Source of the DNA: an uncultured bacterium
GTDB taxonomy: Bacteria; Acidobacteriota; Thermoanaerobaculia; Multivoradales; JAHZIX01
DNA length: 64,000 nt
NCBI GenBank assembly: GCA_965368975.1
Contig: CBDUPA010000002.1
Location: forward strand, 192,001-256,000
Direction of reading: 5' to 3'
Shown here: piece by piece, positions 1 through 64,000 of the stretch
How positions within the stretch are numbered: the stretch's first letter is position 1
How the letters are laid out: every line of letters begins with the position of its first letter
Program-made: the position numbers and the translations under genes
The notes under the pieces: model-generated
Database searches by the model: none
Seen by the model: the letters and a program-made list of their open reading frames with translations, nothing else
What the model was told of the DNA's origin: nothing

Positions 1-57
1 GGCGAGCAGGAAGAGGACGGTCAATCGCTTGCGAATCGCCAGGTCGGTCAGCTTCAT
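1..57 (-). CDS. RND efflux permease (AcrB-like), N-terminus only; runs off window
   Basis: Minus strand ATG at 57 reads MKLTDLAIRKRLTVLFLLA, typical AcrB-family N-terminus; purine-rich RBS; directly downstream of MFP gene. Confidence 0.75.
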   Translation of the reverse strand, partial: MKLTDLAIRKRLTVLFLLA

Positions 58-75
58 GGGTCTACTCTCTCGCTC

Positions 76-1179
76 CTAGGACGCCGGCACGATATGGACC
101 GCCTCGCCGTCACCCACCTGCTGCTGTCCCTCGACGATCAGCCGTGCTCCGGGCGCCAAGCCTTCCAGTACCACGACCTGTTCGCCCAGCACGGGCCCGA
201 GTTCGACCTCGCGGCGGCGGGCGATACTCTCCCCTTCCTCGACAGTGCCATCGACGACATACACCGCCTTGGCGGTGCCGAGATCGATCACCGCGTCCAG
301 GGGGACGAGAACAACGTCTTCGAGCGTCTGCCGTTCGACCTGCAGCCAGGCCAGCATACCGGGACGCAGGCGGCCGTCGGCATTGTCGATTTCCGCCTCG
401 ACATCGAGCGTACGTGCCTGCGGATCCAGTTCTGCGCCCAGACGAATGATGTTGCCTTCGACCACGTCGTCACCGCTCTTGTGACTCGTGCCCGCCTGCA
501 CGCGGATCGACACCGTTGCCCCGACCTGCAGGTACAGCACGTCGGTGGCTGGCGCCGGGGCACGGACCTTCAGGCGCGCCGCGTCGAGCAGTTCGAGCAT
601 CGGCTGACCAGGAACCACGTAGTCCCCCACCTCGATCCGCTTGGCCGCGATCTGCCCAGTCCACGGTGCGTCCAGGCGCGACTTGGACAGCCGCAGGCGG
701 GCGCTCGCCAAACGGGCTTCGGCAACGTCGCGGTTGGTCACAGCGTCGAGCATCTGCTGCTTGGTGATCGAGCGCCGTTCGAAGAGATTCTCGGCGCGCT
801 CGAACTGCGCCGCCGCTTGCCGGTGCAGGGCTTCGGCCTCGGCCAAGGCCTGCTGCAGGGCTCGTGTGTCGACTTGTGCCAACACATGGCCCCGGCGTAC
901 CGCCTGTCCGACCTCGACGTGCAGTGCCTCGACGACGCCGTCGACCTCGGCGGCCAGCACGGCGCGGCGCAGCGGTAGCAGATCCGCGGGCAGGCTGACG
1001 ACGTCGTGCACCGTCTGCGCGGCAAGCGTCCGCACCCGCACCGGCACCGCTTCACGGACCACTTCCGAGCTTCCCTGTTCCGCCGGCTCCGCCCCGGGAG
1101 CCTGCTCCGAACCACAACCAGCCAGGAACGGCACGGCGAGCAGGACGAGACCACCAACTAACCTGATACGTCGTGTCAT
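76..1179 (-). CDS. RND efflux periplasmic adaptor (MFP) lipoprotein
   Basis: LAGC lipobox; AEVDGVV..VEVGQAV lipoyl-like halves, helical hairpin, LDAPWTG, LRPGM, GLAPG motifs. Confidence 0.92.
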   Translation of the reverse strand: MTRRIRLVGGLVLLAVPFLAGCGSEQAPGAEPAEQGSSEVVREAVPVRVRTLAAQTVHDVVSLPADLLPLRRAVLAAEVDGVVEALHVEVGQAVRRGHVLAQVDTRALQQALAEAEALHRQAAAQFERAENLFERRSITKQQMLDAVTNRDVAEARLASARLRLSKSRLDAPWTGQIAAKRIEVGDYVVPGQPMLELLDAARLKVRAPAPATDVLYLQVGATVSIRVQAGTSHKSGDDVVEGNIIRLGAELDPQARTLDVEAEIDNADGRLRPGMLAWLQVERQTLEDVVLVPLDAVIDLGTAKAVYVVDGTVEEGESIARRREVELGPVLGEQVVVLEGLAPGARLIVEGQQQVGDGEAVHIVPAS

Positions 1180-2708
1180 GAGTTTCCCTCGGGCGCGGTA
1201 GAAGATTCAGCCTGCCGGTTCTCTGCGGGCCAGGCATCGACGGGCAGATGACCTGCAGCCCGGTGCAGTCGCGCCCACGCACTGAGCGCGGAGTAGTAGG
1301 CCTGCACCAGCACCAATTCGGCGTCAGTCTCTTGCTGTTGCGCATCGAGCAGATCGGACTGCAGGGCGACGCCTTCCTGGTAGCTCTCGCGTGCGACGCG
1401 GCGCGCCTCGCGCGCAGCCTGGGCCGAGATCTCGGCCGCCTGCCAGCGAGCACATGCCGCCTGGTAGGCCGCCAGCGCCTGCTCGACCTCGACCCGAAGG
1501 CTCAGCTCCAGGTCGCGCTGCTGCCAAGCGAGTTGCAACCGCTGGCTGTCGAGACGCGCCAGCTGCCCCTTGCGTCGACCACCATCGAACAGGTCCCAAG
1601 ACAGGCCAACGGTCAGCGACCAGTCGCGAAACAGCGGATCGTCCAGGTTCTCGACCAGGCGCGCGCTATGCCCGTACGCTCCGGAGAGTTCCAGGCTCGG
1701 CTTGCCGCCACTGGCGACCACCGTTTTCTGCTGCTCCAGGGCGCGTTGTTGCAGTTCCAGATCGCGCAGTTCCGGCCGCGCTCGGCGGCCCGCGGCGAGA
1801 ACTTCTTCGAGAGCCGGTGGCGTGGGTGGATCGAGGACTGCTTCACGCAGCCGTAGGCGCCCGGTGCCGTCCGGTGCAGAATTCCCGCCGAAGGACGACA
1901 AACCGAGAACTTGCCGCAGCCGGCTCTCGGCCACCAGCACGTCACCACGAATGGTGGCCACTTCCGGTTCGACCTGCGCCAACGACGCCTGGCCGCGCAG
2001 CAGTTCCAGCCGCGTCGCTTCACCAAGGTCGTAGCGCGCCTGGACGACCGCCAGCGATTCTTCGCGTACCTGCCGTTGGCTCTCGACGGTGATCAGCGCC
2101 CGGCGCAGCGCCAGCAACTGGTAGTACGCCTGTGCCGCCACCAGGCCGGTGTCCAGGCGCACGGTACGGATCTGCTCGTCGGTGACGTCGACCAGCGTGC
2201 GCGCCAGACGAATCGCGGTGCCGACACGGCCCCAGGTGTAGAGCGGCTGCGTCACCTCGACCGACACACGGTACAACTCCTGCTCCCGCGGCACGAAGTC
2301 ACCGCCGGGGAACTGATCGACGAAATCCGCGAAGTCGGCGCTGTTGAGCAGCGACGGATTGCGCGAGCGTCCCCAGTCGCTGATCGCGGTCAACTGCGGA
2401 AAGGCCTCGGCCCGGCTTTCACGCACGCCACCAACCACCTCCCAGCGCCGCTCTTCTACGGCCTTCAGCGCCGGATTGTGCGCCAGGGCCAGGGCGACGA
2501 CCTCGGCCAGACCCAGCTCGACCCCCGGATCGGCACGCGGCAACTCGCCGGGCGTGCGCTCCGCCAGCGGTGGCGCCGCGACGTTGCGCTGGTCCAGCAC
2601 CTCACGCCAGAGCTGCGCATCGGCCGCTCCGCTCACCACGATCACCGTGCCGATCAACATCCACAGGAGCGCCCGCACCGTCCCGCCGAGCACTAGCTCT
2701 CTGCTCAT
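1176..2708 (-). CDS. TolC-family outer membrane efflux protein
   Basis: ALAHNPAL, TQPLYTWG, LSWDLFDGG motifs; start at 2708 (MSRELV) overlaps TetR stop (ATGA). Confidence 0.92.
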   Translation of the reverse strand: MSRELVLGGTVRALLWMLIGTVIVVSGAADAQLWREVLDQRNVAAPPLAERTPGELPRADPGVELGLAEVVALALAHNPALKAVEERRWEVVGGVRESRAEAFPQLTAISDWGRSRNPSLLNSADFADFVDQFPGGDFVPREQELYRVSVEVTQPLYTWGRVGTAIRLARTLVDVTDEQIRTVRLDTGLVAAQAYYQLLALRRALITVESQRQVREESLAVVQARYDLGEATRLELLRGQASLAQVEPEVATIRGDVLVAESRLRQVLGLSSFGGNSAPDGTGRLRLREAVLDPPTPPALEEVLAAGRRARPELRDLELQQRALEQQKTVVASGGKPSLELSGAYGHSARLVENLDDPLFRDWSLTVGLSWDLFDGGRRKGQLARLDSQRLQLAWQQRDLELSLRVEVEQALAAYQAACARWQAAEISAQAAREARRVARESYQEGVALQSDLLDAQQQETDAELVLVQAYYSALSAWARLHRAAGHLPVDAWPAENRQAESSTAPEGNS

Positions 2709-3337
2709 TCCGCAATCTCCCCACCTAAACCAAGCCACAGCTGACGCCATAGCGCATCGCGCCGGAGGAACATGCGACTGGTTTCAGGATCGCCGAAGAC
2801 GATATTGATCAGGATGCCGTCGATCAGCGCCCGGAACAGCAGGGAGCGGTCGACGTTGTCGCCCTGCGGTAACTCGCCAGCCGCTACCGCGGCCTCGAAG
2901 AAGGCGATCAGCTGCGCTTCGTGATCTTGCTTCTGACCATCGAGCCACGTCCGGACACGCACACCCAGATCGCCCGTGAGCTGGGTCGCGGCGACGCGCA
3001 GTACCGCCACCTCGTGGGGTCGTTCGCGCGTGAAACACAGCGCCGCGTCCATATGTTGGCGCAGGCGCTCAGCGTAGCCACCGCTCGCATCGTCGAGAGA
3101 CTCGCCACTCGCGTCGCGCCAGGCGATCAGGCTGTCTTCGAGCAACTCCATCAGCAGCTCTTCTTTGGAACCGTAGTAGTTGTAGAGGGCTGCCTTGCTC
3201 AGTCCCAGCTGCTGCGCCAGCGCCGCGATCGACGTCCCTCCGTAGCCGCGCTGGCCGAAGAGCTCCGCGGCGGTCCGCCGGATACGCTGGCGGGTAGAGG
3301 TACCGGTGTCTGAGGTGCCGTTCGATGACGTGTTCAT
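2705..3337 (-). CDS. TetR/AcrR family transcriptional regulator
   Basis: [42 protein letters not shown] signature; heads efflux operon. Confidence 0.95.
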
Positions 3338-3351
3338 GGCGTGCTCGGGTG

Positions 3352-3383
3352 AACGAACGATCGTTGATTACCGATCGTTCGTT
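3352..3383. promoter_or_regulatory. Probable TetR operator (12-bp perfect inverted repeat)
   Basis: AACGAACGATCG-N8-CGATCGTTCGTT directly upstream of tetR start. Confidence 0.75.
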
Positions 3384-3512
3384 AATTTAGGCCACTCCAT
3401 GGTACCTGTCAAGGACGTGGCCGATCAGCCCTCTGCGCGAGGCGTCACGGTGGTAGGCTGGACCCGGAAACCCACACGGCACCGGCCCAAGAAGCATCCC
3501 GTGGAGCGACCT

Positions 3513-5783
<2,271 letters not shown>

Positions 5784-5954
5784 AGCCAGCACTCCATCCC
5801 TCTCCTTCTGGATGCAGCCATTTCACCAACCCCACAGTTAGGTACTTGACACAGCGATCGAAGGTCGGCCGGCCCGCTCGTTGATGTGCTCTCGGGGAAA
5901 CCCTCCCCAGAGTGATCCTAGAGCTAGTGACCATTGCTCAGAAAGGAGCACACC

Positions 5955-6101
5955 ATGTCGACTACCCAGACCAACGGATCGAACAAAGTGCTAGACACTA
6001 CACAGACGAGCCCTCTCGTCAACCTGAACGACAAGTCCTACGAGGAAAAAGAGCCCAAGCCCGTGGATGACGAGCCCGATGGCAGCCCGTCCTCCAACTA
6101 A
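5955..6101 (+). CDS. 48-aa small protein/peptide (not in ORF track)
   Basis: AGAAAGGAG RBS, ATG 5955, MSTTQTNGSNKVLDTTQTSPLVNLNDKSYEEKEPKPVDDEPDGSPSSN*, followed by terminator hairpin. Confidence 0.7.
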   Translation: MSTTQTNGSNKVLDTTQTSPLVNLNDKSYEEKEPKPVDDEPDGSPSSN

Positions 6102-6125
6102 GTCGATCCTCTCAACTCTTTCCCC

Positions 6126-6149
6126 AGCCCCCGCGCCAGCGCGGGGGCT
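6126..6149. terminator. GC-rich hairpin between convergent genes (probable intrinsic terminator)
   Basis: AGCCCCCGCGC-CA-GCGCGGGGGCT followed by CTTCT. Confidence 0.65.
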
Positions 6150-6203
6150 CTTCTCGTGCCGTGATGAGCCGCGCGCCCTGAGTGGCCTTCGTTGCTGATG
6201 CTC

Positions 6204-8642
6204 CTACTCCCAGAGAGCCTCGCAAGACCTGGACTCAGCCCTCTGCCGCCAGTCGCTCGCCTGCGCCTGTCCTAGGCGCGCATAGACTTCCGCCACGCGC
6301 AACGCGCTCTGTTCGACCTGGAAGGTACCCTCCCCCTTTGTGCGGCAGACGGCTCGATAGCCTTGCTGGAATAGAATCGCAGCCGACACATCATCGCCCG
6401 CGGCCGCCGCGAGGTAGCCGCGCAAGGCATCCGCCTCAGTCACAACGTCGGAGGCACCTTCAGGACCGGATTGGAGCACTTCCAGCGCGTTGTTCAAGCT
6501 CTTCCTTCCTTCTAGGAGGCGTCCGCGAAGCAGTAGGAAGGCGGCGAGATCTCGCTCAGCCAGCGCAACCTTCCGGCGAATGTCGAGGTGATCCACATTC
6601 TCCGAGGAGAGCTGTCGCCGCAGTTCCAGGTTGCGTCTCAGCGTCGCCTCGGCCTCGGGACGCCCGAGGTGAGTCTGCACCCGACCCAACAGGCCAGCAA
6701 TGTTGACCCGAACTCCCGGGTCCAGATTCGCGACCTTCGCTGCGACATCCTGGGCTCTTGCGAGTTCCTGCTCGGCCTCCCGCAACTCACCACGGGTAAA
6801 GGCCACTGAGGCCAGGCTGTAGCGAATACGGACGATCTCGGTACTGCTTACCAAACTCCGCTCCTCAGCTAACTCCAGGGCTTGCCTGTAACGCGCCGAA
6901 GCTTCCTCGTAGTACCGTCCCATTCTCAAGGCTGAGCCCCAGTCGACCAGATTCGAGACTCGGTTCGGGTGATCAGGGTCCTGATGGCGCCAAATCACCT
7001 CGAGTTCTTTGAAGTACCGCGCTGCCATGTAATAGTTCCGTGCTGCATAGAAGACATCGCCAGATTCCTTGAGATACCCCATCCATTCCCGGTCAACATC
7101 ACCTTGGCGCGTGCGCTCCGTCTCGAGGACGATCTCGTACATTCCTTCAGCCAGCTTGTCAAAGCCCAGCGTCTGCAGAGACAGCCCAGCAACTCTGGCA
7201 CGTCTCGCTCTCTCCACGGGATGACGCAGGTCGGGTAGATACGCCGACAACTCGAGGAGTTCCGCCTCCGTGAGTGCGGACTCACGAGGGTACAAGAGAG
7301 CATCAGAACTCAACCAACTGAGTAGATTTTCTTCTCTCTCTGCCTGGTCACCAAGCTTGCTTGTCATCCCCAGTAGGATGAGGATACAGATGATCAAAGC
7401 CACCGCCAGCGCCGCTACGAGCTTCTGCCGGCGCACGAACTTACCCACCAGGTACACCAAGGTGCTATGACGCGCACGCACCGGCAATCCTCGCACATGG
7501 TTGCGGATGTCGTCCGCCATCAGTTCGACCGATCCATAGCGATTCCGCGGACTCTTGCGCAGCGCCTTGAGCAGGATGGCATCGAGGTCGCCAGACAGGC
7601 GACGCTGCAGGCGATGCACCGAGGTTTCCCGCAGCCGAGCGATCACCTCCGGGGTCAACGAGCTTCCCTCTTCTCCGACCGGTGCAGCCTGGGCAACGGC
7701 CCGGCTGGGCAGCGTCGGTTTGGTCTCGCAGATGACCTTCGACAGCTGGTAGAGATTCTGGCTGTCAACCTCGTAAGGCGGACGACCGCACAGCAAGTGA
7801 TAGAGCAGGACGCCGAGTGCGTAGACATCGATAGAGGTAGTGACCGGGGCTCCCGATACCTGCTCCGGACTGGCGTAGCGCGGTGTCATCGGACTCGCAC
7901 CGGCGGCGGTCAGCGTGGCTGCATCCGGTTCCAGGTGCTTGGCGATGCCGAAGTCGAGCAGCTTGGGCTCTCCGTCCGAGGTCACCAGAATGTTGCCGGG
8001 CTTCAGGTCTCGGTGCACGATCAGGCTGCGGTGTGCCGCCTCGACGGCGGAGCACACCTTGAGGAAGAGTTCGAGACGCCGACGGATACTCAGCCGGTGC
8101 GTATCGCAGTAAACGTCGATCGGGGCGCCCTCGACGTACTCCATGACGAAATACGGCGTATCGTCCTCGGCTGTGCCGCCGTCGAGCAGATGCGCGATGT
8201 AGGGATGATCCAGGTAGGCGAGCATCTGCCGCTCTAGCTCGAAGCGGGCGTGATGGTCTTCACTGGCGAAGCGGCCCACCTTCGACGGATCGACGAACTT
8301 GATCGCCACCTCCTGCTCGAAGTCCGCCTCGCGAACCGCCCGATACACCTTCCCCATACCGCCGTGCCCGACCTGCTCGAACAAGCGGTACGGGCCGACA
8401 CGCTTCGGCTGTCCGAGATCTCCCTCACTCTCGCGCTCGCGGGGCACGTGCACGGACCACAGAGGTCGTTCCAAGAAACCATCGCGTAGACGGGCTCGGG
8501 AACGCAGAAGAACTTCTGCCTGGCTCTGTAGGTTCAGGTCCCCGTGGCAGTGCCGCTCGAGAACCGTGGTCTGCTCGTCCGCGGGGACCTCCAGGGCCGC
8601 TTCGAGAATCGACTTGAGGCGCTGCCAGCTCGAACTCCTCAC
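6204..8642 (-). CDS. Hanks-type Ser/Thr protein kinase with TM helix and C-terminal TPRs
   Basis: GHGGMGKVY, VAIK, HRDLKPGN, DFG, YASPEQ, DVYALG; TM VAALAVALIICILILLG; TPR-like repeats. Confidence 0.95.
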   Translation of the reverse strand: MRSSSWQRLKSILEAALEVPADEQTTVLERHCHGDLNLQSQAEVLLRSRARLRDGFLERPLWSVHVPRERESEGDLGQPKRVGPYRLFEQVGHGGMGKVYRAVREADFEQEVAIKFVDPSKVGRFASEDHHARFELERQMLAYLDHPYIAHLLDGGTAEDDTPYFVMEYVEGAPIDVYCDTHRLSIRRRLELFLKVCSAVEAAHRSLIVHRDLKPGNILVTSDGEPKLLDFGIAKHLEPDAATLTAAGASPMTPRYASPEQVSGAPVTTSIDVYALGVLLYHLLCGRPPYEVDSQNLYQLSKVICETKPTLPSRAVAQAAPVGEEGSSLTPEVIARLRETSVHRLQRRLSGDLDAILLKALRKSPRNRYGSVELMADDIRNHVRGLPVRARHSTLVYLVGKFVRRQKLVAALAVALIICILILLGMTSKLGDQAEREENLLSWLSSDALLYPRESALTEAELLELSAYLPDLRHPVERARRARVAGLSLQTLGFDKLAEGMYEIVLETERTRQGDVDREWMGYLKESGDVFYAARNYYMAARYFKELEVIWRHQDPDHPNRVSNLVDWGSALRMGRYYEEASARYRQALELAEERSLVSSTEIVRIRYSLASVAFTRGELREAEQELARAQDVAAKVANLDPGVRVNIAGLLGRVQTHLGRPEAEATLRRNLELRRQLSSENVDHLDIRRKVALAERDLAAFLLLRGRLLEGRKSLNNALEVLQSGPEGASDVVTEADALRGYLAAAAGDDVSAAILFQQGYRAVCRTKGEGTFQVEQSALRVAEVYARLGQAQASDWRQRAESRSCEALWE

Positions 8643-8664
8643 GACTTCGACTCCTTGCGGTTGC

Positions 8665-9228
8665 TCAGTCGCCCTTTAGTTCCTGCAGCAAGAAGAGACG
8701 GGCTGTTCCCCAGTCCCGCTTGACGGTCGATACCGAGATTCCTAGTGCCTCGGCGATCTCGCTGTGCGTCAAGCCAACGAAGTAGCGCAGCTCGACGATC
8801 TGACTCTGGCGCCGATCGATCTTGGCCAGGCTCCGCAGGGCATCGTCCAGTGCCAGTAAGTCCGGATCTCGGTGGTCCGGGAGGCGCAGGGTTTCGTCGA
8901 AGGGAAGTGGTCGCTCGCCGCCCCCGCGCTTGCCGGCCTGCCGGTGCCGCGCATGGTCGATCAGGATTCGGCGCATCAGGTTGCCCAAGAAAGCGAAGAA
9001 CTGCGCGCTGCTCTCCCAATTGACCGTGCGACGTTTTTCCAGGCGCAGATACACCTCGTTGATCAGCGCGGTGGCTTGTAGCGTGTGATCTGAACCTTCG
9101 CGCGCCATGAAGCTCCGAGCCAAGCGACGAATGTCCGCAAGGATCCTGGGCAGCAGGTGCTCCAAGGCCCGCGGATCGCCATCGCTCCAGCGCTGGAGCA
9201 GTCGGGTAACCTCCGAATCTGCAGACAT
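8665..9228 (-). CDS. ECF sigma factor, ECF43-like (kinase-associated); alternative GTG start 9267
   Basis: EVTRLLQRWSDGD, HTLQATALINEVYLRL, MRRILIDHAR..AGKRGG, IVELRYFVGL, STVKRDW. Confidence 0.92.
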   Translation of the reverse strand: MSADSEVTRLLQRWSDGDPRALEHLLPRILADIRRLARSFMAREGSDHTLQATALINEVYLRLEKRRTVNWESSAQFFAFLGNLMRRILIDHARHRQAGKRGGGERPLPFDETLRLPDHRDPDLLALDDALRSLAKIDRRQSQIVELRYFVGLTHSEIAEALGISVSTVKRDWGTARLFLLQELKGD

Positions 9229-9263
9229 CAAAATTGGATTGTACCAGGCTTCGATACATCGCT

Positions 9264-9905
9264 TCACAATTCATGGCTTCGGCACTCGAGACGGGGGACG
9301 TGCAGGACCGCTGCCGGGCCACAGGCGGCCCAGGACATCGTGGCCGCAAGAAGCACAGGCACCATGACCGGTGTCAGTAAGCGTACCGCCCGATCCAGGA
9401 TCTGTTGGTTCCAATGACGGTACTCGGGGTCGGCTTCGGCTTCGGCCTCGTCAGTGGTAGCCGCAATCTCGGCTTCCGGCGCAGCCTCGTCCAGCTGGCG
9501 CAACTTTGCCAGCACCTGCCCGACGGCATCAGCGCTCAGGAACCCCGTGCGGTTTGCCGAGGCCAAGCGGGAAGCCGGTACCGTCGCCGCATGCGCACAG
9601 CGCACAATCAGTGGCCCGACGTCGGCGCTCTGGAAGCTGGCGGATAGAACTACGTCCGCGCGGCCGGCAAGCCAGCCGGTATCCGCCGGTACGATCTGGA
9701 CGACATCCAGACAGCCTCGCTGGTCGGCCACGGCAACGACCAACCATTCCAAACCGCTGTCGGCAGTCTCGGCGATGACGAAGAGATCTCCCACCCTCGG
9801 GTGACTCTCGTCATGAGGCTTGGTTGCCTCCAAAACCGCAGCACGCACCTCGGGCGTCCTGCGAATCTGCGACCAAAGGCGTTCGACCGGTACAGCTTCG
9901 CTCAT
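9264..9905 (-). CDS. Hypothetical protein with possible MazF/PemK-like SH3 fold and hydrophobic C-terminal segment
   Basis: ATG 9905 overlaps upstream stop (ATGA); PRVGDLFV..WLVV..IVPAD..DVVL..LIVRCAHAATVPASRL..TGFLSADAVGQVLAKL. Confidence 0.6.
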   Translation of the reverse strand: MSEAVPVERLWSQIRRTPEVRAAVLEATKPHDESHPRVGDLFVIAETADSGLEWLVVAVADQRGCLDVVQIVPADTGWLAGRADVVLSASFQSADVGPLIVRCAHAATVPASRLASANRTGFLSADAVGQVLAKLRQLDEAAPEAEIAATTDEAEAEADPEYRHWNQQILDRAVRLLTPVMVPVLLAATMSWAACGPAAVLHVPRLECRSHEL

Positions 9906-11080
9906 GCTCCCTGGCTCCTGTACGTAGATTCCGAGCTGCGTTCTTCTCCCTCTAGATCGGATATAACGACCGGGTTGTGGAACTGGCGGAAGCAATGGTC
10001 GATTTGTTGCCGAAGGAGCCGATGTAGCGGCGGTAGACGGTCTCGTGGAATCCCGAGTAGCCGCGACAGCTTGCGTTGCGACGGTACTCGAGCCGTAGCA
10101 TCCGTATCGTCCTGGCTCGGCATGGGTATATCGGCTGCGTGGCAGCGATAGAAGGTCCAGAGACGTCGCAGGTAGTCGCGGCTCACGGCGTCCAGGTCGA
10201 GACGGTCCAGCCCAGCAGTGACACCCTGCACGAGCTTCTCGAACTGATCTCGATCCTCCAACGCCTTTCCAGGCCGTCGGCGGCAAGCCATCAGGAACTC
10301 GCGAGCCCCCAAGTCGCTAACGACGATCTGACCTTGTTCGTCCTGCCACGCGGCCTTCCAACGGCTGCGCGCGTCCTTCTTCAGGGAGCTGCACAACGCC
10401 CGGAAGCGGAAGGCCTCGATGCCATGGCACATCGTCAGGTCCCGCAGATGCTGGTGCAACTGAGCAACGACGCGCTTCTGGGACCTTCCAAGTGCTGTCA
10501 CGAGATCTGGCAAGAGGTCGTCGTTCCACCGAACTGTCAGCGCCTCGAGCTTCTCGAGGGCAGGCTGGCTGTCAACATCGACTTTGGCTTCGGGCGTCGC
10601 GGCCGCGGCGTCACGACCCAGTACGGTCGTGCTACCGATATCTGAGCTCCCAGCCAGGACGTGTAGCTCGCCGACCTCGACAGCGGCGCGTACGGCTGAC
10701 CGTAGTAGGTTGAAGACGCGAAAGCCCAGCGGATCGTGCTTCTTCTGCCGATCGTGCAGATAGTTGCGAATATTACGAAAGATCAGGCCATCGATGTCGC
10801 GGCGTACTTCCAGTTGCCCCTTCAGGCTGCGCAGGCGCTGCAGGAATGCCGCCGAGTAGCAGTCGACCAAGAGGTCTTCCAGGGTGCTGGGAGTCCAACG
10901 GGCGGTGCCATAGATCCCTAGGTACCTGGGGGGCGCCTGGTACAGTCCGCGCAGCCGGAGTTCCGCAAGAACCGCGCAGCGCAGTTTCGTCCACATTGGG
11001 GCCAGGTCGTCCGCCGGGATCGCGTCTCCGTGCACGAGAGCGCGCACATGGGCTGTAAAGGTCGCATCCGAGTTCTTCAT
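9902..11080 (-). CDS. Hypothetical sigma-70-like protein (region 2 and region 4 HTH separated by long insert)
   Basis: GGAGGG RBS; LEDLLVDCY..GLIFRNIRNYLHDRQKK (sigma2-like); PSQRKLSRLLGIPRDRL (HTH). Confidence 0.6.
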   Translation of the reverse strand: MKNSDATFTAHVRALVHGDAIPADDLAPMWTKLRCAVLAELRLRGLYQAPPRYLGIYGTARWTPSTLEDLLVDCYSAAFLQRLRSLKGQLEVRRDIDGLIFRNIRNYLHDRQKKHDPLGFRVFNLLRSAVRAAVEVGELHVLAGSSDIGSTTVLGRDAAAATPEAKVDVDSQPALEKLEALTVRWNDDLLPDLVTALGRSQKRVVAQLHQHLRDLTMCHGIEAFRFRALCSSLKKDARSRWKAAWQDEQGQIVVSDLGAREFLMACRRRPGKALEDRDQFEKLVQGVTAGLDRLDLDAVSRDYLRRLWTFYRCHAADIPMPSQDDTDATARVPSQRKLSRLLGIPRDRLPPLHRLLRQQIDHCFRQFHNPVVISDLEGEERSSESTYRSQGA

Positions 11081-11364
11081 AACAATCCCTCCAGAGTCGT
11101 GAACAGCTAGCTATCTGCCTAGAGATCTGGGCCTTGCCGCTTCACGTGAGCCCTACCACTGATTCCGAGAGCTCCTGTTACCCACCCACGCGCAGCTCGG
11201 GCTGCAAACGGCTCAAACTTTCTTTTGCCGTTGCCGCGGAACCTGGATGAACGACTGAGCAAGTAGGGTTGCGTGCTAGCATCGACCGTCATGACGCCAT
11301 CGCCGTCAGAGCCAGCATCTGCACCCCCCACACCAGCCACGGCACAGCCTCGCGTCGCCCGACC

Positions 11365-13875
11365 ATGACCCAACGCCGCTCCTCCGGCTCGCGAGGCACG
11401 GGGACTACCCGACGCGGCGGACGACAACCGCCTTCCGTACGCCCACGGACGACGGCACGGAACACGCGCGGCACTGGAACTCGGAGCACGGGCGGAAGCA
11501 CCAAACGCCCGACCATCCGTACCGTGCGCCGGCGCCGGCCGCGCTGGCGGCGCTGGTTGGGACGCGTCTTCCTGGTGCTGTTGCTGGCACTCGGCGGCGC
11601 CCTGGTGTGGTTGCTGTGGCCCCTGTGGGAGATGTCCGCCCGCTTCAATAGTGCTGCGGTGACGCTGCAGCCATCGCGTCTCTACGGCCAGCCATTGCGT
11701 CTCGAGGTCGGCGCCGTGCAAGAGATCGCACACTTGACCGACGAGCTGGACGCCCTCGGCTACCGCGCCGCCACGACGCCAGAGGAACTGAGCGCCGGCC
11801 GTTACCTGCTGGAGTCCGACCGCCTGCGTGTGCACCAACGCTCCTTTCGCACCGTCCGCGGCCCGGTCGGTTCGACAGTCCTGGACGTACGCTTCGGCGC
11901 CAGCCGCGACGGCAATCCCGGCCGCCGCCGCGTGCGCTCGCTGCATTGGGGCAATCGCGCCACGGATCTAGCCTTCTTCGAACCACCGCTCGTGGCGTCC
12001 TACTACGGCCCCGAGTTGCAGGAGCGACGGCCGGTGACGCTGCAGCAGGTGTCAACCGAGCTGACCCGCGCGGTGCTCGCCGCCGAGGACGACAGCTTCT
12101 TCCAGCACTCCGGCCTCTCGCCCACCGGCATCCTGCGCGCCGCCTGGGTCAACCTCGCCGGCGGCGAAGTCAGCCAGGGTGGCAGCACACTGACCCAGCA
12201 GCTGGTCAAGAACCTCTTCCTGACCCCCGAGCGCACCTGGTCCCGCAAGGCGCGCGAGGCAGCACTGGCGGTCTTCGTCGAGGCCCGCTATGACAAGTAC
12301 GCCATCCTCGAGACCTACCTCAACGAGATCTACCTCGGGCGCAGCGGTCCGATCCACTTGCTGGGCGTTGGCGCCGCCAGTTGGGCCTTCTTCGGCAAGC
12401 AGCCGGCCCACCTCGACCTGGCCGAGGCCGCGACGCTGGCTGGTGTTATCCGCTCACCAGCCAACTTCGATCCGCGACGACATCCCGAGACGGCCCGCCA
12501 GCGGCGCAACATCGTGCTCGGACGCCTGGTCGAGCTGGGCTGGGTGACCGAGGACCAGGCAACGGCCGCGCGCGAAGAACCGCTGGTGGTACGCGAGCAG
12601 GCACTGCAGGCCCGGCGGGCGCCGTACTTCGCCGCCTTCATCGAAGCCGAGGCGCAGCGCCGCTTTGGCCTCGACGACTTGACGGACGGTGGCTACACGC
12701 TGTTCACCACCCTCGATCGTCACGCCCAGGAAACGGCAGAGCGGACCGTGCGTGAAGGTCTGCAGCGCCTGGAAGAAGGTCCGGAGAAGCGGCGTCGGGA
12801 CGGCGGCGATGGCCCGCTGCAAGCGGCCCTGGTGTCGGTGGACGTGAGCAGCGGGGCCATTCGCGCCTACGTTGGTGGTCGCGATTTCGCGGGCAGTCAA
12901 TTCGACCGCGCGTCGCAGGCACGGCGCCAAGCCGGCAGTACCTTCAAACCCCTGGTCTACGCCACCGCCTTCGAGGGCCGGGTGGTGTCACCGTCGTCGC
13001 TCGTGCTCGACGAGCCCCTCGAATACAAGGTCGGCGACAAGGTCTGGAGACCCGAAAACGACGACGGCGAGTACAAAGGCCTGATCCCCGCCCGCCTGGC
13101 GGTCGAAGAAAGCCGCAACGTACCGACCGCGCGCCTGGCGCTGGAGGTCGGCCTCGAGCGCATCGTCGCCCTGGCGCGCCAGCTCGGCATCACGACACCG
13201 CTGCGACCGCTGCCCTCACTGGCCCTCGGAGCCTTCGAAGTTGCCCCCGTCGAGCTGGCGGGGGTCTACGCGACGCTGGCCGCCGGAGGTGTACGCCACC
13301 AGGTGCACGGTCTGGAGAAGGTGCTCGACGGCCATGGCCAGCCAGTACCGACCCTCGAAGGCGCCGAGCTGGCCGCGCCGCAGCGCGTGCTGAGCTTGCA
13401 GTCGACGTACCTGATGACCCACGTCCTGCAAGGCGTCTTTGTGCGCGGCACCGCCCGCCGCGTGCGCAGCGAGCTGAGCGGCAGCCTTGCCGGCAAGACC
13501 GGCACCACCAACGGCCGCCGCGACTGCTGGTTCGCTGGCTACTCACCGACGATGGCAACCGTCGTGTGGGTCGGCTACGACGACAACAGCCGCACCCGCC
13601 TGACCGGCTCCACCGGTCCGCTGCCAATCTGGGCCGACTACATGGAATCCGTGCGCAACCCGGCCGGTTTCAGCACCTTCCGCCAACCCTCCGGCATCGT
13701 CACCGCCGCCATCGACCCGCAGACCGGCCAGCTCGCCACCGACCGCTGCCCCGAAGTGATCACGGAAGTCTTCCTAGACGGCGAGCAGCCGGCCGAGCAG
13801 TGCCAGGAGCATTACAGCTGGTGGCGCTCGCGGATGAACCGGCTTTTCGGCAACGATTCCCGACCTCCACCCTAG
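11365..13875 (+). CDS. mrcB: Class A penicillin-binding protein 1B (UB2H + transglycosylase + transpeptidase)
   Basis: AAEDDSF, QGGSTLTQQLVKN, RKAREA, YLNEIYLG; STFK, SRN, KTG motifs; N-terminal TM. Confidence 0.9.
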   Translation: MTQRRSSGSRGTGTTRRGGRQPPSVRPRTTARNTRGTGTRSTGGSTKRPTIRTVRRRRPRWRRWLGRVFLVLLLALGGALVWLLWPLWEMSARFNSAAVTLQPSRLYGQPLRLEVGAVQEIAHLTDELDALGYRAATTPEELSAGRYLLESDRLRVHQRSFRTVRGPVGSTVLDVRFGASRDGNPGRRRVRSLHWGNRATDLAFFEPPLVASYYGPELQERRPVTLQQVSTELTRAVLAAEDDSFFQHSGLSPTGILRAAWVNLAGGEVSQGGSTLTQQLVKNLFLTPERTWSRKAREAALAVFVEARYDKYAILETYLNEIYLGRSGPIHLLGVGAASWAFFGKQPAHLDLAEAATLAGVIRSPANFDPRRHPETARQRRNIVLGRLVELGWVTEDQATAAREEPLVVREQALQARRAPYFAAFIEAEAQRRFGLDDLTDGGYTLFTTLDRHAQETAERTVREGLQRLEEGPEKRRRDGGDGPLQAALVSVDVSSGAIRAYVGGRDFAGSQFDRASQARRQAGSTFKPLVYATAFEGRVVSPSSLVLDEPLEYKVGDKVWRPENDDGEYKGLIPARLAVEESRNVPTARLALEVGLERIVALARQLGITTPLRPLPSLALGAFEVAPVELAGVYATLAAGGVRHQVHGLEKVLDGHGQPVPTLEGAELAAPQRVLSLQSTYLMTHVLQGVFVRGTARRVRSELSGSLAGKTGTTNGRRDCWFAGYSPTMATVVWVGYDDNSRTRLTGSTGPLPIWADYMESVRNPAGFSTFRQPSGIVTAAIDPQTGQLATDRCPEVITEVFLDGEQPAEQCQEHYSWWRSRMNRLFGNDSRPPP

Positions 13876-13942
13876 AGTCAGCGCCTGCGGTAAGATCCAA
13901 GGTTCCCGTCACGTCGAAGATACGGGTGACGGAAACCACCTC

Positions 13943-16900
13943 ATGTCCCAAAGCAAGAAGACTTCCACTTCCACGGCACCCTCCCCGGCTGCAGGCGAAG
14001 GCCCAGCGACCGAGGCACGCCCCGCGATCGAGGTCAGAAAAGCCGAGACGCACAATCTCAAGGGCATCGACTGCAGCATCCCGCACGGCAAGGTGACGGT
14101 GGTGACGGGACCGTCGGGAGCGGGCAAGTCGTCGCTGGCGTTCGACACGATCTATGCCGAGGGGCAGCGCCGCTTCGTCGAGTCGATGTCGACTTACACG
14201 CGGCAGTTCCTACAGCAGATGGAGCGGCCACCAGTCGAGAGCCTGGACAACATTCTGCCGTCGGTGGCCTTGGAAGCGAAGAACAGCGTGCGCAACGCGC
14301 GCTCGACGGTCGGCACGATCACCGAAGTGCAGGATGTTCTGCGGCTGCTGTTGACGCATCTGGGCGAGGTCGGCTGCCCCGAGGGGCACGGACCGGCTCG
14401 GCGCTTCACCGCCGACGAGGCTGCGCAGCTGCTGGTGGATGGGGAAGTCGGGGAGCGCTTCTTGCTGCTGGTGCGGCTGCCTCGACCGAAGAAGAATGCC
14501 AACCAAGTCCTGCAGGAGCTGATCCGTCAAGGCTTTGGGCGTCGCCTGGCGGATGAGCTGGACGACGGCTTCGACGAGGAGAACAATGCGCAGGCCGTGG
14601 TGCGCATGCCGCCGAGCACGCGCTGGCCCAAGGCACGTGCTGAACTGGTTTTGGTGCTCGGACGCTTCCGAGCGCGCGAAGAAGCGCGGGGCCGCATCGC
14701 TGAGACGCTCGAGCAGGGCTTCGACATGCGCGGCGGCCAGCAGGGAGCGGAGGGTGATACCGCCGGGCCGACGGCAGGGCTCCTGGAAGCAGTAGGTGAG
14801 GCGGCAGGTGAAGACGGTAGGCGTTACTTTTCTCGTCAGCTCGGCTGCGTTCACTGCGGACGCGCGCTGCAGGCGCCGCAGCCAGCCTTGTTCTCCTTCA
14901 ACTCTCCGCTCGGCGCCTGCCCGGAGTGCCAGGGCTTCGGCCGCGTGGTCGGCATCGACCGCCAGCGCGTCGTGCCCAACCCGAAGCTGACGCTCGAAGA
15001 ACGGCCGATCGCGCCGTGGAACACGCCGGCCTACGAGGACCTCTACGAGCCCCTGTTCGCAACCTGCAAAGAGCAAGGCATCCCAATCGACGTACCGTGG
15101 CAAGAGTTGACGGACACGCAACGCGCCTGGGTGTGGAGCGGCACGAAGGCCGGCAAGCGACCGGGGCGGCGCAGCGGCAACCGGCACAGCGGAGAGTTCG
15201 TGAACCTGGACGGCTTTTTCGCCTGGCTGGAGAAGCGTACCTACAAGGTGCACGTGCGCGTGCTGCTGGCCCGCTACCGCTCGTACGAGCCATGCACCGT
15301 GTGCTCCGGTACGCGCCTGCGGCCAGCGGCACGGGCGGTGACACTCAACGGACGCACGATGCCCGAGCTGTGCGATCTGAGTATCGAGAACCTGCGCACC
15401 TGGCTGCAGAAGCAAACCTGGACACCGACGCAGCGGGCACGCGCCGGTCATTTGCTGGAGCAACTCACCGAGCGCGTCGAAGTGCTGTGCCGGGTCGGCC
15501 TCGAATACCTGACGCTCAACCGCCAGGCACGCACGCTCTCCGGCGGCGAGACGCAGCGCATCCACCTGGCGGCGTCGCTCGGCTCCGGCCTCACGAGCAC
15601 CCTCTACGTGCTCGATGAACCAACCATCGGCCTGCACCCCGGCGACAGCCACCGGCTGGTGAGTCTGCTGCGCGAGCTGGCCGAGCGCGGCAACACGGTG
15701 CTGGTGGTGGAGCACGATCGTACGGTGATCGAAGGCGCGGACTATGTGCTCGACTTGGGACCAGCCGCCGGTGAAGGAGGTGGCGAGATCGTGGCCGCCG
15801 GCAGTCCGGACGAGATTCGGACCAACCCAGCCTCGCTCACCGGTCGCTACCTGCACCACCGCGCCCCAACACCGGCACGCAAGCACTTGCAGCGCTTCCG
15901 CCGCGAGCGCGGCCTAGGCTCGCTGGAAGTCGACCTCGAGACACGGCCGCAGATCGAGATCGTCGGTGCCCAAGCGCACAACCTGCGCGGCATCGATGTG
16001 CACTTTCCGAAGGGCACGCTGGTGGCGGTCACGGGCGTCTCGGGCTCGGGCAAGTCGACGCTGATCGAGAACGTGCTTCACGGCACCTACCAGCGCAGCC
16101 GCGGCGTGGTGGACGTGGAACCGGGCGAATGCAAGGCGCTGCACGGCCTCGACGACCTGGCTGACATCACACTCGTCGACCAGCAGCCGATCGGCCGCTC
16201 GACGCGCTCGAATCCGATCACCTACGTCGGTGCCTACGACGAGATCCGCAAGCTCTTCGCCGCCACTGCCGACGCCAAGCGCGGCGGCATCGCCGCCGGC
16301 CATTTCTCCTTCAACACCGATCGCGGCCGCTGCCCCGAGTGCAAGGGCACCGGCGTCACCGAAGTCGACATGCACTTCATGGCCGCGGTGACCGTCTGCT
16401 GCGAGAGATGCCAGGGCCACCGCTTCCGGCCCGAGGTGCTGGCCGTACGCCTCGTGGGCCGCAACATTTCGGAAGTCCTCGACTTGAGCGTCGATGCCGC
16501 GGTCGAACTGTTCAGCGAGCAGAAACGACTGTGCCGACGGCTGCGGCTGCTACAGGATGTCGGCCTCGGCTATTTGCGGCTCGGGCAGCCGACTTCGACG
16601 CTGTCCGGCGGTGAAGGGCAACGACTGAAACTCGCGAGCTTCCTGGACCGTCCAAAGAAGGAACAGCGGCGCCTCTTCTTGTTCGACGAGCCGACCACCG
16701 GTCTGCATCCGTCTGACATCGACCTGCTGTACCGCACCTTGCGCCGGCTGGTCCAAGGAGGTGACACCGTGGTGGTGGTCGAGCATTGCTCCGACCTCAT
16801 CGTGCACGCAGACTGGATCGTCGACCTGGGCCCCGGCGGTGGTATCCACGGAGGCGATCTGCTGTATTGCGGTTCCTTGCACAGCTTCGTCGAGTCCGTC

Positions 16901-16969
16901 GACAGCCCGACCGCCGTCGAACTGCGCCGCTTCCTCGGCGGTCTACCACCCGGCTCGTCAGCCTCCTGA
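13943..16969 (+). CDS. uvrA: Excinuclease ABC subunit A (UvrA, probably second paralog)
   Basis: HNLK, TGPSGAGKSSLAFDTIYAEGQRRFVES, FSFNSP..GACPEC, two LSGGE, DEPT, Zn fingers. Confidence 0.93.
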   Translation: MSQSKKTSTSTAPSPAAGEGPATEARPAIEVRKAETHNLKGIDCSIPHGKVTVVTGPSGAGKSSLAFDTIYAEGQRRFVESMSTYTRQFLQQMERPPVESLDNILPSVALEAKNSVRNARSTVGTITEVQDVLRLLLTHLGEVGCPEGHGPARRFTADEAAQLLVDGEVGERFLLLVRLPRPKKNANQVLQELIRQGFGRRLADELDDGFDEENNAQAVVRMPPSTRWPKARAELVLVLGRFRAREEARGRIAETLEQGFDMRGGQQGAEGDTAGPTAGLLEAVGEAAGEDGRRYFSRQLGCVHCGRALQAPQPALFSFNSPLGACPECQGFGRVVGIDRQRVVPNPKLTLEERPIAPWNTPAYEDLYEPLFATCKEQGIPIDVPWQELTDTQRAWVWSGTKAGKRPGRRSGNRHSGEFVNLDGFFAWLEKRTYKVHVRVLLARYRSYEPCTVCSGTRLRPAARAVTLNGRTMPELCDLSIENLRTWLQKQTWTPTQRARAGHLLEQLTERVEVLCRVGLEYLTLNRQARTLSGGETQRIHLAASLGSGLTSTLYVLDEPTIGLHPGDSHRLVSLLRELAERGNTVLVVEHDRTVIEGADYVLDLGPAAGEGGGEIVAAGSPDEIRTNPASLTGRYLHHRAPTPARKHLQRFRRERGLGSLEVDLETRPQIEIVGAQAHNLRGIDVHFPKGTLVAVTGVSGSGKSTLIENVLHGTYQRSRGVVDVEPGECKALHGLDDLADITLVDQQPIGRSTRSNPITYVGAYDEIRKLFAATADAKRGGIAAGHFSFNTDRGRCPECKGTGVTEVDMHFMAAVTVCCERCQGHRFRPEVLAVRLVGRNISEVLDLSVDAAVELFSEQKRLCRRLRLLQDVGLGYLRLGQPTSTLSGGEGQRLKLASFLDRPKKEQRRLFLFDEPTTGLHPSDIDLLYRTLRRLVQGGDTVVVVEHCSDLIVHADWIVDLGPGGGIHGGDLLYCGSLHSFVESVDSPTAVELRRFLGGLPPGSSAS

Positions 16970-17037
16970 CACGACCCTGGCCCAGGTCTTGAGGGCATGC
17001 TATTCTTTGCACAACCTCGGAGGTTGCCAATAACGTC

Positions 17038-18558
17038 TTGTCAAGGGAGGACGGTACCATCTCCGGCCCAAAGAAATACTTCCTCGAAGCTAACGGTCGT
17101 CAGCTGGCGCTTCAGGAGGGAGACATCATTGTTGGACGCAGTCGCAACTGCAATCTGGTGCTCAAGGATCCGAGTGCCAGCCGCAATCATGCGCTGCTGA
17201 TCGTGCATCCCGATGGTGTTCGGCTGAAGGATCTCAACTCCACCAACGGTACCTATGTCAACAATCAGCGACTCACCGAAGATCTGCCACTGAGCCCGGG
17301 TGACCGCATCTCGATCGGCCAGACGGAGATGGTGTTCGGGGCGACGGAAGATGTCCTGAGTTCGGCTGCCGAGGTGCCCGCAGCGGTCAAGCCAGCCGCG
17401 GGCCTGCGCCAGGAAGAGACGTCGGACGACAAGGTGCCGACGGCCCTCGGCCCCACGGCAGCGGCCACGGATCTTGGAGCCGGCACTGGGCTAGCTGCTA
17501 CTGGGTTGGCCGACACCGGAGTTGCCGACCTTGGTGCGGCTGGCATTGAGGCGGCCAGCCCTGGCGCCGCGAACACAGGCGAAGGAGCCAGGGTTTCACG
17601 CAGCGCAACGACGTCCGTGCTGTCGCGGAACTCGCGAGAAGCCGAGGCGGCAAGGCGCGCCCATGCGAGCGAGGGCGGCGGCGACGAGGCGGGTAGCCTT
17701 GGTTCCGCGACTCCTGGATCTACGACTCCCGCCGCCGGCGAAGCCGGCACAACGACCGGCAGTGACGAAGCCGTTGACGAGATCTCGGTCCTCGACGCAC
17801 TGGAAGAAGAGTTGCAACCGTCTCTTCCTCAGCCGGATGCGCCCGCTCCACCTGCTGACGACATCCCAGACTCGGGAGAGACGGTACCCGAAGACCCCGC
17901 TGCCGCAGCGGCGCCCCACGCGGTATCCGGTAACGGCAGCGGCAGTGGCGGTAGCGGCGAGTTGCTTCCGTCGCTGGACCTCGACGATTTCGACCAGGAC
18001 CCGGTCTCGACGAGCGGAGACGACCTGCCCAGCTCGAGTGCGGCCGGCTCCGCCATGGCTGCCGAGGCTACAGCTTCTTCGGCGACATCCTCGACAGGTG
18101 GCTACCGGGCCGACAGTGTCGTCTTCTCGTCCGGCCGGCAACGCGCCGCAGCCCGCGGCCCCATGCTCGAGCCGGCCGGCTTCGGCATTCGCCTCGCCGC
18201 GGCGTTGGTCGACTTTCTGTTGCTCGGCCTGCTGGGCGCTGGCGTGTTCTTCGGAGCCGGCGGACCGCAGTCGACCGCCGCCAGCACGCTGAGCAGCCTG
18301 GCAACCTGCGCCGGCGCGCTGCTGATGCTGCTGTTCGGCTGGACCCTGTGGGGCACCACGCCGGGCAAGCGGCTGTTCAAGCTCTACATCCGCCAGGACG
18401 ACGGCGCCGAATTGAGTGCCGGAAAGGCGATTCTGCGTCTACTCGGCTACCTGGCCAGCACCCTCGCCCTTGGACTCGGCTTTCTGATGATCGCGTTCAC
18501 CAAGGGAAAACGAGGACTGCACGACGTCATTGCCGGGACCTATGTGGGCCGCGCCTGA
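17038..18558 (+). CDS. FHA domain + disordered acidic linker + RDD membrane domain protein
   Basis: VGR..SRNHA..DLNSTNGTYVN (FHA); AGFGIRLAAALVD..TPGKRL..RGLHDVIAGT (RDD). Confidence 0.88.
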   Translation: MSREDGTISGPKKYFLEANGRQLALQEGDIIVGRSRNCNLVLKDPSASRNHALLIVHPDGVRLKDLNSTNGTYVNNQRLTEDLPLSPGDRISIGQTEMVFGATEDVLSSAAEVPAAVKPAAGLRQEETSDDKVPTALGPTAAATDLGAGTGLAATGLADTGVADLGAAGIEAASPGAANTGEGARVSRSATTSVLSRNSREAEAARRAHASEGGGDEAGSLGSATPGSTTPAAGEAGTTTGSDEAVDEISVLDALEEELQPSLPQPDAPAPPADDIPDSGETVPEDPAAAAAPHAVSGNGSGSGGSGELLPSLDLDDFDQDPVSTSGDDLPSSSAAGSAMAAEATASSATSSTGGYRADSVVFSSGRQRAAARGPMLEPAGFGIRLAAALVDFLLLGLLGAGVFFGAGGPQSTAASTLSSLATCAGALLMLLFGWTLWGTTPGKRLFKLYIRQDDGAELSAGKAILRLLGYLASTLALGLGFLMIAFTKGKRGLHDVIAGTYVGRA

Positions 18559-19714
18559 CGCGACCCCTCGACGGCTCCTGCTCAAGTTCTCAGGACACTT
18601 GCTGTTTGGTGCCGGCCTGCTGCTGGGAACGAGTTTGGTGCTTGCACCCAGCAGAGCCGTACGAGCCTCTAGCGCGCAGCCCTCTCCACTCCAGCAAGTA
18701 GAGAGCCAAAACCTGGCTGCCGCCCGCGCCGCGGGCACGTATCTTCTGCACCATCAGCGTCCGGACGGCACCTTCCAACGACGCTACGAGCCGCGTCTCG
18801 ACCGCGCCCTCCCCGGCCTCGACCCACGGCGCCAGGCGCTCACCTGCTTTGCCCTCTTTCACCTCTACGGTGCTACCGGTGATCCGCTGTTCTTGGCCGC
18901 CGGTGAGCAGGGACTGCGCCCCCTGCTAGATCACCTGCAGCCAGGGCATCCGGTGCAGCCCGGGTCCGTCGCCGAACCACAGCAGGTACGCTACCTGCAC
19001 GACCTGCCAGGCGTCGCGACAGCAGGCGCCAATGCGGCTCTGCTGCTGGCTCTGGTCGAGCACCACCTGCACACCGATGAGGAACAATGGCGCGCGACGA
19101 TGCAGGCACTGGCCTGGTTCCTGCTCGGCTTGCAGCAGTCCAACGGCGAGCTGCTCGACGCGCTCGAAGTGGAACCAGACAGCCCGCGGCACATCGCCTT
19201 GCCGGGCACCGGCTCCGCTGTGCTGGCACTGGCCCGGCTCGGGCAGATCGACGACGCTGGGCCATGGCGTCTCAGCGCCCGCCGCGCCGCAGTGTGGCAG
19301 ATGGCCATCCACGACCTCGGCCGTAGCGTCGACGACCTGCCGCGCGACGAGTGGCTGGTGTTGGCACTCGCCGAGCTATACCTGGAGGAAGACTGGGGTC
19401 GCCGCTTCTACATCCACGCGCGCCGTATCACCAGCGGTCTGCTGCGCGAGCGCACGCAGTGGCCCACCTGGAACCCTGACTGCCTCAGCGCCGCTCGAAC
19501 CGCGCGCGCCGCCGCCGCAATGGCAGAGATAGCAGCCGTCGGTGGCGACGACCCAGCTCCGTACCAACAAGCCACCGACGAGCTGCGCGCGCGGCTCCTT
19601 GCGTGCCAGCGTCCGGCCGGTGGCGTCGAGCGACGGCCGGAGCAGGGCGAAATCACCCTGCCGGCCGTCTATCACGCCATCTTGGCCTGGCTCGAACCCA
19701 GCCTTACCGAGTGA
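18530..19714 (+). CDS. Exported alpha/alpha-barrel (prenyltransferase/squalene-cyclase-repeat-like) hypothetical protein
   Basis: RRLL + hydrophobic signal; YLLHHQRPDGTF, FLLGLQQSNG, LLACQRPAGG QW-like repeats; start uncertain. Confidence 0.55.
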   Translation: MPGPMWAAPDATPRRLLLKFSGHLLFGAGLLLGTSLVLAPSRAVRASSAQPSPLQQVESQNLAAARAAGTYLLHHQRPDGTFQRRYEPRLDRALPGLDPRRQALTCFALFHLYGATGDPLFLAAGEQGLRPLLDHLQPGHPVQPGSVAEPQQVRYLHDLPGVATAGANAALLLALVEHHLHTDEEQWRATMQALAWFLLGLQQSNGELLDALEVEPDSPRHIALPGTGSAVLALARLGQIDDAGPWRLSARRAAVWQMAIHDLGRSVDDLPRDEWLVLALAELYLEEDWGRRFYIHARRITSGLLRERTQWPTWNPDCLSAARTARAAAAMAEIAAVGGDDPAPYQQATDELRARLLACQRPAGGVERRPEQGEITLPAVYHAILAWLEPSLTE

Positions 19715-19721
19715 GCTGGCG

Positions 19722-21401
<1,680 letters not shown>

Positions 21402-21543
21402 ACACCCTCCTCGGCGCGCAGGATACCCGATCTGGACCCTAGAAACCGAGCCCCATCGAACCTCGACCCAGAGACGCCAGCCTACAAACCGCGTGCTAAA
21501 GTACGGCGGCGAGCCGAATGACCCGAACCAAGGAGGAACCTCG

Positions 21544-22065
21544 ATGGCTTATCTCTCGACAAAGCGCGCTCTGCCCCTGGTGGTAGCGTTGATCTTGTGC
21601 CTCGGCGCAGCTGTGGCGCCCTCGTCCGTAGTCGCTGCTGCAGTAGACACCCCGGTGGCCGACAACGCGGATACCCCACAACAAGCCACTCCGCACCACG
21701 ACGTCAGCGTCGACGTCGCCGGCGTCACCGTCTTCGTCGACCCGGAGACCGGTCGCCTGCGCCAGCCGACCGCCGACCAGGCCCAGGCTCTGGCCAGCGC
21801 GCTGCGCCGGCACTTCACCGGCATGGACAAGTCGATCACCAGCCCCAAGTTCGAGCGCCGCGGTGACGGTACCCTGATGTATCGCTCGGCCCCCGAGTTC
21901 ATGAACTACACCATCGGTCTGGCATCACCGAATGGCGACACGACCACCACCTGCGCCCCGAACCTGGAGCAGGCGACCGCCGTGCTCGAGAACCCGCAGC
22001 CCGTGCTCGAGGCGGCCCGTGCCGCCGAAGCCGAGAAGCAGGCTCAGCAGCGGGGGGAGATGTAA
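21544..22065 (+). CDS. Small secreted protein (resembles 'post-PEP-CTERM-1' domain), cotranscribed with peptidase
   Basis: AGGAGG RBS, signal peptide, [25 protein letters not shown]; 3-bp gap to next gene. Confidence 0.7.
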
Positions 22066-22068
22066 ACC

Positions 22069-23784
22069 ATGACCACGTGCACTCGAATCCTCCATCTGCT
22101 CGGCCTGTGTCTGCTGCTGACGCTGGCGGCACCCGCCGCCCACGTCTATGCCGGGGCCACCATCATCGTCAACAACGTCGATCCGGACGGTGTCGGCTTC
22201 AACGATCCGACCCCCGCCGATCCGGTGGGCGGCAACCCGGGTACGACGCTCGGCGAGCAGCGCCTGAACATCTTCCAGTTCGCCGCCGACGTCTGGGGCA
22301 GCGTCCTGGACAGCGATGCTGACATCGTGATCCAGGCCACTTTCACGCCGCTGCCCTGCAACGCCGCGGCCGCGGTGCTCGGTTCGGCCGCCACCATCAC
22401 CATCTTCGCCAACTTCCCCAACGCCGCGGTGACGGACGCCTGGCACCATGCGGCCCTGGCCAACGCCATCGCCGGCCAGGACTTGAGCCCCGGCCCACCG
22501 GACCCGGGCCTGCTGGTCGAGCCGTTCAACGACGACATCGTCAGCTTCTTCAACAGCGCCATCGACAACAACCCGGATTGCCTGCCGGGTAACTGGTACT
22601 ACGGCCTGGACCACAACCCGCCAGCCGGTGACACCGACCTGCTCAACGTCGTGATGCACGAGTATGCGCACGGCCTGGGCTTCGCCAACTTCATCAACGA
22701 GAGCAGCGGTGAAGGTGCCCAAGGCATCGGCGACATCTACTCCGCGTTCACCTTCGACACGACGGCCGGCAAGACCTGGAATGAAATGACCCCGGCCGAA
22801 CGGCAGGCCTCCGCCATCAACACCGGCAACGTCGTGTGGAACGGGCCCAGCGTCACGGCCAATGCACCTGCGTTCCTGGCCAATCGCTCGGTGGTCGAGA
22901 TCAACATGCCCGCTGGCATCGCCGGCATCTATGCGGGGCAAGCGGCTTCCTTTGGACCGCCACTGACCGTACAAGGCGTCACCGGCGACGTCATCCTCGC
23001 GGACGACGCCACCGACGAGCGGGCCGACGCTTGCGAACCGCTGGTCAACGACCTCACCGGCGCTCTCGCTCTGGTCGATCGCGGCGCCTGCACTTTCGCG
23101 CAGAAGGTGTTCAACGCCCAGACCGCGGGCGCAATTGGTGTGATCGTGGCCAACAACCAACCCACCGGCCTGCCGCCAATGGGAGGCGAGAGCCCGGACG
23201 TCACCATCCCGTCGATCGGCATCTCGATGACCGACGGTGACCTGATCAAGGCCAACCTGCCCGGTGTCAACGCGACCCTCGGCCAGAGTGCCGACTTGCT
23301 CCTGGGCGCCGACGACAGCGGCCTGGTGCAAATCTACTCGCCGAACCCGGTGCAAGGTGGCTCATCGCTGTCGCACTGGACCACCTCGGCGACCCCCAAC
23401 CTGCTGATGGAGCCCTTCATCAGCGATGACCTGATCTCCAGTCTGACCCAGGATCTGACCCCCTACCTGTTCCAAGACGAGGGCTGGCGCCTGGCCGACG
23501 ACGACGGTGACACGCTCCCGAACATCGAGGACCTGTGTCCGGCCTCGAACGCCAGCGCCACCGTGCAAATCGGTACCTGTGACTCCGGCGTCAGCAACGA
23601 CCAGATCCTCCTGGGCTGCAACCTCGGCGACCTGGTCGACCTGTGTGAACAGCTGAGCAGTACTCCCGGGGACTTCGTCCAGTGCGTGCTACGCCTGGGC
23701 AACGACCTCCGCGAAGAGGGAGCGTTGGACTTCTACAGCCGTGCCCGCCTGCTCAGCTGCGCAGCGCAGGCCAGCAATCCCTGA
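22069..23784 (+). CDS. Secreted PA-domain zinc metallopeptidase
   Basis: Signal peptide; HEYAHGLGF; PA domain ACEPL..ALVDRGACTFAQKVFNAQTAGA; SSLSHW, LLMEP; DDDGD Ca-type motif and Cys-rich tail. Confidence 0.88.
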   Translation: MTTCTRILHLLGLCLLLTLAAPAAHVYAGATIIVNNVDPDGVGFNDPTPADPVGGNPGTTLGEQRLNIFQFAADVWGSVLDSDADIVIQATFTPLPCNAAAAVLGSAATITIFANFPNAAVTDAWHHAALANAIAGQDLSPGPPDPGLLVEPFNDDIVSFFNSAIDNNPDCLPGNWYYGLDHNPPAGDTDLLNVVMHEYAHGLGFANFINESSGEGAQGIGDIYSAFTFDTTAGKTWNEMTPAERQASAINTGNVVWNGPSVTANAPAFLANRSVVEINMPAGIAGIYAGQAASFGPPLTVQGVTGDVILADDATDERADACEPLVNDLTGALALVDRGACTFAQKVFNAQTAGAIGVIVANNQPTGLPPMGGESPDVTIPSIGISMTDGDLIKANLPGVNATLGQSADLLLGADDSGLVQIYSPNPVQGGSSLSHWTTSATPNLLMEPFISDDLISSLTQDLTPYLFQDEGWRLADDDGDTLPNIEDLCPASNASATVQIGTCDSGVSNDQILLGCNLGDLVDLCEQLSSTPGDFVQCVLRLGNDLREEGALDFYSRARLLSCAAQASNP

Positions 23785-23828
23785 TCCAACCTGAGCCAGC
23801 GCCGAACTCTGTAGAGGCGCACCCAAAG

Positions 23829-23869
23829 ACAAAGGCCGCGACTCCGGACACCCGGATCGCGGCCTTTGT
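23829..23869. terminator. Bidirectional intrinsic terminator
   Basis: ACAAAGGCCGCGA...TCGCGGCCTTTGT between convergent genes. Confidence 0.8.
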
Positions 23870-23903
23870 GCGTGTAGCTCGACGCGCGCGGTGTCAGTGA
23901 GCC

Positions 23904-24647
23904 TCAGCCCCCGTAGGCCCGTTGCAGGTGAAACTGCGCCTGCCGCCGCCACCAATGCCAGTCGTGCGACACGTCCTGGCCCCAGATGTCCGTATGGTTG
24001 GAAATCCCCTTGTGGTCGAGCATGGCACCGAGCGCCCGTGTCTCCTCGATGCAGCCTTCCTCCCACTGCCCCTGCCCACACACCAGGACCAGATGGGTCT
24101 GTCGCTGCACACGGTCGAGGTGTTCGCCCTCGAGTTTGGCGACATAGGCCAGCGGGTTATTGAAGTAGACGTCCGTGTTGTCGAAGCCGTCCGTGAATCC
24201 ACGCATCTCATAACGACCGCTGAGACTCAGCGACCAGTGGAAGATCTCCGGAAACTTGAGCACGAAATTGGCGGCGTAGAAGCCGCCCAGGCTGGCCCCC
24301 GTGACGCCGATCCGGATGTGGGGTGACAGACAATCGTGGCGGATCCATGGCACCAGTTCCTCGACCACGTAGCGCTCGAACACCATGTGCCGCTGAATGC
24401 GCCACGCCGGATGGTTCTCACGCCGCGTCCAGGCTTCGGCGACGTTGCTCTCGATGCAATAGAGCTTCAGCTGGCCGCTGTCGATCAGCGGTGCCAGCGC
24501 CTCCACCATGCCCTGCACCTCCCACTCGTGCGCCATGCCGGCGGCAGTCGGGAACACCAGGAGCGGCATGCCCCAATGACCGTAGCACCACAGGTGCATG
24601 CGGCGCTCCATGTGACGACTAGAAAGCATCTCGTGACGACGTTGCAT
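23904..24647 (-). CDS. Alpha/beta hydrolase, esterase family (COG4947-like)
   Basis: YGHWGMPLLVFPT, GASLG nucleophile, SLSGRY, YFNNP, DVSHDWHWW. Confidence 0.88.
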   Translation of the reverse strand: MQRRHEMLSSRHMERRMHLWCYGHWGMPLLVFPTAAGMAHEWEVQGMVEALAPLIDSGQLKLYCIESNVAEAWTRRENHPAWRIQRHMVFERYVVEELVPWIRHDCLSPHIRIGVTGASLGGFYAANFVLKFPEIFHWSLSLSGRYEMRGFTDGFDNTDVYFNNPLAYVAKLEGEHLDRVQRQTHLVLVCGQGQWEEGCIEETRALGAMLDHKGISNHTDIWGQDVSHDWHWWRRQAQFHLQRAYGG

Positions 24648-24720
24648 ATGGGAAGACCCTTGTCGGCTCAGGCGGTCGCTACCAGCCCGGCTCGGTGATC
24701 AGAAGTGGAAGTACAGAGTT

Positions 24721-25893
24721 TCAAGCGGCAGAGTCGGTGCCCGATCCCGGCGGAGGCGTCATCCAGGTCGGTGACTTGCCGCTACCGGAAGCCGCGCGCG
24801 GCCGGACTCGCTTAGGCTTGTTGTCCAGGCCGAGGATGTCGACCACCTGGGGCTCGTCGAGCAGCAGGGTGCCATCGGTACCTGGAGCTTGCGAAGGATC
24901 GAACTCGTAGTCGCGGATCACGCGTCGGAAGACTTCTTTGAGCGCACGTGCTCCGAGTCGGGGTTGCCGCGCCGCCTCGGCAGCCACGCGACGTACCGCG
25001 GCGGGCGACAGCGCCAGGTGCAAGCCCTGGCTGGCGAAGTAGTCGCGAGCGGCGTGCAGGCTCGAGTCCGGTGCCTCCAAGAAGATACGCACCAGCTGCT
25101 CGGTCTTCAGATCTTCGAGCAACACGATCGAGTCGAAGCGCGACAGAAACTGCGGGCTCATGCCGTAGTCGAACAGGTCCTCGACCTGCAGCCAGTCGCG
25201 CAGCTGGAACTGCGTCTCCTCCCGCACGTCACCACCCTCGACCACCGTCACCGCCTGTAGCGATCCGCGATCCTTGCCGACGGTGATGCGATCGTACACC
25301 GCGTCGTAGAGCCCTTCGAAGGCACCACCGGCAACAAACAACAGCCCGCCCGAATCCAGGCGCAGATGCCCACCACCAGCCCATTCCGGTAGATCGAACG
25401 GCATCGCCTCGTTCTCGATCAGGGTCAGCAGTGCTTCCTGTGCGCGGATGCCCGCGGTGTGCAGGTCGTCGCCGACGTGCGAGCGGATCTTGTCGACCTC
25501 GTCGACGAACACCAGCCCGTGGCGCACGCGTTGCAGCAACTCCGGCAACGGCGCCTCGCGCCCCAGATCCTCGCGTGCCCGCTCCAGCAGCCGTCGCAGC
25601 ACGACTTGGCCCGAGCGCCCTTGCTCGGCTTCTTCCGCCAATACCTTGGCGTGGATGCGCACCACCGTCGAGTGCGCGGCCCGCGCCGCGTCCGCCGCCA
25701 AGTAGTTCTCGACCGCGCGCATCAGCGTCGTCTTGCCGGAGCCGGACGAACCGATCAGCAGAATGTTGCCTGAGCGCACCCCGGCCAGATGCTTCGCCAG
25801 CGCCACCGACATCTCGCGTACCGCTTCTTGCTGGCCGATGACGCGGCTGCCGAGTTCTTCGGCGATCTGGATGGGGGTCGGAGGGGCGGACAT
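24721..25893 (-). CDS. Atypical ClpX-like AAA+ ATPase
   Basis: VIGQQEA, NILLIGSSGSGKT, VFVDEVDKI, QEALLTLIE, LFVAGGAFEGL, LGARALK; no N-terminal Zn domain. Confidence 0.8.
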   Translation of the reverse strand: MSAPPTPIQIAEELGSRVIGQQEAVREMSVALAKHLAGVRSGNILLIGSSGSGKTTLMRAVENYLAADAARAAHSTVVRIHAKVLAEEAEQGRSGQVVLRRLLERAREDLGREAPLPELLQRVRHGLVFVDEVDKIRSHVGDDLHTAGIRAQEALLTLIENEAMPFDLPEWAGGGHLRLDSGGLLFVAGGAFEGLYDAVYDRITVGKDRGSLQAVTVVEGGDVREETQFQLRDWLQVEDLFDYGMSPQFLSRFDSIVLLEDLKTEQLVRIFLEAPDSSLHAARDYFASQGLHLALSPAAVRRVAAEAARQPRLGARALKEVFRRVIRDYEFDPSQAPGTDGTLLLDEPQVVDILGLDNKPKRVRPRAASGSGKSPTWMTPPPGSGTDSAA

Positions 25894-25921
25894 GGGTGCG
25901 AGTGTATCAGCGGCGACCCAC

Positions 25922-27199
25922 TCAGCGGAGCACACCCCGCAGCTTGCGCCGCAGACGAAACGCGAGACTGTCCGGCGGTGTAGCAGTGGCGAGGTGGGCG
26001 GCGAAGTCGTGCTTGGTCGTGTCGCGCCAGGGACGGCGGCAGAAGTCGGCGAGGGGTTCGAGGACGCGGTCCCAGGCGAAGTATTGAGCCAACTCGCGCG
26101 CGCCCTGACGCCGGGCATCGACTTCTTCCGGCTCGGTCAAAATCTGCCGCAGTGCTGACGCCAGCGCCTCCGGATCTTCAGGAGGCACGACCCAGCCGGC
26201 GTGGTGTTCGAGCAGCAAGCTGCTCATCGCACCGCCTTCGCTGGTGACGGCGGGGCAGCCGCAGGCGAGGGCGTCGAGGAATCTCGTGCGCAGGGACAGA
26301 CGGGTCTCGAGGCTAGGCCTGTGCGGAGCCACCATCAGGTCGACGTCGCGCAGCAGGTCGTAGCGACGGGCAGCGGGGAGCCAGTCTTGGGCCAACACCT
26401 TTTCACCCCACCAGCCACGCTTGCGGCACCGGGCCTCGACCTCGGCAAACAGACGCTGCGGCGTCGAACCGGCGTTCGGGTTGCGGATGAAGAGCAGGCG
26501 CCAGCCGCTTGCATCTCCCTCGCCCTTCTCCAGACGTTCGAGCGCCTCAAGCAGGGTGAAGGGATCGTACCAATCGTAGAGCCCCCCGAAGAGCAAGCGC
26601 TTCTCGCCGGCTTCGCGTGGGGGCAGAACGGGCTCGTGAGCGGGCAGGTCGTCGAATCCTGGGACACCGAAGGGGACCGGCGCGATCAGGCGTTGTAGGT
26701 CGGGATCGCGGCGCAGGATCTCGGGGTTGACGCGGCCGACGGCGGTGAGGAAGCCCAGGTAGTAGTTGCGCTGTTCTTCCGACGAGCAGAGGAAGAAATC
26801 TCCGCGCGACATTTGCAGCACCCAGGTGGCGTGATCGTTGCGGTAGGGGCCGAGACCGAGCGTCTCGACATAGTGCATGTTCTCAACCAGCCACGGATCA
26901 TAGAGGTCGATGGCACAGGGTAGCTCCGGCACCTCGACCAGGATGTCGTTGGCTAGCTGCCCCTGAGCGACGGCGCCGTCACAATCCGCTAGCAGGCGGG
27001 CCAGGCCACCGCGCTCAAAGGAGCGTACCTCGACGCCCTCGGGTACCTCCGGTACGTCCGCCGGCTCTCCAGCCGTCACCAGGACGATCTCGGCACTACT
27101 CTGCGCCGGCAACCGGCGCGCCAGCTCCAGGTAACGGATACCGATGCCGGCCATCTGCGCGCGCAGCGGTTCGCTGCACACCAGGGCCACTCGACTCAA
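25922..27199 (-). CDS. GT4-family glycosyltransferase
   Basis: MAGIGIRYLELAR, DLYDP, GGLYDWYDP, ETRLSLRTRFLDALACGCP, FAWDRV. Confidence 0.85.
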   Translation of the reverse strand: MSRVALVCSEPLRAQMAGIGIRYLELARRLPAQSSAEIVLVTAGEPADVPEVPEGVEVRSFERGGLARLLADCDGAVAQGQLANDILVEVPELPCAIDLYDPWLVENMHYVETLGLGPYRNDHATWVLQMSRGDFFLCSSEEQRNYYLGFLTAVGRVNPEILRRDPDLQRLIAPVPFGVPGFDDLPAHEPVLPPREAGEKRLLFGGLYDWYDPFTLLEALERLEKGEGDASGWRLLFIRNPNAGSTPQRLFAEVEARCRKRGWWGEKVLAQDWLPAARRYDLLRDVDLMVAPHRPSLETRLSLRTRFLDALACGCPAVTSEGGAMSSLLLEHHAGWVVPPEDPEALASALRQILTEPEEVDARRQGARELAQYFAWDRVLEPLADFCRRPWRDTTKHDFAAHLATATPPDSLAFRLRRKLRGVLR

Positions 27200-29364
27200 G
27201 TCGACTCCCCCTTCCGCCGCTGCAGCCAGCTGTGCAGGCGCCAGGCGCGCGTGCCTTCCATGCCCCGAATCAGCGCATTGAGACGCTCGATCTCGGCATA
27301 GGTGCGCGCGAGGTGTTCGCCCTGCTTGGTCACGCCCTGCTGTAGGCGCTCGATCTCAGCGTAGGTACGACCCAGGTGTTCGCCTTGCTCCTGGACCGCC
27401 GTCCGCAGCCGTTCACCCTCGGCGTAGGTGCCGCGCAGTTCTTCAGACAACCGCTCGATCTCGCCAAGGGTACCGCGCAGCTCTTCGGCCAGGCGCCCTT
27501 CTTCGACCTGCAGACGCTCGATCTCGGCCGCGTGCCCGTCGAACGCCTGGCGCAGCTGCTTGTGCTCGCCTTGTAGCGCTTCGTGCTCGCCGTTGAGGCG
27601 CACGTGGCGTTCCTCGAGCTGAAAGTACTCTCGATCGCGGTGATCGAGCGCACCGCGCAATTCGGCGATATCGGTGCGAGCCTCTCGCAGTTCGCGTCCG
27701 CGGGTGCGCGCTTCTTCGCCGCGCTGAACAGCCTCGTTGCGCAATACGTCGACGGCGCGCGCCAGCTGATCGGCCATTTGCTCCGGCGAGCGGCGGGCGG
27801 CGTGCTTGGCCAGCACCCTGGCCTTGACGTCGAGGAAGTCGGCCCGCTCGCGCGGGCTCTCGCCGAAGATGTGGTGACCGCCGCCAGAGAAGTGGCGGTA
27901 CTCGCACGTGACGCGCGCCAGATGCTGGAAGGTCGTGTGCTCGGCCAGGCGCAAGAGCAGCTCCCAATCCTCGAAGAAGGGCAGCTCGGGATCAAAGATC
28001 GGGTCGAGTGCCTGCAGCAGTGCGCGCTCGATGACCAGGGTATTGAAGGGGATGTAGTTGTCCAGCTGCAGCAGGTCGGCGTCGAAGTCGCGACTGTAGG
28101 GCAGGCGTCGCTCGGTGCAGCGCCACGCCACATCGCCATCGCTAGCATCTGGCAACCTGCCGTCCTCTTGCAGCTTGTAGATCGCGACGGCGGCATCGGT
28201 GTAGGCGACACGCACGCCCGCGGCCTGTACCAGCTGGGCCAGGGTCGCCAGGTGCTCGGGGGCGGCCAGGTCGTCATCGTCCAGGAAGGTAACGTAGTCC
28301 CCGGTCGCGGCCTCGACGCCCGCCGCCGCGGCGCCGGCACGCCCGCGATTGGGATCGAGATCGAGACGGCGCAGCGGCAACGGGTAGTCGTCGGGCAGCT
28401 CGGGCGGTGTGCCGCCGTCGTTGACCACCAGCACTTCGGCGTTGCGATAGGTGCTGCGCGCCAGGCTGTCGAGCGCCTCGGCGAGCAGCGCCGGGCGGTT
28501 GTGCGTGCGCACGATGACGGTGATCGAGGGTCCCTCGTGCACCTCGTGCAAGCGTGGAACGCCACCCAGGTGCTCGATCAGCTGCGCCGGGCTGCGGGTG
28601 ACGAAGTCGTCCAGCGTCAGGCGGGCGTAGCCTTCGGCACCCTCGACCTCTGGCCCCAGCGACAGCGCCCGGTAGCGCTGCAGACCAAGGCAGGCGCCGA
28701 GGTAGTCGTGCCGTGCCTGCTGGCTAGCATACAGCTCCATCGCCTGACGCAGCTTGTCCTGCTGGCCACTGACCTCGACCAGCAGATTGGGGTGGAGCGG
28801 ATGGTTGACGTCGTAGGCCAAGATCTCGAGCTTGGCAGCGACTTCGTGCAGCGCGGCCTCCTGTGCCGCCGCCTCTTCCGCCTCGTCGTGTGTGCTCCTC
28901 GACGCGCCAGAACGCGGTCGTAGACCGGCCAGAACCTGGTGCACGGCCGCGAAGGCCGCCTGGTGATCGCCGGTGATTTCGAGCGGCGACGTCACCAGTA
29001 GCAGCTCGGGACGATGTCGTAGCAACGCTTCTCGGATCGCCTGCTGGAGCGCCGGAAGCTGATAGCGCAGCGCTCCATCCGTCAGGTCGAGGTGCTCGAC
29101 GCTGGCGAGCCCCAGCAATTCCGCGACCTGCTCGGCCTCGGTTCGGCGCGTCCGCTGGTAGGTATCGATCTCAGCCAGCGCATCGTCCACGGTCTCGACG
29201 CCACCGCTGCTGTCACTCAGGAAGAGTACGTGCACTTCAGAACCAGCCTCGAGCAGCTTGCACAGCAGTCCGCCACAGCCCAGCACTTCGTCGTCGTAGT
29301 GCGGCGCTAGCACCAGCACGCGCTGGGCTCGAACATCGGTCGTGTGGCCCGGAAGTTCCAGCAT
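27196..29364 (-). CDS. PIG-L deacetylase + GT2 glycosyltransferase + long coiled coil
   Basis: LAPHYDDEVLGCGG, GDHQA; VIVRTHNR, FLDDDD, FEDWELL; repeats TYAEIERL; MEGTRAWRL tail. Confidence 0.87.
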   Translation of the reverse strand: MLELPGHTTDVRAQRVLVLAPHYDDEVLGCGGLLCKLLEAGSEVHVLFLSDSSGGVETVDDALAEIDTYQRTRRTEAEQVAELLGLASVEHLDLTDGALRYQLPALQQAIREALLRHRPELLLVTSPLEITGDHQAAFAAVHQVLAGLRPRSGASRSTHDEAEEAAAQEAALHEVAAKLEILAYDVNHPLHPNLLVEVSGQQDKLRQAMELYASQQARHDYLGACLGLQRYRALSLGPEVEGAEGYARLTLDDFVTRSPAQLIEHLGGVPRLHEVHEGPSITVIVRTHNRPALLAEALDSLARSTYRNAEVLVVNDGGTPPELPDDYPLPLRRLDLDPNRGRAGAAAAGVEAATGDYVTFLDDDDLAAPEHLATLAQLVQAAGVRVAYTDAAVAIYKLQEDGRLPDASDGDVAWRCTERRLPYSRDFDADLLQLDNYIPFNTLVIERALLQALDPIFDPELPFFEDWELLLRLAEHTTFQHLARVTCEYRHFSGGGHHIFGESPRERADFLDVKARVLAKHAARRSPEQMADQLARAVDVLRNEAVQRGEEARTRGRELREARTDIAELRGALDHRDREYFQLEERHVRLNGEHEALQGEHKQLRQAFDGHAAEIERLQVEEGRLAEELRGTLGEIERLSEELRGTYAEGERLRTAVQEQGEHLGRTYAEIERLQQGVTKQGEHLARTYAEIERLNALIRGMEGTRAWRLHSWLQRRKGEST

Positions 29365-29386
29365 TACCCCTTCATCCCTCTTGCTT

Positions 29387-31819
29387 TCACTGCACATACC
29401 CTAGCGCAATCAGTCGACGGCGGGTCTCGGGGTTCTCTTCCGCCTGCAGGGCGACGGGCTCCTGCGACAGCCAGACGTAGAGTGTGGGTTGCCGCACCAC
29501 CCCAGGATCCGCGGCGGGCAAGGGCCAGGCCGGGGCGCGGAGCTGGGCGCGCGGCACCGACCCGCCGTCGTAGGGCACACCACCGGCTATCTTGACCTCG
29601 ACGTCCCGCGTCTGCCCATCGGTGGTGGTCAAGGTAACGTCGAGCGCTTCCAGACGGCGAAAGTCACCCTGCACCAGCAGACCGTGTCCCGGCACGGCAG
29701 CACCGGACGGCAGGCTGGCCCGCAAGGCGAAGTCGAGCGCATCACCGTCGCGGCGTACGAGTTCGTCCGGCCCCAGGAAGTAGGCGTTCCAGCTCTCGGC
29801 TGGCCGGTCCAGGCGTAGACGTCCGCGCAGAGTCGAACCCAGGGGCAGGCCGGCCGCCACCAGACGTAGCCCGCCGACCTGACGTTCGAGCTGATGGTGG
29901 ACGACGCGGGCGAGCTGGTCGAGGCGCTCTTCGAGCACCGCCTCCGCGCCAGCCTCGGCGGTCAGCAAGTTCAGCTGCTCGGCCGGGTCGGACTGTAGGT
30001 CGTAGAGTTCGACATCCGCGAAGCGTCGCAGATCCTTCTGCCACAGTAGACCCTGCAACGGATCCGGCGGTTCGAAAGGCGTGCGGCGGTTGAACAGGAA
30101 GAGCTTATGTGCGTCGAGCACCGACATGGCGCGCAGCGGACCGGCACTCATGTGCTGCGCGAAGGCCGGGCGACGCGGCAGCGGGCGCTCACCGCGCAGC
30201 GCTGGCAGCAGGTTCTCGCCCTGCCACTGCGGCTCCGTCTCGGCACCTGCCGCCGCCGCCAGCGTCGGCAGCAGGTCGATCAACTGCACCGGACCTCCTT
30301 CCAGCGTCACCCCGGCAGGCAGTCGACCATCCCAGCGCAGCAGCAGCGGCACGCGGATCTGCTCGTCGTAGAGCGATTGCCCATGCTTCCATCCGCCGTG
30401 ATCGTACAGCTCTTCACCATGGTCGGCGGTCAGGACGATCAGAGTGTTGGCCAGCACTTCCGGCTCCAGCGCGCTCAGCAACTCGCCGATGTGCCGGTCG
30501 ACGTAGTGCACCTCGCTGTCGTAGAGCGCGGACAGGTGCGCGACATCCGCCTGCGGATTCTGCAGCTCGTGGGCTCCGGCGTAGATGCCGTGCACCATCT
30601 CGCCCGTGAAGGGACCCTCGTAGTCCGGATAGAAGGGCGATTTGCCATCGACGATGTCCGGATTCTTGTAAGGATCGTGCGGATCGAGGTACTGCATCCA
30701 GAGAAAGAACGGCTCGTGCTGGTGCGCGCGCAGCCAGGGCAGGGCGCGCTGGTTCAGATCTTCAGCACCGCGGTGGAACCAGGCGAAGTCCATCGGCGGG
30801 AAGGCGTAGGAGTCGAGCCCGCGCGCGAAGCCGTTGCCGGTGAAGATCGCCGGATTGGCGTTGAAACCAGCAGTGGTATAGCCGAGATCCGCAAAAACCT
30901 GGGCCATCGGCCGGGCGTCGCGCGGGATGCCGAAGCTGGCCATCGCTCCACGCAGAATCTCCCCCGGGTAGCGCGAGGTGAAGAAGGACGACACCGATGG
31001 CAGGGTCCAGGGCGCCTGCGCGTACGCTTGCTCGACCCGCACGCCACCGGCTGCCAGCCAGCGGTCGATCTCAGGGGTCGTTGCTCGCTCGTAGCCGTAG
31101 CAGCTGAGCCGGTCGAAGCGTAGGGTGTCAACGACGATCAGCAGCACATTCGGGCGCGCGCGCTCGGCGACCTGATCGAGATCGGCCTGTCCGCGTAGCC
31201 TCACCGACCCCCAGGCGATCTCGAGAGGGTCACTGGCTCGCGCGGGTGTGCGACTCTTCGATCGAGGGCCCTCGGATTGCGGTACCGCGGCCAGTTCCAG
31301 GGTCACATCGTCGCCACCGTAAGCGCTGAGGTCGACTTCCAGGTCCAGCCAGCCGGGTGCGTCCCCGTTGCCGCGACGCTCGCCGTGCGCCACGGCGGCA
31401 ATGTCGGTACGCGAGCCCCGCTGCACACCGACGGTCACCGTCAACAGCGGTGTTTCTTGAACTTCTTCGCCTGCTGCCGGCTCTCCGTCCGCGGCGGCAC
31501 TCTTTGGCACCACCGCGGCACCGACAAAGAGGGTCGCCCGCGCCGGCAATCGTCCGCGCCAGCGCCAGGTTCCCGGCGGCAGCACCACCGCCGGCCGGTG
31601 TACGTGGTCCGCGGTCACCGGCTGTAGGCGCGGTGCGGCGTGGAAGCTGAAGCCCGCCGCGGGATCGACGTTGACCACGAAGCGCCCATCCATCACCGCT
31701 TCGGTCAGCTGCAGCGACTCCGGCTCAGCGCCGCCACAGCCAGCCAGGGAGATGGCCAGTGCCGTCACCAGCAGAGCGACCAGACGGCCGGCAACTGTCG
31801 CCAGGCCCGGGCGGCTCAC
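29387..31819 (-). CDS. Alkaline phosphatase/sulfatase-superfamily lipoprotein (Thr-type)
   Basis: LAGC lipobox; PNVLLIVVDTLRFD, APWTLPS, YLDPHDPY, LYDSEV, TADHGE, HGQSLY, DLLPT. Confidence 0.85.
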   Translation of the reverse strand: MSRPGLATVAGRLVALLVTALAISLAGCGGAEPESLQLTEAVMDGRFVVNVDPAAGFSFHAAPRLQPVTADHVHRPAVVLPPGTWRWRGRLPARATLFVGAAVVPKSAAADGEPAAGEEVQETPLLTVTVGVQRGSRTDIAAVAHGERRGNGDAPGWLDLEVDLSAYGGDDVTLELAAVPQSEGPRSKSRTPARASDPLEIAWGSVRLRGQADLDQVAERARPNVLLIVVDTLRFDRLSCYGYERATTPEIDRWLAAGGVRVEQAYAQAPWTLPSVSSFFTSRYPGEILRGAMASFGIPRDARPMAQVFADLGYTTAGFNANPAIFTGNGFARGLDSYAFPPMDFAWFHRGAEDLNQRALPWLRAHQHEPFFLWMQYLDPHDPYKNPDIVDGKSPFYPDYEGPFTGEMVHGIYAGAHELQNPQADVAHLSALYDSEVHYVDRHIGELLSALEPEVLANTLIVLTADHGEELYDHGGWKHGQSLYDEQIRVPLLLRWDGRLPAGVTLEGGPVQLIDLLPTLAAAAGAETEPQWQGENLLPALRGERPLPRRPAFAQHMSAGPLRAMSVLDAHKLFLFNRRTPFEPPDPLQGLLWQKDLRRFADVELYDLQSDPAEQLNLLTAEAGAEAVLEERLDQLARVVHHQLERQVGGLRLVAAGLPLGSTLRGRLRLDRPAESWNAYFLGPDELVRRDGDALDFALRASLPSGAAVPGHGLLVQGDFRRLEALDVTLTTTDGQTRDVEVKIAGGVPYDGGSVPRAQLRAPAWPLPAADPGVVRQPTLYVWLSQEPVALQAEENPETRRRLIALGYVQ

Positions 31820-32631
31820 TCGCTCTCACCCTGCTTTGGCCCATCTTCGGCACACGGCGGCAGTTGCGGCCGTCGCCGATGGTGCCAGCGTAGTCGCAGC
31901 ACGTCGCGCAGCATGACCGCCGAATCGAAGATCGGGTGCACCGTCGACTCCGGCGAATTCTCCCACACCACACCCACCTCGACCACGCGCCGGCCATAGC
32001 GGCGGGCCAGCCAGATCAGCTCGACGTCGAAGGCGAAACGGTCGACGATCATCATGGCGAACACCTGGCGCGCCAAGTCACCGTCGATTAGCTTGAAGCC
32101 ACACTGCGTGTCGTGCAAGCCGGTGATGCCGACCAGGCGCAGGATGAAGTTGAAGGTCTTGCCCATGAATTCACGGTAGAACGGCTGCCGCTCGGTGATC
32201 TGGGATTCCGCCACCGCCCGGCTGCCGAGCACCAGCGGTGCCCGCGGTAGCTCTGCCTCCAACTTTTCGACTTCCTCGATCGGTGTCGACATGTCGGCGT
32301 CGCACAGGAGTACACGCTGACCGCGACTCGCCAGCACGCCGGCCCGCAGCGCCGCGCCCTTGCCTCGATTGGCTGGCTGCACCAGTACACGCACGCCACG
32401 GTCCTCGGAGCCGAGAGCCTCGAAACCACGTGCGACCTCGACGGTGGCGTCGCGGCTGCCGTCGTCTACCACCAGCACCTCGGCGGAGAGATTCCGTGCC
32501 TGCAGATAGCCACACACACGCTGCAGCGTGCTGGGCAAACGCTTGGCTTCGTTGTAGGCCGGAATGACGATGGAGAGTTCTGGCGCGGACGGCTGCATGG
32601 CGCCGGGATCATAGCAGTTGCGCGCGTTCAT
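31816..32631 (-). CDS. GT2 polyprenol-phosphate glycosyltransferase (dolichyl-P glucosyltransferase-like); alternative start 32598
   Basis: SIVIPAYNE, VDDGSRD, NRGKGAA, DAD, DTQCGFK, FAFDVE. Confidence 0.9.
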   Translation of the reverse strand: MNARNCYDPGAMQPSAPELSIVIPAYNEAKRLPSTLQRVCGYLQARNLSAEVLVVDDGSRDATVEVARGFEALGSEDRGVRVLVQPANRGKGAALRAGVLASRGQRVLLCDADMSTPIEEVEKLEAELPRAPLVLGSRAVAESQITERQPFYREFMGKTFNFILRLVGITGLHDTQCGFKLIDGDLARQVFAMMIVDRFAFDVELIWLARRYGRRVVEVGVVWENSPESTVHPIFDSAVMLRDVLRLRWHHRRRPQLPPCAEDGPKQGESE

Positions 32632-33395
32632 TCTGGCGTCCGTGCCACTGCCGCCGCCTCGACCCAGCGCGCGCCCGCCCGCTTCAGCTCCAGCGCCGCC
32701 GCGTGCAGCGTCGCCCCGGTGGTGACCACATCGTCGATCAGTAGGACCCGAAGACCTGCCACCCGTGCCGGTCGATGGCAGCGGAAGCGCCCTTGCAAGC
32801 TGCGCAAACGCTCCTTGCGACTCTGGCGACTCTGCGGCAGAGCTCCACCGCGGCGGCGCAGGCAGTCGACCAGCGGAAGGTCCAGGCGCCGTGCGACCGG
32901 TCGCGCGATCAGCTGCGCCTGGTTGTAGCCGCGCCGCAACTGCCGCCGCCAGTGCAGCGGTACCGCGACCACCGCGTCGAAGGACTCGTCGCGTTCCACC
33001 CGACTACCGACTCCTTGCACCAAGCCCACCAGGCCCTGTGCCAGATCCTCCGCCAAGTACTCCAGTCGGCGGAACTTGAGCGCCAGGATCACCGCGTCGA
33101 GCGGTGGCTGGTACCGCCACACCGCGTGCAGCCGCCGGTAGGCCAACCGCCGATGCCGGCACGTCTCACAGCGGTACGGCGCCTGCGCCATCAAGGCGGC
33201 GGCAACTGGATCCAGGAGCACCGGCGCCGCACATCCACAGCCCGTGCACGCGGATGCCGGATGCTGGACCAGGCGCCCCCTGCAGCACCGGCACAATCCG
33301 AGTGCCCCTGATCGGTCGGCAGCGCCGGTCTCGGCGGCCGAGCGGCCACAGCCCAGGCACGGGGATGGCAGCAGGAAATCCAGCAAGCGCCGCAC
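32628..33395 (-). CDS. comF: ComF family protein (Zn ribbon + phosphoribosyltransferase fold)
   Basis: CxxC pairs, VPLH..RRGYNQA, LLIDDVVTTGATL. Confidence 0.88.
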   Translation of the reverse strand: MRRLLDFLLPSPCLGCGRSAAETGAADRSGALGLCRCCRGRLVQHPASACTGCGCAAPVLLDPVAAALMAQAPYRCETCRHRRLAYRRLHAVWRYQPPLDAVILALKFRRLEYLAEDLAQGLVGLVQGVGSRVERDESFDAVVAVPLHWRRQLRRGYNQAQLIARPVARRLDLPLVDCLRRRGGALPQSRQSRKERLRSLQGRFRCHRPARVAGLRVLLIDDVVTTGATLHAAALELKRAGARWVEAAAVARTPE

Positions 33396-33522
33396 GTCAG
33401 GCCACCCACGCTTGTGACAAGGAAGCTCGTGATCCGTAGGATCCAGCGTCAACAGTCTGTCCGCGGGGCCCTGAGATATACTCCCGTTCCCCTGGAGAGT
33501 CCGCACCTAGAAGGAGAGCAAC

Positions 33523-34113
33523 GTGAAGCGGTCGAGCACTGAACGCAAGCCCCGAGTCGCAGCAAAGATCCTGGTCGCCCTGTGCGCCTGCCTGAGCCTG
33601 GCGGCGCTGCCGTCGGCGGTTCAAGCGCAAGATCTCTACACTTATGGCGTCGGCGTCTTCGGTGGCTTCGGCGGCTCCTTCGACGTCAACCCCGACGCCG
33701 GCCTCGACAACATCAGCCTGCAGGCCAGCTTCTCGATGCTCACCGAGCGCCGCACCCTGGTCAGCTTGCGCGTCGGTAGCATCGACTTCAGCGGCGACTC
33801 CGGAAAGAACGGCTTCGACGTCTTCAGCGAAGCGGACCTCACCTACCTCACGGTCGCCGGTGAGTACCGGGTGCGCCGCGCCTACTACGATTCCGGCCTC
33901 TTCCTCGGCCTCGGCGGCTACCGTCTGGAGGGCACCCTCCCGGGCGGCGGCACAGACGACGAGACCGCCCTCGGCTTTACGGCCGGTGTCACCGGCGAGT
34001 TCCCGATCAACTCGCGCTTCAGCGTCCAGGTCGAGTTCGCCGGCCACTTCGCGAACCTCGACACCGCACAGTTCTTCGGCACCGGACATTTCGGCCTCGT
34101 CTGGCACTTCTAA
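33523..34113 (+). CDS. Outer membrane beta-barrel protein (8-strand type)
   Basis: Signal peptide AVQA, alternating aromatic/Gly strands, C-terminal LVWHF. Confidence 0.8.
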   Translation: MKRSSTERKPRVAAKILVALCACLSLAALPSAVQAQDLYTYGVGVFGGFGGSFDVNPDAGLDNISLQASFSMLTERRTLVSLRVGSIDFSGDSGKNGFDVFSEADLTYLTVAGEYRVRRAYYDSGLFLGLGGYRLEGTLPGGGTDDETALGFTAGVTGEFPINSRFSVQVEFAGHFANLDTAQFFGTGHFGLVWHF

Positions 34114-34155
34114 CTCGTCTGACACTTCTAGAGGCAGGGCCGGCCGAAGACCTCC

Positions 34156-34821
34156 TCAGAGGTCGACCGACATCACCCTCTCTCCGGCCGCCACGCGCCG
34201 GATGACGTCGTCGAGCATGGCCCGGATACGCGCGTTGTCCCAGTCCGTCGCGCCGATGAAGCGATCCACCACCTGCCCGTCGAAGCGCAGCGCGATCTTC
34301 TGCCCGTCGACCAGCAGATAGGTTTCCGGCAGCTTTTCCGTGCCGTAGCGGTTGGCCACGTCCCAATCCGGATCGTGCAGCACCGCGAACGCTCGGTCAC
34401 CCACGAAGTCGCCCACCGCCTCCACGTCGTCGTCGACAGCCACCATCATGATCTGGAAGCCTGGCTTGCCGTTGAAATCATCGGCCAGTCGCTGCAGCGC
34501 CGGGATCTCGGTGATGCACGGCGGGCACCAGGTGGCCCAGAAGTGCAGCAGCGTGATCTGCGTCATGTGCTCGCCAAGTTTGGTCGGCCGTCCCTGCGCG
34601 TCCAGCACTGATCCTCCCGGCTTGAACCCCTCTTCTCCCTTCGGCATCAGCAAAGCCGCCAGCGTGAAGACGACGGCCAGGACGAATAGCAGCTTTCCCT
34701 GCCACCCCATTCCCCGCCCCTCGTCCTTCGGCGCCTGCGGCGCATAGTCCGCCGGCCGCGGCAAGGCGTCCAATTCAGTGGCTTCATCAGTCGGAGTTTC
34801 CTTCGGCGTCTCAGTGCTCAT
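34156..34821 (-). CDS. TlpA/ResA-family thiol-disulfide oxidoreductase
   Basis: TM anchor; HFWATWCPPC; LPETYL. Confidence 0.9.
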   Translation of the reverse strand: MSTETPKETPTDEATELDALPRPADYAPQAPKDEGRGMGWQGKLLFVLAVVFTLAALLMPKGEEGFKPGGSVLDAQGRPTKLGEHMTQITLLHFWATWCPPCITEIPALQRLADDFNGKPGFQIMMVAVDDDVEAVGDFVGDRAFAVLHDPDWDVANRYGTEKLPETYLLVDGQKIALRFDGQVVDRFIGATDWDNARIRAMLDDVIRRVAAGERVMSVDL

Positions 34822-34861
34822 GTCGGGATTGTATCCTTGTCACGAATCTCTCTGCACACCG

Positions 34862-34890
34862 TTGACACGTCTCGAATGTCTCGCTAGACT
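34862..34890 (+). promoter_or_regulatory. Sigma-70 promoter for tRNA-Ala
   Basis: TTGACA-N17-TAGACT. Confidence 0.7.
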
Positions 34891-34957
34891 CCCGGTTCCG
34901 GCGCGGGAATTCGTCGCGCCCACTGTCCACAAGACAGAAGCTGGTTTGACAAAACGT

Positions 34958-35033
<76 letters not shown>

Positions 35034-35078
35034 ATCTTCTCGGGTCGCTCCAGAACCCGGGACAGTCAACATCACCGC

Positions 35079-35110
35079 ACGCCGCCTTCAGGGCGGCGTT
35101 TGGCGTTTTG
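35079..35110 (+). terminator. Terminator-like hairpin after tRNA
   Basis: ACGCCGCC-TTCAG-GGCGGCGT followed by T-rich tract. Confidence 0.55.
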
Positions 35111-35133
35111 GTTACTCTTCACCAAGGATCTGC

Positions 35134-35625
35134 ATGAACCCACAAATCCGTCCCGTCGCCGACATGTACCGGTTCAACACGCACTGCGTGCGTCGCGCGC
35201 TGGCCGATCTGACCGCCGACCAAGCCGGCCATCGGTGGCGACAGGGCGAGGGGAGTTCCATCGCATTCTTGGTCGGACATCTGCTGTCTTCACGCTGTGG
35301 ACTTCTCAAGCGCTTCGACGCACGCCAAGATAACCCTTGGGCAGACGACTTCGGCAGCCAGGCTCAACCCAAAGACATTCAGGAGTATCCGTCGTTCGAA
35401 CAACTGGTCCGCGACTGGGACGATGTTGCAGCACAACTGGACACACTGCTGGCCGGATTCGACGATGCGACTCTCGAAGCACCAGCGGACGGCTTCCCAA
35501 TCGCCGACCAGACGGCGCGCGGTGCCCTGATGTTCCTGGCCTGGCACGAGACCTACCATGTCGGTCAGATCGGCCTGATGCGGACTGAGTTGGATCTGCC
35601 CGCGATAAAGGACATCGCTTCCTGA
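35134..35625 (+). CDS. DinB-family protein
   Basis: SIAFLVGHL, HETYHVGQI. Confidence 0.85.
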   Translation: MNPQIRPVADMYRFNTHCVRRALADLTADQAGHRWRQGEGSSIAFLVGHLLSSRCGLLKRFDARQDNPWADDFGSQAQPKDIQEYPSFEQLVRDWDDVAAQLDTLLAGFDDATLEAPADGFPIADQTARGALMFLAWHETYHVGQIGLMRTELDLPAIKDIAS

Positions 35626-35633
35626 CAGAGCGA

Positions 35634-35852
35634 GAGGCCGCTCTGCGCGAGGCCGGGAGCAGTATGGCGGAGGTGGTGCGGGTGCACTACATCTTCCCGG
35701 ATCGTCGCGACTTCGAGCCGTGCTGGCCAGTATTGAACAAGTACTTCGGAGATATTCGGCCCGCCGCGACCTTCTTCGTTGCAGGGCTGCACGACGAACG
35801 GATGAAGCTGGAGGTCGAGGTGACGGCTGCTTTGCGAAACCCGTCACTATAG
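35634..35852 (+). pseudogene. 3' half of RidA/YjgF-family gene
   Basis: EAALREAGSSMAEVVRV..FGDIRPAAT..GL..MKLEVEVTA; N-terminal half absent. Confidence 0.75.
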
Positions 35853-35934
35853 AGGCCGACTAGAGGAGGCACAGGGTCCTTGCTCAGTGGCACGAGTCGA
35901 TGCTTCGGCCTTCGTAGTATGCTGATCGCACCTC

Positions 35935-36276
35935 ATGGCCGATCAGCACGAGATCTCCGTCGCGGGGCTGAGCTATCGCTATCCGGGAGGTGAGAAGCTC
36001 GCCATCGATTGCCTGGACTTCGACGTCCAGAAGGGTGAGATCTTCGGCTTTCTCGGTCCCAGCGGATCAGGGAAGACGACGACGTAGAGGGTGCTGATCG
36101 GCTTGCTTGGCAACTATGAGGGGAACGTATCCGTCTTTGGACGCGATCTGACCTCGTGGAAAGGTGACCTCTACGAGCGCATCGGCTGCCCCTTCGAGCT
36201 ACCGACGACTGCACTCGCAGGAAAAGCTACTCTGGAAGAGGTCTTCCTGCAGGTGACGGGTCGGAGTCTGTCTTGA
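35935..36276 (+). pseudogene. ABC transporter ATP-binding relic (nonsense + internal deletion)
   Basis: [17 protein letters not shown] then TAG at 36085; continues ..YERIG.PFELP then jumps to C-terminal ATLEEVFLQVTG; no signature motif or Walker B. Confidence 0.85.
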
Positions 36277-36491
36277 GGCGCCTGGCCTCAACACTGACCT
36301 GGGACATTCGAGTGCAGTGGCAGCTCGTGATGGGGCTGCTGCCAACCTACTGGCCTGCCAAGGCGTTCTGGATGTATGCCGTCGACGAGTCAGGCGCACC
36401 GCTCTTCCTCGCCGTCGGCTGGATCTACCAGGCTTTGCTGCTGCGCCTCCTCTTGGGCCGTGTCGCGCGATCTCTGGCGAGTAAGAGCTGA
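36273..36491 (+). pseudogene. ABC permease relic (N-terminus fused to a C-terminus)
   Basis: MRRLASTLTWDIRVQW joined to GLLPTYWPAKAFW..; only 72 aa; coupled to ATPase relic. Confidence 0.65.
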
Positions 36492-36584
36492 TCCATGGCC
36501 CCAGGGCCTACCGAGCTGAGACACGACGTATCCCGCCTCCGTCCACCTCACCCACTCGACGACCGCGTTGCACGCAGCGGAACC

Positions 36585-37286
36585 TCAGAACGGATTGGTC
36601 GCAAAGACCGAGAACTCGGGAATGAAACCCCGATCGTCGATCTCGAGCGCCCCGACGATGGCGTCGGCGATCTCCTGAGCACGCAGCTTCTTGGGTGAGG
36701 GTTCCTGCTGGTAGCCCGCCTTGGCGCCAAACTCGGTCAGCACTTCACTCGGATTGACCAGCATGACGCGCACGTTGTGCCGCCGTAGCTCGTCGCGCCA
36801 GCATTCCGTCATGCCGCGCAGGGCGAATTTCGACGACGAATACGCCGTGGCGCTACGTCCGCCCTTGAGACCCGAGGTCGAGGAGATGTTGATCAGGTTG
36901 CCCGACTGCTGATCGACGAAGACCTTGGCCGCTTCGCGCGCCATCAAGAAGGCCCCGAAGACGTTGGTGCGGTAGACCGCCTCGAGATCGGACAGTTCCA
37001 TCTCGACCAGCGGGGCGAAGCGTCCGAAACCGGCGTTGTTGACCAGGATATCGAGGCGGCCGTGCTGGTCGACGAAATCACGGACCGTCCGGACCGCGTC
37101 CTTTTCGTCGCCTACGTCACCCGCGGCCCAGCCGACTCCGATCTCGTCCGCTGCTGCCTCGAGGGCGTCCGCCCGTCGACCCGTGATGACGACATCCGCT
37201 CCTTTGCTCTTGAAAGCGGCGGCGACTGCCTTGCCGATTCCTTCACTGCCACCGGTGACGAGAGCTTTGGCTCCTTGCAAGTGCAT
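36585..37286 (-). CDS. Short-chain dehydrogenase/reductase
   Basis: TGGSEGIG, NNAG, YSSSK; AAGGAG RBS before ATG 37286. Confidence 0.93.
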   Translation of the reverse strand: MHLQGAKALVTGGSEGIGKAVAAAFKSKGADVVITGRRADALEAAADEIGVGWAAGDVGDEKDAVRTVRDFVDQHGRLDILVNNAGFGRFAPLVEMELSDLEAVYRTNVFGAFLMAREAAKVFVDQQSGNLINISSTSGLKGGRSATAYSSSKFALRGMTECWRDELRRHNVRVMLVNPSEVLTEFGAKAGYQQEPSPKKLRAQEIADAIVGALEIDDRGFIPEFSVFATNPF

Positions 37287-37612
37287 GGTGAACACTCCTT
37301 TCAGCGTTTCGACGTTCTCGGTGATATGGATCGGTAGGGTACCGCCCGAGAGACCCACAAGACAAGCCACAATCCGGAGGCTGAGCAACCCCACCCCAAG
37401 AGATTGGGACAGAACCCACTAGGAGGGTATGGCCCTGCTTGCCGGGTCTGTATAGAAAGAGGAGAGGACTCCGTGATGGGCCGAAGTTCCCTTAGGAAAT
37501 CAGGAACTCTCATGGACATTCGACAGGATAGCGATGGACCTGAGTTTCAACTCATCCGACGAGCAAAGGTGACGCCACACAAGCCAACTTGGAACTGGCA
37601 AGGAGGTTTACC

Positions 37613-38293
37613 ATGCTCAGCACCAACGCTCGACTCTCGTGTTGCTGCCTTGCGCTGCTGCTCGCCACGAGCATCTTGCAAGCGCCACTACCCGCGCAGG
37701 AAATCACTGTCCAAAAACCCACTGTAGCGACAGGTAGCCATCTCATCGCACCGGGAACGGTGGATCTGCAGTTTCACCGCCCCCTGGAGTTTCTCCAGCC
37801 TGAATTGAAACCGCTTTCCGTGCCCTGCTACACGAGTCTCCTGTGGGAATCCCGCTTCGACTCAGACTTCGAGTTTCACTACCGGTGGGCCTGGCAGCAG
37901 AAAAAGAACGGTGACCGGCATCTCCTGGTGTCGCGACTGAACCAGAACATCGATGAAGTGATCCGGTGTCTCTCGAAAGAAGTAGAGAAAGGGGCCAATC
38001 TCGAGGCCATCACCAGGGCCTGGGCCGTCATCTACGGCAACATGAGCGTAGGTCTGGTGGAGTACATCGCACGATACAACCTCGCGGATGATCTGGGCTT
38101 GAGCGAGACTCAGGCTTCCACGAACTTCCTCGAACACTATCAGTGGGCGGAAGATGCTCCTCTGAGTCGTTCGGCCCGAGAACTCAAAGCCAAGGTGTCC
38201 AAGGTCATCGGCTCCGAGAAGCTCGGCTTTGTGGACTGGCTGTACGCTCGCTCCATGATGGAGATGGTGATGAAGCTCAGCATGGGGCGGTAG
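37613..38293 (+). CDS. Secreted hypothetical protein (orphan-like)
   Basis: AGGAGG RBS, signal peptide LPA-Q, helical body. Confidence 0.7.
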   Translation: MLSTNARLSCCCLALLLATSILQAPLPAQEITVQKPTVATGSHLIAPGTVDLQFHRPLEFLQPELKPLSVPCYTSLLWESRFDSDFEFHYRWAWQQKKNGDRHLLVSRLNQNIDEVIRCLSKEVEKGANLEAITRAWAVIYGNMSVGLVEYIARYNLADDLGLSETQASTNFLEHYQWAEDAPLSRSARELKAKVSKVIGSEKLGFVDWLYARSMMEMVMKLSMGR

Positions 38294-38317
38294 CCGGCGA
38301 CCTGTCCTGACTCTTTC

Positions 38318-38364
38318 AAGCACACGAATTCACCCAAAGCACACGAACTCACCCAAAACACACG
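38318..38364 (+). repeat. 19-bp tandem repeat x2.5
   Basis: AAGCACACGAATTCACCCA / AAGCACACGAACTCACCCA / AAACACACG. Confidence 0.75.
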
Positions 38365-38392
38365 GGGCGGAGCCTGTTGAAGGCTCCGCCCC
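38364..38392. terminator. Hairpin between convergent genes
   Basis: GGGGCGGAGCCT-GTTGA-AGGCTCCGCCCC. Confidence 0.7.
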
Positions 38393-38413
38393 GATTCAAC
38401 TTTCTGAGCTGTT

Positions 38414-38743
38414 TCAGCAGGTCCAGGTGGTACCGACGCAGGTGCACTCGACCTTCGCCCAGCTGCTTCCGGAAGTATCGATGCAACCACGCGACTGCCC
38501 CGGAGTCTCGCAGTAGTCGCCGCAGTGCGGAATCGGGAACGGCAGGGCAAACTGGAGCGTCTCCTGCTCGACGCCGATGGCGCTCTGCTGGCAGGTGTCA
38601 GCTTCCTGGGTCTCTGGGGTCGTCACGACGTCCGGCTCGAGCAGATCGGCCGTTGCGGGGGCGTCGGGCGCCTGGGCACTGGCGAGCAACGGTAGGGCCA
38701 GCAGCGGCAGAGCGAACAGGACGACGAATGCGATTCTCCTCAT
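38414..38743 (-). CDS. Small secreted pre-pro-protein with 6-Cys C-terminal domain
   Basis: AGGAGG RBS; signal ASA-Q; acidic pro-region; CGDYC..C..CTC..C. Confidence 0.75.
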   Translation of the reverse strand: MRRIAFVVLFALPLLALPLLASAQAPDAPATADLLEPDVVTTPETQEADTCQQSAIGVEQETLQFALPFPIPHCGDYCETPGQSRGCIDTSGSSWAKVECTCVGTTWTC

Positions 38744-38841
38744 GGGAAACCTCCTAGTGGTTATCGATGATGGAGTGCACATTACCATGCTCCGCATTCT
38801 TCAACTGCGTTAGGAAGATGTGTTTCAGTGCCGAGTTCTCG

Positions 38842-39255
38842 TCAATGCCAGAGTCCGAAGACGGCGCCGATCAGCGTGAAGACCAGCGTGTGATAGCCAG
38901 CGTTGATCGCCCACAGCTTGAAGCTGCGACGCTCGAACAGGTCGTTGACGCCGAACGAGAAGCCGACCCAGAACAGGCCTGCGGCGAAGCCGGCTCCGGC
39001 GGCGAAGGGGAGCGCGGGAGCGGGGCCGAGGAACATGCCGAAGACCCAGGCGGCGGCGAAGAGCAGGACGAAGGAGATGCCGAAGATCTTCGCCGGATTG
39101 CCGGCGGCGAGCTGTTCGTCGCTGAGGCCGGCCTCGCGCTGCCAGGGCTTGGCGAAGAGGGCCGGGGAGTACCAGAGGCCACCGAGTACGAAGGGCACGA
39201 AGGCGGCGACCAGGGTCTGGAGCAGAGGCGGGAAGTACGGAGCTGCGGTTTCCAT
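38842..39255 (-). CDS. DUF1761-like membrane protein
   Basis: LGGLWYSPALFAKPW, LFERRSFKLWAINAGY. Confidence 0.85.
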   Translation of the reverse strand: METAAPYFPPLLQTLVAAFVPFVLGGLWYSPALFAKPWQREAGLSDEQLAAGNPAKIFGISFVLLFAAAWVFGMFLGPAPALPFAAGAGFAAGLFWVGFSFGVNDLFERRSFKLWAINAGYHTLVFTLIGAVFGLWH

Positions 39256-39339
39256 GGATGAATCTCCTCTTGGGTTGTGTGAGGAGCATCCTAGGCAGGT
39301 GGTGCGAGACTGTCTTGGAAAAAATGGAACTCTGGTGCC

Positions 39340-40266
39340 TCACTCTGCTGGAGCAGGGGGCGCTGGAGCGGGAGTCGCGAGCAGCGGCTCCTCGGAAACG
39401 AGGCTGAAGTCGTCGGGGGCGAGGCGCCGCGAGAGTTCAGTGGGGGTGACGCCCGCGAGTTCGCGGAAGTCGCGCACCAGGTGGGCTTGGTCGAAGTAGC
39501 CCCGGTCCACCGCGACGTCGGCCCAGCTGGCGGGGCGGGGACGACGCAGGTTCTCGACAGTGGCAACGAAGCGCACGATGCGAGCGAAGGCCTTGGGCGC
39601 CAGACCCACATCTTCCTGGAAGCGGCGCGAAAAGTAGCGGTGCGAGAAGCCGGACTCGCGCACCAGGTCACGGATGGCGACACGCCCCTGGCTGCGCTCG
39701 ATCGCGGCAATGGCGTGGCGCACCTCACCGCGTACTGCGTGGCCAGCCGCCAGTCGTCGCTCGACGTCATCGACCAGCAGCAGCAGGCGGCCACGCAGGG
39801 TGGGTTCCGCGAGCAAGCGATCGCGAAGGTCGTCGGCGCTGGGTCCGAGCAGTTCGCTCAGCGCGACCACGTGGCCGCGAATCTCGGTCGGCGGCAGGCC
39901 GAGGTAGGGCAGCACACCTTGAGGCTGCAGGCGGATCGCCGCCATGCCGGCTTGACCATCCGATTCGACGTCGAGCGGTCGCTGTTGCAGTCCGGAGATC
40001 CAGGACGTCTCGAAGGTCTCGACGCTACCGTCGTTCCCGAACAGCTGGCCCGGCTCGCCGAGGGTGAAGAGCACTTCGGTGGACGAGCGTGGCAGGATGA
40101 TCGAACGCGCGTCGGCGCCGTGGAGGTCGGCGACCCAGAACATCTCCACGACCTCGGCCAGGGGGCCGGAGGGAAAGGCGGCGGCCCAGCTCCAGCACCC
40201 GAGCGGGGAGTCGACCTCGATCGACTCGAAGCGCAGCTCAGAGACCGGAGCCGTGGCCAACCGCAT
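39340..40266 (-). CDS. AraC-family regulator (DUF6597-type)
   Basis: FSRRFQEDVGLAPKAFARIVRF, GYFDQAHLVRDFRELAGVTP. Confidence 0.9.
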   Translation of the reverse strand: MRLATAPVSELRFESIEVDSPLGCWSWAAAFPSGPLAEVVEMFWVADLHGADARSIILPRSSTEVLFTLGEPGQLFGNDGSVETFETSWISGLQQRPLDVESDGQAGMAAIRLQPQGVLPYLGLPPTEIRGHVVALSELLGPSADDLRDRLLAEPTLRGRLLLLVDDVERRLAAGHAVRGEVRHAIAAIERSQGRVAIRDLVRESGFSHRYFSRRFQEDVGLAPKAFARIVRFVATVENLRRPRPASWADVAVDRGYFDQAHLVRDFRELAGVTPTELSRRLAPDDFSLVSEEPLLATPAPAPPAPAE

Positions 40267-40277
40267 GGGCAACGGCG

Positions 40278-43200
40278 TTACTCCAGGCGCACCAGGAGAT
40301 CGTCGGTGTCGACGGAGTCGCCCTCACTCACCAACACTTCCTTGATGACACCATCGGTACCGGCACCGATGCTGGTCAACATCTTCATGGCTTCCAGCGT
40401 CACTAACTTGTCGCCCTTGCTCACCCGCGTGCCAACGCTGGTGGTGATCTCGGTCACCATGCCGGGCATCTGCGCGATGGCGTGCTTGGGATCGGAGGCG
40501 TCCCCCTTCGGACGCGCCTTCTTGGTCACGGCGAGGGAGCGGTCGCGGATCACCGCTTCGCGCGGCATGCCGTTGAGCTCGAAGAACAGCTTGCGCTGGC
40601 CCTCCTCGTTGGGCTCACCGATCGACAGCAACTTGATGAACAGCACCTTGCCGGGATCGATCTCGACCGAGATCTCCTCGCCCGGTTGCATGCCGTAGAA
40701 GAAGGCCGGCGAGGGCAGAACAGCGAGATCGTCGTACTCGGCGCGCGACTTCTGGAAGTCGGCGAAGACCTTGGGATACATGAGGTGACTGTAGAGGTTG
40801 TCCTCGCTGCCGAACTCTGCGAGCTTGGCCTCGAGATCCACCGGCGGTGCGAGCGCCCCCGGACGCTGGGTGGTCGCTTCGCGGTCGACCAGCACCACTC
40901 TCTGCAGCTCGGGAGGCCAACCACCCGGAGGCTGGCCCAGGTCGCCCGCGAGCATGCCGATGACACTCTCGGGAAAGTCGATGGCGCCGGGCGCCAGCCG
41001 GGTCACGTCGGCGGCCTTGATGCCACGACTGACCAGGAACAGCGCCATGTCGCCAACAACCTTGGAACTCGGCGTCACCTTGACGATGTCGCCGAAGAGA
41101 TCGTTCACCTCGCTGTAGCAGCGGGCGACTTCAGGCCAGCGTTCCCCCAAGCCCAGCGCCCGCGCCTGCTCCTTGAGGTTCGTGTACTGCCCGCCCGGCA
41201 TTTCGTGGTCGTAGACCTTGCCGCTCCCTGCACGCGGTGCGCCGTAGAAGGGCTGGTAGAAGCGCAGCACCTCTTCCCAATAGTCGCTGAACTCGTTGAG
41301 CGTTTGCAGGTTGAGGCCGGTGTCGCGCTCGTGCCCTTCGAGAGCCGCAACCACCGAGTTGAGGTTGGGCTGACTGGTGGAACCCGACATGCTGGAGACA
41401 GCGAGGTCGACGATGTCGACACCCGCTTCCGCGGCTTGCAGGATGGACGCCGAGTTGACGCCCGACGAGTCGTGGGTGTGAAAGTGGATCGGGATGCCAA
41501 CCTCGTCCTTGAGCGCCGACACCAGGCGTCGCGCGGCGAACGGCCGGCAGAGGCCGGACATGTCCTTGATCGCCAGGATGTGCGCCCCCATCTTCTCGAG
41601 CTCTTTGGCCATCTCGACGTAGTAGCCGAGCGAGTACTTGTCGCGCTCGGGATCGTCGATGTTGCCGGTATAGCAGAGCGCAGCTTCACAGACGGCGTCG
41701 GTATCTTCGACCACCGACTTCATCGCCACCTCGAGGTTGGGCAGATAGTTCAGGCTGTCGAAGATGCGGAAGATATCCATTCCGGAGGCTGCCGCGTGGC
41801 GCACGAAGCCAGCGACGACGTTGTCCGGATAGCTCGAGTACCCGACCGCGTTGGAGCCGCGGAAGAGCATCTGGAAGCAGATGTTGGGAATCTTGGCGCG
41901 CAGATCACGCAGGCGCTGCCACGGATCTTCGAACAGGAAGCGTAGCGCGCTGTCGAAGGTGGCGCCGCCCCACATCTCGAGGCTGAACAGTTCAGGCGTA
42001 CGCTGCGCGATGGCGTCGGCGATGGCGAGCATGTCGTGACTGCGCATGCGCGTGGCGATCAGACTCTGGTGAGCGTCGCGCAGGGTGGTGTCGGTGACCA
42101 GCAGGCGCTGCTGCCGAGAGATCCACTCGGCGAAGCGAGCTGGGCCGAGTTCCTGCAAGACCTGCCGGCTGCCGGGCGCCGGATCGCGACGCGGCTCGAA
42201 GTGCGGCAGGCGTGCGGACTCGAGCACTTCGGCGGGGCGCCAACTCTTGGCGTGCGCATTGCCGTTGACGGTGATGTCGCTGAGATAGGCCAGCAGCTTG
42301 GTGGCTCGATCGCGACGCGGCTTGTACTCCAGCAGGCTGGGTGTCTCGTCGATCAGCTTCGTGTGGGCCTGGCCGCTGTTGAAGGTCGGATCCTGGATCA
42401 AGTTCTCCAGGAAGGGAATGTTCGTCTTGACACCGCGGATGCGAAACTCCCGCAACGCCCGGTACATGCGCTGGTTGGCACCGCGGAAACTGCTGGCCCA
42501 GGCCGTCACCTTGACCAGCATGGAGTCGTAGAACGGCGTGATCTCGCTGCCGGCGTCGCCGGAGCCGGCATCGAGACGAATGCCGAAGCCGGCCGCCGAG
42601 CGGTAGCTGGTGATGCGGCCGTAGTCGGGCGCGAAGTTCTTTTCCGGATCTTCGGTGGTGATGCGGCACTGGATGGCGAAACCGTTGCGCGGGATCTGCT
42701 CTTGCGCCGGGATCTGGACTTCCTTGCCGTGCAGCTCGAAGCCCTTGGACACCAGGATCTGCGAGCGCACGATGTCGATGCCGGTGATCTGCTCGCTGAC
42801 CGTGTGCTCGACCTGGATACGCGGGTTCATCTCGATGAAGAACCAGTCGCGACGCTCCATGTCGTACAGGAACTCGACGGTGCCGGCGTTGTCGTAGCCG
42901 GCTTCCTTGGCCAGCGCGACGGCGGCGGCGCACAAGTCGCGGATCACCTCGGGTTCGAAGTCGACGCTGGGCGCGATCTCGACGATCTTCTGGTAGCGCC
43001 GCTGCACCGAGCAGTCGCGCTCGTGCAGGTGCACCACGTTGCCGTGGCTGTCACCCAAGATCTGCACTTCGAGGTGCTTGGCGCGCCGGATGTAGCGCTC
43101 GAGGAAGACAGCCGGATTGCCGAAGGAACGCTCGGCCTCCTCCTGGGCGTCGACGAGCATGCGCTCAATATCGGCGGCGTTCTCGACCACCCGCATGCCG

Positions 43201-43742
43201 CGGCCACCACCACCCCAGGCGGCCTTGATGATCAGCGGATAGCCGATCTCACGCGCCGCAGCGAGGGCCTCCGCGATGTCCTCGGTCGGTTCCTCGGTAC
43301 CGGGCAAGGTGGGTACACCCGCCTGCTTGGCGACCGCACGCGCCGCGACCTTGTCGCCCATCTGTACCAGCAACTCGGGGCTGGGACCGACGAAGGTGAT
43401 GCCGGCAGCAGCACAGGCACGGGCGAAGTCGGGGTTTTCCGACAAGAAACCGTAGCCGGGATGAATGTGGGTGACGCCTTTGTCCTTGGCGATCGACAGG
43501 ATGCCTTCGATGTCCAAATAGGCACCGACCGGCCCCTTCTCTTTGCGCAGTGGGTAGGCCTCGTCGGCCTTGAAGCGATGGCGGGAGAAACGGTCCTCTT
43601 CGGCGAAGATGGCGACCGTTTGCATCCCCAGTTCGTTGGCCGCGCGGAAGATGCGAATCGCAATCTCACCGCGATTGACGGCCATCAATTTGCCTTCCGA
43701 GATTTTCGGGTCACGCAGGAGCGGAGATAGGCTTACAGACAT
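40278..43742 (-). CDS. pyc: Pyruvate carboxylase
   Basis: NRGEIAIR, HPGYGFLSEN, RDAHQSL, WGGATFD, HEMPGGQ, EAMKM biotin site. Confidence 0.97.
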   Translation of the reverse strand: MSVSLSPLLRDPKISEGKLMAVNRGEIAIRIFRAANELGMQTVAIFAEEDRFSRHRFKADEAYPLRKEKGPVGAYLDIEGILSIAKDKGVTHIHPGYGFLSENPDFARACAAAGITFVGPSPELLVQMGDKVAARAVAKQAGVPTLPGTEEPTEDIAEALAAAREIGYPLIIKAAWGGGGRGMRVVENAADIERMLVDAQEEAERSFGNPAVFLERYIRRAKHLEVQILGDSHGNVVHLHERDCSVQRRYQKIVEIAPSVDFEPEVIRDLCAAAVALAKEAGYDNAGTVEFLYDMERRDWFFIEMNPRIQVEHTVSEQITGIDIVRSQILVSKGFELHGKEVQIPAQEQIPRNGFAIQCRITTEDPEKNFAPDYGRITSYRSAAGFGIRLDAGSGDAGSEITPFYDSMLVKVTAWASSFRGANQRMYRALREFRIRGVKTNIPFLENLIQDPTFNSGQAHTKLIDETPSLLEYKPRRDRATKLLAYLSDITVNGNAHAKSWRPAEVLESARLPHFEPRRDPAPGSRQVLQELGPARFAEWISRQQRLLVTDTTLRDAHQSLIATRMRSHDMLAIADAIAQRTPELFSLEMWGGATFDSALRFLFEDPWQRLRDLRAKIPNICFQMLFRGSNAVGYSSYPDNVVAGFVRHAAASGMDIFRIFDSLNYLPNLEVAMKSVVEDTDAVCEAALCYTGNIDDPERDKYSLGYYVEMAKELEKMGAHILAIKDMSGLCRPFAARRLVSALKDEVGIPIHFHTHDSSGVNSASILQAAEAGVDIVDLAVSSMSGSTSQPNLNSVVAALEGHERDTGLNLQTLNEFSDYWEEVLRFYQPFYGAPRAGSGKVYDHEMPGGQYTNLKEQARALGLGERWPEVARCYSEVNDLFGDIVKVTPSSKVVGDMALFLVSRGIKAADVTRLAPGAIDFPESVIGMLAGDLGQPPGGWPPELQRVVLVDREATTQRPGALAPPVDLEAKLAEFGSEDNLYSHLMYPKVFADFQKSRAEYDDLAVLPSPAFFYGMQPGEEISVEIDPGKVLFIKLLSIGEPNEEGQRKLFFELNGMPREAVIRDRSLAVTKKARPKGDASDPKHAIAQMPGMVTEITTSVGTRVSKGDKLVTLEAMKMLTSIGAGTDGVIKEVLVSEGDSVDTDDLLVRLE

Positions 43743-43777
43743 AGTTCCTTGATCTTAGGGCCGTGACGGCGAGCTGT

Positions 43778-44503
43778 CTAATCGAGCCCCTTTGACGACG
43801 CGGCAAGCTCGAAGCGGTAGCCGACGTCGCGGATCGTTCGGATCCGGCTCGGACGCCGCGAGTCTGGTTCGATCTTGGCGCGGAGTGTGGTGACACACCG
43901 GTCGACGCTCCGAGTGTTGACCAGGATGTCGCTGCCCCACACCGAGCGCAGGATCTCGTCACGCGTCAGGGCTTGACCGGAGCGGCGCACGAAGAGTTCG
44001 AGCAGCCGGAACTCTTTGGGCGACAGCGCGACCTCGGCACCGCCGCGGAACAGTCGGTGCGAACGCAGATCCAGCTCGCAATCCCCGAAGCTGAAGGTCT
44101 CGGCGGCTGCCGTCTGGCGACGACGCAGGAAGGCAGCAACGCGGGCCAGCAGTTCGCGGATGCTGAACGGCTTGGTCATGTAGTCGTCGGCGCCCAAATT
44201 GAGACCACGGACGATGTCTTCTTCCTGCCCTTTGGCCGTCAGCATGAGGATCGGCATGTCCAGCTCGGCGGCGCGGATCTGGCGGCAGATCTCGAAGCCG
44301 TTGAGCTTGGGCAGCATAATGTCGAGAACGACCAGATCCGGCTCGGCCACGAGAGCTGCCTCCAGCCCGGACTCGCCGTCCGCCGCCGTCCGCACGGCAT
44401 AGCCGCGTAGCTCGAAGTTGTCTTTCAGACCGCGCAGCAGGGCCGGATCGTCTTCGATGATCAGGATCGACTCACCGGCTCCAGATTGTGGGTCGTTCAG
44501 CAT
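43778..44503 (-). CDS. OmpR-family response regulator
   Basis: IIEDD, LDIMLP, GADDYMTKPF, LRAKIE, VGYRF. Confidence 0.95.
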   Translation of the reverse strand: MLNDPQSGAGESILIIEDDPALLRGLKDNFELRGYAVRTAADGESGLEAALVAEPDLVVLDIMLPKLNGFEICRQIRAAELDMPILMLTAKGQEEDIVRGLNLGADDYMTKPFSIRELLARVAAFLRRRQTAAAETFSFGDCELDLRSHRLFRGGAEVALSPKEFRLLELFVRRSGQALTRDEILRSVWGSDILVNTRSVDRCVTTLRAKIEPDSRRPSRIRTIRDVGYRFELAASSKGLD

Positions 44504-46542
44504 TCGGTGTCTCCAAATGTCTGCCCTTCCAGGGCCGCGGGCAGACGAACCGTGAAGGTACTGCCCTCGCCCTGACGGCTCTCGACCTCGACCTCACCCG
44601 CGTGGGCACTGATGATGTAGTGGACGATGCTCAAGCCCAGACCACAGCCGCTGCCGGGACGAGAGAGGCTCTGGTCGACCTGGTAGAAACGGTCGAAGAT
44701 CTTCGAGGTCACCCGACTTGGGATGCCGATGCCGTTGTCTTGCACAGCGAAGCAGACGTGCCCCTCTTCCGCGAAGGCACGTAGGCAGATGTGCCGGTCT
44801 GCCTGGGAGTACTTGAGAGCATTGTCCAGCAGGTTGAGCAGGACCGCGACGAGCGCGTCCTCGTCCCCTCGGACCGCCGGGAGGTTGGGTGCGATCTCGA
44901 CGTCGAAGCGGCAACCCTCGGTGCGGAAGCGGTCGGCCATGGCGGCAGCCGCGGTCTCGGCCACCAAGGCCGCTGGCACCCATTCGCGATCAAAGCTCTG
45001 CCGCCCCTGCTCCATGCGCGAGAAGGTGAGGAAGTTGTCGACCAGGCGGGAGAGTCGCAGATTCTCGCTGGCGATCAGTTCCAGATATTCCTGCACCCGT
45101 TTCTGATCTTCGACGCCCGTCTCGAGCAGGGTGTCGACCAGCAGGCGCGTTGAGGCCAGCGGCGTCTTGAGTTCATGCGAGACGGTCGCCAGCAGGTCGT
45201 TCTTCAACCGCGTCAAGCGCAGCTGCCGTTCCACCGCCCACACCACCAGCAGCAGAAGAAGAACCAAGGTCGCGACTACCAAGGCCCCGATCAGGCGATA
45301 CGCTCGGATCCGCTGCTCTGCAGCCTCGGCAAACAGCAAGGAGTCGCCGGGATGGAGTGCCAGCCGCCAACCAGGCAAAAACGAGCCCGCGGCCTGCACC
45401 ACGAGCAACTCGTCCTCGGTCAGGGTTCCCGGCGGCAGCAGCTCGACGGTCGCATCCGCCGGCAACCGCTGGAGCCCTGCCAAGGATTGGAAGTCTCGAC
45501 GTAGCGACGCTGGACTGAACAGTGCCACGACAGAGCCGCTGTGCGACGCAAGATGCCATATTTCCGGCAGGTTCGTGGCCTCCGGCAGACCGGTGGGCTG
45601 CAAACCTGTTGTCGATGGCGTTGACGGCTTGGCATCCAGGTAGTGGGCCGCCAGCTGCTCGGCCTCCAGCGTGTCGAAGTCCGCGAGCTCTTGCAAACTC
45701 TGTGACACTGGCTCGCGCGATTCCAGCTCAGCCTGGACCAGCTCAGTCAGTTGCTGCATCAAGAACCGTCGCTGCGCCGCGGGCAGGAGGGGTTTTCCGT
45801 AGTTCTGCAAGCGCCCGGCAAGACGTTGCATCACGCGCTCGAAGACAGGATCTCCCGGATTCTGCAAGAGCTGCAGTGCCCGAAGTTGCGCATTCGGTAC
45901 ATGCAAACGCCCTTGGGCATCCGCGGCGGCTTGATACCGCGGTTGATCCAACTGATGGATGAGTACGGCGAGCGCCTCGGCCGTTTGCTCCGCCTTCACC
46001 AGACACCGCGCCTGTGCCTGCAGGGCTCGGGCACCAAGGTCGGCGTCTACCGTGGCACGCGCGATCACCGCGTAGCGCTGCGCTGCGACCGCGTTCTGGC
46101 CTTCGCGTTCCAGGCGCTCAGCCTGCCGCCACGCCGAGGTCGTCGGCGTCGGATCGAAACCGCGTCGGCGTACCATCGTGGGGTACACCGGACGGCCAGC
46201 GGCATCGTAGATCACAACGCTGTCCGCCAGGCCAGCCCGCACCAGCCGCGCGAAGGCTCGAGGAGCCTGCCCCTCGGGATCCCCAGGCTCCAGGCTCGGC
46301 ACGTCCAGCGCCGCTGTGCGCGCCTGCCAGTGCTGCTGCAACTCTCGTTGCAGCCCCTGGAGCTGCGCGTCGTAGACGTCCCGCAGTTTCTGGCGCACCG
46401 CCAGTTGCTCGTTGCGCATCGCCTGGCTCATGAACCAGATGACGCCCACCGTGGGTAGTAGCACCACGGCGAGGAGCAGCAAGAGAACAGGCCACGACCG
46501 GAAGCCGTGACCCATCCTCGTGTTCGAGCGGTCGAACAGCAT
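44497..46542 (-). CDS. Sensor histidine kinase
   Basis: Two TMs; SHELKTPL, NLLDNALKY, DNGIG, GCGLGL. Confidence 0.93.
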   Translation of the reverse strand: MLFDRSNTRMGHGFRSWPVLLLLLAVVLLPTVGVIWFMSQAMRNEQLAVRQKLRDVYDAQLQGLQRELQQHWQARTAALDVPSLEPGDPEGQAPRAFARLVRAGLADSVVIYDAAGRPVYPTMVRRRGFDPTPTTSAWRQAERLEREGQNAVAAQRYAVIARATVDADLGARALQAQARCLVKAEQTAEALAVLIHQLDQPRYQAAADAQGRLHVPNAQLRALQLLQNPGDPVFERVMQRLAGRLQNYGKPLLPAAQRRFLMQQLTELVQAELESREPVSQSLQELADFDTLEAEQLAAHYLDAKPSTPSTTGLQPTGLPEATNLPEIWHLASHSGSVVALFSPASLRRDFQSLAGLQRLPADATVELLPPGTLTEDELLVVQAAGSFLPGWRLALHPGDSLLFAEAAEQRIRAYRLIGALVVATLVLLLLLVVWAVERQLRLTRLKNDLLATVSHELKTPLASTRLLVDTLLETGVEDQKRVQEYLELIASENLRLSRLVDNFLTFSRMEQGRQSFDREWVPAALVAETAAAAMADRFRTEGCRFDVEIAPNLPAVRGDEDALVAVLLNLLDNALKYSQADRHICLRAFAEEGHVCFAVQDNGIGIPSRVTSKIFDRFYQVDQSLSRPGSGCGLGLSIVHYIISAHAGEVEVESRQGEGSTFTVRLPAALEGQTFGDTEC

Positions 46543-46551
46543 GGCCGAGAT

Positions 46552-48039
46552 CTATTCCGCTCGCAGGCTCGCGGCCACGGACTCGAAGTCGGGCCGTAGG
46601 GCTTCGAATTGATCCGCAGGCGCTCGGAAGATGAACTCGAAGCGCTTGTCGTCGGTGAGGGTGTAGATGCGGTACTGCACCCAAGGCTTGCCATCACGCT
46701 TGTAGTCACCGACAAAGCTAATCGCGGGCCGGCTGTCGATCGTGCCCGAAGACCAGCTCCCTGGGCGCATCTCGTAGCCATCGAAACGTTCGCGCGCACC
46801 CTGCAGTTCGCGCTCGGCTGTACCGGTGAGGGTCGGGCAGCCGCTCGGACAGCGGTCGATCTCGACGGCACTGATCGCCGTGGAGTCCGGATCCAGGAAG
46901 CGAACCATGCCCCTGGTGTCACGCCCCGTCTCCTGCTCCTGGGCCAGCCAGCCGGCCGGTAGCTGCCCCGAGAAGTCGAAGGCATCGAGACCAAACGGTA
47001 CCGGTGCACCCGGCTCGAAGTGACTTATCTGGATCAGTTCCATGGCAACACCACCGGCCTCTTGCTTCACCAGGTAGCGCTCAGGACCGGTCGAGATCCA
47101 GATCTTCTGGATCGTCTGGTCGACGTCGAGGCGCAGGACGAAGCACTGGAACTCGCCGGCCGGCACCTGGCAACTCTCCACACCGGTCACTTCGAGAGCC
47201 ACCTCGGCGACGTGCCCGACCCAGGTCGGCAGGAAGTGGAGCTTCGCCTCGAAGCCCACTTCGAGCGGCAGCAGGCGCAGCAAGTGCATGCTCTGCTCGT
47301 TGTCGTAGACATCCTGGGAGTTGGACAGGCGAACCTCGCGCTCACCAGCGGTCACGAGAACTTCGTCCGGCCCGTAGACCGCGTCGGCCTTGCCCAGGAT
47401 ACCGTGACGGAACAGGCTACGGATCGGCCGCTGCGTGTCGCGCTCCACCCAGACGCGGCTCGTTCCGTGATTGTTGGAAACATTGAAGACCAGCTTGCGC
47501 AGCTCCAACTGCCAGGCGGCCACGCCGTCGACCATCGTGGTCTTCGCCAGCTGATAGACGAAACCGAGCATCCGGCCGGTCGGCAAGCTGATCCGGTACT
47601 GAAGTAGCTCTCCGTCCTGCCACGGTACCGCGGTCCACTCGGGTCCCGGCTGCAGGGTCGCCAGCTGCTCTCTGGCCAGAGCGACCAGCTCGTCTTGTTC
47701 TGGGAAGGCTTGGAGCAGTTCCTCGAAGGTCTCTCGTGCCGCGGCTGCGTCGCCCTGCTTCAGCTGGCACCCGGCCAGGCGGAACTGGGCTTCTGCCACA
47801 TGCGCACGGTTGGCTTCGGCCTGCTCGACGATCCTCGCATAGATCTCGATCGCGGCCGCCAAGTCGCCAACCGTCTGTTCGGTGTAGATGCCCTTCTCCA
47901 GCAAGTCAGCCGTCGATTGGGCCCTTGCGGGAGCCGTGATGCCCAGCAGGGCGATCAGGATCAGGACCAGAAGCGAGCCCACGGCAGTCACGGCTGCGAT
48001 GGGAGCAGGTGCGAATTTCGGTGTGGTGTTGGTACTCAT
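46552..48039 (-). CDS. Secreted TPR + DUF3108-like protein heading the TCS operon
   Basis: Signal ARA-Q; TPR pair; VTGVESCQVPAGEFQCF..KIWIS motif. Confidence 0.65.
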   Translation of the reverse strand: MSTNTTPKFAPAPIAAVTAVGSLLVLILIALLGITAPARAQSTADLLEKGIYTEQTVGDLAAAIEIYARIVEQAEANRAHVAEAQFRLAGCQLKQGDAAAARETFEELLQAFPEQDELVALAREQLATLQPGPEWTAVPWQDGELLQYRISLPTGRMLGFVYQLAKTTMVDGVAAWQLELRKLVFNVSNNHGTSRVWVERDTQRPIRSLFRHGILGKADAVYGPDEVLVTAGEREVRLSNSQDVYDNEQSMHLLRLLPLEVGFEAKLHFLPTWVGHVAEVALEVTGVESCQVPAGEFQCFVLRLDVDQTIQKIWISTGPERYLVKQEAGGVAMELIQISHFEPGAPVPFGLDAFDFSGQLPAGWLAQEQETGRDTRGMVRFLDPDSTAISAVEIDRCPSGCPTLTGTAERELQGARERFDGYEMRPGSWSSGTIDSRPAISFVGDYKRDGKPWVQYRIYTLTDDKRFEFIFRAPADQFEALRPDFESVAASLRAE

Positions 48040-48094
48040 GTCGGTGATCTCCTTCGTTGTCGTTACCGATGAAGGAGACGATAAGGAGCGCTTG

Positions 48095-48110
48095 TTACCT
48101 CTGTATTACC
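48095..48110 (-). promoter_or_regulatory. Possible OmpR/CpxR-type direct repeat
   Basis: GGTAA-N6-GGTAA (11-bp period) on the minus strand upstream of the TCS operon. Confidence 0.35.
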
Positions 48111-48234
48111 GGTTCTTCCTGTTCTTGTCCAAGAGCACTCTACTCGCGCCGCAACACGACACAGCTGGTAAGCATAGAATGGTGTCCATCCTAGCTGAAC
48201 AGCCCGTCCAACTTTCCTCGGAAGGAGGAATCCG

Positions 48235-48681
48235 ATGATCCGAACGGTTGTGCATTCCGCACCCATCCGGCCCGAGGCCGATACAGATCCCGACGTCCAG
48301 ACCAAGGACAACTACTCCGACAAGCTCGTCAAGTACATCCCGGCAGAAGTGATCGCGTTCTACCTACCGATGTACACCTATGTGCTGTCGAGCGTCACGG
48401 AGAACGGCGAGATCACCAGCAAGACGCCGTTGTTCGTCGTCCTGGTGATCAGCTTGCTCGGTCTCGTCGGCTACATGTACGTACGCCGCAGTTCGACGAC
48501 GAACTGGTACTTCTACGCCCTCTCCGCCGTGGCGTTCCTGGCGTGGGCAATCGGCACCAGCCCGGTGGGCCAGAACCTCTTCGACCTCCCCGAGCTGTAC
48601 AACAAGGTGATTCTGATGACCGGAATCTTCCTGGTGCCCATGTTCGACGAACTGCTCAGCTCAGGCGCGGACGGAGCCTAG
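48235..48681 (+). CDS. Small multi-TM membrane protein of unknown function
   Basis: AAGGAGG RBS; YSDKLVKYIPAEVIAFY and about 4 hydrophobic segments. Confidence 0.75.
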   Translation: MIRTVVHSAPIRPEADTDPDVQTKDNYSDKLVKYIPAEVIAFYLPMYTYVLSSVTENGEITSKTPLFVVLVISLLGLVGYMYVRRSSTTNWYFYALSAVAFLAWAIGTSPVGQNLFDLPELYNKVILMTGIFLVPMFDELLSSGADGA

Positions 48682-48685
48682 TCTC

Positions 48686-49780
48686 ATGCAAACTTCGAAT
48701 CGAGAGTTTGGGCGTCGAGCCTGCTTGACCTCTTCGCTGACTCTGACCACCTTGCTGACCCTGGCCCCGATGGCCCCATTGGCCGCCAATGAAGGCTTCC
48801 ATCCTGGTCCCGTGGTCGGCGACGCTATCCCGACGTTGGAAGCAATGGATCAGGACGGCAAGGCACGCGCTTTCCAGAACCTGACTGGGCCGAACGGACT
48901 TCTCCTGCTGGTGCACCGTTCTGCAGATTGGTGACCACACTGCAAGGGCCAGCTAGTTGAGCTGGCGAGCAAGCAGAAGGATTTCGAGAAGCGCGGTATT
49001 CATGTGGCCGCACTGAGCTACGACTCGGTGGAGGTGCTCCAAGCTTTCGATTCCCGGGTCGACATCGACTATCCGTTGTTGGCGGACCCGGACTTGACGG
49101 TTCTCGGTGCCTGGGGGTTGATCAACGCCGAGGTGCCAGAGGACAGCCCGTACTATGGCTTCGCCTACCCCGGCTACTACCTGATCAGTGCCGATGGCAC
49201 GGTGCAGTCGCGGTATTTCAGAGAAGAGAACAACGACCGCGTCACTTCGGCCAGTATCCTGATCCGTGAGTTCGACGCTGCGGGCGACAGCACGCAAGGC
49301 GAAGCGGAGACGCCCCACTTGACGGCGCGCTGGTCGGCGAGCAACGGGGCGCTGCGCACAGGGCAGCGACTGGCGCTGGTGCTCGATGTCGAGCTGCCGG
49401 AAGGCATGCACGTCTACGCACCGGAGGTCGAAGGGTACATCCCGATCGCGTGGAACATGACACCCGCGCAGGGCGTCGAGATCGAGATGGCCAGCTACCC
49501 GACGGCCAGGCAGAAGCATCTACCGGCCATCCAAGAGACGGTCCCGATCTACGAAGGCGAGCTACGAGTCCTGCGTTCGGTCCGCATTCCGAATGGGCGT
49601 GAACTGGACACGGCGATTGCCGAAGCTGGAGAGTTGGTCCTCGAAGGCGAGTTCCACTACCAGGCGTGTGATGCGGACAGGTGCTATCTGCCGCAGGCTA
49701 TCCCGCTACGCTGGACGCTGCGACTGGAAGATCACGACCGTGTGCGGGCACCGGAGGAACTGCAGCGCAGCGGAAACTGA
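48686..49780 (+). CDS. Selenocysteine-containing AhpC/TSA-like redoxin fused to DsbD N-terminal-like domain
   Basis: In-frame TGA 48932 in HRSADW-U-PHCKGQLVEL; downstream ORF in same frame; YQACDADRCYLP (DsbD-alpha Cx4C); signal peptide. Confidence 0.85.
48948..48966 (+). promoter_or_regulatory. Bacterial SECIS-like hairpin
   Basis: GCCAGCT-AGTTG-AGCTGGC starting 13 nt after the UGA, GU in loop. Confidence 0.65.
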
Positions 49781-49837
49781 CGAGACACCACATGCACACC
49801 TTCGACGACGACTGGTTGGTAGCACGCGCCGTAGAGG

Positions 49838-51271
49838 CTAGACCTGCTTCAGCTTCCACGTCCCCCGCCGGAAGAGCATGAAGGCGAGCAGGGCGTTCAA
49901 CGAGTACGAAATCGCAACGGCGATGAAGACGCCGGTCGGACCATTGACACTGCCGTAGTTCGAGTAGGCCAGGTAGTAGGCTAGCGGCACCTGCACCATC
50001 CAGAAGGTGACAAAGTTGATCAGCGTCGGCGTGCGGGTGTCGCCGGCACCGTTGAAGGACTGCGTCAGGACCATGCCCCAGCCGTAGAAGACGTAGCCAT
50101 AGGCGATGATCTTGAGACCGGTGACGGCCACAACCGCAACTCCGGCCTCGCCGGTGAAGATGGCCACCAGAGGTTTGGCTCCCAGCTCGAAAGCAATCGC
50201 GACGGCCCCCAAGAAAAGGCTGTTGTAGAGCCCGGTGAGCCACACTGAGCGCTCGGCACGCTCGGGGTCGCGCGCACCGAGACACTGCCCCACCAGTGTT
50301 GCGGCAGCGTTGGAGAGCCCCCAGGCCGGCAGCAGGGCAAAGATGATGATGCGAATGGTGATGGTGTAGCCCGCCACCGCGACGTCACCGAAGCCGGCGA
50401 CGATGCGCACCAGCGCGATCCAGCTGGCGGTGGCAACCAGGTTCTGGCCGATGGCGCCGCCAGACAGACGCACCAGGCGTCCGAGAATGTCCGGCCGGTA
50501 ACGCAGGTGGTGCCGACCGAGCCGCAGCCGACTGCGACCGCGCAGCAAGCAGGAAACCTGGTAGACGACACCGGTGCCGCGACCGATCACCGTCGCCACT
50601 GCAGCCCCGGTGACGCCCATCTCGGGGAACGGCCCGAGCCCGAAGATGAGGCACGGGTCGAGCAGCATGTTGAGACCGTTCGCCAACCACAGCGTGCGCA
50701 TCGCTACTGACGCGTCGCCGGTGCCGCGGAAGACGGCATTGAAGACGAAGAGCAGCAGGATGATGACGTTCGATCCCAACATCAGGGTGACAAAGGGAAC
50801 GCCGAGTTCCACCACCTCCGACGAACCACCCATCAGGCGCAGCAGGCTGCCGGCCTGCCAGATTCCGAGCGCACCGAGCGCCAAGCCCAAGACGACCGTA
50901 GCACCGATCGCCTGCACCGCCGCGACAGCGGCAGCGTCCGGCTTCTTCTCCCCGACGCGCCGCGCCACCATCGCGGTAGCGGGAATTGCCAGGCCCATGG
51001 CGAGCGTGTAGACCAGCGTCATCAAGGCCTCGGTCAAGCCGACCACCGTGACCGCCTCGGCGCCCAGCTGAGCGACGAAGAAGACGTCGACCACAGCCAG
51101 CAGCGACTCCATCACCATCTCCAGCACCATCGGCACCGCAAGCAAGAAGACGGCCCGATTCAAGCTGCCGGTGGTGAAATCTTGCTGACTACCGGCGATG
51201 GCCTCTCGGATCGAAGCCCACACGCTCCGACGCTGGGTCGCAGACGGAGGGTGGACAGACGGATCGGACAT
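49838..51271 (-). CDS. MATE efflux transporter
   Basis: LAVPMVLE, VDVFFV, FRGTGD, LDPCLIFG, NGAGDTRTP; 12-TM pattern. Confidence 0.93.
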   Translation of the reverse strand: MSDPSVHPPSATQRRSVWASIREAIAGSQQDFTTGSLNRAVFLLAVPMVLEMVMESLLAVVDVFFVAQLGAEAVTVVGLTEALMTLVYTLAMGLAIPATAMVARRVGEKKPDAAAVAAVQAIGATVVLGLALGALGIWQAGSLLRLMGGSSEVVELGVPFVTLMLGSNVIILLLFVFNAVFRGTGDASVAMRTLWLANGLNMLLDPCLIFGLGPFPEMGVTGAAVATVIGRGTGVVYQVSCLLRGRSRLRLGRHHLRYRPDILGRLVRLSGGAIGQNLVATASWIALVRIVAGFGDVAVAGYTITIRIIIFALLPAWGLSNAAATLVGQCLGARDPERAERSVWLTGLYNSLFLGAVAIAFELGAKPLVAIFTGEAGVAVVAVTGLKIIAYGYVFYGWGMVLTQSFNGAGDTRTPTLINFVTFWMVQVPLAYYLAYSNYGSVNGPTGVFIAVAISYSLNALLAFMLFRRGTWKLKQV

Positions 51272-51405
51272 GCGCGGGCCTCCCGGAAGCACGGCGCTCG
51301 GCGGAGCTGCGGAGCGGTGGAGTAGAGCCGCAAAGCTTACTACAGTTGCCTGCTTCCAGGAGGTCGAGACGGTCTGTCAGGCCTGGCTCCCGACGAGATT
51401 CAGCC

Positions 51406-51906
51406 TCAGGATTCGTCGGCGGAGGGGCCGTAGATCGCTGGCAGCGGCAGGTCGTTGAGGCGCAGGTAGACCGTCAACTGGCCACGGTGGTGAACCACGT
51501 GATTCAAGATCATGCCGCGCAGGACCGCGATGCGAGGCATCTTGAAGACCTCTTCGCCGTTGTTGAGCAGCGCCCACGACTGCATCAGTGCTTCGTCGCT
51601 GGCCGTTTCCAGCGCACCGCGCATGGCTGTGACGTTGGCGTCGAACTTGCTGAGCAGGTCCTGGACCGACTCCGCGGGTTCTTCCTTCATCACTTCACCG
51701 CCGGGCGCATAGTCGAAGCTGTCTTCCGTGATGGTGACCAAGCCCCAGTGCAGCATGTTCGCGGTGTGCGTGCCGAGACTGCGGAACGACATGGACTTCT
51801 CGTGCGGTTGCCAGTCGAGCTTGTCGTCCGGGATACGCTCGAGCACTTTGCGGGTGTTGGCCATTTCTTGGTCGAACTCAGGGAGGAGAGAAGCAGCGAT
51901 TGCCAT
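51406..51906 (-). CDS. DinB-family protein
   Basis: WQPHEKSM, LGTH, NHVVHHRGQLTVYLR, PAIYGPSAD. Confidence 0.92.
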   Translation of the reverse strand: MAIAASLLPEFDQEMANTRKVLERIPDDKLDWQPHEKSMSFRSLGTHTANMLHWGLVTITEDSFDYAPGGEVMKEEPAESVQDLLSKFDANVTAMRGALETASDEALMQSWALLNNGEEVFKMPRIAVLRGMILNHVVHHRGQLTVYLRLNDLPLPAIYGPSADES

Positions 51907-52091
51907 GTTGATGATCCTTCTCGTAAGAGGTTGAGGGGGATGTTGACGCTATTCGCAGTCTCGCCGCAACAACTGCATTCGTCAAGCACTCCAAGAGGTC
52001 CGGCTCGGGGCCTCCGGCTTGGGCCTCCCGGCTTTTCTCTTTTCCAGGGGGCTGGCCGAGACTCCCGGCGTGCTCGTACGTATCTACCTAG

Positions 52092-53783
52092 ATGAGCCCA
52101 ACAACCTCGCTGCTCGCCGGTCGACGCCTGCGCCTGCTCACGGTCTACCGCGTGGCGCTGATTCTCCTGCTGAGCTATGGCTTCTTGCAGCTGCGCTCGG
52201 TGTTCGCCGGGGCCTCGTCTCGCGAACGGCTGCAGGCACGCTGGCGTCGACGGGCGGCGCGGCGAGTGCGCGTCACGATCGAGCGGGTACAGGGCCTGTT
52301 CATCAAGGTCGGACAGCTGGTCAGTGTGCTGACCAACTTCGTCCCCGCCGACTTTCGCCAGGAGCTGGAGGGTTTGCAGGACTGCATTCCGGCACGACCG
52401 CTGGGCGAGATCGAGGCACGCCTGCAGCAGGAATTCGGCCGCGGCGCGGCGGAATTGTTCGCCGACTTCGACGGCAAACCGGTGGCCAGCGCGTCGCTAG
52501 CACAAGTGCATGCCGCACACCTGCAGGATGGACAACGGGTGGCGGTCAAGGTGCAGCATCTGGACATCGAGCAGCTCGCGACGCTCGACCTGCGGACCAT
52601 CCGCCACCTACTCAGTCTCTTGCGCGTCGTGCTGCGGCTGCAAGGTGTCAGGACCGCCTTCGCCGAGCTGGAGCAGATGATCCTGGACGAACTCGACTTC
52701 GAGCGCGAGGCAGCCAACATGGAAGCGATCGCGGCCACCTTCGAAGACGACCCACAACTCAGCTGCCCCGAGGTCATCCCCGCACGCAGCGGCCGGCGTG
52801 TCTTGACGACGACGTTCGAGGACGGCATCAAGATCAGCGACCGTGACGCGCTGCTGGCTCTTGGTATCCAACCGCAGGCCGTCGCGGATCGCGTGCTGCG
52901 TGCTTACTGCAGAATGATCTTCGTTGACGGCCTCTACCACGCGGATCCGCATCCGGGAAACCTGCTGGTACGCCCCGACGGAGGGCTGGTGTTTCTCGAC
53001 TTCGGCGCCGTCGCGCAGCTTTCGCCAGGACTCAAGGACGGCATCCCGATGTTCGTCGAGGGCGTCCTGAAGCGAGACCGTGACGCTATCTTGCGCGCGT
53101 TGCAGCGCATGGGATTCGTGCCGCGCGGCGACAGCGAGCGCACGGCGGAACGGGTCATCGACTATTTCTTCACCCGTTTCCTCGATCACGTCGAGCTGGA
53201 GTCGTGGAACCTGCAGGAACTGCGCATCGATACCAAGCTGAAGCTTGAAATGATGGCGGACCTCAACCGGCTGGACATTTCCCTTTGGCGGCTGACGTCC
53301 GCCTTCCAAGTGCCGCGCGAGTGGGTGCTGCTACAGCGCACGCTGATCCTGCTCCTCGGCCTGGTGTCGCACCTCGACCCGGAACTCAAGCCAGCCGTGG
53401 TCATCCGGCCCTACCTGGAAGAATTCGTACTCGGCGCGGACCGCGACTGGGTCAGCGTAGCAACCGGTGTGGTCAAGGATATGGCACTGTCGATCCTGAC
53501 CGTTCCGGAGGACCTGCGGCGCCTACTCTCTCAGGCACGGCGTGGAGAAGCCAGGGTGGAGGTCGGGGGCGTGCGGCAAGGCTTCACCCTGCTCTACAGT
53601 TTGGGCCAGCAACTTCTCTTCGCGTTTCTGGCACTCGGCACGGGGAGCCTTGCCTACCTTGCCAACCGCCAAGCCGAGGAGAGCCTGAGCCGCGCCCTGC
53701 TAGCGGTGAGCGGTCTGTCCCTCCTGTTGTTGCTGAGAGCTCTTTGGCAGGGCCGTCGCTGGCGACGCGAACTCCACCGCTAG
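52092..53783 (+). CDS. ABC1/UbiB/AarF-family atypical kinase
   Basis: FIKVGQ, ASASLAQVH, VAVKVQ, ELDFERE, HADPHPGN, LDFG. Confidence 0.93.
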   Translation: MSPTTSLLAGRRLRLLTVYRVALILLLSYGFLQLRSVFAGASSRERLQARWRRRAARRVRVTIERVQGLFIKVGQLVSVLTNFVPADFRQELEGLQDCIPARPLGEIEARLQQEFGRGAAELFADFDGKPVASASLAQVHAAHLQDGQRVAVKVQHLDIEQLATLDLRTIRHLLSLLRVVLRLQGVRTAFAELEQMILDELDFEREAANMEAIAATFEDDPQLSCPEVIPARSGRRVLTTTFEDGIKISDRDALLALGIQPQAVADRVLRAYCRMIFVDGLYHADPHPGNLLVRPDGGLVFLDFGAVAQLSPGLKDGIPMFVEGVLKRDRDAILRALQRMGFVPRGDSERTAERVIDYFFTRFLDHVELESWNLQELRIDTKLKLEMMADLNRLDISLWRLTSAFQVPREWVLLQRTLILLLGLVSHLDPELKPAVVIRPYLEEFVLGADRDWVSVATGVVKDMALSILTVPEDLRRLLSQARRGEARVEVGGVRQGFTLLYSLGQQLLFAFLALGTGSLAYLANRQAEESLSRALLAVSGLSLLLLLRALWQGRRWRRELHR

Positions 53784-53831
53784 CGCCGCTGGCTCGGCCC
53801 AGGCATGACCCGGACGCGGTAGGATTCAGTT

Positions 53832-54614
53832 GTGCTCGATCCATCCCCGATGTTCTACGCCGAGATCGCTCCGGACCCACGCCTCAAGCCCTGGGTGGCC
53901 GCTCACTGGACTTTTCGTGTCGACCCAGGCGCGGGTGAGATCGAGCACACGATTCCGCTGAGCGGCGCGGTCAGCCTCGCCTTCGCGCACGGTCAGGCCG
54001 TCCTGGTGGGGCCAAGAGTCACTCCATTGCACACGGTAGTCCGTGGTGGTGATGTTTTCTGGGGTACCTTGCTGTGGCCGGGCGCAGCTGGTTCGTTGTT
54101 GGGCTGTGCCATGGAGCCCCTGCGAGAAGAGAGCTTGCCAGCAGCCCAGGTCCTCGACGGAACGTGGGTCGCCAACCTGACGACGGCGTTGGGCGGGATC
54201 ACCGACGAGACGCGGGCTTGCCAGGAGCTGGATCGAGCCTTGCTCACCCTCGCCGCTTCAGCCGGGCCGCTCGACGAGCGCATGATGACAGCGATATTCC
54301 GTCTCTTGCAGCGGGGTGGACAGGGCTCTCTGCCAGAACTGGCCCGAGAAGTCAGCCTCTCACCCCGACAGTTCCGGCGCCGTTTCCGAGCAGCAGTCGG
54401 ACTCACGGCAAAGGAGCTTGCCCGGATCCGGCGGCTGCGCACATCCGCGGTCGAGCTGGTGGAAGAAGCCGAAAGCTGGGTCAACCTGGCGGCCGATCAC
54501 GGCTATGCCGATCAAGCCCACCTCGTTCGAGAATACGGTTCCTTGCTCGGCCTGACACCACAAGCCTTCGAGCGCCACATCCGTCGCATCGAGCACGGCC
54601 GGCTTCTCTACTGA
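53832..54614 (+). CDS. AraC-family regulator (DUF6597-type)
   Basis: LSPRQFRRRFRAAVGLTAK, GYADQAHLVRE..GLTP. Confidence 0.9.
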   Translation: MLDPSPMFYAEIAPDPRLKPWVAAHWTFRVDPGAGEIEHTIPLSGAVSLAFAHGQAVLVGPRVTPLHTVVRGGDVFWGTLLWPGAAGSLLGCAMEPLREESLPAAQVLDGTWVANLTTALGGITDETRACQELDRALLTLAASAGPLDERMMTAIFRLLQRGGQGSLPELAREVSLSPRQFRRRFRAAVGLTAKELARIRRLRTSAVELVEEAESWVNLAADHGYADQAHLVREYGSLLGLTPQAFERHIRRIEHGRLLY

Positions 54615-54718
54615 CATCTTGCCCTGCACGGATGACCGCTTTCTTCAAGACGAACGGCCAGAGTTGCCTCTACTCTTGATATTGCGGGATGATCCGCTAC
54701 CTAGAGAAGGAGAAATCC

Positions 54719-55312
54719 ATGCTGCGCACAGCCATCATCACAATGTCGGTCCTGTTCCTCCTCAGTGGGACGATAGCCGCCCAGGAGGCGGCCCAGCAGC
54801 AGCAGGCCCAACAGCAGGCAACCCAGCAGGATCCTGGGCTGGCAGCGATGCAGGCATCCCCGGTTGCCGAGCTCGTAGGCACGTGGGAAGGAACGGGCTG
54901 GGTTCGCCGAGGTCCAGGGGAACCCTACAAGACGCGTGGCCAGGAGGTCGTCGAGAGCCGGCTCGAGGGGCGCGTCCTGGTGATCGAGGGCAAGCACTGG
55001 AGTGGCGAAGCAGACGCCTCGGACGCAGTCGTCCACCATGCCATGGCTGTCCTGTCCTACGACAACGATGCTGGTCACTATCGCTTTCGCAGCCACATGG
55101 CCGATGGCCGCGGGGGTGATTTCACCGCGGAAGTCGAAGGCGAGGATCTGATCTGGTACATCCCATTGCCCAACAGTCCAGACGGCAAGGCTCGGATCAG
55201 GTACGTGATCCGCATCGAGGACGACCAGTGGCATGAGATCGGTGAGATGACCCGAGACGGCGAGAGCTGGAACCAGTTCTTCGAAATGACACTACGGCGA
55301 GTCGCGAACTAG
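54719..55312 (+). CDS. Secreted lipocalin-like beta-barrel protein
   Basis: AAGGAG RBS; signal; LVGTWEGTGW, W.E.GE..DG..W.QFFEMTL. Confidence 0.7.
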   Translation: MLRTAIITMSVLFLLSGTIAAQEAAQQQQAQQQATQQDPGLAAMQASPVAELVGTWEGTGWVRRGPGEPYKTRGQEVVESRLEGRVLVIEGKHWSGEADASDAVVHHAMAVLSYDNDAGHYRFRSHMADGRGGDFTAEVEGEDLIWYIPLPNSPDGKARIRYVIRIEDDQWHEIGEMTRDGESWNQFFEMTLRRVAN

Positions 55313-55421
55313 GGCAGAGTCGCCTTCGACGCTCGACTTGGAGACTTTTTGACTCCCCCCTTGGGTGGCTATACACTCGGCCGGTATCGATCCATTCAGT
55401 GTTGCTCGGGAGGGAGGTTGC

Positions 55422-56924
55422 ATGTCCAGGCCCTGTATCGGGATCTTGTCCAGCGTCGTTGCAGCCTTGCTGTTGCAAGGCTGCACCACGCTACGGCCCG
55501 AGGACGACAAGCGAGCCGACATTGCGCAGGAAGCCGCCGAGGCCGCGCAAGCACTACGACAGCAGGACAGTAGCCCGTTCTCGACCCTCGCGCACAGCTC
55601 GCAGACGCTGGCGCAGAGCTGGCAGCAGGTCACCGAGTTGCAGGCGCAGGATCGCCAGACGACCTTCTACGCGGATCTGGGCAACTTGACCCGCGAGGAG
55701 CTGCGGCAGGAGTTCATGCTGGCGTTGCAGGTGCACCTGATGTCGTTGCGCGGGGCCCGGCAGCAAGTGGATGCTGCGGCCGCGGCGGTCCGGGCCGATC
55801 TGGCACGGCAGCAGCGGCTGACGCGGCTGATGGGCACCGATGGTGGCGACGACCTGGATTCGGTCTTGCAAGAGATCGAACGACGTATCGAATGGCTCCG
55901 TGGCCTGCAGGTGAAGATCAGCAAGATCTTGACCGCCGGTCAGGCCGTACGCTCGTCCATCGACGGTACCAGCGCGACGGGCTCCCAAGCAGACAGCACA
56001 GCAGGAACTAGCGCGGGGGACGCCACCCCAGGTAGCCACACAGATGATGCTGGTGGGCTGCTGCCAGCCGGTACCGATCAGCGACTCTTGGCGGTGGAAG
56101 ACTTCCTGAGCGAAGTCCAGAAAGATCCGCGAGTCCAGGCTTCCGGCGAGTTGCTGCTGCGCTCGGGCCAGCAGGTTGCCACCATCGAACGCCAGCGGCT
56201 GGAGGAGTTGAAGACCTACCTGCAGAGCCTGCGGCTGAGTCTGGGACGGTTGGAGAGCCGCCAGGCCGACTACTTCCAGCTATTGGCCATCCCTACCATG
56301 GGCGTGATCCTGACTGCCGACGAGTTCTGGAGCACCCTCGACACAATCAAGGCCGCGCTGGCGGGGACCTGTCCGCAGGATTTCGATCCTCGAGCCAACC
56401 CGACGCTGCCGCTCCTGTCGGAAGCAGCGCTGGCGGCCGGAACCCCTCATCCTGAAGCATCGACCCCGCCCAGCGCGGTCGACGTCGTTGCCTGTCAAAT
56501 CGACGATCTGAAGGCCCTCAAGCCCCAGTGGAACCACTATCTCGACAGCCATCAGGCACTCTGGGCCGAGCACGGGACTTTGCTCTCCTTCGTACAAGAG
56601 AGCCTGAAGACGACAACGTCGAGCAGCCCGCTCTTTGGCTCACCAGCAACGGTGGCCTCGCGCATGGTGCCACAGCTGGCCTTGCTGCTGTTCGTCGAGG
56701 AACCTGCAGATGCGCAGGCGGAGCTGGAGATCGCCACGCTGCGCCACCAGCATGCACTGCGCTTGTCACAGATCAACGCTGACGAACGTCTGGCCCTGGT
56801 CGAGCAGGTAGCCCAGGCGATGCAGATCTACTACCAGGGCGGCCTCAGCCCCTCGGAGGTTTCCGAGGCAATCTTGCTGGCCTCGCAGGTAGTGGCCACC
56901 GCTTTCATCGGCACACGTCTGTAG
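55422..56924 (+). CDS. Hypothetical all-helical lipoprotein A
   Basis: GGAGG RBS; LLLQGC lipobox; coiled-coil heptads; hydrophobic C-terminus. Confidence 0.72.
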   Translation: MSRPCIGILSSVVAALLLQGCTTLRPEDDKRADIAQEAAEAAQALRQQDSSPFSTLAHSSQTLAQSWQQVTELQAQDRQTTFYADLGNLTREELRQEFMLALQVHLMSLRGARQQVDAAAAAVRADLARQQRLTRLMGTDGGDDLDSVLQEIERRIEWLRGLQVKISKILTAGQAVRSSIDGTSATGSQADSTAGTSAGDATPGSHTDDAGGLLPAGTDQRLLAVEDFLSEVQKDPRVQASGELLLRSGQQVATIERQRLEELKTYLQSLRLSLGRLESRQADYFQLLAIPTMGVILTADEFWSTLDTIKAALAGTCPQDFDPRANPTLPLLSEAALAAGTPHPEASTPPSAVDVVACQIDDLKALKPQWNHYLDSHQALWAEHGTLLSFVQESLKTTTSSSPLFGSPATVASRMVPQLALLLFVEEPADAQAELEIATLRHQHALRLSQINADERLALVEQVAQAMQIYYQGGLSPSEVSEAILLASQVVATAFIGTRL

Positions 56925-56939
56925 GACGACGGAGGATCT

Positions 56940-57608
56940 ATGCAACACTCACGCCGCTTCCCTGGCCGCACACGGCGGTTGCCGACGTCGGCACTCGCCT
57001 CGCTCCTGGCCAGTCTCGGCTGCGCTGCCCTCTTCACCGGCTGTGCCAGTCAGCATGCCATGGAAGACGCGGCTCTGCGCGCCTCGGATCAGGTTGCGGC
57101 TCTCAAGATCGAGGTCGAGGACCAGATCGACGCCGAGATCGAGTTCTACGACCGCAACATGGCGGCCATGAGCGAGGCAATCGCCTCGTCCCGATCACTA
57201 CGACTACGGCGCATGATCACCAGCCAAGCAGAAACCTTCGTCACCACCAACGCAGAACAACCACTCTCCAACGAGGTTCTCGTCGAGCTGGCACAGACGG
57301 CGGTCCAGCAATGGCAAGCAACGGACCAGCCCCTGCAACAGACACTGAGCCAGGTGACGCAGGACGTCACCAGCAACCGCCAGCAGGTACGCGTCGACCT
57401 CGGCCAGCTCGACAGCCTGCAAGCGAAGCTCCACACCCTGGGGCAGGCTCGCAACACACGGCAACTGGCGGGCTTCATTTTCAACTTCCTGGACACTACC
57501 GCCGACGATTACTTGAAGCTGCGGGATTCGACCACGACCAGCGAGGCCGAGTCACCACCAGCAGAACCGCAGGGAGCCGAGCCACAGGGGGACGACAATG
57601 CCCACTGA
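56940..57608 (+). CDS. Hypothetical helical lipoprotein B
   Basis: GGAGG RBS; LFTGC lipobox; coiled coil. Confidence 0.75.
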   Translation: MQHSRRFPGRTRRLPTSALASLLASLGCAALFTGCASQHAMEDAALRASDQVAALKIEVEDQIDAEIEFYDRNMAAMSEAIASSRSLRLRRMITSQAETFVTTNAEQPLSNEVLVELAQTAVQQWQATDQPLQQTLSQVTQDVTSNRQQVRVDLGQLDSLQAKLHTLGQARNTRQLAGFIFNFLDTTADDYLKLRDSTTTSEAESPPAEPQGAEPQGDDNAH

Positions 57609-58059
57609 GACCGTAACAACCAGTGACACACCAGCCACCAGTGGTACGCCTACGCCTCATGGAACGGTGAGTGACGATCTCCAACCCCCGAGTCAGGACC
57701 ATAGCCGCGCCATGGCCGGCGTCGAGGTGGCAGTCCAGATCCTGGAAGCGGCACGGTCCGAGATCAACCGCGCCCTCGGACTCCTCTTTGCCAGCGGGGG
57801 CGACACGACGCGCCTGGACCGACTGCAAGCGCGGGTCAGCCAGCTGATCACTCGCTTCAACCGACTCTTATTCGAGATCGAGGCCTCGGAAAGCATCGTG
57901 CAAATGCCGACAGAAGAGGAGATCGCACAGGCAAGGACGGTGGTCGACAAGGTGCGCAACATCTCGGTGCGTGACGCGATCCTCGATGCTGGAATCCAGA
58001 CCTTGTCCGACGCGATCAACAGCGCACAGAATCTGGCCGGCCAGGTCAGCACGGGCTAG
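57598..58059 (+). CDS. Hypothetical helical protein C
   Basis: Overlaps gene B by 11 bp; amphipathic helices; no signal peptide. Confidence 0.7.
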   Translation: MPTETVTTSDTPATSGTPTPHGTVSDDLQPPSQDHSRAMAGVEVAVQILEAARSEINRALGLLFASGGDTTRLDRLQARVSQLITRFNRLLFEIEASESIVQMPTEEEIAQARTVVDKVRNISVRDAILDAGIQTLSDAINSAQNLAGQVSTG

Positions 58060-58191
58060 GCAGCAGCGCTCCCGTTCCCCAATCGAAGGTGCTAGCATGG
58101 CTACTCATGTCAAGTGTTGAGTCAGAAGTCGGCTGACGAGGAAGAGATCGGCGTCATTTGATTTGTGGTCCGAGGGCCCGGGGGGGCGATA

Positions 58192-59346
58192 GTGGAGACA
58201 CTGTCCAAACTGTGGAAGCACATCTGGAAGCGGCCGGATCCGCAGCTCGCGGAGGTCGGCTTCGATGGCGAGTACTTGATCGCGGGCGTGCGCCTTCTGA
58301 TTGTCGCACTGCTGATCTACATCCCACGCGACCTGCTCGGCGGCGGTCTTGGCACCAGTGGATTCCAGGCAGTGCTGCTCATCCTCGGTGCGGCCCTGTT
58401 CGAGACGCTCCTGGTCTACTCCGCCGTGCAGCGCAACTGGGGACGCTCCTGGCTCGGCTTCGTCAGTAGCCCAACCGACGTCACGCTGGTCAGTCTGGCG
58501 CTCCTGATCTACCTGTTCCTGGATCAGCCACCGTCGGCAATCAACGAGATCGTCATCTACCCCTTCTACTTTCTGGCGATCGGCGCCACGAGCCTGCGCT
58601 ACGACTCGCGGGTCTGCATGCTGACCGGCATCCTGGCTACCATCCAGTACGGCGGCATCGTGCTGCTGGCTCAGGACCGCTGGCCGCAACCGCACGAGGT
58701 TGGCTACCAGAGCTTCAACGGCCTGCACCAGCTGATCCGCATTGCCCTGTTGCTCGCCGCAACGCTGCTCGCAACCAGCCTTGTGGTACGTATCCGGGAA
58801 GCCGGCACACAGTCGATCCGCGACCGCCTGACCGGCTTGCTCAACCGTCGCGTGTTCGACGATCGCCTGCGCGAGGAAGCAGCGCGCGCCGGACGCACGG
58901 ACAAGACCCTCGGCTTGGCCATGATCGATGTCGATCACTTCAAGCAGTTCAACGACACCTTCGGGCATGAAGGTGGCGACGAGGCACTCAAGGCTGTCGG
59001 GGATCTACTCCTGCAGAGCTTCCGCGCCACCGACGTCGTAGCCCGCTACGGCGGCGAAGAGTTCGCCGTGCTGCTGCCCTGTATCGACACGATGAACGCC
59101 TTCAAGCGTCTCGAATCCGTACGCCTCGACATCGCCAACATGCCGATCCGCATGCGCGGACGTCCACTACCCGCGGGTGTCACCATCAGTTCCGGCGTCG
59201 CCATCTGGCCCGATGAAGGCGAGACGGTCGAAGAGGTTCTGGCCCTTGCCGACCAGCGCCTCTACCAAGCCAAGCAGGCCGGCCGCAACCGGGTCGTGTG
59301 CCCCCTCGAGATCGATATCCCCGAAGAGCTCATCTCCCTCTCCTGA
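58192..59346 (+). CDS. Membrane diguanylate cyclase
   Basis: Multi-TM N-terminus; DRLTGLLNRR, DVDHFKQFND, RATD I-site, RYGGEEF. Confidence 0.93.
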   Translation: METLSKLWKHIWKRPDPQLAEVGFDGEYLIAGVRLLIVALLIYIPRDLLGGGLGTSGFQAVLLILGAALFETLLVYSAVQRNWGRSWLGFVSSPTDVTLVSLALLIYLFLDQPPSAINEIVIYPFYFLAIGATSLRYDSRVCMLTGILATIQYGGIVLLAQDRWPQPHEVGYQSFNGLHQLIRIALLLAATLLATSLVVRIREAGTQSIRDRLTGLLNRRVFDDRLREEAARAGRTDKTLGLAMIDVDHFKQFNDTFGHEGGDEALKAVGDLLLQSFRATDVVARYGGEEFAVLLPCIDTMNAFKRLESVRLDIANMPIRMRGRPLPAGVTISSGVAIWPDEGETVEEVLALADQRLYQAKQAGRNRVVCPLEIDIPEELISLS

Positions 59347-59453
59347 GGCACCACGCGGACGGCAAAGCACTTGCAGCCTTGCAGCTATGACAATGGTAAG
59401 CTACAGTCGAAAGTTGCCCGGCATATGCCTGGCCTGACTTTAGGCCAACCCCC

Positions 59454-60542
59454 ATGTTCGACAAGCTGCAGCAGATCGAGAAGACGCACGAGGAGCTGAC
59501 CCGCAAGCTGGCGGATCCGGCGATCCTTGGTGATCCCTCTGCAGTTCGCGACACGAGCATCGCACTGGCGGAACTGGAACCAGTCGTCGACCTTCTGCGC
59601 CAGTACAAGTCAGTGCGTCGCCAACGCGAAGAAACGGAAGAGATGCTCGCCGGCCTGGGCAAAGAAGACGGCGAGATGCGCGAGCTGGCACAGGTTGAGA
59701 GAGAAGAGCTGAGCCGCCGTCAGAGCGAACTCGACGAGTCCCTGCGCCAGGCCCTGGCTCCCAAGGACCCGAACGACAACCGCAATGTCGTGCTGGAGAT
59801 CCGCGCCGGGACCGGCGGCGATGAGGCGACGCTCTTCGCCGCCGAGCTGTTCCGCATGTACAGCCGCTACGCCGAGCGCCAAGGCTGGCGTGTCCAGATC
59901 ATCGACCTGTCGGAGTCCGACGTCGGTGGTGTCAAGGAAGTCTCGGCAATCCTCGAAGGCCGCGGTGCCTTCAGCCGCCTCAAGTACGAGGCCGGTGTCC
60001 ACCGGGTGCAGCGTGTACCCGCAACCGAGGCCCAGGGACGCATCCACACCTCGGCGGTGACCGTCGCGGTGCTGCCAGAAGCCGAGGATGTCGAAGTCTC
60101 GATCGACGAGAAGGAACTGAGGGTCGACCGTTTCTGTGCCTCAGGCCCTGGCGGTCAAGGCGTCAACACGACCTACTCCGCGGTGCGCCTGACCCACTTG
60201 CCCACCGGTCTCGTCGTGTCCTGCCAAGATGAGCGGAGTCAGATCAAGAACCGAGCCAAGGCGCTGCGCGTACTCAAGTCGAGGCTGCTCGAGCTGGAAA
60301 CCGAGAAAGCGCAGTCAGCCCAGAGTGAAGAACGCCGCCGGATGGTGGGAAGCGGGGACCGATCCGAGAAGATCCGTACCTACAACTTCCCGCAGAATCG
60401 GGTCACCGACCACCGGATCCACCTCACACTCCACCAGCTACCCAGCGTGATGGAAGGAGATCTGGATGCCGTGATCGACCCCGTGGTGGCGCACTTCCAA
60501 GCAGAAAAAATGGAGCAGGAGGCCCTGGCGACGACTCATTGA
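59454..60542 (+). CDS. prfA: Peptide chain release factor 1
   Basis: [18 protein letters not shown] (PxT), [17 protein letters not shown]. Confidence 0.97.
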
Positions 60543-60705
60543 TGAGTAGCCCCCCCGGCGTCGTCCTTAGGACTCGCAAGAGCCGCCTGGAAGAGAAAGG
60601 CATGCGATTCTGTCACGGTAGAGGCCTTGAACTGCACGTAACTAGCAGGCGGTCCTATCACTGACAGATCGAGCCTAAGTTCGTCACACACGGAGGGTTT
60701 TGGTT

Positions 60706-61011
60706 ATGACGTATCCACTTCGCGCTCTTGCATGCTTGACGGTCGCAGCCCTGTGCATGTTACCGATTGCTTCGGTGCATGCAGCACCGGACACTGGCCC
60801 TGCAAATTTCGACGAAACCCGCTATACTGGTGGAACCAACTTGTTCGACCTTCTGGTGGGCTGGCTCGGCAGCCTGGTGTCACCCCCGGAGGCCCCGGAG
60901 GGGCAACCTCCTACCGGCCTCGACACACAGACACCGACATCTTCGGACAGCTCGCAGACGGAAGATCCGGACAACAAGGGTGTTTACATCGATCCGATCG
61001 GTAACAGCTGA
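60706..61011 (+). CDS. Small secreted pre-pro-peptide ending in GVYIDPIGNS
   Basis: GGAGGG RBS; signal peptide VHA-A; amphipathic LFDLLVGWLGSLV; P/T/S/D-rich linker; DPxG tail. Confidence 0.78.
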   Translation: MTYPLRALACLTVAALCMLPIASVHAAPDTGPANFDETRYTGGTNLFDLLVGWLGSLVSPPEAPEGQPPTGLDTQTPTSSDSSQTEDPDNKGVYIDPIGNS

Positions 61012-61079
61012 GTCGCAGCAGGCGCGAGATCATGGGGAAAAGCGGGAGTGCTCAAGCTTGTTGGGTTGACAGTGAGGCT

Positions 61080-61619
61080 ATGATCAGTCCAGACGAACAC
61101 GTGCAGTCCGATGAAGGCTTCGAGTTCCTGTTGGAACGCGTACAGCCAACGCTGAAGCAGATCCTCGGCCGGTATCAGGTACCGGCGGCGGATGCAGAGG
61201 ATGTCCTCCAGGACACTCTTCTCACCCTGCTGTACAAGTGGGACACCGTACACAATCCCGAGGCCTGGCTGATCGGGACGCTCCGCCGACGCTGCATCAT
61301 GTACTGGCGGAGCCGCCGTTCCCGGCTCTACGAAGCCGTGGACGAGGCAATCTTGGAGTTGATGGCGGAAGGCGAATCTCCCTCGCAGGAGAACGCGATG
61401 CTGCGCCGTGACCTCGAGACCTCTCTAGCGCAATTGCCTTCCCGTTGCCGGGCCATGCTGCGCCTGCGCTACGGGCTCGGCATGAAGCCGGATGAGATCG
61501 CGGGGAGAATGGGGTATCGCAAGTCGAGCGTACGAAAAGTGGCCAACCGATGCCTGGCAGCGTTGATGCGCCAGCTTGTAGAGGTCGGCTTTCTGAACGA
61601 GGAGGCATCAGATGCCTGA
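61080..61619 (+). CDS. ECF sigma factor
   Basis: DAEDVLQDTL, EAWLIGTLRRRC, LAQLPSRCRAMLRLRY..EIA..MG. Confidence 0.9.
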   Translation: MISPDEHVQSDEGFEFLLERVQPTLKQILGRYQVPAADAEDVLQDTLLTLLYKWDTVHNPEAWLIGTLRRRCIMYWRSRRSRLYEAVDEAILELMAEGESPSQENAMLRRDLETSLAQLPSRCRAMLRLRYGLGMKPDEIAGRMGYRKSSVRKVANRCLAALMRQLVEVGFLNEEASDA

Positions 61620-62988
61620 GCAGCGGCCAGAAGAAGGACGTTTAGAACACGGAAACCGGGCGCAGATTCCGGGGGAGGAGCAGCGCCGAGCAGACGACAG
61701 CGCGGGTAGCACTCGCTCCCGGGCAGCCTTGAAATCCCTGTTCCGCAAGATCGAAGCTCAGGATCGGGACGCGACTCTGGGAGGTGCCTCTAAAGGCGGC
61801 GTCCTCGACTGGGACAAGAAAGAGTCCTCGCAGCGTACCGACTACAGCACTCTGGTGGAACGAGTCGTCTCGCGCATGGACAAGAAGCGGCAATTGTTGG
61901 CGAAGCAACGCGAGCAAGCACCAGTCTTGATGTCCGAGCTGCTCCGCCATCCGCCGGAACGACGGCAGGTTCTGCTCAACAACAGCCAACGCTACCGCAA
62001 CCTACCGTTGTGCGACGTGCTGCTGGAAGAGAGCCTGGAGAGTGGCTTCCGCAACCCCATGGAAGCCGTCGAGCTGGCGGAACTGGCGATCGACGTCGCC
62101 GACCGACTCGATCCCGAATCCTTCAGCCGTGCCGTCATCTACGACGTGCGCGCCCGCAGTTGGACGTTCCTGGCCAACGCCCGCCGTATCAGCGGCGAGT
62201 ACCGTACTGCGGCAGAAGCCTTCCGCCGTGCCGAGGTTCTGCTCGCCGGCGGCACCGGGGATCTGCTGGAACGCGCCCGCTTCTTCGCCTTCAAGGCGAC
62301 CCTGCACAGCGACCTGAGTCAGTATGAGCAGGCGCTGGCGCTGTTCGACCGCGCCATCCACATCTATCGCCGTTCCGGTGACGACCAGTTGCTCGGACAG
62401 CTGTTGATTCGCAAGGGCCTGCACTGTGGCAGCGCTGGCGACCCGCTGGGTGCCATCGAATTGCTACGCGAAGGCCTGAAGTTGGTCGATACCGACCAGG
62501 AACCGCGCTTGGCGCTGGCCGCGAACCATAGCCTGATCATCAACCTCAATGAGCTCGGCCAGCAGGACGAAGCCCTCGCACTGCTGGAGAACAGCCGGCC
62601 GATGTACAAGCGGCTCGGCGAGCGCATCAACCTGATGCGGCTTCGCTGGCTGGAGGCACGTCTGGCCCGCTCCCGGGACGAGTTGGAAGAGGCCGAGCGC
62701 GCTCTCACCGAGGCACGTCAAGCGTTCATCAACCAGCACCTCACCCACGAGGCGGCGCTCGTCTCGCTCGAACTGGCAGCGCTCTACTTGGAGCAGGGCC
62801 GCACGGCCGAGATCAAGGTGCTGGCGCGCGACATCTTCACCATCTTCAACTCGATTGACCTCAAGCGCGAGGCCTTTGCGGCACTCGTCCTGCTCGAGAA
62901 GTCGGCTCAGATGGAGACGGTCACCCTGACGCTGATCCAAGAGACGATGCATGCTCTGGCACGCTCGACTCGCCATTCGGGTGTCTGA
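61612..62988 (+). CDS. Cytoplasmic TPR-repeat protein
   Basis: Overlaps sigma by 8 bp; serial TPR-like units (ANARRISGEY..AAEAFRRA; QYEQALALFDRA; GDPLGAIELLREG); no TM or signal. Confidence 0.85.
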   Translation: MPEQRPEEGRLEHGNRAQIPGEEQRRADDSAGSTRSRAALKSLFRKIEAQDRDATLGGASKGGVLDWDKKESSQRTDYSTLVERVVSRMDKKRQLLAKQREQAPVLMSELLRHPPERRQVLLNNSQRYRNLPLCDVLLEESLESGFRNPMEAVELAELAIDVADRLDPESFSRAVIYDVRARSWTFLANARRISGEYRTAAEAFRRAEVLLAGGTGDLLERARFFAFKATLHSDLSQYEQALALFDRAIHIYRRSGDDQLLGQLLIRKGLHCGSAGDPLGAIELLREGLKLVDTDQEPRLALAANHSLIINLNELGQQDEALALLENSRPMYKRLGERINLMRLRWLEARLARSRDELEEAERALTEARQAFINQHLTHEAALVSLELAALYLEQGRTAEIKVLARDIFTIFNSIDLKREAFAALVLLEKSAQMETVTLTLIQETMHALARSTRHSGV

Positions 62989-63032
62989 ACGGGGCACCTG
63001 AGTATCCAACCACCGGGGAATCCTCTCGGTGG

Positions 63033-63083
63033 TGTAGGCAAGAGAAAAGGCGGTCCGACGGACCGCCTTTTCTCTTGCCTACA
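63033..63083. terminator. 24-bp perfect inverted repeat, bidirectional terminator
   Basis: TGTAGGCAAGAGAAAAGGCGGTCC-GAC-GGACCGCCTTTTCTCTTGCCTACA. Confidence 0.85.
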
Positions 63084-63142
63084 AAAGCTCCCGTCCCGAG
63101 AGACAGGAGCCACACACCGGGGCCGGCCACACAGACCCAGTT

Positions 63143-64000
63143 CTAGAGGTCTTTGACCTCGGCCACAAGGTCTTGCAGCATCTTCTTCGCGTCGCCGAAC
63201 AGCATCATGGTGTTGTCGTACTCGAAGAGTTCGTTCTTGATGCCAGCGAACCCCGGGCTCAGCGAACGCTTGATGACCATCACGGTCGCGGCATGTTGAA
63301 CCTCTAGGATTGGCATACCGGCAATCGGACTGTCTGGATCGTTCATCGCCGCCGGATTGACGACGTCGTTGGCACCCACCACGAGAACCACGTCGGTGTT
63401 GCGGAACTCTGGGTTGATCAGATCCATCTCCACCAGCTGCTCGTAGGGCACGTCCGCCTCCGCCAGCAGCACGTTCATGTGGCCCGGCATCCGGCCGGCG
63501 ACCGGATGGATTGCATACTTGACGTCGCAGCCCCGACCTTCCAGCAGGTTGGCCAGATCACGGACCGTGTGCTGCGCCTGCGCCACCGCCAAGCCATAAC
63601 CGGGAACAACGATGACCGAGGACGCCGAATCCATGACCATGGCTGCCTCTTCGGCGCTGTAGGAGCGCACGTTCGTGTACTCGCTCTTGCCGCCACCACC
63701 ACCGCCAGTGGACTCTTCGGCACCGAAACCACCGAACAAGACGTTGGCGAGCGAACGGTTCATGGCCACGCACATGATCTGGGTCAAGATCAAGCCCGAA
63801 GCACCGACCAGCGCACCACTGATGATCAGCAGGTTGTTCTGCAACACGAAGCCCGTCGCACAGGCAGCCAGGCCAGAGTAAGAGTTGAGCAGCGAGATGA
63901 CCACCGGCATGTCGGCACCCCCGATGGGGACGACCAGCAGCACACCGAGCACCAGCGCTGCGGCACTGAGAATCAGCATCACCTGCGCCATCTCGGCGAC
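63143..64000 (-). CDS. pntB: NAD(P) transhydrogenase beta subunit (3' part; 5' end beyond window)
   Basis: IGGADMPVVISLLNSYSG, AMNRS, PGYGLAVAQAQ, HPVAGRMPGHMNVLLAEA, GANDVVNP. Confidence 0.97.
   Translation of the reverse strand, partial: VAEMAQVMLILSAAALVLGVLLVVPIGGADMPVVISLLNSYSGLAACATGFVLQNNLLIISGALVGASGLILTQIMCVAMNRSLANVLFGGFGAEESTGGGGGGKSEYTNVRSYSAEEAAMVMDSASSVIVVPGYGLAVAQAQHTVRDLANLLEGRGCDVKYAIHPVAGRMPGHMNVLLAEADVPYEQLVEMDLINPEFRNTDVVLVVGANDVVNPAAMNDPDSPIAGMPILEVQHAATVMVIKRSLSPGFAGIKNELFEYDNTMMLFGDAKKMLQDLVAEVKDL

What the first reader, a model, noticed from the sequence alone, without database searches (positions are those of the whole stretch)
60706..62988. Candidate peptide-TPR-ECF signalling cassette (RRNPP-like logic in a diderm)
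Seen: three co-oriented genes closed by a strong terminator. The first is a 101-aa protein with a Sec signal, a short Trp-containing amphipathic helix, a disordered acidic linker and a compact C-terminal motif (DNKGVYIDPIGNS). The second is a canonical DAED-type ECF sigma. The third is a 458-aa all-TPR protein with no TM, HTH or catalytic motif, overlapping the sigma by 8 bp. Established: RRNPP systems (Rap/Phr, NprR/NprX, PlcR/PapR, AimR/AimP) pair a TPR receptor with a small secreted pro-peptide, often matured from its C-terminus and re-imported; ECF anti-sigmas are usually encoded directly downstream of the sigma. Inference: the TPR protein is a soluble anti-sigma/receptor gated by a GxxxDPxG peptide, i.e. 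a quorum or kin-sensing module. I recall similar unannotated DPxG-tailed small proteins beside such TPR proteins in Thermoanaerobaculia genomes but cannot verify that here.
Basis: partly seen in the sequence, partly recalled or inferred. Interest (0 to 1): 0.85.

Follow-up and report, generated by a model that had tools for sequence, protein, structure and literature searches.

The report
Peptide, sigma factor and TPR receptor cassette
A soil or sediment acidobacterium carries a three-gene unit (a small secreted peptide, a sigma factor and a repeat-protein partner) from a large uncharacterised family that resembles the peptide signalling systems so far described only in Gram-positive bacteria.

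Summary
The three genes, their 8-bp overlap and the closing hairpin are real. The cassette is conserved.

**Paralogs.** The TPR protein has 16 paralogs in its own genome. It has up to 40 or more copies per genome in relatives of the same Thermoanaerobaculia order. It was not found elsewhere in 200 sampled genomes of the phylum.

**Peptide pairing.** Small ORFs ending in 1-4 copies of G-x-x-[ILMF]-DPxG cluster beside these genes. In the own genome, 12 of 78 such ORFs lie within 700 bp of a family gene, against 0.33 expected. In 60 foreign loci the figure is 34 of 37.

**N-terminus.** The family's N-terminus is a ChrR-like zinc anti-sigma domain (E = 3e-7 against solved structures). The window's clade has lost the zinc ligands but stays sigma-linked.

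**Sister variant.** Sister receptors carry an XRE HTH instead and are also paired with DPxG peptides. That is the RRNPP architecture.

**Promoter.** A TGTCCC-N17-GCACT promoter precedes 11 of 12 sigma-linked peptide genes.

**Untested.** Peptide-TPR binding, sigma-TPR binding, and export and re-import of the peptide are all untested. The one complex prediction gave no verdict.

**Verdict.** This is a new variant that combines ECF/anti-sigma logic with RRNPP-like logic. Interest is high.

The parts
60611..60638 (+). Promoter-like element TGTCAC-N17-GCACG, about 68 nt upstream of the peptide start. I infer it is the ECF-dependent, autoregulated promoter of the operon.
   Evidence: 11 of 12 sigma-linked peptide genes from different families of the order carry TGTC[CAT][CA]-N17-[GAT]CAC[TCG] 55-105 nt upstream, with unrelated spacers. 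This site is the top PWM hit in the own genome. No sigma-70-like promoter was found in 60300-63300.
60692..60697 (+). Shine-Dalgarno GGAGGG, 8 nt before the ATG at 60706.
   Evidence: Read directly from the sequence.
60706..61011 (+). Gene for a 101-aa pre-pro-peptide: signal peptide, Trp amphipathic helix, acidic/Pro-rich linker, G-x-x-I-D-P-x-G tail.
   Evidence: ORF. No Pfam or NCBIfam family. The same layout occurs upstream of the sigma gene in 5 of 5 same-family orthologous loci and in many paralogous loci.
60706..60783 (+). Predicted Sec signal peptide (residues 1-26, cleavage after VHA).
   Evidence: KD19 maximum of 1.98 at residue 8. The AXA-type site was read by eye. No dedicated predictor was available.
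60838..60879 (+). Trp-containing amphipathic helix NLFDLLVGWLGSLV (residues 45-58).
   Evidence: An aligned W-containing hydrophobic/acidic segment follows the signal peptide in most of the 34 peptides of alignment A4.
60979..61002 (+). C-terminal motif GVYIDPIG (residues 92-99). This is the candidate mature signal.
   Evidence: The motif G-x-x-[ILMF]-[DNEG]-P-x-G is present in 12 of 12 sigma-linked peptides. It is tandemly repeated in paralogs, and the repeat units differ only by synonymous changes.
61032..61619 (+). ECF sigma factor (195 aa; the likely true start is ATG 61080, giving 179 aa).
   Evidence: Sigma70_r2 and r4_2; TIGR02937. Fifteen orthologs show 27 invariant columns, including three Cys. 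Relatives at 42% identity or more are all Thermoanaerobaculia or Acidobacteriota MAGs.
61612..62988 (+). 458-aa cytoplasmic receptor / putative anti-sigma factor: a degenerate anti-sigma-domain remnant plus a long helix plus about 8-9 TPR-like repeats.
   Evidence: TPR families only. AF2 model with pLDDT 88.6. Foldseek finds LGN/Pins and Rap-Phr receptors. It sits in a clade of sigma-adjacent proteins.
61612..61836 (+). N-terminal region (residues 1-75). It is homologous in position to the ChrR-like zinc anti-sigma domain of the family but lacks the H/H/C/C ligands.
   Evidence: Alignment A1. hhalign of the same-family N-termini against the zinc-type N-termini gives probability 96.8%, with most of the score coming from the following helix. 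The region has low pLDDT.
61843..62970 (+). Helical repeat (TPR) sensor domain, residues 78-453.
   Evidence: pLDDT is mostly above 94, with 18 helices. N189, R192, G214 and W346 are among the columns conserved in 90% or more of 87 family members.
63034..63082 (.). Perfect palindromic hairpin with a T-run on both strands. It acts as a bidirectional terminator between this operon and the convergent gene at 63143-63991.
   Evidence: Fold at -52.7 kcal/mol, z = -9.46, and 0 of 200 shuffles fold as well. Sequence.

Best explanation
The locus is one operon of a signalling family specific to one order of Thermoanaerobaculia.

**Inferred steps.**
- An ECF sigma factor transcribes its own operon from a TGTCAC-N17-GCACG promoter.
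- The first gene product is exported by Sec.
- The exported product yields a short peptide built around the motif G-x-x-Phi-D-P-x-G.
- The third gene product is a cytoplasmic protein. Its ancestors carried a ChrR-type zinc anti-sigma domain fused to a TPR sensor.
- That protein holds the sigma factor inactive, and its hold changes when the TPR groove binds the cognate peptide. This could happen after re-import, or with peptide that never left the cell.
- The result would be a peptide-gated positive feedback loop, RRNPP-like in logic but acting through sigma sequestration rather than DNA binding.

**Shown here.**
- The genes are real.
- Peptide and TPR genes are paired across more than 60 loci.
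- The family's N-terminus is homologous to an anti-sigma domain.
- Sigma-adjacent receptors cluster on the tree.
- A promoter motif is conserved.
- HTH-output sister receptors exist and have the same kind of peptide.

**Inferred only.**
- Every binding step.
- The sign of regulation.
- Processing of the peptide.
- The route by which the peptide reaches the receptor.
For: 1. **Own genome.** There are 17 family genes: HMM scores of 281 bits or more, with the next best at 87.5. Of 71,619 ORFs of 25-250 aa, 78 end in [ILVMF]DPxG. Twelve of those 78 lie within 700 bp of the 17 genes, against 0.33 expected (Poisson 2e-15).
2. **Foreign loci.** In 60 loci from 11 other genomes there are 80 family genes. 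Of the 37 motif ORFs lying outside those genes, 34 fall in the 18.7% of sequence within 700 bp of one (binomial 8e-22). Of 35 neighbouring motif ORFs, 31 have an N-terminal hydrophobic segment.
3. **Repeat units.** Units in two paralogous peptides differ only by synonymous changes.
4. **Synteny.** All 5 best orthologs in the same family keep the order peptide-sigma-TPR. Their tails are IDPDG, IGPDG, INPDG/IEPNG, IDPIG and INPDG. The release-factor gene lies upstream in 3 of them.
5. **Sigma-adjacent receptors elsewhere.** Of 15 such receptors in the 60 loci, 8 have a strict-motif peptide and 4 more have a variant: WDPSG, WDPNG, SNPDG, IDGNG.
6. **Anti-sigma domain.** A profile of 55 N-termini has C35 and C38 invariant, and H5 and H30 present in 90% or more. 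Its best hits among 177,635 solved-structure sequences are anti-sigma factors: ChrR (E = 3e-7), DdvA (1e-6), 3hug_B (1e-3; I recall this as RslA) and RsiW (0.07).
7. **Tree.** The window protein sits in a 6-leaf clade (support 100) in which all members are sigma-adjacent. That clade lies inside a 15-leaf clade (support 90) with 14 of 15 sigma-adjacent and 9 carrying the zinc motif. Of 26 sigma-adjacent rows, 25 fall in one 55-leaf clade (support 79).
8. **Promoter.** The motif is present in 11 of 12 sigma-linked peptide genes. Orphan peptide genes exceed the 99th percentile of 2000 control windows in 5 of 22 cases. Three orphan TPR paralogs in the own genome have strong PWM hits 34-313 nt from the called gene start.
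9. **TPR fold.** pLDDT is 88.6. Its structural neighbours are peptide-wrapping TPR receptors: LGN, and 4gyo (a Rap protein complexed with competence and sporulation factor) at TMq 0.54, plus phage Rap-Phr.
10. **HTH sisters.** Sister receptors with an XRE HTH (Pfam HTH_3/HTH_31 in 10 of 10 tested) are paired with DPxG peptides in 14 of 20 loci.
11. **Import and envelope.** The genome has 5 SBP_bac_5 (Opp/Dpp-type) hits and 6 Omp85 hits.
Against: - The window copy and its 5 same-family orthologs lack all four putative zinc ligands. Residues 1-75 are low-confidence in the model, so anti-sigma activity of this particular copy is less certain. [quoted passage not shown]
- Pfam zf-HC2 reached only sub-threshold scores, in 3 of 10 N-termini. 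It reached none at E <= 0.01 in 18 full-length members.
- Only 1 of 17 family genes in this genome is next to a Sigma70_r2 hit, and only 15 of 80 in the foreign set. Most receptors have no adjacent sigma.
- 47 of 80 foreign receptors have no strict-motif ORF within 1400 bp.
- About 8 of the 12 own-genome peptides are short (25-50 aa) and have no signal peptide. Export is therefore not universal.
- Sigma relatives in 7 of 12 named MAG loci are not followed by a family TPR gene.
- No Opp gene lies beside any of the loci examined.
- The receptors show no sequence homology to RRNPP receptors beyond generic TPR and HTH.
Confidence: 0.55

Rival explanations
1. **Regulated output, not ligand.** The small protein is simply the main target gene of each regulator. 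It could be a membrane-active amphipathic peptide, a bacteriocin-like product or a matrix peptide whose DPxG turns are structural. The TPR domain would then sense something else, such as another protein or a metabolite.
For: - Adjacency and a shared promoter fit a regulator-target pair as well as a receptor-ligand pair.
- The conserved Trp amphipathic helix has no counterpart that I know of in RRNPP pro-peptides and could be an effector part.
- These peptides are longer (80-130 aa) than typical pro-pheromones; that comparison is recalled.
- The complex prediction gave no verdict, so nothing supports binding.
Against: - Two different output domains, anti-sigma-like and XRE HTH, are each paired one to one with the same peptide type. 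This is what is expected if the shared TPR domain reads the peptide.
- Up to 4 tandem copies of a 9-residue unit, kept by purely synonymous divergence, look like a multi-copy signal precursor.
- The residues flanking the motif differ in all 12 own-genome peptides.
Confidence: 0.2
2. **Secretion-coupled partner switch.** The TPR protein binds the not-yet-exported pre-peptide in the cytoplasm, much as type III secretion class II TPR chaperones bind their substrates. Export of the peptide frees or engages the TPR protein for the sigma factor. The module would then report Sec or export flux rather than cell density.
For: - The receptor is cytoplasmic, while most partner peptides carry signal peptides.
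- No importer gene is linked to the loci.
- Some own-genome peptides lack signal peptides and would stay in the cytoplasm.
- The chaperone/co-activator circuits IpgC-MxiE and SicA-InvF are recalled from memory and come from no call.
Against: - In the HTH-type partners the motif units are flanked by Cys (G-C-x-Phi-DPxG-x-C). This suggests disulfide-closed loops that form outside the cytoplasm.
- Multi-copy precursors suggest proteolytic release of units.
Confidence: 0.13
3. **Positive partner, not inhibitor.** The TPR protein would be required for sigma activity, as the fused TPR extension is in ECF42 sigma factors. Loss of the zinc anti-sigma motif in this clade would mark a change of function.
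For: - The window clade has lost the H/C ligands yet keeps tight gene coupling with the sigma gene.
- Passages read in PMC8999054 say that the TPR extension of ECF42 is essential for activity.
Against: - The nearest zinc-bearing relatives in the same 15-leaf clade are homologous to the anti-sigma factor ChrR.
- Passages read in PMC7406223 say that non-zinc class I anti-sigma domains are common and functional.
Confidence: 0.1
4. **Chance or annotation artefact.** The small ORF would not be a gene, and the DPxG strings would be by-products of GC-rich sequence.
For: - DP.G is built from GC-rich codons. 66 of the 78 genome-wide motif ORFs lie away from family genes.
- 4 of the 35 foreign neighbours look spurious.
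Against: - The enrichment is strong: 12 observed against 0.33 expected, and 34 of 37.
- Signal peptides, ribosome-binding sites, synonymous-only divergence between repeat units, and synteny across families all point to real genes.
Confidence: 0.02

Closest known systems
RRNPP(A) peptide quorum-sensing systems of Bacillota (Rap/Phr, NprR/NprX, PlcR/PapR, Rgg/SHP, PrgX, AimR/AimP)
   Same: - A cytoplasmic receptor with a TPR-type sensor is encoded beside a small pro-peptide gene.
- The conserved element sits at the peptide's C-terminus.
- There are many paralogous pairs per genome.
- Sister receptors here have an N-terminal XRE HTH.
- The TPR model superposes on Rap-pheromone complexes: 4gyo at TMq 0.54, and the 8rtc/8rst series.
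   Different: - The host phylum is a diderm (Omp85 hits).
- There is no sequence homology beyond generic TPR and HTH. RapH appears only at E = 4e-5 in a TPR stretch.
- The window's receptor has no HTH. It descends from an anti-sigma domain and is coupled to an ECF sigma factor.
- The peptides are longer, carry an extra Trp helix, and often hold 2-4 motif copies.
- The RRNPP papers I looked at treat the family as one of Firmicutes (abstracts in the listing; term searches of the text).
ChrR-sigmaE of Rhodobacter sphaeroides and other zinc-binding class I anti-sigma factors (RsrA, RslA, RsiW, DdvA)
   Same: - The family N-terminus aligns with ChrR over about 90 residues, including H...H-x3/4-C-x2-C.
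- The protein is soluble: an anti-sigma domain followed by a C-terminal sensor domain.
- The gene lies directly downstream of the ECF sigma gene and overlaps it.
   Different: - The sensor is an approximately 380-residue TPR superhelix, not a cupin.
- A dedicated small peptide gene accompanies it.
- Most members are orphans with no adjacent sigma gene.
- The window's clade has lost the zinc ligands.
ECF42 sigma factors (TPR extension fused to the sigma factor)
   Same: An ECF sigma factor works with a TPR module (passages).
   Different: - Here the TPR is a separate protein with an anti-sigma-type N-terminus.
- In ECF42 the TPR is fused to the sigma factor and needed for its activity.
- No peptide partner for ECF42 is mentioned in the passages I read.
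Type III secretion class II TPR chaperone / co-activator circuits (IpgC-MxiE, SicA-InvF) and FlgM-sigma28. These are recalled from memory and come from no call.
   Same: A TPR protein or anti-sigma factor whose availability to a transcription factor depends on export of a partner.
   Different: - No secretion apparatus is linked to these loci.
- The partners here are Sec substrates or leaderless peptides.
- No homology was tested.

Membership tests
RRNPP(A) receptor-propeptide systems | Cytoplasmic receptor with a C-terminal TPR-like peptide-binding superhelix | tested here: met
   TPR Pfam hits. No transmembrane segment. AF2 model with pLDDT 88.6. Foldseek hits to Rap-Phr complexes and other peptide-wrapping TPRs.
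RRNPP(A) receptor-propeptide systems | N-terminal HTH DNA-binding domain (or the Rap 3-helix bundle) as effector | tested here: not met
   The window protein has no HTH. Sister receptors in other genomes of the order do: HTH_3/HTH_31 in 10 of 10 tested.
RRNPP(A) receptor-propeptide systems | Adjacent small gene for an exported pro-peptide whose C-terminal part is the signal | tested here: inconclusive
   Adjacency and a conserved C-terminal motif are shown. Export is predicted for most peptides. Maturation and signalling are untested.
RRNPP(A) receptor-propeptide systems | Sequence homology to Rap/NprR/PlcR/Rgg/PrgX/AimR | tested here: not met
   Profile searches of solved structures return generic TPR and XRE hits. 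The only RRNPP member is RapH, at E = 4e-5 over one TPR stretch. No NCBIfam RRNPP model is hit.
RRNPP(A) receptor-propeptide systems | Peptide re-imported by an oligopeptide permease and bound by the receptor | not testable with these tools
   Five SBP_bac_5 genes exist in the genome, none linked to the loci. The complex prediction gave no verdict.
Class I (ASDI) zinc-binding anti-sigma factors | Encoded next to, and co-transcribed with, an ECF sigma gene | tested here: met
   8-bp overlap with the sigma gene. 14 of 15 proteins in its clade are sigma-adjacent.
Class I (ASDI) zinc-binding anti-sigma factors | N-terminal anti-sigma domain homologous to ChrR/RsrA/RslA | tested here: inconclusive
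   For the family this is met: ChrR is the top hit at E = 3e-7. For the window copy only a degenerate remnant aligns. Foldseek with an N-terminal model found nothing significant.
Class I (ASDI) zinc-binding anti-sigma factors | H-x3-C-x2-C zinc motif | tested here: not met
   The motif is absent from the window protein and its 5 same-family orthologs. H-x3/4-C-x2-C is present in 73 of 126 family rows, and C-x2-C in 71 of 80 foreign members.
Class I (ASDI) zinc-binding anti-sigma factors | Binds and inhibits its sigma factor | not testable with these tools
ECF (group 4) sigma factors | Sigma-70 regions 2 and 4 only, about 180-200 aa | tested here: met
   Sigma70_r2, r4_2 and TIGR02937. The ECF group number was not determined. 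The group tables of PMC7826278 are in supplements that I could not see.
ECF42-type TPR-dependent sigma factors | TPR domain fused to the C-terminus of the sigma factor | tested here: not met
   The sigma is 195 aa with no extension, and the TPR is a separate gene.

The most novel reading that the evidence does not exclude
Thermoanaerobaculia (Acidobacteriota) would possess a native peptide-pheromone signalling superfamily of their own, analogous to RRNPP.

- Each genome would run dozens of orthogonal channels. Each channel would be a secreted or leaderless G-x-x-Phi-DPxG peptide, sometimes disulfide-closed and sometimes multi-copy.
- Each peptide would be read by its own cytoplasmic TPR receptor.
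- The receptors would output either through an XRE HTH or through a ChrR-type anti-sigma domain that gates ECF sigma factors. To my knowledge the second output has no precedent.
- The window's cassette would then be a peptide-gated anti-sigma switch with autoinduction. Orphan receptors would converge on a few sigma paralogs, and possibly control secondary-metabolite genes.
Probability: 0.35. Interest if true: 0.9.

Novelty: new variant of a known kind. Interest (0 to 1): 0.8.

Why it matters
**Phylum range.** Peptide-receptor quorum sensing of the RRNPP type is treated as a trait of Bacillota and their mobile elements (abstracts in the listing; term searches of two RRNPP papers). A large, independently evolved look-alike in a diderm soil and sediment phylum would change that picture.

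**A new way to control ECF sigma factors.** This would be a soluble anti-sigma factor whose sensor is a peptide-binding TPR domain.

**Size of the family.** It is large and unnamed:
- 6,410 representative clusters at E <= 1e-30.
- Public names are 'hypothetical' or 'TPR repeat protein'.
- The peptides have no Pfam or NCBIfam model.

**Testability.** The parts are small. The peptides can be synthesised. The promoter motif gives a ready reporter.

Tried and rejected
**Complex prediction.** TPR residues 70-458 with peptide residues 28-101, both supplied as alignments, returned 'no answer' (scores 0.30 and 0.00; the mark is 0.32). It says nothing either way.

**Anti-sigma domain by fold.** An AF2 model of a zinc-type N-terminus (pLDDT 80.9) gave no significant Foldseek match. 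The best were E = 8 and 9.7, the latter being RsiW.

**Pfam zf-HC2.** None at E <= 0.01 in 18 full-length members. It was sub-threshold in 3 of 10 isolated N-termini.

**Peptide paralogs by sequence.** None were found in the own genome; the next best hit had E = 0.11. The family is recognisable only by its layout and motif.

**Expression.** No RNA holder was listed. Eight DNA runs from 4 studies held shares of 0.15 or less.

**Simple promoter/terminator scan.** It missed the hairpin and found no sigma-70 promoter.

**Regulon guess.**
- PWM hits of 17.3 or more in the own genome are 15 of 17 intergenic by a crude coding test.
- The ORFs downstream of ten PWM hits (scores 15.1-19.7) include two histidine kinases, an NRPS condensation protein, an MbtH-like protein, a radical-SAM protein, and PA-domain and Peptidase_S74 proteins.
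- This is a lead only. The PWM comes from 11 sites.

**Not done.**
- No test of co-variation between peptide and TPR. Co-duplication would give a correlation without any binding.
- No ECF group assignment.
- No signal-peptide predictor.

**Literature.**
- Searches found no paper on TPR-peptide-sigma systems in Acidobacteriota.
- I read passages only, by term search, in PMC7826278, PMC8999054, PMC9765709, PMC10075063 and PMC7406223.
- Supplements are closed. The ECF group tables of PMC7826278 may name this sigma's group and its neighbours.

Full report
**Observation**

The window holds three co-oriented ORFs at the stated place:
- a small ORF at 60706-61011 (101 aa from the ATG, with GGAGGG 8 nt upstream);
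- an ECF sigma gene at 61032-61619;
- a 458-aa ORF at 61612-62988 that overlaps the sigma gene by 8 bp.

Pfam and NCBIfam find nothing for the small protein. They find Sigma70_r2/r4_2 and TIGR02937 for the second protein, and only TPR models for the third. The small protein has a hydrophobic N-terminus (KD19 1.98), one Trp in NLFDLLVGWLGSLV, an acidic Pro-rich linker, and the tail GVYIDPIGNS. The TPR protein has no segment hydrophobic enough to span a membrane.

The 'strong terminator' is a perfect palindrome at 63034-63082, beyond the stated end. It folds at -52.7 kcal/mol, z = -9.5, and 0 of 200 shuffles fold as well. It has T-runs on both strands, so it serves both this operon and the convergent gene. 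The simple scan did not list it. Orthologs of the sigma begin at a position matching the internal ATG at 61080.

**The TPR protein belongs to an expanded family**

The own genome is 7.1 Mb in 59 contigs, 65% G+C, and 99% complete. It holds 17 members: HMM scores of 281 bits or more, with the next best ORF at 87.5.

Of 37 Sigma70_r2 matches in this genome, only the window's lies beside a family member.

Two families of the order have none (0 of 4 and 0 of 3).

In an even sample of 200 further genomes of the phylum, only 2 matched at E <= 1e-25, and both belong to the same order. In that mode only 8 candidates per genome were scored.

Sigma relatives with 42% identity or more are all MAGs labelled Thermoanaerobaculia or Acidobacteriota (12 loci; the next best are 35% or less). 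Named homologs of the TPR protein are almost all Thermoanaerobaculia 'hypothetical' or 'TPR repeat' proteins.

A profile of 87 members finds 6,410 representative clusters at E <= 1e-30 in 1.84 billion. The best 150 are all full-length matches above 447 bits.

**The peptide goes with the TPR gene, not with the sigma gene**

*Own genome.* 78 of 71,619 ORFs of 25-250 aa have [ILVMF]DPxG in their last 30 residues. Twelve of the 78 lie within 700 bp of the 17 family genes, against 0.33 expected (Poisson 2e-15). Ten of the 12 are upstream on the same strand. Several carry tandem units: a 9-residue unit four times, another three times, another twice. The DNA copies of the two longest arrays (the four-copy and three-copy units) differ only at synonymous positions. 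That argues for selection on the peptide. By my reading of ribosome-binding sites, about 8 of these 12 are short (25-50 aa) and lack a signal peptide.

*Foreign loci.* In 60 loci of about 10 kb from 11 other genomes there are 80 family genes. 39 of 4,861 small ORFs carry the motif.
- Two lie inside family genes.
- Of the other 37, 34 lie within 700 bp of a family gene, a zone that is 18.7% of the non-gene sequence.
- Three lie more than 2 kb away (binomial 8e-22).

33 of the 80 genes have such an ORF within 1400 bp, and 47 do not. Of the 35 neighbours, 31 have a hydrophobic N-terminal segment. Most show the same layout: signal peptide, Trp amphipathic helix, linker, then 1-3 motif copies. Four look spurious.

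No Pfam family matches any of 34 peptides, and no NCBIfam family matches 7 tested plus the window's. The language-model atlas places the window peptide next to unnamed clusters of about 100 aa from Acidobacteriota. This is a lead only.

**The triad is conserved in a subfamily**

The five best orthologs in the same family all have the sigma gene directly upstream and a signal-peptide ORF upstream of that. Their tails are IDPDG, IGPDG, INPDG plus IEPNG, IDPIG and INPDG. Three also show the release-factor gene upstream, as in the window.

Of 15 sigma-adjacent receptors in the 60 loci, 8 have a strict-motif peptide. Four more have variants (WDPSG, WDPNG, SNPDG, three copies of IDGNG). Three had no candidate within 700 bp upstream of the sigma gene.

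On a FastTree of 126 family proteins:
- the window sits in a 6-leaf clade (support 100) in which all members are sigma-adjacent;
- that clade lies inside a 15-leaf clade (support 90) with 14 of 15 sigma-adjacent;
- 25 of the 26 sigma-adjacent rows fall in one 55-leaf clade (support 79).

The tree has long-branch warnings, and I did not run AU tests.

Seven of the 12 named MAG loci with a related sigma lack a family TPR gene downstream. So the sigma subfamily is wider than the triad. The own genome has four further sigma paralogs (E from 3e-62 to 6e-23), none next to a family gene.

**What the receptor is**

Outside the window's family, the N-terminus reads H-P-x(24)-H-L-x(2-3)-C-x-x-C. C-x2-C is present in 71 of 80 foreign members, and the strict H-x3-C-x2-C in 28 of 80.

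In 55 aligned N-termini, C35 and C38 are invariant, and H5 and H30 are present in 90% or more.

That profile's best hits among all solved-structure sequences are anti-sigma factors:
- ChrR (2q1z_B, 2z2s_B; E = 3e-7; about 90 aligned residues including the ligands);
- DdvA (8rlz, E = 1e-6; 8rot, E = 8e-5);
- 3hug_B (E = 1e-3). I recall this as RslA; the record calls it a membrane protein.
- RsiW (E = 0.07).

That ChrR's zinc ligands are H6, H31, C35 and C38 is my recollection, not a tool result.

The family is therefore a soluble class I anti-sigma domain fused to a TPR sensor. The window protein and its five same-family orthologs have lost all four ligands. hhalign still relates their N-termini to the zinc type (96.8%), but mostly through the following helix.

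The AF2 model (pLDDT 88.6) shows residues 78-453 as 18 helices, with residues 1-75 poorly defined. Foldseek puts it nearest to peptide-wrapping TPR receptors:
- LGN/Pins;
- 4gyo, a Rap protein complexed with competence and sporulation factor (TMq 0.54, rmsd 5.0);
- phage Rap-Phr complexes;
- a C-degron receptor.

**Sister receptors with an HTH**

About 20 of the best 120 homologs carry XRE-type HTH domains in front of the same TPR domain. Full-length matches occur about 20 times each in four genomes of one family of the order. All 10 tested have HTH_3/HTH_31 hits at the N-terminus.

In 14 of 20 such loci the neighbour is a signal-peptide protein with a Trp helix and 2-4 units of G-C-x-Phi-DPxG-x-C. 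In all 14 it lies on the opposite strand.

Two different output domains paired with one peptide type is the strongest indirect argument that the shared TPR domain reads the peptide. By sequence these receptors hit only XRE repressors and generic TPRs (RapH at E = 4e-5), not PlcR, NprR or Rgg. I therefore call this analogy of architecture, not membership.

**Promoter**

Eleven of 12 sigma-linked peptide genes, from several families of the order, carry TGTC[CAT][CA]-N17-[GAT]CAC[TCG] 55-105 nt upstream, with unrelated spacers. The window's site is at 60611-60638.

With a PWM built from these 11 sites, 5 of 22 orphan peptide genes exceed the 99th percentile of 2000 control windows, and 8 of 22 exceed the 95th. 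Those above the 99th percentile lie about 96-106 nt upstream.

In the own genome three orphan TPR paralogs have strong hits 34-313 nt from the called gene start. I infer an ECF-type, autoregulated promoter. No experiment supports this.

**Mechanism and its weak points**

The best reading is a peptide-gated anti-sigma switch with positive feedback. Its weak points are these:
- No binding is shown. The only complex job gave no verdict and counts for nothing.
- The window's anti-sigma remnant is degenerate.
- Most receptors have no adjacent sigma gene, and many have no detected peptide.
- Some peptides lack signal peptides.
- No importer is linked, although the genome has 5 SBP_bac_5 and 6 Omp85 hits.

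The rivals are:
- the peptide is the regulated output;
- a secretion-coupled partner switch;
- the TPR protein is a positive co-factor, as in ECF42.

**Novelty**

Six literature searches found nothing on such systems. No listed paper holds both 'RRNPP' and 'Acidobacteriota'. I read only passages from five papers, and supplements were closed. I rate this a new variant that joins two known kinds: ECF with a class I anti-sigma factor, and an RRNPP-like receptor-propeptide pair.

Noticed in passing
Own genome outside the window: G000 C21, about 93192-93891, minus strand, beside the family gene C21:94481-95725: Two small ORFs (67 and 77 aa) with a Lys/Arg-rich leader that ends in GG and an identical Cys-containing C-terminus. 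They look like precursors of a modified peptide or bacteriocin.
   Followed up: no
window 61032-61619: Three Cys of the sigma factor (C88, C139, C174) are invariant in 15 orthologs. This is unusual for an ECF sigma factor and could be a redox or metal site.
   Followed up: no
window 61032-61080: Orthologs of the sigma start at a position matching the internal ATG at 61080, so the first 16 codons of the called ORF may not be translated.
   Followed up: partly
Own genome: C8:29836, C1:87465, C24:18955, C24:25128, C5:285354, C8:209373, C10:133211 and others: High-scoring copies of the TGTCnC-N17-GCACT motif lie upstream of genes for two histidine kinases (one with TPRs), an NRPS condensation protein, an MbtH-like protein, a radical-SAM protein, and PA-domain and Peptidase_S74 proteins. 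This may be the sigma's regulon, but the PWM rests on only 11 sites.
   Followed up: partly
L122 (G021:C1:860301-874798), L173, L178, L044: Tandem arrays of sigma-TPR modules, and in one named MAG three related sigma genes in a row without TPR genes.
   Followed up: partly
Own genome: contexts of C1:309663-310994 and C44:5124-6392: Separate XRE-like proteins of about 230 aa lie 2-3 kb upstream of two family genes that lack the zinc motif. They may be a split form of the HTH-TPR receptors. The HTH was read by eye only.
   Followed up: no
window 58165-59346, 59454-60542, 63143-63991 (minus): By eye, the neighbours are a membrane GGDEF-type protein (GGEEF string), peptide chain release factor 1 (GGQ string), and a membrane protein that looks like a transhydrogenase beta subunit. 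No family scan was run on them.
   Followed up: no
L212-L230 (HTH-type loci): In the partners of the HTH-type receptors each DPxG unit is bracketed by Cys (G-C-x-Phi-DPxG-x-C). This suggests disulfide-closed loops. A few partners of the anti-sigma type show the same feature.
   Followed up: partly
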